The notes beneath the pieces were generated by a model. The model made no database searches. It worked only from the letters and a program-made list of their open reading frames with translations, and had not been told where the DNA came from. The translations under genes were made by a program, and so were the position numbers. Of a DNA stretch of 64,000 nucleotides, positions 1-64,000 are shown piece by piece. The stretch lies in assembly GCA_028826165.1 (NCBI GenBank), contig JAPDFW010000113.1, positions 1 through 64,000 on the forward strand, in the 5' to 3' direction. Positions within the stretch are counted from its first letter, which is position 1. Each line of letters opens with the position of its first letter. The stretch is from Anaeramoeba ignava BMAN. Lineage: Eukaryota > Protista > Anaeramoebae.

Positions 1-880
1 TAATTTTAATATTTCAATCCAAAATATAATTTTAATAATTCAATCCAAAATATATAATTTTTAATATTTAAATTCAAAATATAATTTTAAAAATTTCAAT
101 TCAAAAATATAATTTTTAAAATTTCAATTCAAAAATATAATATTTCAATTCAAAATATAATTTTAATATTCAATTCAAAATATAATTTTAAAATTCAATT
201 CAAAATATAATTTTAAAATTTCAATTCAAAATATAATTTTAATATTTCAATTCAAAATATAATTTTAATATTTCAATTCAAAATATAATTTTAATATTTC
301 AATCCAAAATATAATTTTAATATTTCAATTCAAAATATAATTTTAATATTTCAATTCAAAATATAATTTTAATATTTCAATCCAAAATATAATTTTAAAA
401 TTTCAATTCAAAATATAATTTTTATATTCAATTCAAAATTAAAATTCAATCCAAAATATAATTTTAATATTTCAATTCAAAATATAATTTTAATATTTCA
501 ATTCCAAAATATAATTTTAATATTCAATTCAAAATATAATTTTTAAATCTAAAATATAATTTTAAATTTCAATTCAAAATATAATTTTAATATTTCAATT
601 CAAAATATAATTTTAATATTTCAATCCAAAATATAATTTTAATATTTCAATTCAAAATATAATTTTAATCAATTCAAAATATAATTTTAATATTTCAATT
701 CAAAATATAATTTTAATATTTCAATCCAAAATATAATTTTAATATTTCAATTCAAAATATAATTTTAATATTCAATTCAAAATATAATTTCAATTCAAAA
801 TATAATTTTAATATTCAATTCAAAATATAATTTTAAAATTCAATTCAAAATAATTTTTATATATGATTCAAAAATATAAT
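1..880. repeat. ~26-bp minisatellite (AATATTTCAATTCAAAATATAATTTT) filling an RBBP4 intron
   Basis: About 30 or more near-identical copies. The minus-strand donor GT is at 892-891. Confidence 0.9.
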
Positions 881-2060
881 TTTTATATATACATGATCAG
901 AAGAACATGTTGCAAAAATAAATTCAGAATGTGGATGAAAATCAAGATAATTAACTTCTCCTTCATGTCCTTCTATTTCATATAAAGGACCTGTTAATTC
1001 TCTTGTATCAAATATAGTAAACTTTTTATTTTTACTTGTAACTCCAAATAATGAATCTCTTTTTTTATGCCAAGAAACATGCTTTTTTTAAAATTTTTTG
1101 ATTTATATTCAATTATTATCAATATATAATTATTAATTGATTTTTACTTTAATTTCTGAATCCATTTTCTTATTTTGAATTGTTTCTTTTTTTTCTGCAT
1201 TAATATTAAAAATATCAATTTCTCCTTTATAATTTCCTGTTAATAAAAATCCTTCTTTTTGATAATTCCAAGATAATCCATTTCTAATTTAAAAAAAAAA
1301 ATATTTAATATTTAATATTCCAAATCAAATATTCAATAATAAATATCAAACCCTCCTTCAGAAATATTATATTCTAATATTGGATTCTTATTTAAAATTT
1401 GTTTTTCTTTTTGATTTATATTTTCATAAGTATTTGATATTTTGGAAATATCATAAATAAATATTTTTCCTTTATTTGTAATTGTAGAAATAATATTAGA
1501 ATTTTGAGGCATAATTCTAACTTTATTAACATTTCCTTGATGTTGAATTTTATCAACAATTCTAATCATTGGATGATCTTCTAAATTTTGCTTTTTTGTT
1601 TGAATTGTTGATTTTTGATTTTCTTGTGAATCAAATTGTGTTTCATCAATAGGTATATTTATTGATAAAAAATAAAGAAAATTATCTTCTAATTTTTTGG
1701 ATTTTGATCCTAAAACAATTTCTTGAATATTTTTTGAATTTTGAGTTGAATTTCTAAATTAAATTTTTTTTTGATATAAATTTTTTAATTTTTTTCTTTT
1801 TTTCTTTTCTTTATTTTTTTTTTCACTTTGAATTTATTGGAAACCATTCAATGCTTGATATTTCTGTTTCTATTGGAAAAGTAAATAATAAATCATAAAA
1901 GAAATGGTGCATTTTCTTCCAAATTGAAAATTCTTCTTCAATTATTTTTGATTTATCTTTTTTTTTTTTTTTAAATAAAATTTTTTTTATTAAATTTTTC
2001 TTTTTAAAATTATTAAGAAATAAATTTAAAAAATTAACCAAAATGTTCTGGTGCTGCCAT
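1..2060 (-). CDS. RBBP4: RBBP4/RBBP7 (MSI1/HAT2)-like WD40 histone-binding protein, multi-exon, 3' end outside the window
   Basis: ATG at 2060. Exons encode IIEEEFSIWKK..YDLLFT..IEWFP, KIQHQGNVNKVRIMPQNSNIIST, EGGNGLSW and EGHEGEVNYLDFHPHSEFIFATCSSDH, matching RBBP4 motifs. Confidence 0.85.
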
Positions 2061-2175
2061 TTTAAATTTTTAATTTAAATTTTTAATTTTTAAATTTTTA
2101 TTTTAAAAATTTTGAAGAAAAATGAAAAATAATTTATTAAAAATAAAATAAATTTTTCAATTAAATTTTCTTTTT

Positions 2176-4289
2176 TCAATCAAATCTTGTTTTAATATTA
2201 TCATTTGAATCTTCTTTTGATGAACTATTTTATAAAAAAATAATTAAAAAAAAGTGGAATAAAAAATATAAATAAAAAAGTGGAATAAAAATAATAAAAT
2301 AAAAATTTACTTTTTAAATGTCATAAATTTCATAATATTTTCTAATGATTCTTTTAATGAATTTAATGTAATTTGTTGAGAAAAAATAATCTAAAAATAA
2401 TTTTAAAAAAAATTAAATTAAATATTTTTTTTAAAAAGAAAGAAAATGATTAAAAAAAAAATAAACCTGTTTAAGATTTGTATTAAGAAAAAGAATTGAA
2501 AGAAGAAATTTTTCTCTTGAAACATTTTTAAGATAAAGTGGAAAACTATTTTTATAAATAAATGAATATAAATTTATAATTTTTAATTTTAAATTTTAAA
2601 AAGAAAAACCTTGTTTGAATATTTGAAGAAATTTCATCACAAATTGTTGAACGAGAACCTTTTAATTCAATAGGATATCTTAAAGGAACCTTTTTTTTTT
2701 TTTATAAAAATTTAAATTTTTTTGGATCGTTTTAAATTGCTTTTTAATTTACTTCTAAATAAAGAGAAAGTATATGTAAAATTTGTGCTAAAAAACCTAA
2801 ACAAGTTGAAATTTTTTCATCTGTATTATTATTATGATTAATATGTAAAAATTCAACTTTTTCAATTAAATATCCATTATTATCAGGAAGTTTTTCAATA
2901 GGAAATATTTTTTGAATATCTTGAAGCATTGTTTCTTTTCTTGATTTAATACAACTAATAAGTTTTTGATGTTCTTTACTATATTTTTATTTATTATTTA
3001 TTTTTTTGAATTATTATTTTTTTTTGAATAATATTTTTGGATTATTTTTTTTGATTTATTTTTTTTTTACAACATATTTCTTAGTTTTTGTTCTTCTATC
3101 ACTAAATTTTGTTTACTTTCTTTCAAACTTTCTAATCCTTTAATTAAATTTGATGTTCTTTTTGTTATATCCTTTTTTTTCTCTTCAAATCTTTTTTTTT
3201 CTTTTTAAATCAATTTAAATATTTATTTAAAAAATTTTTTCCAATTTAAATATTTTTTATAAATTTATTCAATTTAAACCTTGTTCTAAAAGTTGTCGTT
3301 TAAATTTTAAAATTTTTTTAAGTCTTTTTTTCTCAATATGTTGTTCTTGTAAATAATTTATTTTGGAAACAATTTCTCTTTCATTTGAAAATTTTTCTTC
3401 AATATTTCCCATCATTTCTTCTTGTTCTTGTTTTAATTCTCTCAATTTTTTACATGAAAATGTAAAACTAAATTTAAATTAATGATAAGAAAATTTTTTT
3501 TTTTCATATTTTTTTGATATATTTTTTACTCAATAATTTTTAAAAGATTTTCATTTGAATTTGTTTCTATTTTCTTATTTGGAAGACAAACTTTATAAAT
3601 TGCAGACTATTTTTTAATTATTAATTTTTAATTATTAATTTTTAATTTTAATTTTTAATTTTTAATTTTATTTACAATTTTATCAACAATTTTAGAAGTT
3701 GCATAAATTCCATCCAATAATTCAAATAGAATGGATTGATTTGGAAAATTTATTTTTAACTCTTTTAACTTTTTTGAATAAACAAAAATTTAAATAAAAA
3801 TAATAAAAAATTTTAAAAAAATTGTTTTTTACATTTTTACAAATAAATTGTAATTTTGATAAATAAATAATTTCTTCATAAATTATTCCATTATTACTCC
3901 AAATTTTAATTTTAAAGTTTTCCTGAATTAAATTCTCTTTTGGAATATTATCTAATTGTAACCAATCTGGATTCTAAATTAAATTTAAATTTTTTTAATT
4001 TAAATTTTCATTTAAATTTTTTCTCTATTAAATTAATTAAAAGTTACAAGAGTATCTGATAATTGTTCGCTAATATAAAATGATTTAACTTCATTATTTG
4101 AATTTGATGAATCAACTAAATATAAATGAAAGAAGTTAAATTAATTTTAATTTTTTTATTAAAAATTTTTAAATGAAAAAAAATACTTGTTTCTAAAGTA
4201 AAATAAATTAAAGGATGTTGAATTAAATCTAAATCAAAATTTCTTCCTGAAATTGTTTTTAAATAACGAATTCTTCTATATTTAAGCAT
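2176..4289 (-). CDS. UVRAG: UVRAG/Vps38-like PI3K complex II subunit, about 10 short introns
   Basis: Starts MLKYRRIRYLKTISGRNF (cf. UVRAG RRLRHLRNIAARN), then C2-like and coiled-coil regions, then STCLGFLAQILHILSLYLEVPLRYPIELKGSRSTICD and FPLY..FLLSILFLNTNLKQ. Confidence 0.8.
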
Positions 4290-4447
4290 TATTTTAAAAA
4301 TGAAAAAAATGAAAAAAATGAAAAAATTTTTTTTTAATTAAATTTGAAAAAAAGCAAAAAAAAAAAAAGAACTTAAAAGTAAAAAAATTTTTTTTCTCAT
4401 CAAAAAAAAAAAAAAATTTAATTCAATTCAATTCAATTCAATTCAAA

Positions 4448-5646
4448 TTAATTATCTCCATGAAATAAATGGGAATCCAAATCATCCGTTATTTTTGAAT
4501 AAGGTTGATCCACTTTTGTTTCTTCTTTTCTAAAAGTATTCATTCCAGCAGGAGTTGAATCAGCAGATTCAAGAGCAGCCAAACCAGCTTTTGAGATACC
4601 TTTTTGAGCAGCAATAGCACGTTGATTTCTCCATAAAATAAAAATAACGGCAATTGAACCAGCAATAGCAAAACTTAAGAAGACAATAACAGAAGTGCAA
4701 ATTTTGCTTTGTTTTTTTGGATCGCTAGTAGAAATCATTCCACAAATTAAAATGAAAGAAAGAACGGTGAAGAAAAGAGCCAAATAATGAACCCAATAAG
4801 TGTATTTTTGAACTTTTGGTTGTCTTTGAAAAATCGGCAATAAGTGGAACAAGTGCAACAACAGGAGAATAGCAAGCATGATGAGTGCAGCAGGGCATCT
4901 TGTCTTTGTTTCATCCTCGCACGAGTTGTTGAGAAGATCATCCAGCATGCCAGTAAGACCTGCGAAGCCTTGCTGGACATATATGACATAATTTTGAGGT
5001 GGCTGACTGGAAATTGCTTCCAACGCCTTCATCATATCTTCCTTATTAGTTGAATTATTATCAACGCCAATACAATAAATATCAACATCGTCATTCTTCA
5101 GTGAGTTTGCTGCGGCTATGATATCACTTGCGCTATTGTGATTGTCATTTCCGTCTGTCAAAAGAATGGCAATTTTCTGTCCATCACGACCTTGTTGATC
5201 AAAAGTTTGCTTTGCTAATGATAAGGCTTCGACTAGGTTTGTTGTGGTACCAATCGTAGGCTGATTTGATAGCCCTATTTCAATGGCGCATTTGGTACCT
5301 GTAAGGCACATGGTAAGAACTGCTGTGCCAGCAAATTGTATAATTCCTGCTCTTGCTCCATTTGGTGATATTTTTAACTTATCAACTCCATCATTTACAA
5401 AATTTTCTACTTCTTGCCAATCACTTGGTAATACGCTTTGTGAATGATCTAATAGAAATATTACATCTGCTGTTATATCACATACACCTTTTATTTATTG
5501 ATATTTTTTCAATTATTTTTTTTATTATTTTTTCAATTATTTTTTTCAATTATTTTTTATTTTTTATTTTTACTTTCTTTTTGTGAATCTGAAATGGAAA
5601 TTTTTATTAAAAGAATTAGAAAAAGAAATGATAAAAAGAAATTCAT
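4448..5646 (-). CDS. Signal peptide + von Willebrand factor A domain + three predicted TM helices; two exons
   Basis: Exon 1 MNFFLSFLFLILLIKISISDSQKE, then a phase-1 intron. Exon 2 has DVIFLLDHSQS (MIDAS DxSxS), RAGIIQF, TTNLVEAL, ILLTDG, IYCIGV and three hydrophobic segments. Confidence 0.85.
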
Positions 5647-5809
5647 TTTTCAATTTAAAAAAAAAAATGAAAAAAATTTAAAATGAAAAAAATTTTTATT
5701 ATTTGATTTTTTAAAAGAAAAAAAAACAATTTCAAAAAGAAAAAAGAAAAAGAAAAAATTCCAAAAAAAAAAAGTGGAATAAATTGAAAAAGAAAATAAA
5801 AGGAATTTT

Positions 5810-7713
5810 TTAATCAGAATTTGAACTTAATGAAACATCTTTTTTATCTTTTTTTTTATCACTTTTTTTATCATCTTTTTTATCATCTGATTCTGCAAAT
5901 TGATTTAATTTATCCAATAATTCTTTGTTTTTTTTTATTGTTTCATCAGATAATTCTTCAATATTTTCAACTGGTGGTGGAATATCTTCTATTTTTTTCA
6001 TTTCTTTTTCTTCTTTGATTTTTTCTTTTCTTTTAATTGTTTTTCTTCTTGTTTTAGATGTTTGTTTTTGTGCTTCTTCAAGTGCTGCTGCTGTTAAATA
6101 ACTCATTGAATCAAATCTCAAACTTTTATCCGATTTCAAAATTCAAAATTCAAAATTCAATTTTAATTTTAATTTTAATTTTAATTTTAATTTTATAAAT
6201 GAATTTTAATTTCAATTTTAATTTTATAAATGAATTTTAATTTTAATTTTAATTTTAAATTAAATTTTAATTTTAATTTTAATTTTAATTTTAATTTTAA
6301 TTTTAAATTCGAAATGAATTTGAATTTTAATTTTAATTTTAAATTCAAAATGAATTTTAATTTTAATTTTTAATTTTAATTTTAATTTTAATTTTAATTT
6401 TAAATTTTAATTTTATAAATGAATTTTATAAATGAATTTTAATTTTAATTTTAAATTTAATTTCATAAATGAATTTTAATTTTAATTTTAATTTTAATTT
6501 TAATTTTAATTTTAATTTTAATTTTAATTTTAATTTTAATTTTAATTTTAATTTTAATTTTAATTTTAATTTTAATTATTTTAATTTTAATTTTAATTTT
6601 AATTTTAATTTTAATTTTAATTTTAATTTTAAATTTTAATTTTTTTAAATAAATATTTTACCTAATTTGTTCTGAAACAAAAATCATTAAAATTAAAGAA
6701 ATTAATGTTGCAACCCACCAAGCTCCTGAATCAGGAAATTCTTTTGTAACAGCAGATACAATAATAAAATAAATGAAAAACCAAGTTAAACCATAATCTG
6801 CCATCTAAAATGTTTTTATCCGATTTTTAATTTTAAATTTAATTTTTAAATTTTAATTTTAATTTTAATTATAAATTTTAATTTTAATTTTAATTATAAT
6901 TTTAATTATAATTATAATTATAATTTTATATTTTAATTTTAATTTTATAAATAAATTTTAATTTTAAATTTTAATTTTAATTTTAATTTTAATTTTAAAT
7001 TTTAATTTTAATTTTAATTTTGATTTAAATTTTAAATTTTAAAATTAAATTTATAAATGAATTTTAAATTTAATTTTAATTTTAAATTTTAATTTTAATT
7101 TTAATTTTAATTTTAATTTTAATTTTAATTTTAATTTTAATTTTTAATTTTAATTTTAATTATAAATTTATAAATGAATTTATTTTAATTTTAATTATAA
7201 TTTTAATTTTAATTTTAAATTTATAAATGAATTTATTTTAATTTTAATTATAATTTTAAAATGAATTTTAATTTTTACTTTTCTTGCATTATGTAGAATT
7301 GCTGTTGAAATAATTGTATGTAATAAACCTGAAAAAATTAAACTAAAAGTTGTAATTAAACCTCTTGCAGTTCTAAATTGAAATTCTTTTGCATTCCATA
7401 ATTGAGAATAAGTAAATAATTCATAATTAAAAGTATCAAATCCAACAAGAACAAATTGAAATTCAATAAAAAACATAATCTTTTTAATTTATAAAAAAAA
7501 TTAAATAAAAAGAAGAAAAATTTTTTATTTAAAATTTTATTTTTATTTTTATTTTTATTAAAGAAAATTTACTTGAAGAATAATAATTGTAAAAAATGTA
7601 CCAGTTGGTGAAATTTCAAGAATATCTGGTCTTTTCTTTTTATGTTCAATTCTTAAACAACAAAATGTTACAAGAAGAAAAAATGCTGCAACAACAAAAA
7701 ACAAATACCACAT
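5810..7713 (-). CDS. SYS1: SYS1-like Golgi integral membrane protein, four exons
   Basis: Spliced product IIILQ..YSQLWNAKEFQFRTARGLITTFSLIFSGL..ARKMADYGLTWFFIYFIIVSAVTKEFPDSGAWWV..LMIFVSEQI follows the SYS1 pattern (F.T..G, K..LDF..T, FP....WW). Confidence 0.7.
6140..7255. repeat. (TTTTAA)n microsatellite blocks in two SYS1 introns, with interspersed ATAAATGAA
   Basis: Directly visible; interrupted by the exon at about 6662-6805. Confidence 0.9.
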
Positions 7714-7778
7714 TCTTTTTATTAATTCAAAAAAAAAATGAAAAAATGAAAAATGAAAAATGAAAAATGAAAAATGGG

Positions 7779-8760
7779 AATAGATTTAATTTAATATTTA
7801 ATTTATAAATTAATTTAAAAATATAATTTAATATTTAATTTTATTATTAAAATAATAATTTAATGTTTTAGATTTAAATATTTTATTATTTAAATATTTA
7901 ACATAAAAATATAAAAAATAAGAATAGATTTAATTTATTATTTAATTTATAAATTATTTAAAAATATAATTTAATATTTAATTTTATGTTTAAAATAATA
8001 ATTTAATGTTTTAGATTTAAATATTTTATTATTTAAATATTTAACATATAAATATAAAAAATGAAAATAGATTTAATTTAATATTTAATTTATAAATTAA
8101 TTTAAAAATATAATTTAATATTTAATTTTATTATTAAAATAATAATTTATTGTTTTTAGATTTAAATATTTTATTATTTAAATATTTAACATAAAAATAT
8201 AAAAATAAGAATAGATTTAATTTAATATTTAATTTATAAATTAATTTAAAAATATAATTTAATATTTAATTTTATGTTTAAAATAATAATTTATTGTTTT
8301 AGATTTAAATATTTTATTATTTAAATATTTAACATATAAATATAAAAATAAAAATAAGAATAGATTTAATTTAATATTTAATTTATAAATTAATTTAAAA
8401 ATATAATTTAATATTTAATTCAATTATTAAAATAATAATTTATTGTTTTAGATTTAAATATTTTATTATTTAAATATTTAACATAAAATATAAAAAATAA
8501 GAATAGATTTAATTTAATATTTAATTTATAAATTAATTTAAAAATATAATTTAATATTTAATTTTATGTTTAAAATAATAATTTAATGTTTTAGATTTAA
8601 ATATTTTATTATTTAAATATTTAAACATATAAAATATAAAAATGAGAATAGATTTAATTTAATATTTAATTTATAAATTAATTTAAAAATATAATTTAAT
8701 ATTTAATTTTATTATTAAAATAATAATTTATTGTTTTAGATTTAAATATTTTATTATTTA
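7779..8760. repeat. ~144-bp tandem repeat, about 7 copies, intergenic
   Basis: AATAGATTTAATTT recurs at about 7779, 7923, 8066, 8210, 8359, 8502 and 8647. Confidence 0.9.
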
Positions 8761-9066
8761 AAAATATTTTCAATTTATTTCTTTATTAAATAATTTTTTA
8801 ATAATAAATTATAATTGATTTGTTTCTTATTTTATATTTTATAAAATATTTTACAATTAATAATAATTAATTTCTATTTTCAATTTTTATATATTTTTGA
8901 TTTTTGATTTTTTTTCAATTTAATCTTCTTTTTAATAATATTTTTAAATTAAAATTAAATTGTTTAAAATTGGATTTGTTTCTTATTTATTGATTTGAAG
9001 AATTTAAATTGATTGAAAGTAAATGAAAATTGAATTAAATTTTGAAAAAAAAATTAAAAAAAGTTT

Positions 9067-12000
9067 TTAAATGAAATAAGTCTCAAGTTCATCAACAACC
9101 CATTTATTATAAGAACCAGCTAAATAACTTTTAGATTCATTTGTTGCTTCTTGAATTCCATTAGGTAGATTATAACTAGTACCAAAATTTGAATGACCAG
9201 GTTGTAAATTAGAAGATAATTTGAAATCATAATCTATTTTAATAAAAATAATTAATTTTAATAATAATTAATAATAATTTAATTTAAAATTAATTTTATT
9301 TTAAATTTAAATAATAATATTATTTATTATATTAATATTTTGGATTATTTATTAATTTAATTTTAATTATAATAAAATATTTGAAAAAAAGTGGAATAAA
9401 TAATTTAATAAAGATAAATAATTAATTTTAATAATAATTAATAATAATTTAATTTAAAATTAATTTTATTTTAAATTGAAATAATAATATTATTTATTAT
9501 ATTAATATTTTGGATTATTTATTAATTTAATTTTAATTATAATAATAAATATTTATTAAATATAAATTATTTACTATCTATTTTAATAAATATAAATAAT
9601 TAATTTTAATAATAATTAATAATAATTTAATTTAAAATTAATTTTATTTTAAATTGAAATAATAATATTATTTATTATATTAATATTTTGTATTATTTAT
9701 TAATTTAATTTTAATTATAATAATAAATATTTATTAAATATAAATTATTTACAAGCTATTTTAATAAAGATAAATAATTAATTTTAATAATAATTAGTAA
9801 TAATTTAATTTAAAATTAATTTTATTTTTAAATTGAAATAATAATATTATTTATTATATTAATATTTTGGATTATTTATTAATTTAATTTTAATTATAAT
9901 AAAATATTTGAAAAAGTGGAATAAATAATTTAATAAAGATAAATAATTAATTTTAATAATAATTAATAATAATTTAATTTAAAATTAATTTTATTTTTAA
10001 ATTGAAATAATAATATTATTTATTATATTAATATTTTGGATTATTTATTAATTTAATTTTAATTATAATAATAAATATTTATTAAATATAAATTATTTAC
10101 TATCTATTTTAATAAAGATAAATAATTAATTTTAATAATAATTAATAATAATTTAATTTAAAATTAATTTTATTTTTAAATTGAAATAATAATATTATTT
10201 ATTATATTAATATTTTGGATTATTTATTAATTTAATTTTAATTATAATAATAAATATTTATTAAATATAAATTATTTACAATCTATTTTAATAAAGATAA
10301 ATAATTAATTTTAATAATAATTTAATAATAATTTAATTTAAAATTAATTTTATTTTAAATTGAAATAATAATATTATTTATTATATTAATATTTTGGATT
10401 ATTTATTAATTTAATTTTAATTATAATAAAATATTTGAAAAAGTGGAATAAATAATTTAATAAAGATAAATAATTAATTTTAATAATAATTAATAATAAT
10501 TTAATTTAAAATTAATTTTATTTTAAATTGAAATAATATTATTATTTATTATATTAATATTTTGGATTATTTATTAATTTAATTTTAATTATAATAATAA
10601 ATATTTATTAAATATAAATTATTTACTCTCTATTTTAATAAAGATAAATAATTAATTTTAATAATAATTAATAATAATTTAATTTAAAATTAATTTTATT
10701 TTAAATTGAAATAATAATATTATTTATTATATTAATATTTTGGATTATTTATTAATTTAAATTATAATAATAAATATTTATTAAATATAAATTATTTACC
10801 AACTATTTTAATAAAGATAAATAATTAATTTTAATAATAATTAATAATAATTTAATTTAAAATTAATTTTATTTTAAATTGAAATAATAATATTATTTAT
10901 TATATTAATATTTTGGATTATTTATTAATTTAATTTTAATTATAATAATAAATATTTATTAAATATAAATTATTTACAAACTATTTTAATAAAGATAAAT
11001 AATTAATTTTAATAATAATTAATAATAATTTAATTTAAAATTAATTTTATTTTAAATTAAAATAATAATATTATTTATTATATTAATATTTTTGGATTAT
11101 TTATTAATTTAATTTTAATTATAATAATAAATATTTATTAAATATAAATTATTTACTAACTATTTTAATAAAGATAAATAATTAATTTTAATAATAATTA
11201 ATAATAATTTAATTTAAAATTAATTTTATTTTAAATTGAAATAATAATATTATTTATTATATTAATATTTTGGATTATTTATTAATTTAATTTTAATTAT
11301 AATAATAAATATTTATTAAATATAATTTATTTACTCCTATTTTAATAAAAATAAATAATTAATTTTAATAATAATTAATAATAATTTAAATTTAAAATTA
11401 ATTTTAAATTGAAATAATAATATTATTTATTATATTGATATTTTGGATTATTTATTAATTTAATTTTAATTATAATAATAAATATTTATTAAATATAAAT
11501 TATTTACTCTCTATTTTAATAAATATAAATAATTAATTTTAATAATAATTAATAATAATTTAATTTAAAATTAATTTTATTTTAAATTGAAATAATAATA
11601 TTATTTATTATATTGATATTTTAGATTATTTATTAATTTAATTTTAATTATAATAATAAATATTTATTAAATATAAATTATTTACTCTCTATTTTAATAA
11701 ATATAAATAATTAATTTTAATAATAATTAATAATAATTTAATTTAAAATTAATTTTATTTTAAATTAAAATAATAATATTATTTATTATATTAATATTTT
11801 GGATTATTTATTAATTTAATTTTAATTATAATAATAAATATTTATTAAATATAAATTATTTACTCTCTATTTTAATAAATATAAATAATTAATTTTAATA
11901 ATAATTAATAATAATTTAATTTAAAATTAATTTTATTTTAAATTAAAATAATAATATTATTTATTATATTAATATTTTGGATTATTTATTAATTTAATTT

Positions 12001-13689
12001 TAATTATAATAATAAATATTTATTAAATATAAATTATTTACTATCTATTTTAATAAATATAAATAATTAATTTTAATAATAATTAATAATAATTTAATTT
12101 AAAATTTAATTTTATTTTAAATTGAAATAATAATATTATTTATTATATTAATATTTTGGATTATTTATTAATTTAATTTTAATTATAATAATAAATATTT
12201 ATTAAATAAAAATATGATTTATATTTACATCCAAAAACTGGACCATAATTTAAATCAGAAAAAATTGCATTTCCTTCTTCTCCTTGTTTAATTGTAAACT
12301 TTTCTGGTTTTCTATCTCCTTTATCATTTCTTAATGAAAAAATAAATGCATTTGAATCATTAATGTTTCCTGTATTTCCATTAAATCCAACTTGAGTAAA
12401 TCCTCCAAAAATAAAATTATCTTTTGTTTTGATAATAACTAATGTTTTTCCTTTTCCATCAACTTTTTTATGCCAATTTTGAGAATTAAATCCATCTTTT
12501 TTTACTGAAAATCCTTTTTTCATTTTATAAAAAAAATCATTATCATTTATCCATTCTTGTAATTTCTTAGCATATTCAATATCTGTAATAATTTCTGATT
12601 TGAAAAAAACACCTAATTTCTTTTTCAATTCAAGTTTCTTTTGATATTTTGTGAATAATTTATCAAACATTGGTTTCATTTTCTCATTTTCATTTTCATT
12701 TTTCAATTTCTCTTCCAATTCCATTTTCATTTTCTCGTTTGAAATTTTCAAAAATTCAACTTCTTTTTTCAATTTATCTTCAACTTCTTGTTTAAATTTC
12801 TCTTCAATTTGAATTTTCGTTTCTTGATTTTCTTTTTCCTTATCTTGAATAACTTTGTTTTGAAGATCAATTAAAAAATAATTTGGAAGAAAAATTTCAA
12901 ATTGTTTTAATTTATCAAAATCTTGTTTTGAAATTGAATCTTTATCAAATAATGAAAAAAAAGAATGAAATAATCTTTTCTTTGCATTCATTTTGTGTTT
13001 ATATTTCCTTAATTTTAATGATTTAATTCTTTTTTCAATCCAATTATTTAAAAATTGAAAAAAATCAAATTGAAAAATTTCTTTCTTTTCTTGTTTAAAT
13101 TGAATAAATTTGATAATTTCTTCTTTAGTTAAATTGAATAAATTCTCATTATTCTGAATTTGGGAAAAATTTTGATTTATTAATTCAAAACATTTTATTT
13201 CAATTTCATTTGATTTTAAATTTCGATTTTGGAATAAAAATTGGAAAAATTTGAATAATTAATTGAATTTGAAATTTTTTTTTGAATAATTTCTTTCAAT
13301 AAATTTAATTTAAAATAAATTGAAATTTCTAATAATTGGATAAGATTTTCTTGATTCTCAAAAGAAATATTTCCATAATAAATATAACTCAAAATTGATT
13401 CCATTTCTTTTTTATTAAATTGATTTAAAGAAATAGAAAGAGATTCTTGCCTTAATGATTCATTAAAAAAAGGAGATCTTGAAGATAAAATTGATTTATG
13501 AACTTTAATTTCAAAATGATTTGATTTATTCTCAACAAAAATTGAAAAATCTTTAAATGAATTTCCATTTAAAAGGTTTGAATAATCTTTAATTAAATTT
13601 TTTGTTACTTTTTTTTCTAAATTTTTCATTTCATTTTCATTTTGATTTTGATTTGCATTTTCAATTTGGTTGTTATTATTATTATCCAT
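9067..13689 (-). CDS. BTB/POZ + coiled coil + TLDc protein; TLDc C-terminus interrupted by an intron/microexon array
   Basis: BTB: FKDFSIFV..KVHKSILSSRSPFF. An apparent homopolymer frameshift near 13245 joins the two listed ORFs. TLDc: DGFNSQNWHKKVDGKGKTLVIIKT..IFGGFT..AFIFSL..YGPVFG. Donor at 12228. The final exon 9233-9067 encodes YDFKLSSNLQPGHSNFGTSYNLP..YLAGSYNKWVVDELETYFI*. Confidence 0.88.
9234..12228 (-). repeat. Tandem array, ~178-bp period: ~175-nt GT...AG intron units separated by variable 3-nt microexons
   Basis: 13 junctions read TAAAATAG|NNN|GTAAAT on the minus strand (one has only 2 nt), plus three units with no splice junction. The array starts at the real exon donor and ends at the real acceptor. 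Confidence 0.85.
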
Positions 13690-14074
13690 TTTGTTTTTTG
13701 TGTTTTTTGTTTTTGTTTTTGTTTTTGTTTTCAAAAAGGAAAAATGAAAAAAATTTAAAAAAAATAAATAAAAAATTTTGAAAATAAATAAAAATATAAA
13801 AATGAGAATAAATTTAAATTAATAATTAATTTAATTTTCTTTTTAATTTATTATTTTAAATTAATTTATTAATAAATTATTATTATTTTTTATTAATTTT
13901 TTATTATTAAAAAAAGGAAAATTATTTTAATTTAATTTTTAATTTAATTTTTTTTTGGAATTTAAAAATTATTAATAAATTTAAATTTTAAAACAAATTT
14001 TCAAATTAATATTAATTCAATTTAATTCAAAAAGATAAAATTTTAATTTCAAAAATCAATTTTCAAAATATTTT

Positions 14075-14300
14075 TAAATAATAAAATATTTAAATCTAAA
14101 ACAATAAATTATTATTTTAAACATAAAATTAAATATTAAATTATATTTTTAAATTAATTTATAAATTAAATATTAAATTAAATCTATTCTTATTTTTTAT
14201 ATTTATATGTTAAATATTTAAATAATAAAATATTTAAATCTAAAACATTAAATTATTATTTTAATAATAAAATTAAATATTAAATTATATTTTTTTAAAT
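14075..14300. repeat. About 1.5 copies of the ~144-bp repeat, inverted relative to 7779-8760, between the divergent BTB-TLDc genes
   Basis: AAATATTTAAATCTAAAACA and ATTAAATCTATTCTT are reverse complements of the 7779-8760 unit. Confidence 0.85.
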
Positions 14301-14465
14301 TGAATTTATAAAAATTTTTAAATATGTTGAATATTTAAAACTTATTTTAAATTTTTATTATTTTTTTTAAATATTAAATTATTTTCAAATTAATTTTAAA
14401 TTTTTAAATTAAATTTTCATTTTTCATTTTTCATTTTTCATTTCTTTTTTCAAATTTTTAATAAA

Positions 14466-17400
14466 ATGGAAACTTATTCAAATTTAGAAAAACTTTCAAA
14501 TGATTTAAAAAATTTATTTCAAAATCAAAATGAAAATGAAAAAGAAGAAGAAAGTTATTTTGATTTTGAAATAATTTGTGAACAAAACAAAACTTCATTT
14601 AAAACTCATAAATCAATTCTTTCTTCAAGAAGTCAATATTTTAAATCTCTTTTCAATTCAAAAATGAAAGAATATCAAGAAAATAAAATGATTCTAAAAG
14701 ATGTTTCAAGTTCAATTCTATCTTCAATTTTAAATTATTTTTATTCAGGAAAAATTGAAATTAATTTAGAAAATGCTGTTGAAATTTTATTTTTTTCATC
14801 AAAATATTTAATTGATGAATTAATTGAAATTTCTTTAAAGTTTATCAAAAAGAATTTCCAATTTGAAACTGTTGTTGATGTTCTTAAATTATCTGAACCA
14901 ATGAACTTAAATCAATTATTGAATTCTTCTTATAAATTTATTTCAAAAAATTTTGAAGAATTTATCAAAACTCCTTTTTTTCTTGAACTTGAAGAAAATC
15001 ATTTAAATTCAATTTTATCAAATGATTATATTCCAATAAATGAATTTAAAATTTTCCAATCAATAATCAAATGGGGAAAACATAAATCAAATATTAATCA
15101 AGAAAAAGAAAATCAAAAACTTGAAAAAGAAGAAAAAGAAAAATTACAAAATCAAATTTCAAATATTATTGATAAAATCAGATTTATTGATTTCACAAAC
15201 CAAGAACTTGAAGATATTTTGAAAGAAGATATAATTCCAAATCAAATTTCACAAAAATTAATTCAATTTCAAAAAATTCAAAATGATAAAGAAAAATTAA
15301 ATGAATTAAATGAATTCATTCAAAAAGAAAATCAAAATTCATTCATTTTTAAATCAAGATTTCTATCAGATTCAGAAATTATTCAAGATAAAGAATATGT
15401 TAAGAAATTACAAGAATGGATAAATGATAATGATTTTTTTTATAAAATGAAAAAAGGATATTCAGCAAAAAAAGATGGATTTGATTGCAAAAATTGGCAT
15501 AAAAAAGTTGATAATAAAGGAAAAACATTAATTATTATCAAAACAAAAGATAATTTTATTTTTGGAGGATTTACTCAAGTTGGATGGACAAATGATAAAT
15601 CAAATTGGAGTGAAAAAAATAGAAGATATAATCATGGATATATTTCAGATTCAAATGCATTTATTTTTTCATTAAGAAATGATAAAGGAGATAGAAATCC
15701 AGAAAAATTTACAATTAAAAAAGGAGAAGAAAAATATGCAATTTTTTATGATTTAAATTATGGTCCAAGTTTTGGATGTAAATATAAATATTTTATTATT
15801 ATAATTAAAATTAATTTAATAAATAATCCAAAATATTAATATAATAAATAATATTATTATTTAAATTTAAAATAAAATTAATTTTAAATTTAATTATTAT
15901 TAATTATTATTAAAGTTAATTATTTATCTTTATTAAAATAGTTAGTAAATAATTTATATTTAATAAATATTTATTATTATAATTAAAATTAAATTAATAA
16001 ATAACTTCAAAATATTAATATAATAAATAATATTATTATTTCAATTTAAAATAAAATAAATTTTAAATTAAATTATTATTAATTATTTTTCATAAATTAT
16101 TTGTTGATAAAATAGATGGTAATTTAATTTATATTTTTTAAATATTTATTATTATAATTTAAAATTAAATTAATAAATAATCTAAAATATTAAATAATAA
16201 ATTTAATGAGAAAATTATTATTATTTGAAAAATGAAATTAAAAAATAATATAAAAATTAAAATAATAAAATTAATTATTATTTAAAATTAAATTATTAAT
16301 TATTATTAAAAATTAATTATTTATCTTTATTAAAATAAATAAATAATTTATATTTAATAAATATTTATTATAATTAAAATTAAATAATAAATAATCCAAA
16401 ATATTAATATAATAAATAATATTATTATTTCAATTTAAAATAAAAATTAATTTTAAAATTAAATTATTAATTATTATTAAAATTAAATTAATTTTTATTA
16501 AAATAGTTTAAAAATAATTTTATATTTATTATTATAATTAAAAAATTAAATTAATAAATAATCCAAAATATTAATATAATAAATAATATTATTATTTCAA
16601 TTTAAAATAAAATTAATTTTAAATTAAATATTTTTAAATTATTAATATTAATTATTTATCTTTATTAAAATAGTTCGTAAATAATTTATATTTTTAAATA
16701 TTTATTATAATTAAAATTAAATTAATAAATAATTTAAATCTAAAACAATAAATTATTTCAATTTTAAAATAAAATTAATTTTAAATTAAATTATTAAATT
16801 AATTTATAAATTAAATATTAAATTAAATTATTTTTATTAAAATAGTTTTAAATAATTTATATATTTAATAAATAATTATTTAAAATTAAAATTTATTAAT
16901 AAAAATCCAAAAAATTAATAAATAAATTTAGTTATTTCAATTTAAAAATAAAATTAAAAAAAAAAATTATTATTAATTATTATTAAAATTAATTATTTAT
17001 CTTTATTAAAATAGTTTTGTAAATAATTTATATTTTAATAAATATTCAATTATTATAATTAAAATTAAATTAATAAATAATCCAAAATAATAAATAATAT
17101 TATTATTTTTAAAATAAAATTAATTTTTAAATTAAATTATTATTAATTATTATTAAATTAAATTTATCTTTATTAAAATAGAAAATAAAATTATTTTAAT
17201 AAATATTTATTATTATAATTAAAATTAAATTAATAAACTAAAATATTAATATAATAAATAATATTATTTTTCAATTTAAAATAAAATTAATTTTTAAATT
17301 AAATTATTAAAATATTATTAAAATTGAATTAATTATTTTTATTAAATTAATTTATATATTTAATAAAAAATTTATTATAAAATTTAAAATAAATTAATAA

Positions 17401-18205
17401 ATAATCCAAAATGAAAATATTGTAAATGTAATATTAATTTATTTAAAATAAAAATGAATTTTAAATAAATTATTGAATTAAAATTCTTATAAATTTATTT
17501 CAAAAATTTTGAAGAATTTATCAAAACTCCTTATTTTTATTGAACTTAAAAGAAAATCATTTAAATTCAATTTTATCAAATGATTATATTCCAATAAATG
17601 AATTTAAAATTTTCCAATCAATAATAAAATGGGGAAAAAATTAAATCAAATATTAATTAGCTAGTAAATAATTTATATTAAAAAATAAATTATTAAAATT
17701 AAATTAAAATAATAAATTTCAAAAATATTATTAATAAAATAATATTATTATTTAAATTTTAAACATATTAATATCTTTGAAGATATAATTTATAAATAAA
17801 TATTTATTATTAAAATTAATTCAATTTCAAAAATTCAAAAATAAATAAAAGAAAATTAATTTTAAATTAAATTATTCAAAATTAAAAAATTCATTCATTT
17901 TTAAAAAAGAATGTAAATAAGATTTAATAAATTATTCATTATAAAAAATATGTTAAAATAAATAACAAAAATATTAATACAATAAATAATTTAAAATAAA
18001 ATTAATTTTAAATTTAAAAGAGATGGATTTTAAAATTAATTATTTATCTTTATTAAAATATTTAAAGGAAAAACATTGTTATTATAAAAAACAAAAGATA
18101 ATTTTGGTTTTTGGATAATTTACCTCAAATTAAATATGGACAAATGAAAAATTTAAATGAGAGAATAAATAGAAATGATGAACTTGGAGACTTATTTCAT
18201 TTAAA
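14466..18205 (+). CDS. BTB-BACK + TLDc protein; 3' part contains a second intron/microexon array and a garbled final exon
   Basis: BTB: YFDFEIIC..FKTHKSILSSRSQYFKSLF. BACK: NEFKIFQSIIKW. TLDc runs to YGPSFG, with donor GT at 15778. A remnant of the final exon (GATGAACTTGGAGACTTATTTCATTTAA, cf. DELETYFI*) is at about 18176-18205. Confidence 0.78.
15778..18100 (+). repeat. Second copy of the ~178-bp intron/microexon array, degraded or poorly assembled
   Basis: Reverse complement of the 9234-12228 unit. Intact junctions: AG|TTA|GT (15942), AG|ATG|GT (16116), AG|TTC|GT (16674), AG|TTTT|GT (17015), AG|CTA|GT (17661). Confidence 0.7.
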
Positions 18206-18479
18206 AACTTTTTATTTTTCAAAATTTAATTCAATTTTGATAAATCAATTTAAATTCTTCAAATCAAATAAAAAGAAAAGAAAAGAAATGCAATTTAATT
18301 TAATTTAAAAAATTATGGTAAAAGAAGATTAAGATGAAAAATGAAAATAATTTATTATTAAAATTTAAAATAAAATTAAATTTTAAATGAAAAATGTTTT
18401 ATAAAATATAAAATAAGAAACAAATTATAATTTTTATTAAAAATTATTTAATAAAGAAATAAATTGAAAATATTTTTAA

Positions 18480-19375
18480 ATAATAAAATATTTAAATCTA
18501 AAACAATAAAATTCATTATTTTAATAATAAAAATTAAATATAAATTAAATATTTTTTAAATTAATTTATAAATTAAAATTAAATTAAATGGTTCTTTTTT
18601 TTAAATATTTATATGTTAAATATTAAATTAAATAATAAAATATTTAAATTTAAAAACAATAAATTATTTTAATTTTTTAAAATTAAATTCATTTTTTAAA
18701 TTTAATTAAATATTAAATTAAATCTATTTATTTTTTATTTCAAATTTAATAAATAAAAATATTTAAATCTAAAAACAATAAATTATTATTTTAATAATTG
18801 AGTTAAAATTAAAATTATATTAAAAAGAAATTTATAAATTTAAATAAAATTAAAATTCTTATTTTTATAATGTTAAAATAATTAAATAATAAAAATTTAA
18901 ATTAAAACAATAAAATTATTTTTTATAAAATATAAAATATTAAATTATATTTTTAAATAAATTTATAAATTAAATATTAAATTTAAATATATTTTCATTT
19001 TTATAAGAAAAATGTTAAATATTAAATTAAATAATAAAATATTTAAATCTAAAACAATAAATTATTATTTTAATAATTGAATTAAATATTAAATTATATT
19101 TATAAATTGATTTATAAATTAAATATTAAATTAAATCTATTTTTCATTTTTATATTTATATGTTTAATTTTTAAATAATAAAATATTTAAATCTAAAACA
19201 ATAAATTATTATTTTAAACATAAAATTAAATATTAAATTATATTTTTAAATTGATTTATAAATTAAATATTAAATTAAATCTATTTTCATTTTTTATATT
19301 TATATGTTAAATATTTAAATAATAAAATATTTAAATCTAAAACAATAAATTATTATTTTAATATTAAAATTAAAA
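18480..19375. repeat. ~144-bp tandem repeat, inverted counterpart of 7779-8760
   Basis: Repeated AAAATATTTAAATCTAAAACAATAAATT and ATTAAATCTATT. Confidence 0.85.
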
Positions 19376-19461
19376 TAAAAATCTTAAATTATCCTTTTCC
19401 TTTTTCTCCTTTTTAAATTTCTTTATTGATTTTAATTTTAATTTTAATTTTAATTTTAATT

Positions 19462-21216
19462 TTAATTTTTAAATTTGTTAATTAATAAATCAAATAAATT
19501 TGGATTTGTTTGATTTAATTGAAAATAATCAATTCCAATTTGAATTTCATTAATGATTTCTTGTGTAATTTGAATTCCATCTTTAATTTGATTTGAATAA
19601 ATCCAATATTCAAATATTTGAAATGATTTATTACTTAATTCACTATAATCTGTAACTTTATTAGATTTATCTTCAGTTACAGATAAAAACATTCCTCGAT
19701 ATAATTCACTTCTCATTATTAATATTAATTTTGGAAATTCATATTGTTTTTCTTTTCTTTCAATTATAAAATCTTTTTCATTTTCATTTTCATTTAAATA
19801 AATTCTTTTCATTGTTTCTTCAATTTTTTCATTTGAATTTATAATTTCTTTAATTTCTGAATATAATTTTGGATTTATTTTGGAATTGTTTGAATAAATC
19901 ATTTCAAATATTTGATTTGATTCTTTAATTGATTTTTTTGAAATAATTTCTTGAAGTTTTTCAATTTCATTTTCATTTTGATTTAATCTATATTTCAATA
20001 TTAATTTATGAGCTTCAATTATTTCTCCATTTTCTGTTTTAAATGAAATATCACAAAATTCTTTTCTTCTAAATAATTTGATTAAATCATCTTCAAGATT
20101 GGAAAGGAAAGGAGAATAATAAAGGAATGAGTTATCAAATCCACAAAGAACATGATAATTAGAAATATTTTCATTAAATCTTAATTCAGGAAGTTCAATT
20201 TGAATTGGAATTAATTGATATTTCGCTGTTTTTTCAGTTCCTAATTGGCCATATTCATTATTTCCAAATACAATCATTTTTGAATTAGAAGTTAAAATCA
20301 AACTCTGTTCAAAACCACAAGAAAAATCAACAATGTAATCATCATTTTCAAATAAAGATGATTTAATTTCAGTAAATTCATAAGTATCTTCATTTTTGCC
20401 AAGTCCATTATTTCGATGATAACCACATGAATAAAGTTTTCTTTTTTCATATTCATCTTCAACCAACATTATTGAATGAGAATTTCCACATTGAATATCA
20501 ATTATTTTGCCTTTTGGAATATTTTGGATTTTCATTAATTTTTGGGTTTTGATTTCTCTTCTATTTGATTCTCCTAATCCAAGTTGACCGTGAATATTCC
20601 ATCCGCATACAAATAATTCTTGATTTGAATTGAAAAGAAAAACATGATAAGAAATAATTCCTGTAAATATTTTAGAAACATTTTTCATCATTAAAATTGG
20701 TTTTTCTGTTTCTTTAAGTGTTCTAAAATCAAAACCAAGTTGACTATTATAATTTGAACCAATTCCATAAACATTTTGATTTGAAGTTAATAAATAAATT
20801 GATTGAGCAGCACAAGCAATATCTTCAATTATTCTATCATTTTTATCTTCAATTAATGATGAAATATTGATAAATTCTTTTGTTTTCTCTAAATTAATAT
20901 TATCTCCTTTGGCAAATGCATTTCCTTCTATTGTTAAAATAGCTTCATTATTAAAACCAACAGTTACTTTTTGAATATTTTCAATTTGGATTTTTTGAGG
21001 ATTTGGATTTGAATAGTTGAAATATTCTATTGCTTTTCCATTTTCAAAAAGCAAAATTGTTGCATAATCTGTTGCTGAAATTTGTTTAATTTGTTTTTCA
21101 TTTTCATTTTCATTTTCATTTTCAAATTTAAATTGAATTGGTTTTGTAATTTTATATGGTCCATTTTTGGAAAAGTTTGAATTTCTATTTTTACCAAAAA
21201 ATATAATTTCATTCAT
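19462..21216 (-). CDS. RCC1-repeat beta-propeller + BTB protein, intronless
   Basis: RCC1 motifs (VYGIGSNYNSQLG, CGWNIHGQLGLG, IQCGNSHS, FGNNEYGQLG) and a C-terminal double BTB-like region (FCDISF..AHKLIL, RSELYRGMF). Confidence 0.9.
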   Translation of the reverse strand: MNEIIFFGKNRNSNFSKNGPYKITKPIQFKFENENENENEKQIKQISATDYATILLFENGKAIEYFNYSNPNPQKIQIENIQKVTVGFNNEAILTIEGNAFAKGDNINLEKTKEFINISSLIEDKNDRIIEDIACAAQSIYLLTSNQNVYGIGSNYNSQLGFDFRTLKETEKPILMMKNVSKIFTGIISYHVFLFNSNQELFVCGWNIHGQLGLGESNRREIKTQKLMKIQNIPKGKIIDIQCGNSHSIMLVEDEYEKRKLYSCGYHRNNGLGKNEDTYEFTEIKSSLFENDDYIVDFSCGFEQSLILTSNSKMIVFGNNEYGQLGTEKTAKYQLIPIQIELPELRFNENISNYHVLCGFDNSFLYYSPFLSNLEDDLIKLFRRKEFCDISFKTENGEIIEAHKLILKYRLNQNENEIEKLQEIISKKSIKESNQIFEMIYSNNSKINPKLYSEIKEIINSNEKIEETMKRIYLNENENEKDFIIERKEKQYEFPKLILIMRSELYRGMFLSVTEDKSNKVTDYSELSNKSFQIFEYWIYSNQIKDGIQITQEIINEIQIGIDYFQLNQTNPNLFDLLINKFKN

Positions 21217-21257
21217 TTTTAAAAAAGAAAAAAAATGAAAAAAATGATTTTGGATTT

Positions 21258-22400
21258 TTAATTTTTATTCCCTAAAAACTTTTTTTGAATAATTGAAGAA
21301 CCAAATTCATCATATTCTTTTTTCAAAACAAAATATTTTTCAAAACTAGAAAGAGAAGCTAAAATAGATCCACCAATCCAAGAAGTATATTTTCTTTCAG
21401 GAGGAGAAATAACTTTAACTTTCATATCAAGAGGAGCTAAATATAAAATTTCTTTTTGAATTCTATTATTAATTCCTTGAAATAATGAAGAACCACCTGC
21501 TAAAACAATATTTCTGTAAAAATATTTTCTGATTTCACTATCAGTTTTTAAAATTGAATCAAAAATCATTTGATGAATTCCTTTTTGTTGAATTCCAATT
21601 AAAGAGGGATTAAATAAAACTTCAGGACATCTAAATCTTTCATTTCCAATTGTGATACTACTTCCATCAGGTAATTCATATTGTTTTTCAATATCAGAAA
21701 ATTGATTTGAAATATCCATTTCTTGATCAAAATCCTCGGCAATATAACAAAGTTTTTCTTTAATATCGCGAACAATTTCTTTTTCCCAAGATGTTGTGAA
21801 TTCATATCCTCTTTCAGATAAAATTTTTGTTAAATATTCAGTTAAATCTTTTCCACCCAAATTAATTTTCATAATAGAATCAGATAAAACAAACCAATCC
21901 AAAATCGGAACAATAATACAAACACCATCTCCAATATCAACAACAATTCCATTTTTTCTTCCTGAACAATAAAGTGATAAAACTGATTGATTCTGAAGAG
22001 AAAAAGCAGGAATATTAAATTTTTCAAACATGATTTGGATCATTTTCTCTCGGCTTTCTTTTGGATTGAATGGAGATTCAGTTAATAAAACAGGATGTTC
22101 TTCAGGATTTACTCTTAATTCATTATAAAAAATATGATGCCAAATTTTTTCCATTTCTTCAAAATTTTTTATGATTCCATTTTCTATTGGATAAGTGAAA
22201 ATTGGTGTTACTCTTCTTGACAATGCTTCATCACCAACCCAATATTCTTTTTGACCCATTCCTATCATAATTCCTCGATGTCTTGGTCTTCCAGTTACTG
22301 TTGGGAAAACTGCTCTTGGTGCATCATCTCCTGCAAATCCTGTTTTCATCATTTGAGATCCTTGATCAATAACAACTTTTTCAAATCCATTTAAATTCAT
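21258..22400 (-). CDS. Divergent actin or actin-like protein, intronless
   Basis: [89 protein letters not shown]. Confidence 0.95.
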
Positions 22401-22489
22401 TTTAAATTATAAATTTTATTTAAATTTTATTTAAATTGAGAAAAAAAATGAAAAAAAATGAATTTTCATTATTAATTTTCATTTTTATT

Positions 22490-24840
22490 TTAATTTTCAT
22501 TATTAAATTGCTTAATTAATAAATCAAATAAATTTGGATTTGATTCATTTAATTGAAAATAATCAATTCCTTGTTCAATTTCATTAATTAATTCTTTTGT
22601 AATTTTAATTCCTTCTTTAATTTGATTTGAATAAATCCAATATTCAAATATTTCAAAAGCTTCATCACTTAATTCACTATAATCATTAACTTGATTAGAT
22701 TTATCTTCAGTTACAGATAAAAACATTCCTCGATATAATTCACTTCTCATTATTAATATTAATTTAGGGAATTTAATTAATTTTTCGTTTCTTTTAATAA
22801 TAAAATCTTTCGTTTCTTCTGAATAATAAATTCTTTTCATTGTTTCAGTTATATTTTCATACATATCAAATTCTCTCTGAATTTCTGTTTTTAATGATGA
22901 AAAAAAATTGGTTTTTGATGAATAAATAATTTCAAAAATTTCATTTGCTTCTTTCATTGTTTTTTTAGAAATGATTTTCTGAAGTTTTTCCATTTGATTT
23001 TGTTCAGTTCCTATTCGGAAATTGAGAATTAATTTATGCGCTTGAATCACTTCTCCATTTATTGTTTTAAATGAAATATCACAAAATTCTTTTCTTCTAA
23101 ATAATTTGATTAAATCATCTTCAAGATTTGAAAAGAAAGAATAATAAAGAAATGAATTAGAAAATCCACAATAAACATGATAATTGGAAATATCATCATT
23201 GAAAGATAGTTTAGGAAGTTCAATTTGAATTGGAGTTGATTGAATCAATGAATTTTCAATTCCTAATTCGCCAGAAAAATTGTTTCCAAAACCAATAAGT
23301 TTTTCATTTAGAGTTAAAATCAAAGTGTGTTTATCGCCAACAGAAAAATCAAGAATATTATCATTTTCAAATAAAGATGATTTAATTTCAGTAAATTTTT
23401 TGGTATTTTGTCGGTCTTTTTTTCCAATTCCATTGTAATTATAATCTCCACATGAATAAAGTTTTCTTTTTCCATCTTCATCTTCAATCAACATTATTGA
23501 ATGCATATAACCGCATTGAATATCAATTATTTTACCTTTTGGAATATTTCCGATTTGGGTTAATTTTTGGATTTGAGATTTTGTTTTCAATTCTCCTAAA
23601 CCAAGTTGATCACATGAATTGTTTCCACAAGCAAATAATTCTTGATTTGAATTCAAAACAAAAACAGAAAGAGAACAATTTCCTGAAAAGATTTTCGAAA
23701 CACTTCTCATCATCAAAACTGGAGTATCTGCTTTATTTGGGGAATCAAAACCAAGTTGACCAAAATGATTTGAACCAATTCCATAAACATTTCTTTTTGA
23801 AGTTAATAAATAAATTGAACCGTATCCACAAACAATATCTTCAATTATTCTATCATTTGTATTTTCAATTAACTCACAAATATTAATAAATTCATTTGGA
23901 TTATTTGAGTTAATATCTTTTCCTTTGGCAAATATATTTCCTTCAAAAGTTAAAACAGCTTCAATTCTTTGACTACAAATACAAACTTTTTTGATGTTTG
24001 GAATTTTGATTTTTTGAGGATTTTGATTTGAATTTTCTTTTAAATTTTGTTTTGAGTTTTCTTTTAAATATTGAATTGCTTTTCCATTTTTAAAAAGGAA
24101 AATTGTTGAAAAAAAGCTTGATGAAATTTGTTTAATTTGATTTTGATTTTCAAATTTAATTTGAATTGGTTTTTTAATTGAAATTGGATAAATTTGAAGG
24201 AGAGAAGAAGGAAAAGTATTTGAACCAAAAAACCAAATATCATTATTCGATTTAAATTGATTTTTTTTAATTGAAATTAAATTTAAATTTGAATTTGAAT
24301 TTGATTTTGATTTTAAATTTGATTTTGAATTTGATTTTAAATTTGATTTTGAATTTAATTTTGAATTTGAATTTGAATTTGAATTTGAATTTGATTTTGA
24401 ATTTGATTTTGAATTTGAATTTGAATTTGAATTTGAATTTGATTTTGAATTTGAATTTGATTTTGAATTTTGAATTTGATTTTGATTTTGAATTTGATTT
24501 TGAATTTGATTTTGAATTTGAATTTGAATTTGATTTTGAATTTGAATTTAAATTTGATTTTGAATTTGAATTTAAATTTGAATTTGAATTTGAATTTGAA
24601 TTTAATTTTGAATTTGATTTTGATTTTGATTTTGATTTTGAATTTGAATTTGAATTTAAATTTGATTTTGATTTTGAATTTGAATTTGATTTTGAATTTG
24701 AATTTGAATTTGAATTTGATTTTGAATTTGAATTTGATTTTGAATTTGAATTTGAATTTGATTTTGAATTTAATTTTGAATTTGAATTTGAATTTGATTT
24801 TGATTTTGATTTTGAATTTGAATTTAAATTTTGAATTCAT
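22490..24840 (-). CDS. RCC1-repeat + BTB protein (paralogue of 19462-21216), probably with an N-terminal Asn/Ser/Lys repeat
   Basis: ORF 22490-23716 is closely similar to its neighbour. Homology continues upstream (DIWFFGSN..KKPIQIKFEN..QIKQIS) across an apparent indel near 23720. The likely ATG at 24840 follows TTTTTCA motifs; the start is uncertain. Confidence 0.75.
24270..24835. repeat. Hexamer repeat (TTTGAA/TTTGAT)n, probably coding (NS/KS)n on the minus strand
   Basis: Directly visible. It lies between the candidate ATG and the RCC1 domain with no obvious GT-AG boundaries. Confidence 0.8.
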
Positions 24841-24942
24841 TTTTTTAAACAAAATGAAAAAATGAAAAAATGAAAAAATGAATTTTTAATTTTTTAATTT
24901 TGTTTTGAAAAGAAAATTTTTAAATTTGGAATTTAGAATTTT

Positions 24943-27900
24943 TCAATCAATTTTTGATTTTGATTGTTCAACTCTTCGAAGACACCAAAACATTTTAGTT
25001 GGAAAAATTTCTTGATTACGAATTAAAATAGAAGATTCTGACCAACGAAAATCAGACCATTTTAATCCATCTTCAACAATATTAATTTGATCATTTTTCA
25101 TTGGAACAATTTTTTCACTTAATAATCTTGAAATATCATAAATTTCTGGTTCAAGAACAATTGCAAATCGAAATAATCCTTCTTGATTTAAAGAAATTTC
25201 ATATCTTTCTAATGGTGATTCTAAATATAATACTTCTCTTTGAAATCTATAACTTGTCCAACTATCTGGTTGAAATCCTGAATCTCTAATTGCTTCTAAT
25301 GAATAAGATCGACTAAATTTTGTTTGAATATTTTATTAATATTTATTTTATTAATATTTATTTTATAAATATTTATTTTATTAATATTTATTTTATTAAT
25401 ATTTATTTTATTAATATTTATTAATATTTATTTTGGAAATATTTATTTTATTAATATTTATTAATATTTATTTTATTAATATTTATTTTATTATTATTTA
25501 TTTTGGAAATATTTATTTTATTAATATTTATTTTATTAATATTTATTTTATTATTATTTATTTTATTAATATTTATTTTGGAAATATTTATTTTGGAAAT
25601 ATTCATTTTGGAAATATTTATTTTTGGAAATATTTATTTTGGAAATATTTATTTTTTTATTAATATTTATTTTATTAATATTTATTTTTATTATTATTTA
25701 TTAATATTTATTTTGGAAATATTTATTTTATTAATATTTATTTTTATAAATATTTATTTTATTAATATTTATTTTATTAATATTTATTAATATTTATTTT
25801 GGAAATATTTATTTTTTATTAATATTTATTTTATTAATATTTATTTTATTAATATTTATTAATATTTATTTTATATTTATTAATATTTATTATTATTTAT
25901 TTTGGAAATATTTATTTTGGAAATATTTATTTTGGAAATATTTATTTTGGAAATATTTATTTTGGAAATATTTATTTTATTAATATTTATTTTATTAATA
26001 TTTATTTTTATTATTATTTATTTTTATTTATTAATATTTATTTTTATTTATTAATATTTTATTTATTTATTTTTTATATTTATTAATATTTATTAATATT
26101 TATTTTGGAAATATTTATTTTATTTATATTTATTTTATTAATATTTATTTTGGAAATATTTATTTTATTTATATTTATTTTAATATTTATTTTGGAAATA
26201 TTTATTTTATTAATATTTATTTTGGAAATATTTATTTTATTAATAATTATTTTATTAATATTTATTTTGGAAATATTTATTTTGGAAATATTTATTTTGT
26301 AAATATTTATTTTGGAAATATTTATTTTATATTTATTTTGGAAATATTTATTTTGTTAATATTTATTAATATTTATTTTATTATTATTTATTTTATTAAT
26401 ATTTATTTTATTAATATTTATTTTATTAATATTTATTTTATTAATATTTATTTTATTAATATTTATTTTATTAATATTTATTTTATTATTATTTATTTTA
26501 TTATTATTTTATTAATATATTTTAATATTTTTACCAAGGATCATTTGATAAACTAAATATAATGCTTTCTTGTGAAAAAATATCATCAAATTCTTCATCA
26601 TTTTCAAGTTCAGTTTCATTAAATAATTGAGTAATTGGTTTTTTTTTAATTCTAAAATCTTTTTGATCAATTCTTGCTTTTTTAACATTTTCTATTTGAA
26701 GAACATCTTCATAAAATTGTATTTGAATTTCTTCAATTGAAAATAAAGTTTTTGGAACTTCAAGAGTAGTTTCACATTTTTCAACAACAACAGCAATTCC
26801 ATTTTGAGCACGAAGTGTTTCTCTTGAACATATTCCATTTCTTCTTTTTGATAAGAAAGGAGAATTTTGATTTTTATTTTTAAAATTTAAAGTAACTAAT
26901 AAATTTTGTTTTGAATCTAAAATATTTTTTGGAACGAAACTATTTGAATGCAGAATCACTAATTTTAATTTTAATTTTGATTTTGATTTTAATTTTGATT
27001 TTAATTTTAATTTTAATTTTAATTTTAATTTTAATTTTAATTTTAATTTTAATTATAATTTTAATATTAATTTTAAGAATTTTAATTTTAATTTTAATTT
27101 TAATTTTAATTTTAATTTTAATTTTAATTTTATTTTTAATTTTAATATTAATTTTAATTTTAATTTTAATTTTAATTTTAATTTTAATTTTATATTTAAT
27201 TTTAATTTCTAATTTTAATTTTAATTTTATAAATGAATTTTAATTTTAATTTTAATTTTAATTTTAATTTTAATTTTAATTTTAATTTTAATTTTAATTT
27301 TAATTTTAATTTTAATTTTAAATAATTTTAATTTTAATATTAATTTTAATTTTAATTTTAATTTTAATTTTAATTTTAATTTTGATTTTATAAATGAATT
27401 TTAATTTTAATTTTAATTTTTAATTTTAATTTTAATTTTAATTTTAATTTTAATTTTAATTTTAATTTTAATTTTAATTTTAATTTTAATTTTAATTTTA
27501 AATTTTAATTTTAATTTTAATTTTAATTTTAATTTTTAATTTTTAATTTTAATTTTAATTTTAATTTTGATTTTAATTTTAATTTTAATTTTAATTTTAA
27601 TTTTAATTTTTAAATTTTAATTTTATAAAATGAATTTTAATTTTAATTTTATTTTATTTTGATTTTAATTTTAATTATAATTTTAATTTTAATTTTAATT
27701 TTAATTTTAATTTTATAAATGAATTTTAATTTTAATTTTAATTTTAATTTTATAAATTTTTAATTTTAATTTTAATTTTAAATTTTAATTTTAATTTTAA
27801 TTTTAATTTTTAATTTTAATTTTAATTTTAATTTTTAATTTTAATTTTAATATATTTAATTTTAATTTTTAATTTTCATATTTAATTTTATAAATGAATT

Positions 27901-28466
27901 TTAATTTTAATTTTAATTTTAATTTTAATTTTAATTTTAATTTTAATTTTAATTTTAATTTTAATTTTAATTTTAATTTTAATTTTAATTTTAATTTTAA
28001 TTTTAATTTTAATTTTAATTTTAATTTTAATTTTAATTTTAATTTTTTAATTTTAATTTTAATATTAATTTTAATTTTAATTTTAATATTAATTTTAATT
28101 TTAATTTTAATTTTATAAATGAATTTTAATTTTATAAATGAATTTTCATATTAAATTTTTACAGCAAACAATATCAGAATTTGGAGAATATTCTTGATCT
28201 CCCCAAATTATTCTTTTTAAAACTTTTGAATTATGAAAAGAAACCCAATGACTTGGAATAAAATATTGAACAGATAAATTTAATAAAAAAGATTTTTTAA
28301 AACATTCAACAATTTCTTTAACTTCAACTCTTGGATACATAATAGGCCCAACATATGATTTTGCCTTTATATCTTGATTTGTATTCTCATTTATATTTTC
28401 ATTTGTATTTTCAGTATTATTGTTATTGTTATTATTATTGATATTTTCTGAAATTTCCATTTCCAT
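24943..28466 (-). CDS. RXT3/HDC1-like histone deacetylase complex subunit, three exons
   Basis: IIWGDQEYSPNSDIVC..ILHS, LLVTL, SKRRNGICSR, FSLSNDPW|LVYSL..D.G....WTS.R..REVLYLES...RYE and LKWSDFRWSES follow the Rxt3 and plant HDC1 C-terminal pattern. Introns 28162-26959 and 26534-25313. Confidence 0.75.
25325..26525. repeat. ~16-bp minisatellite (AATATTTATTTTATT / AAATATTTATTTTGG) in RXT3-like intron 2
   Basis: Directly visible. Confidence 0.9.
26961..28150. repeat. (TTTTAA)n microsatellite in RXT3-like intron 1
   Basis: Directly visible. Confidence 0.9.
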
Positions 28467-28593
28467 TTTTTTATATTTTTTTTATTATTTTTTTAAATAA
28501 AGAAAAAGAAAAAAAATGAAAAAATATTTTTTTTTGAAATTTTTATTTTTCATTTTTTTTTTCTTTCCAAATTTTTTAAATATAAAATTTAAA

Positions 28594-31190
28594 ATGGGTT
28601 TGTTTTTTAAAATTGTAAATTTTTAAATAAATTAATTTTTAAATTTATTTTTTGTATTTTAGATTCTTCTGAAATTTTTAATAAACTTTTCCAATTACAA
28701 GAAATTGAAAAAAATATTGATAAAGAAATCAAAATATCAATCAATAATAATAAAAAACAAAACAACATAAAAATACAAGAAGTTCAAAATTTCGAATTCA
28801 AAATCAATCAAATACAAAAAACATCAGAAACAATAATTGAAACATTATCAAACACATGTTCTGTTGCAGAAAACATCTTCAGCCAAATACGCATGATTGA
28901 TTTGGCGCAAGATCGTTTGCAACAAGTAAGGAAAAAAACGCAGGATATTGTGGACTTAAAAAGCTGCACAATTGGAATGGAGGATTCAATTCAAGCAAAT
29001 AATTATGAAAGTGCAGCAAAATATTATCAGCGATTCCTCGAAATCGATCAGTCAATTGTCGAGGAATCTGTTCGTAATTCTTTTGTCAAAAACGGAGAAA
29101 ATCTCCGTGTTAAAATAATTGGGAATTTGGAAGAAATTATTGAAAAATCAAATGATTTGCCTTCAAATCAAGTTGAGAAGAAAATCAAGATGGTGATTGA
29201 AGGCGTCAAGTTTTTCCCACAAATTGGGTTGTATAAGGAAGGAATATCCCGGTTATCCAATTACATCCGGGCTTGTATTGGAGTGTTTTCAAATTCGCAA
29301 TATATCAAGATATTAAAGACTTTCCAAAAATATGTGGAAAATAATAGCAATAAGGATTTGCCAACTTTATATAATCCAAAAAATCAATCGAATCAAGACG
29401 ATCAAGAAAATATTCAAGAAACAATAAAAAACCAAAATAGTCAAAATATTCAGGATATTTTCAACACAAACCACATATCCTCAACTATCGAGCTTTTTGA
29501 ATATTCCGCTTCAATAATCGCAAGATTCACACAAAATATCGACTCTTTATTTGGTGCTGGTGCCTCTTTGGAGACTATTCGGCACATCCAAGCTCAAACG
29601 CATATTCAGGCAATTAAAATTGTTGATAATTATCTTCAATTTAGAAAATTGCAATCCACTATTGATTTTATGAAGGAGCATAAATTCTCAAAACCCGCAA
29701 ATGAATTGAATATTTTGCTCAATGAAATTTCCGTTATTCTCAAACACTCCGAAATGTTCGAATCGTTTCTGAAAAAACATGCCAAACAAAAATACAAACT
29801 CGCAGCAGAAAACCAAGATGTTTGGAAATGGTTGGATTCTTTAATCAAAAAAGATGTGAATTTCCAACAACCTTTTTTTTCACATTTGAATGAAAATGAA
29901 AATGAAAATGAAAATGATGAAAATAAAAATGAAAATAAAAATAATAATAATTTAATTGATGGACTTCCTCAAAACAACGAAATGGAAAATTTAACACAAA
30001 AATTAATTGATTATTACATTAGATTGGAGGAATCTTTCATGGTTGATAGTCTCCAGAAGGCTTTTGATGCAGAGGAAGTTTGCACAAATGGATTAATGAC
30101 AACTCTTGTTGATGATGTGTTTTTTGTCATCAAGAAATGCATCACAAGAGCAATCACAACAACAAATCCATTTTGTGCATGTGCAATATTGAATCATTCA
30201 AATACTTATTTAAATATTGTTGTTAATTTCATTGTTGAAAGAAAACAAATTGAAACCTCAAAATCGCGCAATGATTTTATTCGTTTTCTTGATGAAAACA
30301 CACGATTTTCAAATGTAAATCCACGCTCTTTTTCTTCTTTTGATCACATTTCATTTCCAGCAAACAGTCAAAATACAAGTGCAAAAATATCACGAAAAAA
30401 TCCTCAAATTTTTCCAACTGAAATTTCTTCAGGAAATTCCTCGCCTAATATTTCAGACTCCAACACAAAATCAATATCAAATTATCATCTACTTAATAAT
30501 TTGGATGGAATCATTAATTACACAAACAAACTTTATGAAGAAATTCTACCAATTTGCCAGAAACTATTTTCCGAAAATTTTTACAAAATGGTTTCTTCTT
30601 GCATGACAAGTTTGCATGAATCTGCACAAGATTTTCTAAAATTACTTCAACAAGGTTTAAAGCGTATTTTCGTCTCAACACAACAACGCCTCAAGTCAGC
30701 AATAGATGTTCTTTCAAGCTCAAATTACAATTTGACAGAATCAGAGTATTCACAACTTGAATCATCACAACCTATGGTTTCCAAAACAATACAAATACTC
30801 ACAGATTTGATCAATCCTTTACAGAAATCCTTGACAGAAAAGAACCTTGAAATCGTTCTTCAATTCATGATTGAATTTATTGCAACTTACTTGCAAAACT
30901 TAATTTTGAAAAAGCAATTTTCTCATTTAGGCGCTTTAGTTTTTGATAAAGAAATTCGTATCATTTCCTCATTTTTATCTGATAAACTAAAAAGACCAGT
31001 TCGTGACCAATTCGTTCGTCTTTTCCAAATTTCTTCAATTCTTAATTTGGATCATGTAAATGAAATTTCTAATTATTGGGATGACCAAAGTGGAAGAGTT
31101 GTTTGGAGACTTTCTCCAAATGAAATTAGACAATTTTTAAATCTCAGAATTGATTTTGATAAAAAAGAAATTTTAAAATTAAAATTATAA
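28594..31190 (+). CDS. COG4: Conserved oligomeric Golgi complex subunit 4
   Basis: ATGG then intron 28598-28662, in frame with ORF 28893. Motifs IDLAQDRL..DIVDLKSC..YESAA, LVDDVFFVIKKC..RA, and C-terminal LGALVFDKEIR..RDQFVRLFQ..WRLSPNEIRQFLNLRIDF. Confidence 0.92.
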
Positions 31191-31313
31191 TTGAAAAATT
31201 TTTAAACAAAAAAAAACGGAAAAAAATATTTTTTTTTTCTTCAATTTTTTTAAATTCATTTTTTCCTTTTTTCTTTTAAAATAAAAATAATAATAAAAAA
31301 TAATAAAATAATA

Positions 31314-34300
31314 ATGAATAATAAAGAATCTTATGTTATATTTTTTATTAACCAAATTTTACAAACAAATTTAACTTCAAAAATTTCAGATGAAGAATTA
31401 CTTCAAAAAGCTTGTCAATTAATTCAAATTTTATCACCAGGAAAAATACAAAAAATTTCTAAAAAGTAATTTTAATTTTAATTTTAATTTTAATTCTAAT
31501 TCTAATTCTAATTCTAATTTTAAATTTAAAAAGAAATTCAAATTTTAATTTTCAACAAATTTCTGCTTTTTGTATTAATCAAAATATTATCAAAAAAGAT
31601 GAAAATTTTCAATTTACAAGAAATGAAATTTTGGAAATTGTTTTTCGATTGGAAAAATTTTATAATGAAAATCATCCAATTTTAAGTAAAGTTAATCAAA
31701 AAGAATGTTGGACAAAAATATCAAAAAACATTCTTGATAATTTTGATAAAGTTTATTATGAAAAAAAGAAAAATCAAAATCAAAATCAAAATCAAAATCA
31801 AAATAATAATAATAATAATGAAGAAAATGTTGATATTCTAACTCAAAAACTTTTTGCAAGTGGATTTTCAAGTTTTAAAGTATTGGAAAAAACAAATGAG
31901 TCGCCAATTCAAGGAATACTGACGATTAATATTTATGATGTCCAAGTTTTATTTTCAAATCTGACGAAAATAACTTTCCAATTTAACAACAAATCACATT
32001 TTGAAATTATTGAAGATTCAAGTGATGCTGAATTTATATTGTTGAAAAAAAACAATGAAGTGGTTTCGAGACTAGAAACAGAAAGCGAATTTTACAAGAA
32101 TGTTATTGTGAAAACATTTCGCATGTTTCAATACTATTGTAAAAATTTCACTGACGGGGTTGAGATTAATGGAAGTATCATGGACTTCTCAAAGGAAATA
32201 AATGCATTAGCTTTTCGTTGTTTGGAAAGCCAACAAACAAATTTCCATATCCAATCAACAATACAGTTTTCTCAACCTTCGTCGGGATTTCTTTATTTAA
32301 CCAAGGAATATTTTGCAATCAATTTCAATTTAGGGCAAACTCTTCATTTTAATTGGAAAACTTCTCAAAACGAAATTTTAGTAAATGAAAAGCATAATAT
32401 GATTAAAATCACAACCACAAACACAATTGGAGAAAGAACAAAAACAATTATATTCTTTTTACTTTTCACAAATTCTGTAATGAGAGACCTTATTTTTCGA
32501 ACTCTGTCGCTAGTCAAGTATCAATTCTCCAAAAAAGAAGCCGCAAACGAGGAGCAAAAAGCAAAGGGAAATAACCATAATAACGATATAATTGAAGCAA
32601 TTCAAAATTCAAATGATTCAAATCAAAAAAATAATAAGAATATTAATATTATTAATAATAATAATGGACTTCTTCTGGATAAATATCATCTTAAAAGTGC
32701 GACACAAAATATCGCCAAACAATTCCTTTTGCAAACAAAAAAAATACAAAGATCATATTCATTGCTAAATCCACAAGAAATTTTGTCAAAAAATAAACCT
32801 TTAATTTCAAATTATTTAACATCTGTTATGAGTGACTATCTTGGATGTGTTAGCTTTGCTTCATTTAATTCTTTAAATGGCTCAACCTTTCTGATCCAAC
32901 AAAAATCATTTGTGCATTTTGAACAAACTGCTTATTTATGCAAACCATATATATTTCATCACAACAACGATAAACCACTTACTTTCATTGAAAATCAAGT
33001 TTCAAACTATTTGCAAAAAAGATTTGCTCAGTTTGCGATTACAGACTCGAAATTCTACAATATGAAGTGTCTTTTGGATATTTCGAGAGAAGGAATCAAG
33101 ATTAGTATTCTCAGTGCATCGACCAATATCAGAAAAGTTGCGATATATAATTTTACTGAGGATCTGAAATTGTTTCTTCATCCAGAAATCCCAAAAGTAT
33201 TCATGATCCAAATTAATTCCTCAGTCCGCAGATTATGCTCATCAAAAAGTAGATCGCAAACACAAATTATTGCTCTCACATTTTTTCATTTCAAGCGCAA
33301 ATTCTTTCGTTCCAAGATCCCGCTAAAACAGAAGAAATCTCATCTTAAAACCATTTTTAATTCCTATATCCTCTCAATCTCTGAAAAATCCCAAAAGCAA
33401 ATTCCTCCACCAATCAAGCAAATCACCAAAAATTACAATTTAAATTTGTCTCAAAACTCAAAAAGCTTTTTCAGAGTTTCACGCAAATTTGATAAGGATC
33501 AACTCTTCAAGAAAACATCGAATGAATTTGTATTTGGGTTGCTTGATTCATTGGATTTATTTTACACAACATTCCGCATTTTTCTTTTGAAGGATTATTT
33601 TGTAGTTCAATTATCTCCTCAAAATATGATTATCAGATATTATAATGTCTATTCCAATTTATTTTTTCCCAAAAAGAACAAGTTATTCTGTCGATTTGTT
33701 TTGGATGAATACTTGTTCCTGAATATGATTTTTCCCGACATGGAAATTCGTGAAAAATTCATCAATTTATTTCAGAAGAAAAGAATGGAGAGGATTCAAT
33801 TCCTTGCAAAACCAGAATTAGTACATCATTTTCGAATACGAGCACTTCATGAGATTTTTGATGGATTTATCATTTTGAAAATGGATCATTTTATCATTCA
33901 ATCTGAAAATCATATGATTCAACAAGAATACTCAATATTCAATATTGTTGAGGATTTTTCTCACCAAAAAACACCAAACAATCTCAAACTTTTTTTCACA
34001 AAATCAAGTTACATTATTTTGATTTTCAAAAATCCAAGGGAAAAACTGAAATTTACTCGAGATTTCAGAGAATATTCGCATCGAGCATTGGGAATTGCAT
34101 TTGATTCTCTTCAAGAAGCAATTTTCCGTGTTCATCTTACACAGAAAAAGACACGGTTCTCAACAGCAACTGTTAGTATTAATCAAAAGTCTATTTATAT
34201 TGTTGCTGATTATATCAAATGGATTATTCCTTTTTCTAAAATTCCTCCCAATTCAAAATGTATTGTTTCTCAAGAAAACCAAAATTATCTCCAAATTCCT

Positions 34301-35731
34301 TTTCAGACAGGACTTGAGATTCAAATGGAATTTTTGAATTTGGAGCAAAGAAATCAATTCAAATTATTATTCCATTCAAAAACAAAAAGAAAATCTCTGG
34401 ATATTGAGCAGAAAAAAATCCCATTTCGAAGAAAAATTCACAAATCAATTTCAGAATCAAGAGAGTTTCAAGTTAAAATCGATGAATCATCCAAAAAAGA
34501 ACTCAAAGTTTCCTTGCTTCGAGTTTATAATGATTTGATTTTTCTTCTTCTTTCCGAAGATCTAAGAATCACAGAAATCCAATCAACTGATATTTCTATC
34601 CAGGAAGGAAACCAAAAAATATGCTACATTTCTTTCCCTTCGACATCAGAAAATTTTATAATTGAATTTGTAAATGAATCAATTGCAAATGAATTTTATC
34701 AGTTTTTTTCCTTGCAAAAGAAAAAGCATTTACACAATAAAGAAATTTATTTGAAAAAGAAAGAGAGGAATAAACAAGATATTCCCAAACAAAAAGAACC
34801 ACCAAAATTGATCATAAGAAACAATGAAAATATCAATTTAGATCTGGAGGAAAATGAAGAAAATAATTCAAATCAAGAAAATCCTCAAATTATTCAAATG
34901 GATCAAAATTTATCAAATCAAGAAAAACCTCAAAATATTTCCATTTTTGATGATAATGAATATTTTTCACATGAATATTTAAATTTTGTTGGAAATCAAA
35001 ATCAAAATCAAAATCAAAATCAAAATCAAAATGAATATGAATATGAATATGAATATGAAGAAGATGAATATGAAGAAGATGAAAATGAAAATGATAATAA
35101 TTTTGAAATTGTAAAAGAAATACAAAAAAGCCCAATTTGGAAAGTTGAGATTATCAATTCAAATTTTACTAAAATATCTGATGCACAAATTAAAATTCGA
35201 TTCGGAAAATTTTTTCTTGCTTCAATTCCTCAAAAATTTGAAGATGATCTTAAAAAAATCAAAATTTCAATTCATCAAGAAAATAAGAAAGTTATTCGAG
35301 TATCAAATAATTTTTCATCAATAATTTTACTTTTTCCGAAATCAAATCAAGTTGAAAAATTTGTATCTTTTGTAAAACAACAAAGAGAATATGATTTTGA
35401 TGAAAAAATATTTTTGAATGTAAAAAAAGAAGTTTATAAAAATGTATCAATTTGCGATTCTACAATGAAAAATGTAACAACATCAGAAGTTGTTATTGAA
35501 AAAAACACAATTAAATTTCAAGTCCATGAATATTTTTTAGAAATTCCTTTAATTTATTCAAGATTTAATCTTTTTCTTCATAAATCTCTTCTTGAAGTTG
35601 TTAAAATTAGTTTTTCTGAAGCTTTATTTATATTTGTTTTTCCTTCTGCTAAAGAAAAAGATTCTTTTATTTCATGTGTTATTTCAGGGATTTTATTTTT
35701 AGAAATGCATCGATGGTTTAATAATATTTGA
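31314..35731 (+). CDS. Large unknown protein; possible N-terminal calponin-homology-like region and tandem PH-like modules
   Basis: 1366-aa ORF plus an in-frame upstream exon (intron 31466-31533). The domain calls are pattern-based only. Confidence 0.6.
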
Positions 35732-35769
35732 TTTTTCTTTTTAAAAGAAATTGATAAAAAATTTTTTAA

Positions 35770-36268
35770 ATTTTAAAATTGAATTTTAATTTAATTTAAA
35801 AATGAATTTTAATTTAATTTTAAAATGAATTTTAATTTTAATTTCAAAATGAATTTTAATTTTAATTTTAATTTAAAATTTTTTATCCGATTTTGATTTT
35901 AAATTGATTTTGATTTTAATTTTGAATTTAATTTTAATTTTAATTTGATTTTAATTTTAATTTTAATTTTAAAATGAATTTTAATTTTAAGTTCATAAAT
36001 GAATTTTAATTTTAATATTAATTTTTTATCCGATTTTGATTTTATTTAATTTTAATTTTAATTTTAAATTGAATTTTGATTTTAAATTGAATTTTGATTT
36101 TAAATTGAATTTGATTTTAAATTGATTTTGATTTTAATTTAATTTTAATTTTAATTTGATTTTAATTTTAATTTGAATTTAAAGTTCATAAATGAATTTT
36201 AATTTGATTTTAATTTGATATTAATTTTTTATCCGATTTTGATTTTAAATTGAATTTGATTTTAAAGT
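35770..36268. repeat. Low-complexity TTTTAA/TTTGA repeat between convergent genes, with recurring TTTTATCCGATTTT
   Basis: Motif at about 35881, 36024 and 36227. Confidence 0.75.
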
Positions 36269-38229
36269 TCATAAATGATTTTGTTCCAAAACATATCTAA
36301 CAGAATTTGCAATAATTTTAGCACCATCCGTTGATGACAACCAACCATCAGAATAAGCGTTATCCGAAACAGGAAACAAATTCAAAACAACAGCCATTCC
36401 AAAAGAATCATCTAATTTTTTTTCCAGAATAAAAGGAGTACGATCAGTCCATCTAGCAATAACTTTAGAATTTGGAGTAATCAAATCATGTTTAATATGT
36501 TCTGAATATTTTCCACCATCAAAAGATTTGACATTTTCCAAAATTGGATGATCAGGAATATCAAAATTAGTATCCAATAAATATCCTTTATCCCAATTAT
36601 CTTTTCCTGTTTCTAAAGGTAAAAACTTTTCTTTTATTATTCTTCCTTCTAAACATGCATAATTATCCTTATCCAAAATATAAATACTTGCAACTACTAT
36701 TCCTCTTCCTTGAAAATTATTTTTATTACTTGGTTCAATGTATTCTGCTAATAAATTCCCAAGTAATTCTTTATCAAGTGCTGAATTTACTGTTAAAATA
36801 AAAATTCCATCATATTCAAGCATTTCTTCAAGTTTTGGTGTTTTTTCGGAAATGCTTATGATATCAATTTGTTTAATTCCTCCTGATCCTATTGATTTTC
36901 GGACATCTTCAGTCCACTCAACTGAAGAACATGAAGAAAGAAGGAGAACTTTTTGCTAATATTTTAAATTAAATTAAATATTAAATTAAATATTAAATAT
37001 TAAATTAAATATTAAATTAAATATTAAATATTATATTAAATCAAATATTAAATATTAAAAATTAAAAATTAAAAATTAAATTAAATTAAATTAAATATTA
37101 AATATTAAATATTAAATATTAAATATTTTAAATCAAATATTAAATATTAAATATTAAATATTAAATATTAAATTAAATTAAATTAAATTAAATTAAATTA
37201 AATATCAAAATTAAATATTAAATATTAAATATTTTAAATATTAAATTAAATATTAAATATTATATTAAATTAAATATTAAATATTAAATATTAAATATTA
37301 AATATTAAATATTAAATATTTTAAATTAAATCAAATATTAAATATTAAAAATTAAATATTAAATTAAATTAAATTAAATTAAATTAAATCAAATTAAAAA
37401 TATTTACTTCTTCTAAAACAAATTTAGGTATAACTCGAGATGAATTCTTTAAAAATTTCCTATCAGGAGAAATTTGTGCAAAAAATTTAACAATCTCATG
37501 ATCATCAAGTAAATTAGTTTTAGCAACAAAAGCCAAATCCTCCAAATTCATAATTTCAAACCGAATTAAAGGAAGAAAAGTTAATAAAATTTTTCTCAAA
37601 TTTTCTGTTGATTCTTGGATTTGATTTATTGAGTTTTGATATCTTCCCCAATCCAATAGTCTCTGAAACAAAACAATTTCAGGAAATTCAAAATTATTGT
37701 TTGAAAGTAAAAAAGAAAGAGTTTTAGATTGAATTGAATTGAGACAATTTTGCTTCATAAAAAAAGCTTTTGCACGAGCAAATTTCATATCAATTTTTTC
37801 TTTCAGTGAAAAGAACTCTTCATTTATACTAAATTCATAATATTTCAGCCAATTTTCTGGCGATAAATTTCTTGAAAGAAAATTTGAACATAAATTTTCA
37901 AGTCCAATTATTTGAAACTCTTTAGCTCCTCTTAAAACCTCAAGAACATTGTCTTCAGTCAAATAATAAACATCGTCAAGTTTATTGATGTATAAATAGC
38001 GCAAAATTATTGCGAAAATCCATGGATGGAAATGAGGTATTTTGAACTCAGTTATTGTTCTACTTGAAATTATCTCATTTTCTTCACTTGAAAATTGTTT
38101 CTCAAAATATTTACTTTGTAAAACAAGTATAAGTTTGTGTCCATAAAATTCAACTCTTTCAGTTCCAACAATAAATTTCAAATCAGAAAGTTCAGGATTA
38201 TTAAAAATTGAAGAGAAAATTTGTTCCAT
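36269..38229 (-). CDS. BTB-BACK protein with a C-terminal alpha/beta domain (possibly class I GATase-like); two exons
   Basis: LSDLKFIVG..FYGHKLIL..QSKYF, EIVLFQRLLDW, LPLIRFEIM. Intron 37407-36956. Exon 2 KVLLL..TPKLEEMLEYDGIF..LGNLLAEY..PDHPILENVKSFDGG..LNLFP..DGAKIIANSV. Confidence 0.8.
36960..37400. repeat. (AAATATT/AAATT)n intronic microsatellite
   Basis: Directly visible. Confidence 0.9.
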
Positions 38230-38295
38230 CAAAAAAAAAAATAAAAATGAAAAAAATGAAAAAAAATTTTTTCGAATTTTTTTTTGGTTTTTTAT

Positions 38296-40585
38296 TTAAT
38301 TTTTTGAAACAACTCCAAATTGATTATTCCATTCTATAAATTCTTTTAATGAATCTTTAGATAAACTTGGTTTAATAATTCTTAATGAATTTAAAAAATC
38401 TTTCATTTCAATCATTCTAACTTGACTTTCTCGAATTGTTTCAATTTTTTCAATTTCTCTAATTGGTTCCATTGCGGCTTCCTTAGTTAAATGAGTTAAA
38501 TCACTTCCCGAATAATCTAAAATTTGGTTAGTTTGATTTTGAATTAATTTATTCATTTTAAAATTTTTGTTCCACTTTTTTTCAAATAATTTTTTTATCA
38601 TTTTCAATTACATTCAGTTTGTCTTGATAATTTATCAATATCATCTTCATTTAAATTATGTTTTTGATTACGAATCAAATTTAAAATGAGAATTTTTCTA
38701 GCTTCAAAATCAGGTAAAGGAACATAAACTCTTTTTGACTAAAAGAAAGAAAAAAAGAAAAAATTTTTTTATAAAAAAAAAGTGGAACATTTTAAATTTA
38801 GAAGAAATAAAAATAATTAAATATCAAAATAGTAAAAGTACCAATCTTCTTAAAACAGCGTCATCAAGATCCCAAGGTCTGTTTGTTGCTGCCATTATTA
38901 AAATGCGATCATTTGAAGGGGTTGTTGCTCCATCCAACTGAATAAGAAATTCTGTTTTAAGTCTTCTTGAGCTCTCGTTTTCATTCTGTTTTCTTTTGCT
39001 TAAAATGGAATCAATCTCATCAACAAAAACAATTGAAGGTTGTTTTTTTCTTGCTAAAAAAAACATCGCTTTAACCAATTTTTCACTTTCTCCAACCCAT
39101 TTGGATGTCAATGAAGAAGCACTAATTGAAAAGAATGTACAATTAGATTCTGTTGCTACAGCTTTTGCTAACATTGTCTTATTTTGTTGAAATTATATTT
39201 GATTATTTTTTTTTTTGGAAAAAAAATGCAACAATTTTCGATAAATCAATATTTTTGTTAAAAAGAAAAAAATCATTAAATAGAACAAGTTTGAATTAAT
39301 CATCAATTTAAATAATTCCTTTGTTTTTAATTCATAAAAATGTTATTTGAGTAAAATATACTTTTCCATTTCCAGGAGGCCCAAAAAGTAATAAACCTTT
39401 TGGTGGTTCTCTCAAACCTGTAAATAATTCTGGTCGAATTTGTGGCAATATTACAAGTTCAGATAATGCTTGTTTTGCAAATGAAAGTCCTGCAATATTT
39501 TCCCATTTAACTCCAGAAGAAGAATCCATGATTTCATTTTCAATTTGATCAAGTAATTCTTTTGAAACTGGTAGTTTTTCTTCGTTTAAATTGTTTTTTT
39601 CATTTCCATTTTTTTGTCTTAAATTTATTTGTTTTTTTGGTTTTTGTTTTGATAAAGTTCTTTTTGGTATATTAAATCGATTTGTTTTTTGGCTAAATTC
39701 TTTATTTGTTTTGAAATTTTTTGTATTTTTGATGATATTTTTTTTATGAATTTTTGGATTTGAATTTGAATTTGAATTTAAATTTGGATTTGAATTTAAA
39801 TTTGAATTTGGATTTGAATTTAAATTTGTTTTTTGATTTAAATTTGAATTTAAATTTGGATTTAAATCAATTTTCTTGATTAAATTTCTGTTTTCAAGTT
39901 CGAGTTTAATCGGGTTTCTTTCTTCTTTTTTTGTATTTATAAGTGAAGGAAATTTATAAATATTTTGTTGTATTGTAAGAAATTGAATTCTTTGCTCCAC
40001 TAATTTTAGTGTCTCTTCCATTTTCTAATTAATATAAAATTGATCATTAATTTTTTTCATTTTTCGAATTTTTTTTTTTAATTTTTTGATCATCAATTAT
40101 CATTTAAAACAATATATATATATTTATATATTGAATTATATATCATTTATGAAATTTTCTTTTGATAAATGCATATGATTTATTTTATGAGGTTTTGCTT
40201 ATTTTTTATAATATAATTTTTTGATAAAATTAAATCAAAACAAATGTACTTTTTTCATTTGATTTGATTGAATATTTAATTTTTCTGAAGGTATTTTAAA
40301 AGCTTCTATAATAAATTTCTTTCCTTCAATATAATTATTTAAAGCTTTTTGTGGTTCTATTTTATCATAATATAATCCAATATCTATATAATAATAACTA
40401 ATATTATGAAGAATTTCAAATTCATTTTTTATTTTTTCAATTTTTTCCTTTTCTTCTAATTCTTTTAAAGTTAAAAGGAATTTAAATTTTGGTTTTGTAA
40501 ATAATTTAAAAAGAGAAAGAATAAAGAAAATAAAAGAAATTATAAAGGAAATAACAGTTATTTTTTGAATTAAAAATTTTTCCAT
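38296..40585 (-). CDS. SPAST: Spastin-like microtubule-severing AAA ATPase, five exons
   Basis: N-terminal hydrophobic helix and MIT-like region. [33 protein letters not shown]|[66 protein letters not shown]. Confidence 0.88.
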
Positions 40586-40720
40586 TTTTTTTTTAATTAA
40601 AATAAAAAAAATAAAGGAGAAAAATAAAAAAGGAGAAAAAAAAAAAGGAAAAATAAATTTTTTTTTTTAATTTCTTTTTTTTTTCATTTTTTTTTTTTTT
40701 AAAAAAAGACAAAAAAGACA

Positions 40721-43556
40721 ATGAATGATTTGGGAGAAAGAGATTCAGAAGTTAATAAGAAGAATAACATGGAACTTGATGAATTAATTAAACAAGATAA
40801 ACAAACAAAGAGAACTTTTAGACGTAAAAATTTTAATCAAAATTTTCAAAGAAATCCTCGTTTTCGTTCTAGAAATACAATTGGAAAAAGAATTGAAAGA
40901 AATCCAAGAAAAGCTCCAAGAAGATTTGTTCAATCAAGACCCCAAAATTTTAATATGAAACAAAATTCTCAACAACAAGTAATTTTATAATTAATTTTAT
41001 AAATAATTTTATAAATAATTTTATATTTAATTTTATATATAATTTTATATTTAATTTTATAATTAACTTTATATTTAATTTTATAAATAATTTTATAAAT
41101 AATTTTATAAATAATTTAATAAATAATTTTATAATAATTTTATATTTAATTTTATATTTAATTTTATATATAATTTTATAAATAATTTTATATTTAATTT
41201 TATAAATAATTTTATATTTAATTTTATATTTAATTTTATATTTAATTTAATAAATAATTTTATAAATAATTTTATAAATAATTTTATATTTAATTTTATA
41301 AATAATTTTATAAATAATTTTATAAATAATTTTATAAATAATTTTATAAATAATTTAATAATTAATTTAATAAATAATTTAATAAATAATTTTATAAATA
41401 ATTTTATAATTAATTTAATAAATAATTTTATAAATAATTTTATAATTAATTTTATATATAATTTTATATATAATTTTATAATTAATTATATATATAATTT
41501 TATATTTAATTTTATATTTAATTTTAATTTTATATTTAATTTTATATTTAATTTTTATAATTAATTTTATATTTAATTTTATAATTAATTTTATAATTAA
41601 TTTTATAATTAATTTTATAATTAATTTTATAATTAATTTTATATTTAATTTTATATTTAATTTTATATTTAATTTTATATTTAATTTTATATTTAATTTT
41701 ATATTTAATTTTATATTTAATTTTATAATTAATTTTATAATTAATTTTATAATTAATTTTATATTTAATTTTATATTTAATTTTATATTTAATTTTATAT
41801 TTAATTTTATATTTAATTTTATATTTAATTTTATATTTTAATTTTTTTATATTTAATTTTATATTTAATTTTATATTTAATTTTATAAATAATTTTATAA
41901 ATAAATTTTATAAATAATTTTATAAATAATTTTATAAATAATTTTATAAATAATTTTATAAATAATTTTATAAATAATTTTATAAATAATTTTTATAAAT
42001 AATTTTTTATAAATAATTTTATAAATAATTTTATAATTAATTTTATAAATAATTTTATAAATAATTTTATATATAATTTTATAAATAATTTTATATTTAA
42101 TTTTATATTTAATTTTATAAATAATTTTATAAATAATTTTATAAATAATTTTATATTTAATTTTATATTTAATTTTATAAATAATTTTATAAATAATTTT
42201 ATAAATAATTTTATATTTAATTTTATAAATAATTTTATAAATAATTTTATATTAAATTTTATTAAATTTTATATTAAATTTTATATTTAATTTAATAAAT
42301 AATTTTATTAATAATTTTATATTTAATTTTATAAATAATTTTATATTTAATTTTATAAATAATTTTATAAATAATTTTATAAAATAATTTTATATTTAAT
42401 TTTATAAATAATTTTATATTAAATTTTATAAATAATTTTATAATTAATTTTATATTTAATTTTATAAATAATTTTATATATAATTTTATATTAAATTTTA
42501 TAAATAATTTTATAAATAATTTTATATTAAATTTTATATTTAATTATATATTTAACTTTATATTTAATTTTATAAATAATTTTATATTTAATTTTATAAA
42601 TAATTTTATATTTAATTTTATAAATAATTTTATATTTAATTTTATAATTAATTTTATAAATAATTTTATATTTAATTTTATAATTAATTTTATATATAAT
42701 TTTATAAATAATTTTATATTTAATTTTATATTTAATTTTATAAATAATTTTATATTTAATTTTATAAATAATTTTATATTTAATTTTATAAATAATTTTG
42801 TAAATAATTTAATAATTAATTTTATATATAATTTTATAAATAATTTTATATTTAATTTTATAAATAATTTTATAAATAATTTTATAAATAATTTTATAAA
42901 TAATTTTATATTTAATTTTATATTTAATTTTATAAATAATTTTATAAATAATTTAATAAATAATTTTATATTTAATTTTATAAATAAATTTTATATTTAA
43001 TTTTATAAATAATTTTATATTTAATTTTATAAATAATTTATAAATAATTTTATATTAAATTTTATATTTAATTTTATAAATTAGAACCGAACTTTTATCA
43101 GAAACGAACAAACAAAACCAAGAAATATTGTTATTGAAATTCAAAAACCAAGAAACTTTGGAGAATCAAGAAACACAAATCAAAGATTTCCAAGAAGCAC
43201 GAATCAAAGATTTTCAAGAAACACAAATCAAAGATTTCCAAGAAACACAGATCAAAGATTTCCAAGAAACACAAATCAACTTAGATTCAATCGATCAACA
43301 CGACCACAACAATCAACACGAACATTTCCAAGAAATCCAACTAATTTTAATCGTTCTCAGGATCAAAAATCAAATCAAAGATTTGTGAGAACAGTTCCAA
43401 TGGGGTCTAAACCTAATAATGTATTACAAATTTATATTTGAATTTTATATTTAATTTGATAATTAATTTTATATTTATATTTATTAGCCATCTGGAAACC
43501 AAAGCAAACCAATTTCTTTATCTGAAAGATTTGATAATCAACACAAAAATTTTTAA
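40721..43556 (+). CDS. Arg-rich mRNA export adaptor-like protein (UIF/FYTTD1-like), three exons
   Basis: N-terminal MELDELIK resembles the UAP56-binding motif (MSLDDIIK). Exon 2 (43085-43420) has RFPRNTNQ repeats. C-terminal ISLSERF resembles MTLNERF. Confidence 0.55.
40979..43084. repeat. 2.1-kb intron built of 12-bp units (TAATTTTATAAA / TAATTTTATATT)
   Basis: GT at 40979, AG at 43084; almost pure A/T. Confidence 0.92.
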
Positions 43557-44164
43557 ATTTTATCTTTCTAATAACAAACTTCAATTATGCTGAATCATTT
43601 CCAATAAAAACAAAGACAAATTGGAACTTCACCATTTGCCAACCAAACAAAAAAATTATTCAATTTTATCTTCAAATTATTATTTATTCCAAAAAAAAAA
43701 AAAAAAGATCTCTCAACTAACTTAATCAATTATCATTTTTATGATCTTTATTTGAAACTATTTTATTATTGATTTATTGATTTATTGATTTATTTATTTG
43801 CTGTTCAAAATATTAGATTCTCTTTTTCCCTTAAAATTTAATTATCAATGTTTAAAATTTCAAAAAAAAAACATTTTAATTGATATTGAAATTGAAAATA
43901 TATATATTGATATTGATTTCATTAAGATATATTGATTTTTGATATTGAACAATTTAACTTCTGTTTATGTTTTAAACTTCAAATTATTTCAAAGAGAGAT
44001 CATTTCAAGGGGAAAGAAAATTTTTTTTTTCATTTTTTGATTTAATTACAAATTCATATTGATTTTAAATTCTGCAACATTACAAATTCCATTCATTTTT
44101 AATTACACTTAACAAAACAAAACAAATTTGAAAAAGAAATATTTAAAGATCTTTAGGTTTTGAA

Positions 44165-44830
44165 ATGAAATTTAAATTAGAAAAGAAGCTGAAAAATTAA
44201 ATTGGAAAATTAATTGAAACATTTCCAATTATTTTTACTTATAATTAGATTTAATTTAAAGCTGAAAATGAAAAAAGAAATGAAAAAAGAAAAAAGAAAT
44301 TATTTGGTATAATTAAATTTAATTAATGAATTCAAAGCTGAAAAGAAATGAAAAATGAAATTATTTGGTATAATTTTACTTATAATTATAATTTAATTTA
44401 TTTAATTTAACTTAAAGCTGAAAAGAAATGAAAAATGAAAAAAGAAATTATTTGGTATAATTTTATTTATAATTAATTTAATTAATGAATTCAAAGCTGA
44501 AAGGAAATGAAAAAAGAAAAATGAAATTATTTGGTATAATTTTACTTATAATTAAATTTAATTAAATTAATTAATGAATTTAACTTAAAGCTGAAAAGAA
44601 ATGAAAAATGAAATTATTTGGTATAATTTTACTTATAATTAAATTAATTTAATGAATTTAACTTAAAGCTGAAAAGAAATGAAAAATGAAAATATTTGGT
44701 ATAATTTTATTTATAATTAAATTAAATTTAATTTAACTTAAAGCTGAAAGGAAATGAAAAAAGAAATGAAATTATTTGGTATAATTTTACTTATAATTTA
44801 ATTAAATTAAATTAAAGCTGAAAAGAAGAT
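44165..44830. repeat. Intergenic ~70-85-bp tandem repeat (AAAGCTGAAAAGAAATGAAAAATGAAATTATTTGGTATAATTTT)
   Basis: About 9 recurrences of AAGCTGAAA. Confidence 0.85.
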
Positions 44831-44894
44831 GAATAATTATTGAACAAAAGTATATTGATTTCTTTGTGTAACAATAAAGGTAATTCAAATTGGA

Positions 44895-45298
44895 AAAGAA
44901 AACAAATTCAAAAACAAATTTAATAACAAATTCAAAAACAAATTCAAAAACAAATTTAATAACAAATTCAAAAATAAATTCAAAAATAAATTTAAAAACA
45001 AATTTAAAAACAAATTCAAAAACAAATCCAAAAACAAATCCAAAAACAAATTTAAAAAACAAATTCAAAAAAACAAATTCAAAAACAAATTCAAAAAACA
45101 AATTCAAAAAACAAATTCAAAAATAAATTCAAAAAAACAAATTCAAAAACAAATTCAAAAAAACAAATTCAAAAACAAATCCAAAAAAACAAATTTAAAA
45201 ACAAATCCAAAAATAAATTTAAAAACAAATCCAAAAACAAATTTAATAACAAATTCAAAAACAAATTCAAAAAAACAAATTCAAAAACAAATTTAAAA
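44895..45298. repeat. ~12-bp repeat (AAAAACAAATTC)n
   Basis: Directly visible. Confidence 0.85.
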
Positions 45299-45517
45299 AG
45301 ATTGTAAAAAAAAGATTTAATTTAGATTTAGTTTTGATTTAGATTTAGATTTAGATTTAGTTTTAATTTAGATTTAGATTTAGATTTAGTTTTAATTTTG
45401 TTTTAATTTAAATTTAATTTTGGTTTAATTTTTTTTTTGATTTTTATTTGAATAAAATTATTTTTTTTTCATTTTTTTCATTTTTTTTATTTTTTTCATT
45501 TTATTTAAAAAAAGAAA

Positions 45518-47105
45518 ATGAATACAAAAAAAGAAAATGAATTAGAAGAAAATATTAAAAGACGAAAAACAAAACAAAATAAAAATAAAAATCGAAAATC
45601 AAATTGAAAATCAAAATAAAAATCAAAATCAAATTGAAAAACTTCCAGAAAAAATACAACAAACTGAATCAAAAGAAAATATAAAAGAAGAACCTGAAAA
45701 AATTACTAATCAAACAAGAAAAGAAATTGGAAAATTAATGAATATGATTAGAGATGTTTTGCCAGAAAATGCAAATCAAAAAAATGATGATGAACTTTCT
45801 CAATTTGAAATCAAAAAAGAAAAACGTAAAAGAAAAAAAAACCAAGAAAAACAAGAACTTAGAGACTTCTACTTGTCAGAAATCCAACAGAGAAAAGAAA
45901 ATCAAAATCAAAAATCAAAAGAAAAAATTAACGGAAATAAAACAAACCAAAATGACATCAAAATAAATGATTCAAAATCTGATGTTGATGATGAAAATCT
46001 TGAAGAAAAATTACAGGATTTTGATTCAGAAAGTGATGTTGATGAAGAAACTTTAATAACGGATGTTGATTTAATTAAGAAGTTTCGAAATCAAGAAGAA
46101 GAATATCAAAAAGTAGAGAAAATATTGGAAAGAAAATTCATCGATTCAATGGAAAAGGAAACTGATTTTGAAGAAAAGGAAAGAAAAAAAAGAATATATC
46201 AAATGTTTGGAGACAAACGTAATTTTGGATTTAAATTGGAACCATTGAATTTCAAGACAGAATTACATCATGGAAATTTTGACAAATACGGAAATTATTA
46301 TGAAAATAAACCAATTGATCAAGAAGATATTGAAGATATCCAAAAACAAAACGAAAAAAGAGAGCAGAAATTCAAAGAAAAATTCGAGAATTATTATGAG
46401 GATTATGATGATGAAGAAGACGATAATTTCCAAAAAGATGCTTGGCTTGAATCTTTGGAAAAATATGAGAATTGGCATAATAAAGTTGGTGTTGCTGAAA
46501 TGGAACAATTTGAAAAGGGTTTTAATAGAAGAAGATCAGCTCAAATGAATCAAACAAATAAAATGATGAATTTGGAACAAAATGAAAAAAACGGAAATTT
46601 GGAACAAAATGTCAAAAATGTCAAAAATCAAAAAGAAAATCCAAAAGAAAATTCAAAAGAAAATTCAAATGAAAATTCAAAAAAAGAAAAAAAAGAAAAA
46701 CTTATTATTCAACTTCTTGAAGCTTTAATTTCTCTTCTTAATTCAAATGAAACTCCTTTAGAAGCTATTAGAAGATTTGGAAATAATTCTCAACTTGATA
46801 AACTTTCACTTGCAACTGATTTTGCAACAAAATTAATGGAAAATGGTTTTAATGATATTTATTATAATCAAAAAGAATTTCTTCAAAAAGAATATGAAGA
46901 AAAGAAAATTGAATTTGAACAAACAAAAACTTCTTCAAAATGGTTTTATAAATGGGAAGAAAGTTCAAATGCACAAGTTTATGGTCCTTTTTCTACTCAA
47001 GAAATGAAAGCTTGGGTTAATTCAGGTTTTTTTAAAAATGTTTTTGTTAAAAAAGTTGATTCTCAAATTGATTTTCAACATATTTCTAAAATTCAATTAG
47101 ATTAG
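45518..47105 (+). CDS. CD2BP2: CD2BP2/Lin1/U5-52K-like GYF-domain protein
   Basis: LEPLNFKTELHHGNFDKYGNY, DAWLESL, ETPLEAIRRFG, and C-terminal WFYKWE..VYGPFSTQEMKAWVNSGFF. The upstream ATG at 45518 needs a 1-nt indel correction. Confidence 0.85.
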
Positions 47106-47533
47106 AATTATTTTCTTATTGAAACAAAACAAAACAAAACAAAACAAAATAATAATAATTTTTTTTTTTGAATTCAAATTTTAATTCGAAATTAAAAAGA
47201 AAAAAAAAGAAATTTTGGATTAAATTTTGGATTGAATTTTGGATTAAATTTTGAATTAAATTTTAGATTAAATTTTGAATTAAAATTTGAATTAAATTTC
47301 AATTAAATTTTGAATTAAATTTTCAATTAAATTTTTAAATTAAATTTTTATCTAAATTTTGAATTAAATTTTGAATTAAATTTTGGATTAAATTTTGAAT
47401 TAAATTTTCAATTAAATTTTGAATTAAATTTTGAATTAATTTTGGATTAATTTTGAATTAAATTTTGGATTAAATTTTGAAGTAAATTTTGAAAAGAAAT
47501 TGAAAAGAAAAGAAATTGAAAAGAAATGGAAAT

Positions 47534-50500
47534 TTAATCTGAATTGTAAATTAATGGAGTTCCAACTGAATAAGTTTCAAATCCAATTTTTCTAGCTTCT
47601 TTTTGATCGATAACATTTCTTCCATCAAAAATATAAGCAGGTTTTTCCATAATCTTATAAGTTTCTGCCAAATTTAATTCTTTAAATTCATCCCAATCTG
47701 TAAGAATTAAAATTGCATGTGATTCTTTAATTGAATCTTGAGCATTTGAAACAACAGTAACTTGTTTTTCTAAATTAACATTTGGAGTTAATGCTTGTAA
47801 ATCTCTTAAAATTGTTTCTTTTGTTGCCTTTTTTAATTTTAATTTTAATTTTAATTTTAATTTTAATTTTAATTATAATTTTAATTTTAATTATAATTTT
47901 AATTTTAATTTTAATTTTGATTTTAATTTTATTATTAATTTTAATTTTAATTTTATTATTAATTATTAATTTTAATTTTAATTTTAATTTTAATTTTAAA
48001 TTTTAATTTTATTATTAATTTTAATTTTAATTTTAATATTAATTATTAATTTAATTTTAATTTTGATTTTAATTTTAATTTTAATTTTAATTTTAATTTT
48101 AATTTTAATTTTTAATTTTAATTTTGATTTTAATTTTAATTTTAATTTTAATTTAAATTTTAATTTTAATATAAATTTTTTAAACACACTTTTGGATCAT
48201 AAATTGAAAGATGTGCTCCTTCCTTAATAAGATAATCTGAAATGTAAATTGCAGGTGATTCTCTTGTATCACTTGTATCTTTCTTAAATGCAAATCCTAA
48301 AACTGAAATTTTCTTTGAAGTAATATTGTTGAACATTTTATTCAAAATTTTCATAACAAATCTTTTTCTTTGATGATCATTCATAATAACAACTTGTTTC
48401 CAATAAGCAACAACCTTTTTAAAAATAATTAAATTTAAATTTAAATTTAAATTTTTTAAATTATTTTTGTTTATATAAACCTCTTTTAAATTGAACCATT
48501 CACATAAATAAATCAAATTGAAAAGATCCTTTTGGAAACATGATCCTCCAAACCCAATTCCTGCTCCAAGAAATTTAGGTCCAATTCTTGAATCAAGACC
48601 AATTCCACGTGCAATTTCATGAACATTTGCACCACTAAATAAAATTAAAATTAATTAATAATTAAAAATTAAAATTAAAATTAAAATTAAAATTCAAATT
48701 AAAATTAAAATTAAAATTAAAATTAAAAATTTATATTCAAATTAAAATTTAATAATTAAAAATAAAAATAAAAATAAAATTAAAATTAAAATTAAAATTA
48801 AAATTAAAATTAAAATTAAAATTAAAATTAAAATTAAAATTTAAAATTAAAATTAAAATTAAAATTAAAATTAAAATTAAAATTAAAATTAATAATTAAA
48901 ATTAAAATTAAAATTAAAATTAATAATTAAAAATTAATAATTAAAATTTAATATTATAATTTATTACGTGACTTCAGCAACTTCAGCAATAGCATTAATA
49001 GAAGAAACTCTTTGAGCAAGAAAAGCATTAGCAGTTAATTTAATAAGTTCACTACTAAAAAGATTTGTTGTAACAATTTGTTTATCATCAACCCAACAAT
49101 AAATTTTTTTCAAAATTTCAATAGCTTTTTGAGCAGATTCAGTATCTTTTCCACCAATAACAACTCTATCAGGTTTTCTTAAATCACGAATAGCAGATCC
49201 TTCAGCCATAAATTCTGGATTTGATAGAATTTCAAATGTAACATTAGGTTGTGCATTTGCTTTTAATACTTTCTCAAGATAACTTGATGTTTGAACTGGA
49301 ACAGTCGATTTTTCTACTATGATTTTATTCGTTTTGGAATATTTCGCTATCATTCTTGCTGTGGATTCAATGTAAGTTAAATTTGTTCCCATTCCGGCTC
49401 CTATTCCAGTAGTTTTAGTAGGTGTTCCAACACAAATGTAAATTAAATCTGCTTCATTAATTGACTAAAATTAAATAATAAATTAAATAATAAATTAAAT
49501 AATAAATAAATTAAATATTAAATAAATTAAATAATATTAAATTAAATAATAAATTAAATAATAAATAAATTAAATAAAAAAATTAAATATTATAATATTA
49601 AAATAAATAAAAAATTAAATATTAAATAAATTAAATATTAAATAAATTAAGGTGGTAGTTTATTTGTTGGAAAAACAATAAAAAAATTCTTTATTTTTTT
49701 TTAATCCTTTTTATTTTATTTTGCAAATATTCAATTCTTTTCAATTAAAGTTTTCTGTTTTTCAAATCAAGAAATTTTCAGAATTTAATTTCTGGTTTAG
49801 AATATTTTTTTTTGATCATTTTTTCGGGAATTCAAACAATTGATTTTTTGTTTTTCATAAAAAGAAATCAGAAAGCTTTTTCTTTCTTCAGAGAAACTTC
49901 TCCAAATTCTGAGCACTAGATCTTTGAATAAATGAAATATGATATTCCATCTCCCAATGGGGATGATATCTGTCGAGTTATAAAAAAGGAAAATTAGATA
50001 TTGTTTTTTCTAGTGTGGATTCCAAAAATCGGAACGATTATCTCTTCAAAGATCTGTGAGGATCGGAATCAATTCTTGTCAGTTTGGCTCACAAATTCTG
50101 ATTTTAAATTTTGTCAGAACTTAGATTCATCGAGAAATTTTTTCTTGATTTTCGGACAACATATATCCGAATAGGCTATCAAACTTCTCAGGATTAGGTG
50201 AAAAAGAATGAATAGTTTCAATTAGGGAATGAAAAGAATAAGGAGAATTAAATATATCAAATAAAAAATGAGAAAAATCTTTTAAAATAAAAAATGATGG
50301 AAAAGAAAATTTTCAACATAAACCGATCGGTTTAAAGTGGGGAAAATATTTTTCTTCCATACTTCCCCAATGAGAAGAGATATAACCAAAGAAAAATGGA
50401 TTTTAGAAATAAAAACAAAATATAGGATTTAATTATCTGGACAAACAATCCGATAAAGTTTTTGTTGAGAAGATTTTTTTATTAAAAAATAATCAGAAAA

Positions 50501-51514
50501 AAATTCTTTAAAAAAAAAAAAAAACAACAAAGTAAACTACCACCTTAAATATTAAAATTAAATAAATAAATTAAATAAATAAATTAAATATTAAATAAAT
50601 TAAATATTAAATAAATTAAATAAATTAAATATTAAATATTAAATATTAAATATTAAATAAATTAAATTAAATTAAATTAAATATTAAATATTAAATATTA
50701 AATATTAAATAATAACAAAATAAATAAAATAAACAAATTAAATAAAATAAATATTAAATTAAAATTAAATAATTAAATAAATTAAATAAATTAAAAATAA
50801 AATAAAATAAAATAAAAAAATTAAATAAATTAAATATTAAATATTAAATATTAAATATTAAATATTAAATATTAAAATATTAAATATTAAATATTAAATA
50901 TTAAATATTAAATATTAAAATATTAAATATTAAATATTAAATATTAAATATTAAATAAATTAAATATTATATTAAATATTAAATAAATTAAATAAAAATA
51001 AATATTAAATAAATTAAATAATAAATTAAATATTAAATATTAAATATTAAATATTAAATATTAAATATTAAATATTAAATATTAAATATTAAATAAATTA
51101 AATATTATATTAAATATTAAATAAATTAAATAAAATAAATATTAAATAAATTAAATAATAAATTAAATATTAAATATTAAATATTAAATATTAAATAAAT
51201 TAAATATTAAATATTAAATATTAAATATTAAATATTAAATATTAAATATTAAATTAAAATTTGAATTGAGGAAAAAAAACCTTTTCTGCATCTGTTGAAA
51301 AAAATAAAGATTTATCTCTTTTAGCTTTAATTATATCTTCAAGATCTGGTTCATAAAAAGGTAAATTCTCAGATTTCCAAGCTGCAATTCTTTTTTCATC
51401 AACATCAAAAACAGTTGCTTTTATATCTGGATTTTTTTCACAAATAACAGCCATAGTTGGAACACCAACATAACCAGCACCAAGACAACAAATAGGATAA
51501 GGTTTTTTTTCCAT
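47534..51514 (-). CDS. UGDH: UDP-glucose 6-dehydrogenase, five exons
   Basis: [107 protein letters not shown]. Confidence 0.96.
49651..50544. mobile_element. 894-bp non-autonomous TIR DNA transposon (MITE-like, Kolobok-type termini) in UGDH intron 1
   Basis: TTAA|GGTGGTAGTTTA-TTTGTTG ... CAACAAAGTAAACTACCACC|TTAA. Complex sequence inside a simple-repeat intron; no long ORF. Confidence 0.85.
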
Positions 51515-51695
51515 TTTTTAAATTTAATTTAATTTTTTGAAAAGTAAAAAAATGAAAAAAAATTAATTAAAAAAAAAAAGAAAAAAAAAATAATTTTTTA
51601 ATTTAATGTCAAGTTGAGTCATGTTTTTTTTTTTTAAATTTTTTTTCATTTTTTTCTTTTCATTTTTCATTTTTTTTCTTTATTATTTAATTAAA

Positions 51696-53952
51696 ATGCA
51701 TAGTGTTGAAAGTGCTAATAGAATTCTTCAATTATCAAAAAAAAGAAAAGAAAGTCAAGCAAATTTTCAAAAAAGACAACAAGAAGTTAAACAAAAACAT
51801 CAAGTTCGTGTTGGAGAAATTAGTTCAAAATTTGCAAAAAAAAATCAAGAATTAGAAGAAAAATTAAAACAAGAAACAATTGGTTTAGTTTCTATTAATG
51901 ATTTTAAAAAGAAAAGAGAACAAATTGAATTAGAAAAAATTGAATTAGAAAAAAAGAAAAAACGAAAAGAAAAAGAAAAAGAAAAAACAAAAGCATTAAA
52001 TCGTTCAACTTTATCTTTTTCTTTTCCAGATGAAAATGAAGATGATGAAAGTGAAAGTGAAAATGAAAGTGAAAATGAAGATGAAAATGAAAAAAATAAT
52101 GAAAGTGAAAATGAAAATGAAAATGAAAATGAAAACAAAAATGAAAATAAAAGTGAAAATGAAAATAATCAAAAAGATAATAAAGAAGTTAATCCAAAAA
52201 GACATAAAACAAATAAAAAGAAAACATATTCAAAAATTGGAAAAAATCCAAATGTTGATACTTCATTTCTTCCTGATAGAGAAAGAGATGAACAAATAAA
52301 AGAACAAAGAAACGAATTAATTAAGCAATGGAAAGAAGAACAAGAAAAAATTAAACAAGAAAAAATAAATATAACTTACAGGTTAATATTTAATATTTTA
52401 ATATTTTAATATTTACTATTTTAATAATTTAATATTTTAATATTTTAATATTTAATATTTTAATATTTAATATTTAATATTTAATATTTAATATTTAATA
52501 TTTAATATTTTAATATTTTAATATTTTAATATTTTAATATTTTAATATTTAATATTTTAATATTTAATATTTAATTTATTTAATTTATTTTAATATTTTA
52601 ATATTTAATATTTAATTTATTTAATTTATTTTAATATTTTTAATATTTAATATTTTAATATTTAATATTTTAATTTATTTTAATTTATTTAATTTAATTT
52701 AATTTAATTTAATTTAATTAATATTTTAATATTTAATATTTAATTTAATATTTTTAATATTTTAATATTTTAATATTTAATTTATTTTAATATTTTAATA
52801 TTTTAATATTTAATTTATTTTAATATTTTAATTTAATTTTAATTTTAATTTAATTTAATTAATATTTTTAATATTTAATATTTTAATTTAATATTTTAAT
52901 ATTTTAATATTTTTAATATTTAATTTATTTTAATATTTTAATATTTTAATATTTTAATATTTAATATTTAATTTATTTAATATTTTAATATTTAATATTT
53001 TAATATTTAATATTTTAATATTTTAATATTTTAATATTTTAATATTTTAATATTTTTAATATTTTAATATTTTAATATTTTTAATATTTTTAATATTTTA
53101 ATATTTTAATATTTTAATATTTTAATATTTTAATATTTTAATATTTTAATATTTTAATATTTTAATATTTTAATATTTTAATATTTTAATATTTTAATAT
53201 TTTAATATTTTAATATTTTAATATTTTAATATTTTAATATTTTAATATTTTAATATTTTAATATTTAATATTTAATATTTAATATTTAATATTTTAATAT
53301 TTATTTAATTTATTTTAATTTTTTATTTATTTAATATTTTAATATTTAATATTTAATATTTAATTTATTTAATATTTTAATATTTTAATATTTTAATATT
53401 TAATATTTAATATTTTAATATTTTAATATTTAATATTTTAATATTTAATATTTTAATATTTTAATATTTAATATTTTAATATTTAATATTTAATTTATTT
53501 AATTTATTTAATTTAATTTAATTTAATTTAATTGAAAAAAAATTAGTTATTGGGATGGAGCAGGACATCGAAGAACAATGACTATTACTAAAGGTACATC
53601 AATATCACAATTTCTTGAAAAAGTACGAATGGAATTTTACAAAGAACTAAAAGCAATATCAGTTGAAGATTTACTATTTGTAAAAGAAGATTTAATAATT
53701 CCACAAAATTACACATTTTATGATTTAATAGTAACAAAAGCAAGAGGAAAAAGTGGACCTTTATTTCAATGGGATGTTCATGATGATGTTAGACTTCTTT
53801 CTGATGCAAAAAAAGAAAAAGAAGAATCTCATGCTGCAAAAGTTGTTCAACGCTCTTGGTACAATAAAAATAAGCATTTGTTTCCTGCTTCTCGTTGGGA
53901 AGTTTTTGATCCATCCATTAAAAGATCAAAATATACTATTTTTGGTGATTGA
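51696..53952 (+). CDS. FAM50: FAM50/XAP5 family protein, two exons
   Basis: [40 protein letters not shown] across intron 52382-53546, [36 protein letters not shown]. Confidence 0.95.
52385..53530. repeat. (TTTTAATA/TTTAATA)n intronic microsatellite
   Basis: Directly visible. Confidence 0.92.
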
Positions 53953-54090
53953 AAATTTGTTCCACTTTTTTTTTGCTTTTTTTCGCTTTTTTTCGCTTTT
54001 TTCTTTTAAAAACAATAATAAAGTTTTTTTTTATTATTTGAAAAATTTAATTTTCATTTTTCATTTTTATTTTTTATTATTTTTTATTAA

Positions 54091-56123
54091 ATGGAAAATA
54101 TTTTTGGAGAATTAAAGTTAATTAGTAAATTTAAAAGTTTAAAAATTTAAAAATTTAAAAATAAAAATAATTAAATTTTTCATTTTAGTTTTTGGAGCAA
54201 GAAATTTAAACGCAAATCTGGATTCAAAAAGTATTTAAAATCTCTTCTTCTTCTTCTTCTTCTTTTATTCAATTATTTAATTTAATTATCGAATTTTAAA
54301 AAAATTTTTTTTATTTTTTTCTAGCTTCATTAAATCCTTATTTGACAATTTATAGTTACGAATATAATCATAGAACAAAAGTTATAGAAAATTCAACAAA
54401 GCCAAAATGGAATACAAAGTTTTCAATGTAAAAAAAAAATAGTTTGAAAATCAAAAATAATTTTGAAAAGAAAATCATCAAAAAAATTAAACAAAGAAAA
54501 TTTTTTATTAATCACATTCCGAATTCTAGAAACATTTTCCATCCATTTTTACCAATTATAATTGATATCAAAACAAGAGAAAATAAAAAAAACATTGGAA
54601 AAGAAGATCGACTACTTGGAAAATATGAAGTCAATCTTGGATTTCTTTTCGCAAGAACAGGAGACAAATCAACCACAGAAATCAACCTACCCGTAACTTG
54701 GTATAACATTTCTCTTAGCGGAGGGGGAACTACACCAACAATAGAAAGCAAAACGGAAAACACTAACAAACCGCAATTGTTGATGAAAATTCAGTACAAA
54801 ATTCCACAAGAATGGATTAATTTGTATTTGGGTTATTTGTGCCTGAATTATGGTGATTATCCTGATGCGGTGGGATACCTTACAAAAGCCATTCTACAAG
54901 CCAAAAATCAACAACAAAAACATGAACTTTTTGCACTTTCTTTGAGAGAGATTTGTTTCGAGATACAAAAAAAACATGAACTAGCCATCTGTGATCTAAA
55001 CCAGATCATGCAAAATCTTCCAAATTGGGAGTACGCTTATTATCGTATTGCATTGCTCCATTTTTTTGTTGGAGATATTAAAGAAGGAACAGAAAATTTC
55101 CAACAAGCTCAAAATTTTGATCAACAAGATCCTCTTTTTAAATTATCTTTAAAAAGACTAGAAAATAAGGTGAAGAACATTGAAAATTTTAAAAGAAAAG
55201 AAATTAAAGAACTTTTATTTCAAAACTTTGATGATTCTTCAATTAATTATTTCATTTTATCTTGCCAAAAACAAATTCCACTTGCAAAAGAAAATTTAAA
55301 AGAAAATTTAAAAGAAAATTCAAATGAAAATTCAAATGAAAATCAAAACATTTTTTCTCAAAATTATCCTGAAGATAAACCTGTTAATGGTGATCCGTTG
55401 CAAGATTCTGATATCGTCAAATATCCTAAATTCATTCCAATAGACAAAAAACCAAAAATCGAATTTAATAACTCAAAAGAAACAAAAACAAATTCAACTT
55501 TGGAAAATCAATTACATAATTCTCAATCATTCCAATCTCAAAAAACTTCCCAAAAAACAGATGATGTCGATATTCTTGGTCACCGTAAAAATTGGTTAAC
55601 TTTTTTCGCAGAATCTGTTGTTGAAAACAAAACAGAAGAGCCAAAAAAACCAAAATCAAAAAAACCAAAATCAAAAAATGATGATCTGGATGATTTTTTG
55701 CAAGAAACAATAGAGGAAAATGAAGACAAAACAATAAACCGAAAACTAAATCAAAACCAAGAAATGGTTAAACCAAAGAAAATCCAATCCTCAAGAGATC
55801 TACAGCATTTGGAAAAGCCTCAAATTGAAAACAAAACAAAACAAAATGAAAAATCAAGAAATGAATTGAATTCAAAAAAAGAATTTCCCGAAAAGAAAAG
55901 GGAAATTGAAGAAATGGAAACTCAAGAGAACGATCCAAACTCAAAAGTTGATAATGTTGAGTCTGTAGATTTGTCTGTTGAAAAATCAAGGAAGGTTGAT
56001 CAAAAAATTTCACAAAAAACGTCAACTCAAAAAGGAATTCGACCTTCAGAAATTCGAAAGCAAAGATTTCGTGGGCCAAAAAAAGGGGTAAAAATACAAT
56101 TTGGTGCTATGGATGATGTTTAA
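54091..56123 (+). CDS. C2 domain + TPR repeat protein with a disordered C-terminus
   Basis: Short 5' exons give GARNL..NPYLTI..RTKVIENSTKPKWN (C2), followed by DRLLGKYEVNL and TPR-like LGYLCLNYGDYPDAVGYLTKAI and AYYRIALLHF. Confidence 0.7.
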
Positions 56124-56323
56124 TTTTTTCTTCTCTCTCAATTTATTTTGCTTTTTCCCTTCTTTTTTTTTGTTTAATTTGGATTTATTATTAATGAAAT
56201 TTTGACAACCAAAATGAAAAATCAAAACAAAAATTAAAATTTTTTTTTTAAACAAAAAATTCGGAAAATCATTTTTTTCTTTTTCATTTTTTTCATTTTC
56301 ATTTTTTTCATTTTCATTTTTTA

Positions 56324-58738
56324 ATGAATAACTTTAATCAATTTTACAATTCTCAAAATTACTCTCCTTTTTTAACAACAATTCCAAGAACAGATCCTCA
56401 ATTTGAAAAAATAATATTTGTTGCCGGAAAACATTTTTTAAAATATTTTGATGGAATAAAAAAAAATTTTGTTCAAAATAATCCACAACAAGATGTAAAT
56501 GCCACAAAAAAGACATGAATTTAAAAAGAAAATTTTATCATTTTTCATTTTCATTTTTATTTTTCATTTTTCATTATTTTTTTTTTGATAGAATCAAAAT
56601 GTTGAGAAAGAAAGTTTTGTTATTTATCAAAGAAAAAGAGAATCACAATCACTTCAAGATATAAAATATAGAATAGTTTCTTTTTCTTCAATAAAACAAG
56701 TCAATTTTAATTTAACTCCTGGATTTCGTTATCAAAAAACACAAAAAGAAGAAGTTGTTCTTAGTTTGAATGAAAATGGAAATTTGTTTCCAACTTTTTA
56801 TTTTCTTGAAAAAAATAAACTTGATGAACTTTTGACAAAATTAGAAGAAATTAAAAAAGATTTAGAACTAGATTTCCAAATTTTAAATCAAAATTTAAAT
56901 CCAAATCCAAATCAAAGTCAAATTTTAAATCAAAGTCAAAATTTAAATCCAAATCAATTTTTAAGTCCAAATAAAATTATGAATCCAAATCCAAATCCAA
57001 ATCAAAGTCAAATTTTAAATCAAAGTCAAAATTTAAACCAAAATCAATTTTTAAGTCCAAATAAAATTATGAATCCAAATCAAAATTTAAATCAAAACCA
57101 AATTTTAAATCCAAATCCAAATCCAAATCAAAATCAAAGTCAAATTTTAAATCAAACCCAACTTGAAAACCAAATTTTAAATCCAAATCCAAATCCAAAT
57201 CAAAGTCAAATTTTAAATCAAAATTTAAACCAAAATCAATTTTTAAGTCCAAATAAAATTATGAATCCAAATCAAAATCAAAGTCAAAATTTAAATCAAA
57301 CCCAACTTGAAAATCAAATTTTGAATCCAAATCCAAATCCAAATCCAAATCAAAATCAAAGTCAAAATTTAAATCAAAACCAAAATCAAAGTCAAAATTT
57401 AAATCAAAGTCAAAATCAAAGTCAAAACCAAAATCAAAATCAAAATCAAAGTCAAAATCAAAGTCAAAATTTAAATCAAAGCCAAAATCAAAATTTAAAT
57501 CAAAGTCAAAATCAAAGTCAAAATTTAAATCAAAGCCAAAATCAAAATTTAAATCAAAATCAAAATGAAAATCAAATTTTAATTCCAAGAAATATCCAAA
57601 CCAATAAAAGCCAAAATTTAAATCCAAATCAATTTTTAAGTCCAAATAAAATTATGAATCCAAATCCAAATCCAAATCAAAGTCAATTTCCAAATCAATT
57701 TCCAAATCAAATGATGAATCCAAATCAATTTCCAAATCCAAATCAATTTCCAAATCAAAATCAATTTCCAAATCAAAATCAATTTCCAAATCAAAATCAA
57801 TTTCCAAATCAAAATCAATTTCCAAATCAAAATCAATTTCCAAATCAAAATCAATTTCCAAATCAAAATCAATTTCCAAATCAAATGATGAATCAAAATC
57901 AATTTCCAAATCAAAATCAATTTCTAAATCAATTTCCAAATCAATTTCCAAATCAAATGATGAATCCAAATCAATTTCCAAATCAATTTCCAAATCAAAA
58001 TCAATTTCCAAATCAATTTCCAAATCAAATGATGAATCAAAATCAAAAACAATTTCCAAATCAAAATCAATTTCAAAATCAAAATCAAATGATGAATCAA
58101 AATCAATTTCCAAATCAATTTCCAAATCAAATTCCAAATCAAATGATGAATCCAAATCAATTTCCAAATCAAAATCAATTTCCAAATCAAAATCAACTTC
58201 AAAATCAATTTCAAAATCAATTTCAAAATCCAAATCAATTTCAAAATCAATTTCAAAATCAATTTCAAAATCAAAATCAATTTCAAAATCAATTTCCAAA
58301 TCAAATTTTAAATCAAAATCAAAACCAAAATCAAAACTCAAAATCAAAATCAAAATCAAAATCAAAATCAAAATCAAATTGAAAATCAAATTGAAATTTT
58401 AAATCAAAGTCTACTTGAAAATCAAATTTTAAATCAAATTACAAAGTAAATTAAATTTATTAAATTATTTTAAATTCAAAACAAACACTAATTTAATTAA
58501 CAATTAAATTTTTTTTTTTAAATTTTAAAGTCAAAATTCTTTAAGTCAATCTCAACAATTATTAACTCCAAAATTTTTGAAAAAAGAAAGTCAAGAAATT
58601 TTATTAAAATCTTCAATCAATCAAACTCAAAAACAAGATAAGAAAATAACAAAAGAACAAATTTCAAAAGCTTTAATAAATCTTTCTAATAATGAAAACT
58701 TTCTTGAATTTTTACTAAATGAAATTAAAAAAGATTAA
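56324..58738 (+). CDS. Divergent DCP1-like decapping activator (EVH1-like N-terminus, Q/N/P repeat linker, C-terminal trimerisation-like helix)
   Basis: IPRTDPQFEKIIFVAGKHFLKYFD..VEKESFVIYQR resembles DCP1 (LQRHDPYINRI..ALYTF..VEGTLFVY.R). ITKEQISKALINLSNNENFLEFL resembles LTKLQLQEALLYLIQNDDNFL. Confidence 0.6.
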
Positions 58739-59576
58739 AAATTTAAAAAAAACAAAAAGAAAGAATTCCAAAAAGAAAAAAATTTTTTTTTCCTTTTCAA
58801 AAAATCAAAAAAAAATAAAAACAAAAAATAAAAAATATTCTTTTAAAAAAAAAGAAAAAGATTTGTTTTGATTTGAAAGAAAAGTTTAATTAACCAAAAA
58901 CCAAAAATCAAAAATCAAAAAAAAAAAAAAAGCGAAAATCAAAAGCGAAAATCAAAAGCGAAAATCAAAAAGAAAAGCCAAAAAGAAATGTTGTTGCAAA
59001 GAAATGTTGTTGAAATGATTAAGAAGGATTTTTTTCTGAGAAACACTTTAGGTTTTATGTTTGAATTAGTTTATTGATCCTTTTTTTTTTGGTTATTCTA
59101 AATAAAGTGGACCAATAAAAAAAAAATCAAAAAGAAAAAACAAAATCAAAAAGAAATTTAAAAAACAAAAAAAAAACATTACAAAACAAACGCAGATCCA
59201 AAATTAAATAATAAGCATAATAAATAAAAAAATAAAATCAAATAAAACCAAATCAATTCAATTCAAATCAATTCAAATCAATTCAAATCAATTCAAATAA
59301 AATCAAATCAATTTAATTGAGATAAAGAAAGAAAGAAAAGAAAGAAAGAAAGAAATAGATCAATTTGAATAAGCATTGAATTAAAATATCAAAATCAATA
59401 AAGAAAATTAAGAAAGATTAGAAAAAAAAAGATTATAAAAGAAAGAAGAAGAAATATTTACCTAAAAAATAAAATTAAAATTAAAATTAAAATTAAAATT
59501 AAAATTAAAATTAAAATTCATTTATAAATTAAAATTAAAATTAAAATTAAAATTAAAAATTAAAATTAAAATTCAT

Positions 59577-62455
59577 TTATAAATTAAAATTTACCGGATC
59601 AAGATGATTATTTTGAAAGTACATAGCAGCTAATTGTTGTTGATATTGTTGATATTGTTGATATTGTTGATATTGTTGCATTTGTTGATATTGTTGATAT
59701 TGTTGTTGTTGATATTGTTGCATTGCCTTATCAGAATTTGGATCAGTAGACATTTGATTTGGATCTTGTGCCATCATATTATAATAATATAAATTCTATA
59801 CATTTATTCAGATTCAAATTCAATTAAAATTATAATTAGTTTGTTTTAAATAAAAAGATAATTTAACTTAAAAAATAAATTACATTCTATAAATATTTTG
59901 AATTGAAATTTGGATTAAAATTAAAATTTGAATTTTTTATTGATTTTATTTTATTTTTTTGAATTACCCATGAATATTGTTGGTTTGCTGAGTTGTTTTG
60001 TCCTGAAAAATTATGTCCTTGAGGATATTGTTTTTTAGTTCTTTTACCAAAATTACACTTTATTTTCACATTCGCAATTTCTTGGTCATTCATTGTTTGA
60101 ATTGCCTTTGAATATTTAAAATTAAAATTAAATTTAAAATTAAAATTAAAATTATAATTAAAATTATAATCAAAATTTAAAATTATAATTAAATAAATTA
60201 AATAAATTACTTGATCAGCTGCTGCTTCTCCATCTTCATCATTTGAGAAATGAATAAAACCAAATCCTTTTAATTTTCCTTGAGTTTTTGGTAAATTGAT
60301 TCCAGAAATTTCACCAAATTTTTGGAAAGCACTTCGTAAAATATCTTCTGTTATGTGTTGACCTTGTGTAGCATCAAATTGAACATGAACGCTATTTTTA
60401 CGGAAAGAATCATCTCCCCAATTAATTCTCATTTTGTGTGAATCTAATTAAATAATTTTAAATTTTAATTTTAATTTTAATTATGATTTTAATTTTAATT
60501 TTAATTTTAATTTTAATTTTAATTTTAATTTTAAATATAATTTTAATTTTAATTTTAATTTTAATTTTAATTTTAATTTTAATTTTAAATATAAATTTAA
60601 ATTTAATTTTAATTTTTATTTTAATTATTTTAATTTAATTTTTATTTTAATTTTAAATTTTAATTTTAATTTTGATTTTAATTTTAATTTAATTTTAATT
60701 TTAATTTTTAATTTTAATTTTGATTTTAATTTTAATTTTTAATTTTAATTTTAAATTTTAATTTTAATTTTAATTTTATTTTTAATTTTTATTTTAATTT
60801 TAATTTTAATTTTTTTTTTTTTTAATTTTAATTTTAATTTTAATTTTAAATCTAACAAAATTTGAAATTTTAATTTTAACAATTTTGATTTTGATTTTAA
60901 ATTTAATTTTAATTTTTAATAAAATTAAAAATTTTTTTTATTTTCAAATTAAAATTTTAATTAAAAATTTTAATTAAAAAGTTTTAATTTTAATTTTAAT
61001 TTTAATTTTATTTTCCAAATTTTAATTTTAAATTTTATTTAATTTTAATCCAATTTTAATTTTTAATTTCCAATTTTAATTTTAAACCTTTTTAGCTTAA
61101 TTTTAATTTTAATGGAACTAAATTTTAAATTTTTTTTATTTTGATTTTAATTTTAATTTTAATTTTAATTTTTAATTTTAAATTTTAATATTAATTTTTA
61201 TTTTAATTTTAATTTTAATTTTAATTTTAATTTACCAATTTTAATTTTAATTTTGGGATCTTAATTTTAATTTTAATTTAAATCTAACAAAACCCAAACC
61301 TTTATTTTAATTTTTTTTTTATTTTAAATTGGATTTTGTTTTTAAAAATTTTCAATTTTTTTCAAATGAATAAAATTTTAATAAAAATTTTTACCTAAAA
61401 ATTTTAATTTTAATTTTTCTGTTTTAACTTTAATTTCCAAAATTTTAAACAACTAAATTTGTATTTTCTTTTTAGCCCATCCAATTCTAATTTTTCGATT
61501 TCCAATTTTAATTTTAATTTTTAAACCTTTTTAATTTTTTTTGCATCTTTATGGAACTAAAAATAATTTAAAAATTTTATTTTTAATTTTTGATTTTAAT
61601 TTTGATTTTAATTTTAATTTTATTTTTAATTTTTGATTTTAATTTTAATTTTAATTTTTAATTTTAATTTTAATTTTAATTTTAATTTTAATTTTAATTT
61701 AATTTTAATTTTAATTTATGATTTTAATTTTAATTTTAATTTTAATTTTAAATTTTTAATTTTAATTTTAATTTTAATTTATAATTTTAATTTTAATTTT
61801 AATTTTAATTTTAATTTTTAATTTTAATTTTTAATTTTAATTTTAATTTTAATTTTAATTTTAATTTTAATTTTAATTTTAATTTTAATTTTAATTTTAA
61901 TTTTTATTTTAATTTTAATTTTAATTTTAATTTTAATTTTAATTTTAATTTTGATTTTAATATTAATTTTAATTATTTTAATTTTAATTTTAATTTTAAT
62001 TTTAATTTTAATTTTAATAATTTTAAATGAATTTTAATTTTTGTTTGGTAAAAAATATGAAAAACAAAAAATACCTTAAAATGAACAAAACCGTATCCAA
62101 GATTGTTTCCTGTGTTTCTATCTTTTTTAATATCAATTTTTTCAAGTTCACCAAATTTAGAAAAGATATTTTTAAGTTCAGTCTAAAAATAAAAATAAAA
62201 ATAATTAAATTTAGTTTTTGTTTTTAAAATTTAATTTAATGTTTAAATAGATAAAAATGTAGATTTACATCAGTGACATTTCGAGAAAGATCACCAACAA
62301 AAAGACAACGATCTTCTGGCATTTCTATTTTTACAAAAACAATTGAAATTGAAATTTAAATTTAATTTGTTAATTTGTTTATTTGTTAATTTGTTAATGT
62401 TTTATGTTTTTTTTTTGGTTTATTTATTATTAAATTTACCTTGTGATTCTGACAT
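59577..62455 (-). CDS. Multi-RRM RNA-binding protein with a QY-rich tail; middle exons garbled, 3' end uncertain
   Basis: CLFVGDLSRNVTD, NLGYGFVHF, fragments RKIRIGWA and GFGFVRF, KMRINWG, LKGFGFIHF, KIKCNFG. Confidence 0.8.
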
Positions 62456-62791
62456 TTTTTTTGAATTCATTTTTTTTTATATTTTTGTTTGTTTTATATA
62501 AAAAAAAAAATTTTTTTTGTTTTTGTTTTTTTATTTTATTTTTTTTTTTTGGAAAGAATAAAAAAGAAAAAAATAAAAAGGAAAAAAATGAAAAAAAGAA
62601 AAAGAAAAAAAAAATAAAATTTTTAATTAAAAAATCGTTATTTTTCTCAATTTAAAAAAATTTTTCTTTTTTTTTAATTTAATTTTATTTTTTCTCCTTT
62701 TTATTTTTTTCATTTTTCATTTTTCCCTTTTTTTTTAATTAATTAAATTTTTAATAAAGATTTTTAATCAAAATTTTAATCAAAAAAAAAT

Positions 62792-64000
62792 ATGCCAAAA
62801 CATAAAATAATTTCTACAGTTCCTTATTCTTCCAAAAAAAATTGTTTTATTATTGGATTTAATGATTTTAAAATGTTTGAAATTGAAGAAAATAATGTAA
62901 GAAAAAATTTATACCAAAAAATAAAAAAAAGTAAATAATAAATAAATAATAAATCAATAATAAAATTTTTTCCAAATTAAATTTTAAAATAAATTCAAAA
63001 TAGATTTTTTTAAGAGATCAAACAAAAATTGATATAAATAATTGGAAAGTAAAAAATAAATAAAAAATAAAAAATAAAACGAAAAATCAAAAAAACATAC
63101 TTTTATATCAAACAAATCCTGGAATGTTAAAAAGACTTTTGATACCAAACAGAAATAAAAAAATATTTATACTAGTGTTTTGCATGGAATCCAAACAATC
63201 AATCTCAACAACTTAGTGTTGGATTAAAAGATGGAAAAGGGATAATCTTTGATACTTTTCCTTTCTTTCCAGTGATGGAACTTAATCATGCTTTACATGC
63301 TAATTCTGTTTGTGAAACAATTTCATGGAATTCTATAAATTCCAATTTGATATTGACAGGTTTTAATAAGTCTAAAAATGGATCTTCAGCATTGATTTGG
63401 AACACAACAAAATTTACAGAAAACAGCATCAAAAACAAGAATGATCTCTCACAAATATCTGTATCACAAGTTCCTTCTATGAAGGATTCAAGCGCAGATA
63501 TACAAACACAAACAACCAATAATTTTATAGGAGCAAAATATTTATTAATTGATGAAACAACAATATTTCGTGAAAAAACAAATAGAAACACAATTACAAT
63601 TACTGAACCTTTTCTAAAATTATCAACAAAAGATCCTACCTCAAGCTCTTCTTGGGTTCCTGGTAGTGATAATTCTATTTTGATTGGTTCCAAAAATCGA
63701 GTTGTCAGATTTTTCGATCTTAGATCTGGTGTTAATCAAGTTAATTCTTTAAATGCTCATTCAAAAAGTGTTGTTTCAATTGATTTTGACCCTTTTAATA
63801 TCTCACGTTTTGCTACTTATTCTCATGATGGAAATGCAAAAATTTGGGATTTAAGAGATATTTCTCAACCAATATCCTTATTTTCAACAATTATTTTCTT
63901 TTTGGGAAATTTCTAAATCTAAATCTAAATCTAAATCAAAATCAAAATCAAAATCAAAATCAAAATCAAAATCAAAATCAAAATCAAAATCTAAATCTAA
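62792..64000 (+). CDS. MIOS: MIOS/Sea4-like WD40 subunit of GATOR2/SEACAT, partial
   Basis: CETISWNSINSNLILTGFNKSKNGSSALIWN, SSSWVP, RFFDLR, HSKSVVSIDFDPFNISRFATYS.DGNAKIWDLR match the MIOS N-terminal propeller. Confidence 0.75.

Follow-up and report, generated by a model that had tools for sequence, protein, structure and literature searches.

The window, that is, the whole stretch of 64,000 nucleotides analysed here, corresponds to C114:1-64000 of the Anaeramoeba ignava BMAN assembly (42,843,398 bases in 147 contigs, labelled C1, C57, C114 etc.), which is nanopore-based and short-read polished (PMC11550330). A gene for a BTB-coiled-coil-TLDc protein was found on the reverse strand, divided by a tandem array into two outer exons. 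Exon 1 (12229..13689) encodes, according to a profile search, a BTB domain, a coiled stretch and two thirds of the TLDc domain; its last base is the first of the codon following GPVFG (phase 1). The last exon (9067..9233, same strand) carries the C-terminal third of TLDc and the stop codon. The exon 1 product matched the Pfam profiles BTB (E = 1e-14) and TLD (E = 1e-17). The TLDc match (PF07534) reached 65 bits with a cut-off of 24.5, and was accompanied by a TLDc fold in the Foldseek comparison. No BACK match was obtained with Pfam for this target gene product. As read from the sequence, the protein starts with a polar low-complexity stretch followed by the BTB domain, and no signal peptide is evident. 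Exon 1 contains a 1-nt frameshift at a T run (13249-13245). It is probably a nanopore homopolymer error, since the same run is shifted in 4 of 15 paralogues. A search of sequencing runs with exon 1 gave none recorded as RNA; in one run without a stated library kind, 42% of the exon-1 words were present.

The array itself occupies 9234..12228 on the reverse strand and consists of 17 near-identical units of ~178 nt (TRF: period 178, 17 copies, 94% matches), forming 14 candidate introns, three of them of double length. The donor at 12228 and the acceptor at 9234, which the earlier note had taken as the bounds of the array, are also the outer splice sites of the NCBI model P0076 (KAJ5068785, M0811_12206), where the outer exons are joined directly. 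Thirteen junctions with the order acceptor, spacer, donor were identified, and all 13 spacers were recovered with the letters and positions given in that note. In transcript order, on the reverse strand, they are ATA (12042..12044), AGA (11864..11866), AGA (11686..11688), AGA (11508..11510), GA (11335..11336), TTA (11157..11159), TTT (10978..10980), TTG (10800..10802), AGA (10627..10629), ATT (10280..10282), ATA (10101..10103), CTT (9753..9755) and ATA (9575..9577). Twelve of the 13 are 3 nt long. The fifth, with only 2 nt, would break the frame unless it is a consensus error; it is probably a homopolymer-collapsed GGA, a reading suggested by the frequency of GGA in paralogues. The spacers add up to at most 39 nt out of ~1.6 kb of coding sequence. 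Of the 17 units, three have no junction (near 10455, 9925 and 9400); they are one variant in three copies and give rise to the double-length introns.

The two ends of the array differ from its inner sites. The first donor (12215..12228, reverse strand) is of a type distinct from the internal donors, and a start of this first type was seen in 19 of 20 fetched genes. The final acceptor is longer than the internal ones in 18 of 20 fetched genes, whereas the last acceptor of the target gene is of the internal type. In most genes the outer sites differ from the internal sites in a fixed way. A divergently oriented BTB-BACK-TLDc paralogue lies next to the target gene on the forward strand. Its exon 1 (14466..15779) ends at the same phase-1 site and is followed by a degraded array (15780..18350), in the tail of which exon-1-like and last-exon-like stretches are jumbled together, perhaps through poor consensus or decay. 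A scan of the window returned only two ordinary introns, too few for a splice consensus. AT-rich satellites are frequent along the 64 kb.

The whole assembly was then searched for the junction. The exact 28-nt junction with a 3-nt spacer was found 228 times and never in the control, far beyond chance. When spacers of 0-12 nt were allowed, 239 junctions were obtained, 228 of them with exactly 3 nt. A looser acceptor-spacer-donor pattern, in which short splice-site letters were fixed from other loci and W was used elsewhere, gave 884 sites at 3 nt, 37 at 4 nt and 13 at 5 nt; the reversed control gave 30 sites. The association with TLDc genes that had been predicted for such a search was borne out, as in the 20 fetched regions every array with readable flanks interrupts a TLDc gene at one and the same phase-1 position. 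An array is present at this site in at least 18 paralogues, and an intron of the target family interrupts the same TLDc codon in 20/20 fetched genes (128 of the 228 junctions were not placed). The search of metagenome contigs for the junction gave no match.

Eighteen arrays were compared, with 3-18 spacers each, and no two spacer strings were alike. In one gene there is a single spacer (L040); two others contain just one intron of this family and zero spacers (L047 and L050). These genes suggest the starting state of the arrays. Overall, close paralogues carry anywhere from 0 to 18 spacers. Identity among units is 98.0% within arrays and 97.7% between them, also across different contigs, while for the end of exon 1 it is 87% between genes. 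The TLDc domain is present in several hundred copies (556 candidates). Close matches in protein searches were all from A. ignava, with no close A. flamelloides homologue among them.

In order to evaluate whether the spacers behave as exons, their variation was compared with that of the surrounding introns. Within arrays, the difference rate was 0.031 at intron positions and 0.63, 0.31 and 0.65 at the three spacer positions, which are thus 10-20 times more variable. The spacers had been described as the only strongly variable positions; they are indeed the most variable ones, although four C positions in the intron body deviate from the consensus in 17-41% of 175 units tiled without requiring a junction. 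In the same units the acceptor G and the donor G were each intact in 168 of 175, and the canonical AG and GT flanks of the spacers are kept under selection. Four TLDc arrays at C1:1057920-1073184 have a much shorter and irregular spacing and retain 3-nt spacers of the same kind. The full sequence of another array (L046) likewise shows short irregular introns with 3-nt spacers still present.

The base use of the spacers points in the same direction. The G+C content at the first, second and third spacer positions was 22, 11 and 46%, respectively, and that at codon positions 2, 3 and 1 of the neighbouring exons was 20, 7 and 32%. This is the order expected for a phase-1 site, at which each triplet straddles two codons. 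The earlier note had spoken of one codon per exon, which has to be corrected: a triplet here supplies the end of one codon and the beginning of the following one, and is no codon itself. Part of this signature may be a legacy of the split codon, because last exons begin with NT and the final base of exon 1 is T, A or G, but such inheritance does not explain the diversification at spacer positions 1 and 3. The constancy of length (228/239 at 3 nt), which preserves the frame, agrees with the phase-1 signature in pointing to spliced coding microexons.

A second array family was found in which the acceptor context is different and the introns are shorter; examples lie at C1:409306-413040 and C57:593647-597712. 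Among its 340 sites, only 9 spacers end in G or C. None of the 67 spacers starting with T is a stop codon, although TAT is present 11 times and AAA, GAA and CAA are frequent. This family shows the phase-0 version of the same codon signature and is an independent case. None of the best 150 listed matches of an ankyrin profile search fell at second-family arrays.

The spacer strings also carry a record of duplication. Neighbouring spacers were identical in 31 cases, compared with 22.5 after shuffling (P = 0.013), and spacer sets were array-specific, with 118 identical pairs compared with 85 (P = 0.002). Because neighbours and array-mates share spacers above chance, the arrays turn over at the DNA level, and the tandem duplication and unequal crossover invoked earlier are visible in the DNA. 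The counts given here overstate the number of independent events, as copies are related by duplication. One alternative explanation is a silent archive, in which recombination between identical introns would delete or convert units in individual cells, leaving every lineage to express its own short set. In favour of this, near-identical repeats are good substrates for recombination and array sizes vary widely. Nevertheless, every internal splice site is intact, which would be needless for an archive, and we regard this explanation as very improbable.

Two further explanations were considered. In the first, the spacer differences would be nanopore consensus errors in a collapsed repeat. The nanopore-based assembly (PMC11550330) does contain homopolymer slips, including the frameshift in exon 1, and spacers of 2, 4 and 5 nt occur. 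Single spacers may therefore be miscalled, but errors would not produce the codon-position bias, the avoidance of stops, the array-specific spacer sets or the exact 3-nt length in 95% of cases, and as a general account this one is hardly credible. In the second, each array would be one long intron derived from a satellite or from a selfishly amplified intron, and the spacers would be leftover breakpoints or zero-function landmarks of recursive splicing that never appear in mRNA. Each array is indeed a single intron in the NCBI models, intron identity between genes (98%) exceeds that of the flanking exon (87%), as in a spreading repeat, and the window is rich in AT-rich satellites. However, this would leave unexplained the 10-20 fold excess of variation in exactly three bases, the exon-like G+C within DNA of 96% A+T, a codon signature that follows the phase in two unrelated array families, the fact that family 2 contains no stop codons, and the 3-nt spacing that survives in diverged arrays. 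It is considered improbable. The spacers behave like coding exons under selection. Based on their variation, the retention of splice sites, the codon signature and the phase-0 second family, it is very probable that they are spliced coding microexons.

The insertion point lies in the loop between GPxFG and the next D-hydrophobic motif. This agrees with the placement after YGPxFG made earlier, and the loop is the most length-variable one of the domain, with 1 to 12 residues among annotated paralogues. In the AlphaFold model (pLDDT 87) the site is a turn between two short strands (113-114 and 119-120). Foldseek matched the model to NCOA7, OXR2 and mEAK7 (E about 1e-7, TM about 0.67). In Ncoa7, a glycine-rich bend between two strands is formed by residues 896-903, and TLDc in proteins of this type is a protein-interaction domain (PMC8608904). 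Judged by where the motif lies, the array site would correspond to this bend. If all ordered pairs of spacers are considered, most of the residues that they would supply are Y, D, N, V, I, F and S, and 3% are stops.

Whether all pieces would be kept in the transcript, or only some of them, was assessed from the reading frames. It had been claimed that the outer exons join in frame with or without any piece. Every subset does keep the frame; however, 4 of the 12 pieces of the target gene (AGA) give TAG after a piece ending in T, or directly after exon 1, as spacer 2 would, and because of these four pieces 51% of all ordered subsets contain a stop. The remaining subsets could encode 920 distinct open loop peptides. 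The twelve 3-nt pieces of this gene joined in order are free of stops, every AGA being preceded by a piece ending in A or G. Taken together, an open order and a stop in half of the subsets are at least as compatible with full inclusion. In most other arrays, few stops arise however the pieces are combined, and inclusion of a single piece gives a stop for 12 of 155 spacers overall (4/12 in the target gene).

These data bear on a third explanation, in which the microexons are constitutive. The introns would be removed in turn and all pieces kept, adding ~14 residues to the loop, and diversity would arise only by expansion, contraction and conversion of the DNA between paralogues or alleles. The units have the size of ordinary introns in this genome (median 102 nt; PMC11550330, Table S3A), and adjacent pieces are stop-free in 16 of 17 arrays. 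The latter observation says little, as random pairs are also 97% stop-free, and avoidance of stops through the order of pieces was not significant over all arrays (2 vs 3.2, P = 0.31). One array (L033) has stops in order, which speaks against full inclusion. Intron-by-intron removal is the usual default for introns of such a size, and this, together with the order of pieces in the target gene, is what favours full inclusion. On the other hand, the resulting loops of 15-20 residues would exceed those of nearly all annotated paralogues (mostly 1-9). Moreover, a gene without spacers and with a loop of one residue exists (L047), so that the skipped form is a plausible protein. Constitutive inclusion is therefore judged unlikely, though less so than the archive, the error or the satellite.

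Variable inclusion of the spacers is somewhat favoured instead, because of the loop length under full inclusion, the range of 0 to 18 pieces among close relatives, the distinct outer splice sites and the resemblance of the all-skipped protein to single-intron paralogues. On the opposing side, all NCBI models spanning an array skip every spacer. Protein searches and cluster look-ups returned no transcript-derived protein of any array gene; one paralogue without an array has a EukProt entry.

Taken as a whole, the observations are explained best, and with a reasonable though modest probability, by a cassette in which cloned spliceosomal introns separate coding microexons of 3 nt that are variably included in a candidate binding loop. 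The cassette would have originated by tandem amplification of a single intron together with three bases of the codon that it splits. All internal acceptors and donors would be functional. Since an exon of 3 nt cannot be defined on both sides at once, the pieces would be joined or skipped stepwise, generating transcripts with none to several of them. The beta-hairpin loop after GPxFG would thereby be altered in length and sequence, the added residues being mostly Y, D, N, V, I, F and S. Because the introns are near-identical, unequal crossover and gene conversion between them would reshuffle and resize the arrays, within and between paralogues, and selection would maintain the differences among spacers. 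The likely purpose would be to provide a large family of BTB proteins, similar to Cullin-3 adaptors, with a substrate-binding surface that varies. More tentatively, and with somewhat less than even probability, this may extend to a genome-wide splicing system with several hundred exons of 3 nt, belonging to two or more unrelated array families, whose combinatorial readout would yield a large library of BTB adaptor specificities that possibly serves defence or the control of bacterial symbionts.

The architecture of the gene is real and very unusual, and there is strong indirect evidence for coding exons of 3 nt. If they are spliced, this would be the finest-grained exon cassette known to us, and it would be found in a metamonad. 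One spliceosome would handle a dozen or more consecutive 3-nt exons, providing a natural test system for exon recognition and skipping. The published annotation would lack several hundred exons, and many of the longest introns in it would be arrays. If the readout is combinatorial, a receptor-diversifying device would exist in a unicellular host of bacterial symbionts, with a logic like that of Dscam or brown algal ROCO and a different build.

Diversification through exon arrays is already known, but we could not find its 3-nt tandem form described. A literature search returned no published account of tandem near-identical introns split by variable 3-nt exons. In arthropod Dscam1, long, tandemly duplicated and mutually exclusive exons are chosen via RNA docking sites, which results in many binding specificities per gene. 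Tandem exon cassettes are common to both systems, while in A. ignava the inclusion of a single piece would lead to a stop for 12 of the 155 spacers. The intron note of the A. ignava genome paper does not mention the arrays (PMC11550330).

Micro-exon genes (MEGs) of Schistosoma have exons of 6-81 nt (mostly 15) and introns of 0.1-5 kb, and the short exons make up most of a small secreted protein with a signal peptide, which varies through alternative splicing and gene duplication (PMC10526429). Runs of very short exons, mostly multiples of three in MEGs, are the shared feature. In contrast, the exons of A. ignava have a uniform length of 3 nt, sit between tandem introns that are nearly identical and concern a single loop in a folded domain; they represent a minute part of the coding sequence, and the protein begins with a polar stretch and a BTB domain.

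Introners are families of near-identical introns scattered over unrelated genes, and tandem duplication is a source of new introns (PMC3609843, PMC4974935). Near-identity of introns is shared with these families; however, the A. ignava copies stand head-to-tail with variable exon pieces between them. As they are tandem copies at one homologous codon of one gene family (20/20 fetched genes, 128/228 junctions not placed), and not insertions at unrelated sites, the arrays are not an introner family.

Brown algal genes of the ROCO and NB-ARC-TPR type carry one 72-nt repeat per exon, are subject to shuffling, diversifying selection and alternative splicing, and have been proposed to encode immune receptors (PMC3341825, PMC11378527). 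In both cases, a large family has exons arrayed in tandem within the part presumed to bind ligands. The unit of variation differs, since a spacer of 3 nt holds one codon's worth of bases instead of a structural repeat, and it is the intron that is repeated. Finally, NCOA7, OXR1, mEAK7 and TBC1D24 are single-copy regulators of the V-ATPase with a conserved bend (PMC8608904). The TLDc domain of A. ignava has the same fold, whereas it is fused to BTB, is present in several hundred copies and is highly variable at that bend.

In the BTB-TLDc gene of the window, whose main array occupies 9234-12228 on the minus strand, the last exon opens with extra codons (9233-9229). The same was observed in L050, a TLDc gene carrying a single intron of the main-array type, and these two are the genes with an internal-type final acceptor. 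Speculatively, the extra codons look as if spacers, the 3-nt candidate microexons lying between the near-identical tandem introns, had been fused to the exon by loss of the last intron.

The array of the divergent BTB-BACK-TLDc paralogue (15780-18350, plus strand) is degraded, and the paralogue's last exon is not intact. The tail of the array mixes last-exon-like sequence with about 1 kb of exon-1-like sequence at 72% identity; this garbling is possibly a consensus artefact of the inverted duplication. The inverted duplicated cassette includes a 144-nt AT-rich repeat, located between both TLDc genes (14069-14363) and downstream of each (7763-8762 and 18400-19380). Elsewhere in the window, inspection of translations by eye placed an actin-like ORF (21258-22400) between two RCC1-like/BTB-like ORFs (19462-23716), and a further ORF at 56766-58382 displayed long tandem peptide repeats rich in Q, N, P and F.

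In the genome assembly, four TLDc paralogues lie in tandem on contig C1 (1057920-1073184). Their introns are short and irregular, with the 3-nt spacers retained, and these arrays likely show the microexon-array system in an older or eroded state. A. ignava-like proteins with several tandem TLDc domains each were observed at C104:866780-868927 and as protein record P0156, which contains six matched stretches.

A second family of 3-nt spacer arrays was located at C1:409306-413040, C57:593647-597712 (at least 33 spacers), C87:271574-276831 and C137:610583-622440. The spacing is 70-110 nt, and the spacers follow a phase-0 codon pattern free of stop codons. The acceptor context of these arrays is unlike that of the main, TLDc-associated family.
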